Positions 1 to 15,121 of a stretch of DNA of 15,121 bases are shown piece after piece (the stretch's first letter is position 1; each line of letters opens with the position of its first letter). Made by a program: the position numbers and the translations under genes. Under the pieces are notes generated by a model. That model was not told the DNA's origin, searched no databases, and worked only from the letters and a program-made list of their open reading frames with translations. This stretch comes from a virus (taxonomy: Duplodnaviria > Heunggongvirae > Uroviricota > Caudoviricetes), in the IMG/VR virus record IMGVR_UViG_3300050581_000228. The stretch is one strand, 5' to 3'.

Positions 1-1221
1 ATGGCCACCTTGAGACAGAATTCGTCAGGCCGTTGGGAGGTGCGGTTCTGGTTCGGCGGTCGCCAGTTCAAGCGGTGGTTGGACATCACCGGGGAAAAGG
101 CTGCGCTCGGTCGGCTGGCTGATATTGAGGAGACTCTGCGGCTGGCGAACGAGGGGCGTTTGACAATCCCCCCGGACGTGCAGGACGTTGGCACGTGGAT
201 CGTGTCGGGTGGGAGAGTGGCGGCAAAGCCCAGGGTGAAAGAGACGCACAGTCTCAAGGATGCCGTGAAGGAGTATTTTGATTCCATCCCGACCGGGGCC
301 AAGGCCGCCAATTCGATCGTCACGGAACGGACCCACCTTGACCACTTCATCCGAATTCTGAAACCCTCTACCCCAATCGACTCCATCGGCGTGGGGGCAC
401 TCCAAACCTACGTGACCAAGCGGAGCAAGGAAGACGGCATTCGGGGCCGGAAGGTCCAGCCTGAAACGCTCCGTAAGGAATTGGTGACGTTCGGCACATT
501 TCGACGGTGGGCCAAGGCACTTGGCTGGTGCGAAGGGGATTTGGACCGAAAGGCCATAAAGCTCCCCAAGGGAACAGAAAAGGCCCCGTTCCGCACCTGG
601 TCGGAAATCGAGGCCATTGTGAAAAAGGGCGGGTTGACGCCGGAAGAGGAACGGGACTTGTGGGACTGCCTCTTCCTTTCAGAGGGAGAAATTGCCGAGT
701 TCCTGAAGTACGTCGCGGAGAATGGCAAAGCCCCGTGGTTGCATCCGGCTCTTACGATTGCCGCCTACACGGGAGCGCGTCGATCAGAGATCATGCGATC
801 GGAAATCCGAGACTTCGATTTGGAGCGGGGAATAGTCACTCTTCGAGAAAAAAAGCGGCAGCATTCCAAGAGCCTAACCTATCGGACGGTCGAGATTCAT
901 CCCCGGCTTGCCACGGTCATCAAGGCATGGCTCGCCAAGCATCCGGGCGGCAAGTACACCATTTGTGCGCAGCCCAATGTTCCGCTGATCCCGGACGAGG
1001 CGCTACGGACATTCGAGCAAACGATGGCTGACAGCAAGTGGAAGGTGCTCAGAGGATGGCATGTGCTCCGGCATAGCTTCGCGTCGATCTGCGCAATGAA
1101 AGGCGTCCGCGAGACCACTATATCGAAATGGATGGGACACCAGACGGAAGCGATGAAACAGCGCTATCGGCACCTTTTCCCCGACGTGACAAAGGCCGAG
1201 ATGAAGAAAGCGTTTTCATAG
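1..1221 (+). CDS. int: Tyrosine recombinase / phage integrase (406 aa)
   Basis: Catalytic motifs YTGARRSE (Arg), REKK (Lys), HVLRHSFAS (HxxR), WMGH (His) and QRY (Tyr); N-terminal arm-binding-like beta segment (GRWEVRFWF). Confidence 0.96.
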   Translation: MATLRQNSSGRWEVRFWFGGRQFKRWLDITGEKAALGRLADIEETLRLANEGRLTIPPDVQDVGTWIVSGGRVAAKPRVKETHSLKDAVKEYFDSIPTGAKAANSIVTERTHLDHFIRILKPSTPIDSIGVGALQTYVTKRSKEDGIRGRKVQPETLRKELVTFGTFRRWAKALGWCEGDLDRKAIKLPKGTEKAPFRTWSEIEAIVKKGGLTPEEERDLWDCLFLSEGEIAEFLKYVAENGKAPWLHPALTIAAYTGARRSEIMRSEIRDFDLERGIVTLREKKRQHSKSLTYRTVEIHPRLATVIKAWLAKHPGGKYTICAQPNVPLIPDEALRTFEQTMADSKWKVLRGWHVLRHSFASICAMKGVRETTISKWMGHQTEAMKQRYRHLFPDVTKAEMKKAFS

Positions 1222-1489
1222 GGAGCTTCGGCACACCCTCTTCGTCGAGTCTTGCCATCTCTTCGGCAGGAATCCTCCAGTGGCCGCTGTCATCTTTCAC
1301 GGCACGAATCTGCCCCAGGTTACACAACTGACGGAGGGTCCAGGCAGATCGGTCCAATCGTTCCGCAGCGTCTTCCAGAGGGAAGTATTTTCGATTTGCC
1401 TTGGCGCTCAAGAAGTCCAGGATTTCCTGGTTTTGTTTCTGGATGCGCGTTAGCGCATCGAGTAATTGATTCAAGGCGGTCTTGTTCAT
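1118..1489 (-). CDS. Excisionase-like HTH DNA-binding protein (HTH_17/MerR-like), 123 aa
   Basis: YFPLEDAAERLDRSAWTLRQLCNLGQIRAVKDDSGHWRIPAEEMARL matches the Xis pattern; adjacent to integrase. The last ~34 codons overlap the int 3' end in antisense. Confidence 0.8.
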   Translation of the reverse strand: MNKTALNQLLDALTRIQKQNQEILDFLSAKANRKYFPLEDAAERLDRSAWTLRQLCNLGQIRAVKDDSGHWRIPAEEMARLDEEGVPKLPMKTLSSSRPLSRRGKGADSAVSSLPSGVPSISI

Positions 1490-1501
1490 ATCTTGCGACT
1501 C

Positions 1502-1867
1502 TCAATATGGATTCATGCAGTAAGCGGCATACGCCAGTCCGCACGCTTCGCTGCAACAGGTGTTTCCGTCGTATACATTCTCGCCGCAATTCGGGCACAT
1601 CCCGGTCGGCTCCGGTGAGCCTTCGATCCAAGCTGCATACCCGCCGCAGCCTTTCGACGGGAACTGCTCGACCGTGGGATCGACGATCTCGCCCTGCTCA
1701 TCGACGAGCCACCAGTGCGCCCGCTCGCCCCAGACCCAACAGTAGTAGTGGCCTCGGACCCGAGTTAGCTCCGTGAAGGCGGCGGCCATCCGCTCGGTGA
1801 TTTCCTTGCAGGTGCCGTAGGTCTCGGTGACGTTCTCGGCGATCCAGGCAGCGTACTCTGGCTTCAT
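1502..1867 (-). CDS. Phage protein, possible transglutaminase/papain-like Cys-His-Asp fold with C-terminal Zn-binding motif (121 aa)
   Basis: G-T-C20, A-H51-W-W-L, V-D63-P-T, then CPNC...CCSEAC; ATGA overlap with upstream gene. The ORF is well supported; the function is inferred. Confidence 0.6.
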   Translation of the reverse strand: MKPEYAAWIAENVTETYGTCKEITERMAAAFTELTRVRGHYYCWVWGERAHWWLVDEQGEIVDPTVEQFPSKGCGGYAAWIEGSPEPTGMCPNCGENVYDGNTCCSEACGLAYAAYCMNPY

Positions 1868-2286
1868 TCAGCGAAAATCCCGCAGGCGTACCATACGCCG
1901 TTGCTCCCACGAACCATCGCGTAGCCGTAGTACCGGCAGCGGCCATTGACGGCAGACCAATGGCCGGGCGACAGCTTCCAGGATCGGTACATCTCTCTGG
2001 CAGCGGCCTCTTGATCTTGCCCCGGCCAGCTTTCGTTCACGACCTCTGCGAAGGTGTGGCACTCGGGAATCTGAGGACGCATCCGAGGGTAGCGCAACTG
2101 CTCCCACCAGAAATGGCCCTGTCGGTGAATCTGGGCCTGGTAGGCGGCATGGGCCTCGGCTTCGGCCTGGAGGACCGGATGCACCTGGCCGGTCATAATC
2201 GACCGGACCCGGAGATGGCGGCCGGTTTCAAGAAGCTGTTCGTTTGGCGTCATCGCCAGGAGCAACACGGCAATCAAGTATTTCAT
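1864..2286 (-). CDS. CAP/SCP-domain protein with a short signal-peptide-like N-terminus (140 aa)
   Basis: AEAHAAYQA...QGH, AEVVNE, SWKLSPGHW and GYAMVRGSNGVWYACGIF follow the bacterial CAP pattern; N-terminus MKYLIAVLLLA. Confidence 0.78.
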   Translation of the reverse strand: MKYLIAVLLLAMTPNEQLLETGRHLRVRSIMTGQVHPVLQAEAEAHAAYQAQIHRQGHFWWEQLRYPRMRPQIPECHTFAEVVNESWPGQDQEAAAREMYRSWKLSPGHWSAVNGRCRYYGYAMVRGSNGVWYACGIFAE

Positions 2287-2546
2287 GGTTTCCTCTTGTG
2301 GCGTCGAATCTGTCCGGTGCTTCGCTCATTGCGCCGGACACGGAATTCGACCTGGTAGTCTCTGGATGGAAGAACTCTGCCCTCTTTTACGCCGTTGCGG
2401 TGCCGCTTCACGATCTTCACGACGCGGAAGTCGATGTCGTGGACCAGGCCGCAGTCGCAGCAGCCCAGACGGTAGCCGCGCATCACGGGCCTCTGCCAGT
2501 CGGTCCAACCGTCCTTGCCGGCTGGCGGCTCATACATGCGAGGCAT
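2283..2546 (-). CDS. Phage hypothetical protein with CCDCGLVH metal-binding motif (87 aa)
   Basis: Fills the gap between neighbours, ATGA overlap with the downstream gene, Cys/His cluster. Confidence 0.7.
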   Translation of the reverse strand: MPRMYEPPAGKDGWTDWQRPVMRGYRLGCCDCGLVHDIDFRVVKIVKRHRNGVKEGRVLPSRDYQVEFRVRRNERSTGQIRRHKRKP

Positions 2547-2994
2547 TAGCTTTCCTCATGTGGTCGTGGAAACGGCGCAGCAGGCCGTCCACGCGATTCT
2601 CAAGGCCCCGGTGATTCATCGCCTTGTCGTCCCGCCACTGCTCGTAATGGACAAACTCATGGGCGAAGTTTCCGAGGAGAAACGCAGTCTGTAACCCTCG
2701 ATCAGGAAGGCGACCGTCGATTCTTGGGCGTCCGCAAGCAAGCGTGATGGTTGGTTGCCGTCTGGGATTAAAGCAGCCCCAGCATCGCCGTCCGTCATTT
2801 GTCGGCAGGGAGACGTTGGGGGCAAGATGGACGGCGATCGTGTGCAGAATAGGATGGTGACCCGCGAGCCAGTTGGCCAGCGCGATGTGGATTCCGGCCA
2901 CCCAACGGGGCACGCGGTTGTAGTGTTTTATTGAGAACGCTATGGTTTGTTTCACGGCTTTGGCGGGACTTTTATGTCGCTGGTCATCGGTCAA
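2530..2994 (-). CDS. HEXXH zincin-like metallopeptidase domain protein (154 aa)
   Basis: NFAHEFVHYEQW motif preceded by a WGCF...ITLA strand pattern, with a candidate third ligand Glu in RGLEN. Confidence 0.65.
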   Translation of the reverse strand: MTDDQRHKSPAKAVKQTIAFSIKHYNRVPRWVAGIHIALANWLAGHHPILHTIAVHLAPNVSLPTNDGRRCWGCFNPRRQPTITLACGRPRIDGRLPDRGLQTAFLLGNFAHEFVHYEQWRDDKAMNHRGLENRVDGLLRRFHDHMRKANASHV

Positions 2995-3205
2995 CTTTTC
3001 TGACGGGCGTGTCCCACTTCGTTCCGCGCAGAACCGAAACCTTTGTCGTCAGGTTCTCGAACGCCTGATCGCGGGCCTTGGCTGTCGCGTACCAGGAGCG
3101 ACGGCACCATTTTTTGAACCAGCGTGACCACTGCTCGATGCCGAATCGCTTGTGTCGTGGGGTCTTTTTCCTGTGACGTGGCACATCATCTTCACACATC
3201 ACCAA
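2984..3205 (-). CDS. Basic, Trp-rich phage hypothetical protein (about 73 aa; start uncertain among TTG/GTG/ATG)
   Basis: GGAG just upstream; 11-nt overlap with the downstream gene; same strand as the operon. Confidence 0.6.
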   Translation of the reverse strand: MVMCEDDVPRHRKKTPRHKRFGIEQWSRWFKKWCRRSWYATAKARDQAFENLTTKVSVLRGTKWDTPVRKVDR

Positions 3206-3262
3206 CTCCAGGTGGCGGCCTCATCGAGCACGATTAACAGTCGCACCCAGGTTTGCGGATGC

Positions 3263-3883
3263 CTACGCACACGATGCCTGATGATCCCACTCCCAGGCAC
3301 CGTTGCGCACTCGCATCTGGGACGTGCAATAGCGACAGTGCAACGTGTCGCCCTCATTCTCGGTCAAGAGGGCTTCGTCGAGGGTGGCCATGCAGCATCG
3401 CATCAACCCGCCGATCCGCGCGGGAAGCTGACGCTTGTGTGGGGCAGCGATACGCTCGATGCGCAGCATGTCGCCCGGATTGAGCGAGAGTGGTTGATCG
3501 AGAGTCACCACAATGCCCTTACCGGCAGCTTCTGGCCGGAGCACCAGACCGAACTCTTCTCCGTCTCGAACACGAGTTAGGCTCAGATACGAGGGCTTGA
3601 GAGAGTCGTAGGCAGATGTGTCAAGCACGTCGGCCATATTCTTTCCGGTGAAGCCGATGTACCGATATTGCGTCTGGCGGCCGTCGCCGGGTGCCCGCGC
3701 ACTGTCCGGCACGTCCTCGCAACGAATGTCATGCCCTGCTGCCCGGAGATTGCTGATTCTTGCCGTATGGTTACGGCTGATTTCAGCCAATCGGGCCGTG
3801 GGAACGGCCTTGCCCTTCGTGGCGGCCTCGGTCAGCATTGCCAGGAACATCCGGCAATGCTCACTATGCAAACTGCTTTCCAT
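3263..3883 (-). CDS. Winged-HTH protein fused to a middle domain and a C-terminal RCC...CxxC Zn-binding module (ATG at 3883 preferred over TTG at 3898)
   Basis: TARISNLRAAGHDI resembles phage wHTH (ARIxELRxxGxxI); C-terminal GLMRCC...CRYC...WEW. Confidence 0.6.
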   Translation of the reverse strand: MESSLHSEHCRMFLAMLTEAATKGKAVPTARLAEISRNHTARISNLRAAGHDIRCEDVPDSARAPGDGRQTQYRYIGFTGKNMADVLDTSAYDSLKPSYLSLTRVRDGEEFGLVLRPEAAGKGIVVTLDQPLSLNPGDMLRIERIAAPHKRQLPARIGGLMRCCMATLDEALLTENEGDTLHCRYCTSQMRVRNGAWEWDHQASCA

Positions 3884-3900
3884 TGTGTTGATCCCCAAAG

Positions 3901-3976
3901 TAGCCCCGGCGAGACTTGAACTCGCATCTCCGGGTTGAAGGCCCGGTATCCTGGCCTGTTAGAATGAGACGGGGCC
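3901..3976 (-). tRNA. tRNA-Glu (anticodon TTC), atypical; CCA not encoded
   Basis: Minus strand GGCCCCG TCTC ATTC TAACAGGCCA GGAT A CCGGG CCTTCAA CCCGG AGAT GCGAG TTCAAGT CTCGC CGGGGCT A gives a 7-bp acceptor stem (G1.U72), D arm with GG, 5-bp anticodon stem, 4-nt variable loop and T arm with TTC. Confidence 0.85.
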
Positions 3977-4041
3977 AAAATGAGCCGGCCCAGCATGAGC
4001 GAGCCGGTTCGCGCGGCCACTTGGTCGCGGCAGAAAGGATT

Positions 4042-4389
4042 TCAGGCGGTGTTGGGTTCCGGCGCACTCCCCGGAGTTCCGTTCCGCAGCTTGGCCCAAA
4101 CACGCTGCTGGTTGCGCTCGGAATAGAGTTTCTTCCAGATGCGATCCAGGGCAGCCCTTGCCGTCGCTTCGGCCTTGTCAAGCTCGGACAGCGCAGCAAC
4201 GAGGGCCTCAATCGCGGCGGCACGCTCCGATATGGCTGTGTAGTTTGGCTGCGATCGGGCCAGCATCTCTTCGACGGAACCGCGCACGGCGGCGATCAAG
4301 TCACCCAGTTTGTCGCGGGCCGCGCTGAGCGTGGCAGGCGAAGCCTGATCCAGTTCGGCAACAATCTGTCCGACGAGGTTGGTATTCAT
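4042..4389 (-). CDS. Ala-rich helical/coiled-coil hypothetical protein (115 aa)
   Basis: GGAG 5 nt before the ATG; amphipathic helical pattern; fits operon packing. Confidence 0.7.
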   Translation of the reverse strand: MNTNLVGQIVAELDQASPATLSAARDKLGDLIAAVRGSVEEMLARSQPNYTAISERAAAIEALVAALSELDKAEATARAALDRIWKKLYSERNQQRVWAKLRNGTPGSAPEPNTA

Positions 4390-4410
4390 AGGTTCTCCAG
4401 GGTTGGGTTG

Positions 4411-4560
4411 TTAGTCTTTCTGGTACAAGGGATCGAAGTCTTCGGGATAGGAGACCCGCAGGTCGTCTTCCCAGTCGTCGAAGTCATCATCGAAGTCATC
4501 GTCCCGGTCATTTTCGGTGTCTGACGAATTGAACATGCCGGTGATCCTGTCGAACAACAT
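4411..4560 (-). CDS. Very acidic 49-aa protein not in the ORF track: MLFDRITGMFNSSDTENDRDDDFDDDFDDWEDDLRVSYPEDFDPLYQKD
   Basis: Translated by hand. AGGAG (overlapping the ndk TAG stop) lies 7 nt before the ATG; TAA at 4411-4413; fills the gap between ndk and the 115-aa gene. Confidence 0.75.
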   Translation of the reverse strand: MLFDRITGMFNSSDTENDRDDDFDDDFDDWEDDLRVSYPEDFDPLYQKD

Positions 4561-4570
4561 GATCGAACTC

Positions 4571-5092
4571 CTAGAAGACTGGCTTCTTGTGGACCTCGAT
4601 TTCCGCGAGTTCAGCGGTCCAAGGAACGGGCAGCCTTTTCGCCTCGCGGACGGCGTTTGTTGCAGTCACGTCGATCGTGCCGTTGCGGTGATCCTGGACT
4701 ACTTTGGTGTAGGGATTCCAGCGCACTGGCCGGTACGGGAACCAGATGTCAAGTTCCCGCTCGGCAGCCAGGACCGAATCGGAGGCATGAACCAGGTTCT
4801 CTGGCCCTGAAACGTACTGGCGAAAGTGCCGCCGGATGCCCATTGCAATGGTGCGAATGGCATCCACTGGTCCTTCCACGGCCAAGGCACAGACCGGCGC
4901 GGAACACATGAACTCTTCAAGACCAGGGTAGAAGTCCTTCGTCAGATGATCGACGTAGTGTTTTTGGCAAAGCTCCTCGTCCATCCGCACCATGCCGATG
5001 TCGCCGATGCCCTGATGCTCGAAGCAGGCAATGCACCAGCCCAACAGCTTGTGCTGAATTGCATCAGGTTTGACTAGGACCAAGCTGCTCAC
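4571..5092 (-). CDS. ndk: Nucleoside diphosphate kinase with shortened Kpn loop and ~54-aa C-terminal extension (173 aa)
   Basis: LVLVKPDA, HYVDH..KDFY..LEEFMCSAP, IRRHF and NLVHASDS (phospho-His), then AERELDIWF; GTGA overlap with the upstream gene. Confidence 0.9.
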   Translation of the reverse strand: MSSLVLVKPDAIQHKLLGWCIACFEHQGIGDIGMVRMDEELCQKHYVDHLTKDFYPGLEEFMCSAPVCALAVEGPVDAIRTIAMGIRRHFRQYVSGPENLVHASDSVLAAERELDIWFPYRPVRWNPYTKVVQDHRNGTIDVTATNAVREAKRLPVPWTAELAEIEVHKKPVF

Positions 5093-5430
5093 GCGGGCAC
5101 CTTCACCTTCTCGATGCTGAGCACGGCCTTGTCGCCCAGATCGCTCAACTCGCGCTGTCGCTCCTCTGCTTGGTGTTCCTCATCGAACACTTGCTCGAAG
5201 GGGCTGCCACAAAGCGTGCCGGAGAGGCGGTACTTCTCGACCGTCGCCGGGATCAGGGCACGCATTCCGCTGTACTCTCCCTTGATGATCCGCAGCGAAT
5301 TGCCTTTGCCGTCGCGGACGATGATGCTCTGAACGTTGGTGCTATCGGTCCAGTCGAGTTCGACATCGACGCCTTCCAGCACGATGTCGCTGGGCTTCTT
5401 CACCTGCGACCATTGTGTGTTTCTCAGCAT
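5089..5430 (-). CDS. Hypothetical protein (113 aa)
   Basis: Abuts upstream gene (3 nt gap) and overlaps the ndk start by 4 nt; protein-like composition. Confidence 0.7.
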   Translation of the reverse strand: MLRNTQWSQVKKPSDIVLEGVDVELDWTDSTNVQSIIVRDGKGNSLRIIKGEYSGMRALIPATVEKYRLSGTLCGSPFEQVFDEEHQAEERQRELSDLGDKAVLSIEKVKVPA

Positions 5431-5433
5431 GGT

Positions 5434-5634
5434 TTACCCTTTCGTGGTTGTGGGCCAGAGGCAGCGAACCAGGGCGAACAGGCCCAGGGCTTGCCAGAAC
5501 GTGATCGCCGGCAGGCCGAACAGAATGGGGCACAGCCAATTCCAGAGCAACTGGATCGGCAACGCGATCAAGAGGCCCAGGACGATCAGGAAACCGAGGA
5601 CGACGAGTCCTCCTACAATGAACTTCTCGAACAT
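5434..5634 (-). CDS. Small membrane protein, 66 aa (MFEKFIVGGLVV...; ATG at 5634)
   Basis: AAGGAG 5 nt before ATG 5634; long hydrophobic helix plus LWNWLCPILFGLPAITFWQALGL, a pattern I recall from small phage membrane proteins. Confidence 0.75.
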   Translation of the reverse strand: MFEKFIVGGLVVLGFLIVLGLLIALPIQLLWNWLCPILFGLPAITFWQALGLFALVRCLWPTTTKG

Positions 5635-5733
5635 GGGAACTCCTTGTATGAGAGAATGCCGGCCGTTGATCGACGCGCCCCGGCACTGGGCTGATTCCAA
5701 CCCAGGAAGTATGGGGCTGGTCGTTTGACAGGC

Positions 5734-6441
5734 TCAGACGGCGCACCTGAGACGTTTGACGCCCATGCGGACCAGCCTCACGACTGCCAGGGCGTCCTCA
5801 ACAGCGGTGTGCGCAACCTTCCCATCCATTCCTGCCCGCTCGTAGCACGTCTTGCTATCCGGCAGCTTTTCGTCAGTGACCTGCCAGTACAGGATGGCGG
5901 GATCGAGTGTCCGATGATGCAGTCGCACCACCTTCTCGAAGTTGGGCAGCCTCTTGAGAAACTGCCGGTCGAAGGATGCGAAGTTCTTTCCAGCCGGCGT
6001 GATGCCGGTCTTCCCGTCCCAACCGCAGGACTTGAGCCATTCGGCCAGGTCGTCGGCAACCTTGTCCTCGTCGAGAAACCAAGGCTGCCGCTCACCCGAA
6101 AGCTGCTTGAGCAGTTCAGCGTTCAGCGCCAATGCGAAGGCATCGCCACGGTATTCATCACGGAGGATCAGCCGGCGGTAGGTTGGAAGCTCATTCAATG
6201 GCCGGGTCCAGTCCTCCCAGACGGCCCCGATTTCGAGTATCTGGCAGGTGGCCGGGTCCAGACCCGTCGTCTCAATGTCAATGCTCACGTAGGGCATCTT
6301 TGGCGGCATGGCCGGCAATGACGGTTCGCGGCGAGCCGTACCCAGGTGGCCGGACCAACCGCAACCGTTGCAGTGCCCGAGGGATGGGTCACGGTCGTTT
6401 GCCTTGAGCAATTCTTCGCAGTTGGGACAGAGCTTTCTCAT
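5734..6441 (-). CDS. DEDDh (DnaQ-like) 3'-5' exonuclease with N-terminal Zn ribbon (235 aa)
   Basis: ExoI SIDIETTG, ExoII GKNFASFD, ExoIII AHTAVEDA; N-terminal CPNC...CNGC. Confidence 0.9.
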   Translation of the reverse strand: MRKLCPNCEELLKANDRDPSLGHCNGCGWSGHLGTARREPSLPAMPPKMPYVSIDIETTGLDPATCQILEIGAVWEDWTRPLNELPTYRRLILRDEYRGDAFALALNAELLKQLSGERQPWFLDEDKVADDLAEWLKSCGWDGKTGITPAGKNFASFDRQFLKRLPNFEKVVRLHHRTLDPAILYWQVTDEKLPDSKTCYERAGMDGKVAHTAVEDALAVVRLVRMGVKRLRCAV

Positions 6442-6464
6442 CGGACATCCATTCGGTCCAGAAC

Positions 6465-6677
6465 TTAACTTCGTTGGGCAAGTTGGCGCAGCGCCACGGT
6501 TAGGATTCGATTGGCGTCTCTGCGGTGCCCACTAATACGGAGTGGTGCTGGCAGATCGGGATGGGAAACCCGTAGCTCTCCGGTACGCCGAATCGGCTTG
6601 ACATTGCAGCCAAGTGTCTTGGCGACTCCCAGGGCAGCACGCCGGTTCATTCCCGATATTACCGATACTTGCCTCAT
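6465..6677 (-). CDS. HicA-like (dsRBD-fold) small basic protein (about 70 aa)
   Basis: LG.....RRTGELRVSHPD...LRISGHRRD...LRQL aligns by eye to the HicA pattern G.....KGSH..FKHPD...VTVPGH..D...ILKQ. Confidence 0.5.
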   Translation of the reverse strand: MRQVSVISGMNRRAALGVAKTLGCNVKPIRRTGELRVSHPDLPAPLRISGHRRDANRILTVALRQLAQRS

Positions 6678-6689
6678 CGCTATTGAGGG

Positions 6690-7055
6690 CTAGATGCCTA
6701 GCTCTTGGAACGCTTCGATCTCGTCTTTCGTGAGCTTCTTGCGGGCTTGTCGCCGGAGGGCAACAAGTCTTGTGTACTCGGCGTTTTCCTCTTTGTAGGT
6801 CTGGATGGCCTCTTTGTAGGCTTTGCGGCACGCTTCTTTTGTGCCTTGGCCATTTCCTCCGCAGGCTTCGCAGAGGATTCGACGGCGGTGGTCCTCTTGG
6901 AGCCATTGCGCCGGGTTGTCAACTTCTTCGATCCACCCTCGGCCTTTGCAAACAAGGCAGGGATATGGTCTGCCAACATCACTTCCGTGGACGAGACAGA
7001 AGAATCCGAAGTTCTTGTAGGGTCGGCGGGGTCTGGGTCGGTCGAGCTTTCGCAT
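6690..7055 (-). CDS. DnaJ-type CxxCxGxG zinc-finger protein (121 aa from ATG 7055; frame open from 7130)
   Basis: Two repeats CLVCKGRG and CEACGGNG, then an amphipathic helix. Confidence 0.7.
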   Translation of the reverse strand: MRKLDRPRPRRPYKNFGFFCLVHGSDVGRPYPCLVCKGRGWIEEVDNPAQWLQEDHRRRILCEACGGNGQGTKEACRKAYKEAIQTYKEENAEYTRLVALRRQARKKLTKDEIEAFQELGI

Positions 7056-7474
7056 TCGTCTTGGTACTTTGCTGTTCGTGGCCTGGTCAGAATCTCCATG
7101 ACCTTGCGCGGCAGCTTTTTCTTTGCCCACACAGGAAAGGCCATTGGGAGTTTTCCGAAGATTTCAATAAGGCCCCGGACGCCAGTTGCCTCACAGGCTT
7201 TGGCCCAAAGCCGTTCGTGTCGCTCGCAGTCCCCTTGGGCGGCTTTGAGCGTCTTGTAGAGGCGGGGCTTCGTCACGAAGTCCCACATCTCGAATAGCTT
7301 CCCCTCGTCACCACCGTAGTTCGGGACGACCGTTCGGACGCAGGCTTGAAAGCGGGCCGGCACCTGAACGCCGTGGACCTCGCGCCGCCAGATGATCCGG
7401 TAGCCCTCCTCGGAGAACCAGTAGCGAATGACTTTCCGGCTCTGGCCTCGTTTTTTCCTCCGCCTGAAGTCCAT
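6698..7474 (-). CDS. Hypothetical protein with basic N-terminal domain and long Lys/Arg/Ser/Thr-rich tail (258 aa from ATG 7474)
   Basis: Globular-looking N-terminal ~140 aa; the tail runs in another frame across the Zn-finger gene. Confidence 0.6.
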   Translation of the reverse strand: MDFRRRKKRGQSRKVIRYWFSEEGYRIIWRREVHGVQVPARFQACVRTVVPNYGGDEGKLFEMWDFVTKPRLYKTLKAAQGDCERHERLWAKACEATGVRGLIEIFGKLPMAFPVWAKKKLPRKVMEILTRPRTAKYQDECESSTDPDPADPTRTSDSSVSSTEVMLADHIPALFAKAEGGSKKLTTRRNGSKRTTAVESSAKPAEEMAKAQKKRAAKPTKRPSRPTKRKTPSTQDLLPSGDKPARSSRKTRSKRSKS

Positions 7475-7486
7475 CGCTTTTTGCTC

Positions 7487-7515
7487 TTGACCTGTTTTCC
7501 AGCGATCAGTAGGAT
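7487..7515 (+). promoter_or_regulatory. Sigma70-like promoter for the plus-strand methyltransferase
   Basis: TTGACC (7487-7492), 17-nt spacer, TAGGAT (7510-7515); -35 matches 5/6 and -10 matches 4/6; 45 nt upstream of ATG 7561. Confidence 0.6.
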
Positions 7516-7545
7516 TCCCATTTATGGGAATTGGTGAGATTCCCA
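7513..7545. promoter_or_regulatory. Operator-like triple repeat: ATTCCCA / TGGGAAT / ATTCCCA
   Basis: GATTCCCA at 7513-7520 and 7538-7545 with inverted TGGGAAT at 7525-7531; overlaps the predicted -10 and start site. Confidence 0.5.
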
Positions 7546-7560
7546 CCGGAAGGAACCGAT

Positions 7561-8310
7561 ATGTCTACAGCCGCAGGGAAGCTGGCCGATGACGTTCTGC
7601 GCTGCCCCAAGTGTGGGAAGGAGATTACTTCGCTATGCTGCAACCATTGCGGGAGCCGTCTCCCGAGCGAACAACAACGGCTCTATGCAGCACTCCGTAA
7701 TGCACTTCCTTTGGGTGGAATTCCACGTGGGAAACGACCCATAGGCGGGGACTCAGACGATGATGCCGAGCCATTCATCCTTCGCATGTCGCCAGCTTCG
7801 TCAAGCAACGATCTGGTCGAATCGTCAACGTCGGTCAACCACGAGCGTTACACGCCGCGCGAATTGATCGCTCTCGTTCACCAGGCTCTCGGCCAGATCG
7901 ACCTCGATCCGGCTTCCAGCAAGGAGGCCAACAAGGTCATAAAGGCCAAGGCCATCTTCACGAAGCAGACTGATGGACTGAAGCAACGCTGGTATGGTCG
8001 CGTGTTCCTGAATCCACCCTTCGACGATTGGCCTACCTGGATGGCGAAGCTCGACCAAGAGATCGCAGCGCGACAAGTCAAGCAAGCCATCATGGTTGGT
8101 CCGGCGAACATCTCCGCTTTTCGTCCTCTGCTCAAACGCAACGGTCTCCTATTCGTTCCCGACGAACGCCCAAAATACTACGATCCAAACTCCGAGAAAC
8201 TGATCGACCCACCGTTTGGCTCTCTGATGTGTTACATTGGTTCGGCAAGCAAACAGTTCGCCAGGGTCTTCGGATTGCATGGGCTGGTTCTCCAGCCGGT
8301 CAATTGCTAG
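7561..8310 (+). CDS. Phage Dam-family DNA N6-adenine methyltransferase with N-terminal Zn ribbon (249 aa from ATG 7561)
   Basis: ERYTP, IDLDPASS, FTKQTDGL..RWYGRVFLNPPF (motif IV); CPKC...CNHC; GGAAGGA RBS before ATG 7561. Confidence 0.85.
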   Translation: MSTAAGKLADDVLRCPKCGKEITSLCCNHCGSRLPSEQQRLYAALRNALPLGGIPRGKRPIGGDSDDDAEPFILRMSPASSSNDLVESSTSVNHERYTPRELIALVHQALGQIDLDPASSKEANKVIKAKAIFTKQTDGLKQRWYGRVFLNPPFDDWPTWMAKLDQEIAARQVKQAIMVGPANISAFRPLLKRNGLLFVPDERPKYYDPNSEKLIDPPFGSLMCYIGSASKQFARVFGLHGLVLQPVNC

Positions 8311-8314
8311 ACCG

Positions 8315-8356
8315 CGAGAGCCAGCACTTCCTCGCTGGAATGCTCTTGGCGATTTT
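8315..8356 (+). terminator. Possible intrinsic terminator between convergent genes
   Basis: CCAGC/GCTGG inner stem plus CGAGAG/CTCTTG outer stem with a 4-nt bulge, followed shortly by ATTTT; imperfect. Confidence 0.3.
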
Positions 8357-8370
8357 GGATAGCTGCTCGG

Positions 8371-9327
8371 TTACACGCCGCAGCACTCCCGTCTGGTCAT
8401 GCAGCCAAGCGTATTGAACGGCCTGACGGCAGGCTTGCTGGCCATCATCGACTTTGCCCGGTCAGTCAGCTTCTTCTCCAGCATCCGCTTCAACCTCCGA
8501 CTCACTGTCTCGGCTGCATCGCAGTCGATCGCGTCGTAGTCGTCGGTGTCCATGTCGTCCAGCCGCTCAATGAACTCCTCGATGAAAGTGTCATCCTCGT
8601 ACTCGTCGAGGATCAGGAGTTCCTTCCCTGCCCCGTTAGAGAATGGGAATCGGAGGACCGTGGTGCCGGCAAGACAGCAGCAGGTGTTCACGATGTAGAG
8701 CGAATCGGGCGACTGGCCGACAACGATGTACTCGCCGCTGACCTGCTCGATCGGATCATCGCATTCGAGCGGGATTTCCAGGAACACCAACTTTCCGACG
8801 TGGCTGGGGTTCTCGCCGACCATCGGTTTCGCGCACTCCTCGTTCGACAGGAACTGCCCGCCGAACATTTCGGCGAACGCCCGATCCAGGACGGACGAGT
8901 ATCCCTGCTCTTTCAGGGCGGAACGGCTGTCCTTGCTCGGGACCGGCGGCTTCATGGCTGCCGGCTGGTCGCCGTCAAGCGATTCCAGACGGGCAAGATT
9001 CTGCTGGACGCCTTGGCGCGTGCCACTGAGCGCACTGCGAGGGAACAGGAAGGAGAGCATGGTGCGTCCTTCTTCCAGGCCACGGATTACGGACTTGCAC
9101 CGATCCTTCACTTGCCGGATCAAGTCGGCGTCGTCGCGGCTGTCAAAGACCACCCCGACAAGCCCTGCACCCGAGAGCGGGATCAGCGGAAACACCATCC
9201 CTTCGGTCCCCGGACAGATCGGCACAATCTCGATATGATCCGCGTAATGCGCCGTGCAAATGTACTCATTGCGATGGCCGCCCTCGCCGGTCGGCGAGAT
9301 AGTCAGAATCTTTCCTCGGTAGTTCAC
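8371..9327 (-). CDS. Hypothetical protein with acidic C-terminal region (318 aa)
   Basis: AGGAG 7 nt before the GTG start; long ORF on the operon strand; no family recognised. Confidence 0.75.
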   Translation of the reverse strand: MNYRGKILTISPTGEGGHRNEYICTAHYADHIEIVPICPGTEGMVFPLIPLSGAGLVGVVFDSRDDADLIRQVKDRCKSVIRGLEEGRTMLSFLFPRSALSGTRQGVQQNLARLESLDGDQPAAMKPPVPSKDSRSALKEQGYSSVLDRAFAEMFGGQFLSNEECAKPMVGENPSHVGKLVFLEIPLECDDPIEQVSGEYIVVGQSPDSLYIVNTCCCLAGTTVLRFPFSNGAGKELLILDEYEDDTFIEEFIERLDDMDTDDYDAIDCDAAETVSRRLKRMLEKKLTDRAKSMMASKPAVRPFNTLGCMTRRECCGV

Positions 9328-9345
9328 AGTCGATCTCCTGTTGGG

Positions 9346-9561
9346 TTAGTAGCCCCGCCCTCGATTGCGACGAGGATGCAGCGGGCTGTAGGTGTTGCGG
9401 ATCACTGGAGGCCGACGAAGGGCCAGCAGTTCGGCCATCTTGTGGGATGCGCCATTCTGTCGGCAAAGCTCATAATGAGCCTGGACCTTGGGATCGTCGC
9501 TGATCCGAGGGTAGTTTGCGGCTCCTTTAATGCCGCAAGTTCGCTTATTGCCCGTTTCCAC
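9346..9561 (-). CDS. Phage hypothetical protein (71 aa from GTG 9561)
   Basis: AGGAGG 6 nt before GTG 9561; fills space upstream of the 318-aa gene. Confidence 0.65.
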   Translation of the reverse strand: METGNKRTCGIKGAANYPRISDDPKVQAHYELCRQNGASHKMAELLALRRPPVIRNTYSPLHPRRNRGRGY

Positions 9562-9938
9562 GCTGTTCCTCCTGGACAAAGGTGGTATGAGTTCCCAATA
9601 GCTAGGTCGAAGTAATAACGCCTGTCTCCTGTCTTTAGGAACTCCCAGTACAGCGGATGAATCTCATTGCGGATTAGAATGGCATCCGCTGGCGATCTCC
9701 GTTCTCCGGGCCGGCATTCACCAGTTGTGTAGTGAATGCCTGGCTCGAAGTACCATTCCTCGCCGTCGCCACAACAATCGCAAACCTCAATTGGACTGCG
9801 TGGATAAATCCATTCGTAAACGATGTTGTGGAATGTGTCCCAACTCGTATGGCGGCGTTCGAGCATTCGCCGGAATCTTCTGCTCTCAAACGGCAGATTC
9901 AGGAAGCCGAATTGTTTGCACTGCGCGCAGCCAAGCAT
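9402..9938 (-). CDS. Cys-rich phage hypothetical protein (178 aa)
   Basis: GGGGA before the ATG; CAQC and CDCCGDG motifs; the 3' 160 nt overlap the next gene in another frame. Confidence 0.6.
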   Translation of the reverse strand: MLGCAQCKQFGFLNLPFESRRFRRMLERRHTSWDTFHNIVYEWIYPRSPIEVCDCCGDGEEWYFEPGIHYTTGECRPGERRSPADAILIRNEIHPLYWEFLKTGDRRYYFDLAIGNSYHLCPGGTAWKRAISELAALKEPQTTLGSATIPRSRLIMSFADRMAHPTRWPNCWPFVGLQ

Positions 9939-9951
9939 GATCTTCCCCGGT

Positions 9952-9989
9952 TGCCGGCCCGGCCGGGAAACCCAGCGGCCCGGCCGGCA
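9952..9989. repeat. Strong GC-rich intergenic inverted repeat (13 of 14 bp paired)
   Basis: TGCCGGCC C GGCCG - GGAAACCCAG - CGGCC C GGCCGGCA; no U-tract on either strand. Confidence 0.75.
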
Positions 9990-9999
9990 GAACTATCGA

Positions 10000-10233
10000 C
10001 TACTCGTACTGTTCACCAAGGGGAACGATCACGACCGCATTCTTGAGGCAGTGAACGTAAACCCGCCGACCGTCCGTATTGAAACCGGATACATAGGCCG
10101 GCTTCTGTTCGTCGCCAGGAATGACTTGTTGAACTGTCAGTCGTTTCAGTTTCATCTCCGAACCACGGCGCACGGGATAGGCAAGGGTGCATCCGGTCTT
10201 GATCTCGCGGCCGACGTAATCTGTTACTGTCAC
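10000..10233 (-). CDS. Small beta-rich (SH3/KOW-like) phage protein (77 aa)
   Basis: DYVGREIKTGCTLAYPVRRGS pattern typical of small phage beta-barrel proteins; fits operon packing. Confidence 0.7.
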   Translation of the reverse strand: MTVTDYVGREIKTGCTLAYPVRRGSEMKLKRLTVQQVIPGDEQKPAYVSGFNTDGRRVYVHCLKNAVVIVPLGEQYE

Positions 10234-10248
10234 TTGTTTTCTCTCTAT

Positions 10249-10545
10249 TTAAGACGACAGGCGGGGAGGGGTATTTCCGCCAACTTCGGACCATTTTTCC
10301 AGGCCATTCCGTCTTCCCAGGACGGAATAGAGCGCACGGGTCAACAAATCCCACGCGAGCAGCCGCTTTCGTGGAAAGCCTTCGACCGTCCCGGCCTTCC
10401 AGAGGCGGCCAAGGGCATCTCGCAACTCCACCCGGTAGTGGCCTTGGGTGGATGTTCCTACGCCAGTGTTGACGATCTTTCCGGTCGCAATAGTCTTAAC
10501 CTCGCCGGTTACGGCAGAATGCAGTTCGATCTTCACGACGAGCAC
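10249..10545 (-). CDS. Phage hypothetical protein, 98 aa (MLVVKIELHSAVTG...; GTG at 10545, not 10869)
   Basis: AAGGAGGG about 6 nt before GTG 10545; the extra 5' part of the track ORF is a shadow of the methyltransferase. Confidence 0.8.
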   Translation of the reverse strand: MLVVKIELHSAVTGEVKTIATGKIVNTGVGTSTQGHYRVELRDALGRLWKAGTVEGFPRKRLLAWDLLTRALYSVLGRRNGLEKWSEVGGNTPPRLSS

Positions 10546-11279
10546 GACCAGCCCTCCTTGTTGGGCATCATTCCATGCTCTTCCGCGATCTTCTCGCAGT
10601 AGCCACGGTCGATTTCGATGAGTGTGCATGGGTTGCCGGTCTGTCTGCACACTCGGAGCGTGGTGCCAGTGCCGGCGAACGGGTCCAGAACCGACTCGCC
10701 AGGCAGCGTGGTCAACCTGATGCACCGCTCGACCAAGCCCTCGTTCAGTTGCGTCGGGTGCCAAGGACGGCGCTGCTTGCTGTTGCCTACAACACGGGTG
10801 AAATCGAACACGTCGCCGGGCACCCGGCCGCGCGGGTCGGCCCGCTTGTCGCCGTTCTCCTGCCGCCAACTTGGCACGCGGATAGCGTCAGGGAGCAGCG
10901 GAGCATCGTGCCAACGAAGTCTGAGCAAGGGACGATGATTGTTGCCCAAATCGCGGTGGTTGTGCTGCCCGAACGTGAATACCTGGACGCAGGGCTTTGC
11001 CTCCACGTCGCCGCAGTAACGGCCGATAACTTGCTTGACGGCCGCCCCGATCTCAAACGTCCATTTCGAGTTGTAAGAGAACCAGACCGTTTTGGCCTTT
11101 CGGATGAACACGTTCAGCCACTCGTAGAGCAAGCCGACGTATTCTTCATCCGGGTGACGATCCCTGTAGGTGTCGTAGCCCAAGCCGATATTATCAGGAG
11201 GGTCCGCGATGCAAGTGCTCCACCACTCCTCGGTAGCCTTCAGGTATTTGAGGCAGTCGGCGTTTATCAATCGGTGCAT
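10533..11279 (-). CDS. Beta-class N6A/N4C DNA methyltransferase-like protein with non-canonical motif IV DPPD (248 aa)
   Basis: LINADCL, IADPPDNIG, PGDVF, WHPTQLNEGLVERCI, VLDPFAGTGTT (motif I) and IEID..YC. Confidence 0.88.
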   Translation of the reverse strand: MHRLINADCLKYLKATEEWWSTCIADPPDNIGLGYDTYRDRHPDEEYVGLLYEWLNVFIRKAKTVWFSYNSKWTFEIGAAVKQVIGRYCGDVEAKPCVQVFTFGQHNHRDLGNNHRPLLRLRWHDAPLLPDAIRVPSWRQENGDKRADPRGRVPGDVFDFTRVVGNSKQRRPWHPTQLNEGLVERCIRLTTLPGESVLDPFAGTGTTLRVCRQTGNPCTLIEIDRGYCEKIAEEHGMMPNKEGWSCSS

Positions 11280-11530
11280 GGATCAACGGCCTCCTCCAAA
11301 TCCCACCCCTCGTATTCACAGTCGCAGCGAGACTCCAGGATGTGCCGAATGGAGCGGGCATCGCCTTCCCTTGCCTTCGCCAACGTCAGGCTGCGAACCT
11401 CGTCGTCGGCGTAGCAGCCCAATTCATCGAGTTTGGCGAACAGCCTGCGCAACGCGGATTCCAATCGCTCAGGCGTGTCAGCAAGCCAATGCTGGTTCCC
11501 GTACTTGCCGTAGTAGGTTAGAATCCTCAC
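11267..11530 (-). CDS. Phage hypothetical protein, 87 aa (MRILTYYGKYG...; GTG at 11530)
   Basis: AAGGAG 8 nt before GTG 11530; C-terminal RCDCEYEGW. Confidence 0.72.
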   Translation of the reverse strand: MRILTYYGKYGNQHWLADTPERLESALRRLFAKLDELGCYADDEVRSLTLAKAREGDARSIRHILESRCDCEYEGWDLEEAVDPCTD

Positions 11531-12155
11531 AATCCGCTCTCCTTGTATAGTTGATGGTGCATCGCTTCTTCTCAAAGACCCAGAAGTACGAGTGAAACTT
11601 CCGCGCGTGCTGTTGCTCTTTGAGGTTGTCGCGGATGAGTCGGTTGTTGGCCACCAGGATGAACAGATCGCGGGGATAGAAGCCACTCACGATTGCTTGT
11701 TGCATGATCTCGCAGTGCGAGAACCAGTTCCGTCGGCCGTGGACGACATCCTGACACTTGAAGACGAGAATGCCGTGCGGCTTCAGGATGCGGTGTAGTT
11801 CCTTCAATGAGTCGCGGTAGTATGCCCAGAGGTCAAGGATCGTGGGCATACAGGAAAAACGTCCCCTGATGATCCCCGTGTCCAGATGCGAGGTGGAGGC
11901 GACAAACGGAGGGTCAAAGATCGCCGACGATATGCTGCCATCAGCTAAAGGGAGTCGTCGTGAATCGGCCTGAATGACGCCTGCCGCCTGTGGCGCGAGA
12001 TCGAACTTGTACTGCGGCTCTGGGACTCGACCGTCCTTGTAAAAGCCGCCGGTGCTGTAGGTCACATCGCAATCGAACCTTCCGCCGCAGAACAACCGTG
12101 CGATGTCCGCCAAGAGCGCTCCTTGATCGTCGTTTACAGAACGAATGATGTCCAC
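11478..12155 (-). CDS. Phage adenine-type SAM-dependent methyltransferase, motif I before motif IV (225 aa)
   Basis: DCDVTYSTGGFY (motif I variant), QADSRRLPLADGSISSAIFDPPF, LHRILKPHGILVFKCQD and HARKFHSYFWVF; GGAG RBS. Confidence 0.85.
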   Translation of the reverse strand: MDIIRSVNDDQGALLADIARLFCGGRFDCDVTYSTGGFYKDGRVPEPQYKFDLAPQAAGVIQADSRRLPLADGSISSAIFDPPFVASTSHLDTGIIRGRFSCMPTILDLWAYYRDSLKELHRILKPHGILVFKCQDVVHGRRNWFSHCEIMQQAIVSGFYPRDLFILVANNRLIRDNLKEQQHARKFHSYFWVFEKKRCTINYTRRADCEDSNLLRQVREPALAC

Positions 12156-12157
12156 CG

Positions 12158-13408
12158 TTACGCTCCGAGTGCAAAATGTTTCTCATTGATGGAATTCAGA
12201 CGGGCGGCAGCGATTTCGCAGGAGTGAGCGTCCAACTCGACGCCAACGCACTGGCGTCCTAATCGCTTGGCCGCCACGAGGGTCGTTCCACTGCCTGCAA
12301 ATGGATCGAGGATTATGCCGCCGTTGGGCGTCGATGCGAGCGTCAGAAGGTATTCCATCAAGTCCAGGGGCTTGACGGTCGGATGGTCGTTGCCCGGTCC
12401 TCTCTCCTTCTTCGATGCCTTGCTGCAATAGAAGAATCGAGAGGCCCCGCCCGAATCGCCGTAAGTGCCGTTGGCAGTCGCCGTATCGGGGAAATCGCCG
12501 TGATAGCCGCCTTCGCCTTTGCTCTGGGCGCGTTGCTGACCGGGCTTCATCTTGCCGCTGGTAAGCGTGCCGCTCTGGGCGTCAAGCTCCTGGGCTGCCT
12601 CTTCATCGAGCAGAAGATTCGCCGGAAAGCGGCCCAAACGTTGACCGGCCGTTCGATGTGTTTCCTGCGCGCAACTGTCTCCGTATTTCCCCTTGCTCTT
12701 GGCGGCCTCGGGACTACGAGCGTGATTGCAGACGCGATCATCCGTTCCAATCCGTCCGGCATTGATGTTCAATCCTGCTACGCCATGTTTCACCGCATTG
12801 GTTGCGAACGTGCCGTCCAACGGCTTCATCGCCAGGATGATCGGCTCCCACGCTGGCTTGAGCGCCGTCCCCCAACCTTCCCAACATTTGGCAAGATGCG
12901 TGGCCGGAATCGTTATCTTCTCAACACCGTATCCGAAAATCGCCTTGTTGTTCTGGTTGGCCTTTGCAGCCGCGTAGGTGGAGCCATTGGTCTTTGCCTT
13001 TTCAACATCTCCTCTGACAATCTCCCCAATTACCGCCCTTTCGACTCCCGCTTGCTTGTCAATGGCTTTGGAAATGTCCAACGATTTCGGGAAGCCTTGC
13101 CCATGAAGCCACATGAGACAGTCTCGAATCTCCCAGCCGGCGTCTTCAATCGCGCAGATCAGCCGATGAAAAGTTCGCGTGCCGCCAAAAGCCAGCAGGA
13201 AGGCTCCCGGTTTGCAGATATTGGAGATGACTTCCCAAAAACTCGGACCAGGAACGTCGAAGTCCCAATCCTTCTCCATGAAGCACAGGCCATAGGGCGG
13301 GTCGGTGACAACGAAGTCCACCGCGTTTGGCTGCATCGCCACGGGTAGCACTTCCCGTAGATCGCCGTGGTAGAGCGTGATGTTGTCTTCTTGGTAGTAA
13401 GGCTGCAT
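12158..13408 (-). CDS. Beta-class N6A/N4C DNA methyltransferase, large (416 aa from ATG 13408)
   Basis: LYHGDLRE, VVTDPPYGL, GFPKS, PAWEPIILAMKP, GRFPANLL, SRFFYCSKAS, HPTVKP, ILDPFAGSGTT and GVELD; GGAG RBS. Confidence 0.95.
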   Translation of the reverse strand: MQPYYQEDNITLYHGDLREVLPVAMQPNAVDFVVTDPPYGLCFMEKDWDFDVPGPSFWEVISNICKPGAFLLAFGGTRTFHRLICAIEDAGWEIRDCLMWLHGQGFPKSLDISKAIDKQAGVERAVIGEIVRGDVEKAKTNGSTYAAAKANQNNKAIFGYGVEKITIPATHLAKCWEGWGTALKPAWEPIILAMKPLDGTFATNAVKHGVAGLNINAGRIGTDDRVCNHARSPEAAKSKGKYGDSCAQETHRTAGQRLGRFPANLLLDEEAAQELDAQSGTLTSGKMKPGQQRAQSKGEGGYHGDFPDTATANGTYGDSGGASRFFYCSKASKKERGPGNDHPTVKPLDLMEYLLTLASTPNGGIILDPFAGSGTTLVAAKRLGRQCVGVELDAHSCEIAAARLNSINEKHFALGA

Positions 13409-13409
13409 G

Positions 13410-14213
13410 TCATGCTCCAAGGGCGAAGTGAGACAACCACTCCTCGTTAGCCAAGGCACGGTTGCCGGAGATGCCGCCTCGCGTGCGGCTCTTGCTATCA
13501 GCCAAGCGGACAGCTTCCCTGCTCAGCGGCTTGGCTTCCGATACCCAACAATCACGCTGGGAGGCGTAAGCGACCACATCGAAGTCGTCACCATAGCCTG
13601 TTGTGTTTGCGTAGGGCGGGTCAATGTAGAGCGCGCCCTTGCCCGGATCGAAGTCTCGGACATCGCAATGACAGGCATGTATGCCACGCATCCGCTCGTA
13701 GATCGCCACGACACGCTCGTAAAGCGTGTTGGGCATCGGCATCATGGGATTGACGACGGACTTGCGCTTGGCAATTCCATTGGGCTGCCAGAAATCCCGA
13801 AACGTTGTGTTCTGCCAGCGATCAGCCTTGATCCAGATGGCCTTGCCGCCGAACGCGCACGCCTGCAAGATCAGGTAGACATACGGCGTGTCCACATGGG
13901 CCGGCTGCTTGGAAAGCTGCTTGACGTAAGCCTGAATTAGCGGCCGGTCAGGAATCTCATTGAGCAGCTTGCGGAACCGATTCAGATTGAAGGTTCCCCT
14001 GCCGATCGCTTCCCAGAAGATGCCCCACGGCCCAGAGTCAACCATGTGGAGCAGCTTCGGATTGAACCCGCGATTCACCAGTTCGATGGAGACCGTGCCG
14101 CTGCCGCAGCACAAGTCATAGAACGGCTCATCGAATCGTGGCTGGATACGATCCAGGATGGCGGCTGCATATCGGTGCTTTGCGCCCTGGTAAGTCACAG
14201 GGGCGGTAATCAT
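13410..14213 (-). CDS. D12-class (Dam-like, alpha) DNA adenine methyltransferase (267 aa)
   Basis: YQGAK (motif X), FYDLCCGSGTV (motif I), YIDPPY (motif IV); ATGA overlap with dut. Confidence 0.88.
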   Translation of the reverse strand: MITAPVTYQGAKHRYAAAILDRIQPRFDEPFYDLCCGSGTVSIELVNRGFNPKLLHMVDSGPWGIFWEAIGRGTFNLNRFRKLLNEIPDRPLIQAYVKQLSKQPAHVDTPYVYLILQACAFGGKAIWIKADRWQNTTFRDFWQPNGIAKRKSVVNPMMPMPNTLYERVVAIYERMRGIHACHCDVRDFDPGKGALYIDPPYANTTGYGDDFDVVAYASQRDCWVSEAKPLSREAVRLADSKSRTRGGISGNRALANEEWLSHFALGA

Positions 14214-14623
14214 CGGCCGGTGCTGGAGAAGCCACCCTCCCCTCGTTTCGTGTCGGTCAGTTCCATGACCTCTTCGACCGGCCCTTGCTTGACCTCTTGG
14301 AGGACGAACTGCGCGACTCGATCACCGTGCCTTACGACGTAGACGTGATCGGTGGAGTTGAACAACATGACCCACCACTCGCCCCGGTAGTCCTCGTCGA
14401 TCACGCCGCCGAACACGGTCAGGCCCTTTCTGCCCATCCCGCTCCGGTCCCAGACCAGGGCAGCGTGACCCGGCGGTAACTCGGTGGCAATGCCGATGGG
14501 CACCATCGTCACCTTGCCCGGCGGGCATTCCGTCTCTTTGCAGGCATAGAGATCGTAGCCGGCCGAGTGAAACGACCGGGTAGGCAGCTTGGCGTCGGGA
14601 CTCAGTAGCTTGGCTTTAATCAT
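14210..14623 (-). CDS. dut: Trimeric dUTPase (137 aa from ATG 14623)
   Basis: All five motifs: AGYDL, DRSG, GVIDEDYRGE, GDRVAQ, RGEGGFSSTG; GGAGG upstream; ATGA overlap with the deaminase stop. Confidence 0.95.
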   Translation of the reverse strand: MIKAKLLSPDAKLPTRSFHSAGYDLYACKETECPPGKVTMVPIGIATELPPGHAALVWDRSGMGRKGLTVFGGVIDEDYRGEWWVMLFNSTDHVYVVRHGDRVAQFVLQEVKQGPVEEVMELTDTKRGEGGFSSTGR

Positions 14624-15102
14624 GGATACCAGACCTCCCCGTTGATAAGGGCGGTGCATTCGCCGATCGGCCCGTCGTATTGGAGCGTCTCGACGCCGGC
14701 CTCACGGAACATCTCGTTGCCGTAGGCGATGGTTTCTCGCCAGTGTTCCGGCGTGCGATCGAACATCTGCTTGTGTCCAATTACTCGGACGATGCCCGCC
14801 TGGATGATCGCGCGGGCGCAATCGGCGCAGGCATACCACGGGCAATAGAGCGTCGCGCCTTCCGTAACCTCGCCCTTGCGGGCCGCAGAGAAGATGACGT
14901 TCCGTTCCGCGTGCTCGATGAAGGCGTACTTCTTCGGCCGCTCCAGACGCGGAGCAACGCCGCTCGGGAAACTGTTGGCTGCACTGGCGATCGGTCGGCC
15001 TTCTCGGTTGACCAGGACCGCTCCATTCTTCGTGCTCGGATCGTCCGAGTAGAACTCCGCGACACGATAGGCTTTTTGCAGCATCTCTTGGGCGTACTTC
15101 AT
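14620..15102 (-). CDS. dCMP deaminase (cytidine/deoxycytidylate deaminase family; about 160 aa, start at ATG 15102 or GTG 15111)
   Basis: SDDPSTKNGAVLV, N.FPSG, EHAERN (HAE), CADCARAIIQAGI (CxxC) and MFREAGV. Confidence 0.92.
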   Translation of the reverse strand: MKYAQEMLQKAYRVAEFYSDDPSTKNGAVLVNREGRPIASAANSFPSGVAPRLERPKKYAFIEHAERNVIFSAARKGEVTEGATLYCPWYACADCARAIIQAGIVRVIGHKQMFDRTPEHWRETIAYGNEMFREAGVETLQYDGPIGECTALINGEVWYP

Positions 15103-15121
15103 ACTCCACACACTCCGCCAT

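Follow-up and report, generated by a model that had tools for sequence, protein, structure and literature searches.

In mycobacteriophage Island3, the last 18 residues of gp67 recur as a copy at the end of gp68, which lies downstream and is absent from the sister phage; the same work cites a boundary-sequence model for the junctions of phage modules, that of Clark et al. 2001 (PMC3029335). Here we describe a comparable junction in a 15,121-nt stretch of viral DNA (the window; IMG/VR record IMGVR_UViG_3300050581_000228), which is one end of a 99.5-kb provirus and in which two DNA methyltransferases encoded in tandem end in the same peptide, HFALGA. As in Island3, the end of the upstream gene (about 18 to 19 codons) is found copied, at the level of DNA, at the end of an inserted gene, and both the Island3 case and the hotspot of the window have an empty-site allele. 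The window differs from Island3 in showing at least two nested events that involve three methyltransferase families, and in that the retained core coincides with the Shine-Dalgarno (SD) region of the next gene.

Two further systems are relevant to the comparison. In translationally coupled gene pairs with an intragenic SD, the SD likewise lies in the last codons of the upstream gene and the next start follows 1 to 3 nt past the stop, as it does here; Planctomycetes use SD sequences at an intermediate level (PMC6728339). Unlike a plain intragenic SD, which would account for Gly-Ala only, the His-Phe-Ala-Leu of the window requires a duplication. The tail also resembles the tmRNA (ssrA) tag, a ClpX C-motif 1 degron with the pattern aromatic-small-Leu-x-Ala at a free C terminus (PMC7652416, PMC10862746), from which it differs in having Gly in place of the penultimate Ala, in being genome-encoded, and in having an origin that is fully accounted for by fold end, SD, and duplication. 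Read as a scar, the tail is of a kind already described in phages (PMC3029335); it is unusual in having reached three methyltransferase families and in coming so close to the tags of the host group. We consider it likely that the shared tail is mainly a nested insertion scar that carries the ribosome-binding site of the next gene.

Results

HFALGA and a stop codon are read on the minus strand at both 12158–12178, the end of a beta-class methyltransferase gene, and 13410–13430, the end of a D12-like methyltransferase gene (21 nt each). Both stretches translate as described in an earlier note on this DNA, and its statement on the codons holds: five of the six differ, at position 3 only. The stop codons differ as well, and the DNA identity between the two tails is 15/21. 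The two enzymes are unrelated, as had been noted; outside the motif they show no significant similarity, the top-scoring BLASTP segment being the motif (E 0.77). We estimated the probability of six identical residues at about 4e-8 and that of the four residues without an SD explanation at about 1e-5 per pair, and a shared tail by chance is excluded. A scan of the rest of the phage, which the note had proposed, found that HFALGA ends no other ORF of the 99.5-kb genome. When the back-translated motif was searched in viral contigs, the seven matches were all inside short open frames and were taken as chance. Because relatives of the provirus sit in one Thermoguttaceae chromosome and one Pirellulales assembly, its host probably belongs to the Pirellulales/Thermoguttaceae group. 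In three host-order genomes, a single codon-restricted pattern for [F/Y]ALGA followed by a stop gave no true match.

The upstream member of the pair is a D12-like (alpha-class, Dam-fold) DNA methyltransferase of 267 aa (13410–14213, minus strand; phrog_56, with homologues that carry PF02086), preceded by a dUTPase gene (14210–14623, minus strand; PF00692). Its structure model matches E. coli Dam, T4Dam, and DpnM. The earlier note had regarded His-Phe as unexplained by the SD. In the D12-like enzyme, however, these residues end strand E258-263 and, as judged from the model, are the family-wide end of the fold, because the model places residues 258 to 263 in the last β-strand, with four residues protruding beyond, and the wider D12 homologues (n = 109) share a conserved terminal EWLSxF motif (Phe in 66/107). 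The tail of the D12-like gene is about as variable as the rest of the gene, with five changes in six codons versus a mean of 1.25 per codon among 15 alleles.

The Gly-Ala codons of both tails form predicted SD sequences for the gene that follows. GGAG at 13415–13418 (minus strand) stands 6 nt ahead of the ATG of the beta gene at 13408, and GGAG at 12163–12166 (minus strand) stands 7 nt ahead of the GTG of a third methyltransferase at 12155; in this respect the earlier note, which had raised the SD as a caveat, was right. The 16S rRNA of the host of a related prophage (G001) ends in a standard anti-SD, which is consistent with both GGAG sites serving as SD sequences. Of the gene ends in these prophages, about one in four contains GGAG or GAGG. 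The retained tail block starts about 20 bases ahead of the next start (−22/−23), and about 20 bases before a start is roughly the ribosome footprint. The only allele without an SD, L030, has lost the Leu too (a single case); in L030:10804–11350, where the SD is gone after the D12-like gene, the next region resembles a frameshifted gene.

The beta gene (12158–13408, minus strand) encodes a beta-class N6/N4 DNA methyltransferase of 416 aa (PF01555, E 7e-27) and appears to be an inserted cassette. Most beta homologues end straight after the last helix, the tail runs about ten residues past this usual family end, and a search with the last 40 beta residues led to four clusters. Two longer beta relatives, P0131 and P0132, are intermediate: after the natural end of the family they carry a stretch that aligns to the last 19 codons of the D12-like gene minus three, and the window copy is five codons shorter still. 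The beta tail (12158–12193, minus strand) is an in-frame but decayed duplicate of the end of D12, attached where the beta gene would naturally stop, and the putative donor segment comprises the last 19 D12 codons and the stop (13410–13469, minus strand). A 9-nt deletion is present in every copy, and a further 15-nt deletion in the lineage of the window. Upstream of the motif, the beta and D12 sequences match at 22/30 nt, a value reached in 0/100,000 shuffles. The DNA alignment identifies the shared ending as homologous DNA, and a convergent origin of the two tails is ruled out by this homology upstream of the motif.

Each of the seven codons of the beta HFALGA-stop can be found in some D12 allele. 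With certain of these alleles the beta tail shares 18–19/21 nt, versus 15/21 with its own neighbour. The synonymous pattern between beta and D12 is therefore largely D12's own divergence. The earlier note had read the pattern as a peptide kept while the DNA diverged; selection on the beta tail is not needed, because D12 alleles supply every codon. The in-frame deletions need no peptide selection either, because the other frames at the beta end would fuse the enzyme to the next gene or overrun it by 26–78 codons. Concerted evolution of both tails within a genome was also rejected, as beta tails are closer to each other than to their own D12. The beta gene is internally mosaic, its closest relative changing by segment (40–96% identity).

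The D12-like gene is a fixed upstream anchor. Immediately after it lies a cassette hotspot, occupied in different alleles by one of at least four genes: the beta gene in the window, L001, L031, L037, L039, L050, L070, and L114; a Dam gene in L049, L051, L079, and L080; a 114-aa gene in L048 and L071; and an 87-aa gene in L073–L078. The beta gene is missing from the site in L073–L078, L049, L051, L079, L080, and L071. In the empty-site alleles, the D12-like gene abuts either Dam (L049, L051, L080) or the 87-aa gene (L073–L078), and empty and filled sites share the same junctions. The Dam start lies 2 nt after the D12 stop in L049, L051, and L080, and the same start lies 2 nt after the beta stop in L037, L039, L070, and L114. 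Similarly, the order stop, 1 nt, ATG precedes the 87-aa gene both after the D12-like gene (L073) and after a tailed Dam gene (L114, L115). Split genes in L070, L079, L080, and L114 suggest assembly indels; the same junctions are seen in L037, L039, L049, L051, and L115.

Exchange points among alleles map to the tail block. Since cassettes change exactly at this block and the element encodes a tyrosine integrase at 1–1221, the 21-nt block could be imagined as an integron-like site for a site-specific recombinase. We hold this to be extremely improbable: third positions vary freely, the copies, of about 60 and about 20 nt, are unequal in length, no further gene-end copy was found in the genome at up to four mismatches, and many hotspot junctions use no tail block.

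The usual downstream anchor is the 87-aa gene (11267–11530, minus strand). It has no Pfam or PHROG family. Most alleles keep it on the downstream side of the hotspot, and the genes that stand upstream of it are of several kinds. No match to it came from 401 genomes of the host class, in a search run without a positive control.

A third family also carries the tail. In some alleles Dam (PF05869) ends in [F/Y]ALGA, one base before the 87-aa gene (L114:6452–6937; L115:1206–1691; L070, ending at 10534), and in L070 and L114 three tailed enzymes stand in tandem. One Dam cluster shows four different endings. In the survey of homologue C termini proposed in the earlier note, the beta tail recurs in only four of the best 120 homologues, and an LGA end was found in 0/109 wider D12 homologues and 0/150 Dam representatives. 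The presence of one tail on three unrelated enzymes of the same activity class, up to three of them in tandem, would suit a docking motif through which one partner of phage or host origin, for instance at the replication fork, gathers several methyltransferases. Such a role is very unlikely, as only genes at this junction carry the tail, the other methyltransferases of these genomes do without it, and the tail has neither the Gln nor the terminal aromatic residue of the clamp-binding consensus.

The window has no Dam gene at this position, which is occupied, with an identical start codon, by the third methyltransferase (225 aa; 11478–12155, minus strand; phrog_24333). The note had set its ending, PALAC, beside HFALGA. 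We ruled PALAC out as a third tail: it arises where the third enzyme reads on, in another frame, through the 87-aa gene's first ~18 codons, homologues stop at varied points after a conserved FWVFEKK, and an allele of the same cluster, P0307, ends differently. The fourth methyltransferase (248 aa; 10533–11279, minus strand; PF01555) is tail-less in every allele seen. A further Dam-type methyltransferase (PF05869) is encoded on the opposite strand (7531–8310, plus strand), which brings the count to five methyltransferase genes within 7 kb.

Discussion

The earlier note had named SD constraint plus an old junction duplication as the outcome that would overturn its own proposal, and this is what the relatives show. 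We propose that, in this Planctomycetota prophage family, the 3′ end of the D12-like gene is where new methyltransferase cassettes come in or replace one another, and that the last ~20 bases of this gene double as the translation-initiation region of whichever gene follows. An incoming gene that joins inside this 3′ end would retain an in-frame copy of it, and owing to the copied end the displaced gene would keep a stop codon and an SD just ahead of its start. A D12-to-Dam junction may have given the beta gene about 19 codons; whatever lay outside the ribosome footprint would then have decayed, and the last seven codons, from −22/−23 of the next start, would have stayed. The Dam gene may have taken a shorter copy from a D12-to-87-aa junction. 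Once present, such copies could be used as short homologies for further exchange, and recombination through them may be ongoing. The peptide would require no role of its own in the recipient enzymes. Taken as a scar, the tail illustrates clearly how a phage gene cassette can join an operon and leave translation of the following gene intact. It also calls for caution, as the copying of a constrained gene end can yield shared C-terminal peptides with synonymous divergence.

The alternative function proposed in the earlier note was degradation, with a timed pulse of methylation as its effect, and we judge it less likely than an insertion scar. In its strongest form this reading holds that the tail is a scar by origin and a degron by function: [F/Y]ALGA would be a dual-coded mimic of the host tmRNA tag, with Gly for the penultimate Ala because the same bases must read GGAG, and the tailed enzymes would be ClpXP substrates whose methylation is limited, selection having aided the spread to three families. 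We consider this unlikely, although it has several points in its favor. The resemblance to ssrA is real and is in fact nearer to the FALAA-type tags of the host group than to that of E. coli; what fails is the penultimate Ala, which is Gly in the tail. We compared 23 tags from the order of the relative's host (17 found by ARAGORN and six by a pattern that fixes positions −5 and −3), all of which end in [F/L/Y][A/S/V][L/M]AA. Four of five positions match, and 48 of the 51 tailed proteins (D12 28, beta 17, Dam 6) fit the tag profile at these four, the exceptions being two with Thr and one with Ser. Variation within the tail (F to Y/L, A to S/V/T, L to M) parallels that among host tags, and 0/370 outside homologues have a tag-like end. 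Moreover, the beta tail extends about ten residues past the family end, and Dam, a third methyltransferase family, carries the tail as well.

The substitution counts, which are small, lean toward selection on the peptide. The Phe-Ala-Leu codons of the beta and Dam copies show four synonymous versus two nonsynonymous changes (hand count, p 0.07); adding a further protein, for which there is no DNA sequence, raises p to 0.19. His-Phe-Ala-Leu has changed less than the eight codons that precede it (1/10 changes, p 0.10). The synonymous lean may, however, have come from D12 alleles by recombination.

Several observations argue against a degron. All tails end in Gly-Ala, and terminal Ala-Ala is found in 23/23 tags. 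In an E. coli 5-mer screen the terminal Ala-Ala is described as critical and Gly was depleted by ~50% at all positions (PMC10862746), and changing the penultimate Ala raises KM, in a text that is silent on whether Gly was tried (PMC7652416). GFP-YALAA is degraded and GFP-LAA is not; the D12 overhang, four residues in the model, falls short of five, the length that sufficed on GFP when three did not. Tail-less beta and Dam alleles are common, the two neighbouring methyltransferases are always without a tail, and L030, the sole allele to have lost the SD, is also the one without the Leu (a single case). No other gene among about 380 in three prophages (G000, G032, and the G001 prophage region, scanned with a simple home-made gene caller) has a tag-like end, and on this basis we rejected a phage-wide degron program. 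A phage-encoded tmRNA was rejected as well, since the Rfam match at G000 33711–33727 is only 17 nt, below the cut-off, and in a tRNA-like stretch.

A literature search found no phage methyltransferases with ssrA-like ends. The DNA methyltransferase CcrM of Caulobacter is a Lon substrate and would be a functional analogue if the degron reading held, although protease and signal differ. It is doubtful that the 21-base element is at once a ribosome-binding site, a recombination boundary, and a host-tag-mimicking degron; if it were, each cassette entering the hotspot could pick up a ClpXP signal. A signal that moves along with the insertion site would then determine how long a phage methyltransferase lasts, an arrangement undescribed in the literature searched.

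Three further features of the window and its relatives were noted. A second cassette hotspot lies between the dCMP deaminase and dUTPase genes (window 14210–15102; L030, L037, L071, L079); it is empty in the window and in L073 and in relatives holds a C5 methyltransferase, a PF01555 enzyme, or an unassigned ~420-aa gene. At about 20 kb and 50 kb into the stitched G001 prophage region (L207–L212) lie two ORFs (122 and 112 aa) that share their last ten residues and possibly belong to a repeated element. Finally, L114:1–842 encodes a ribonucleotide reductase with an intein domain.
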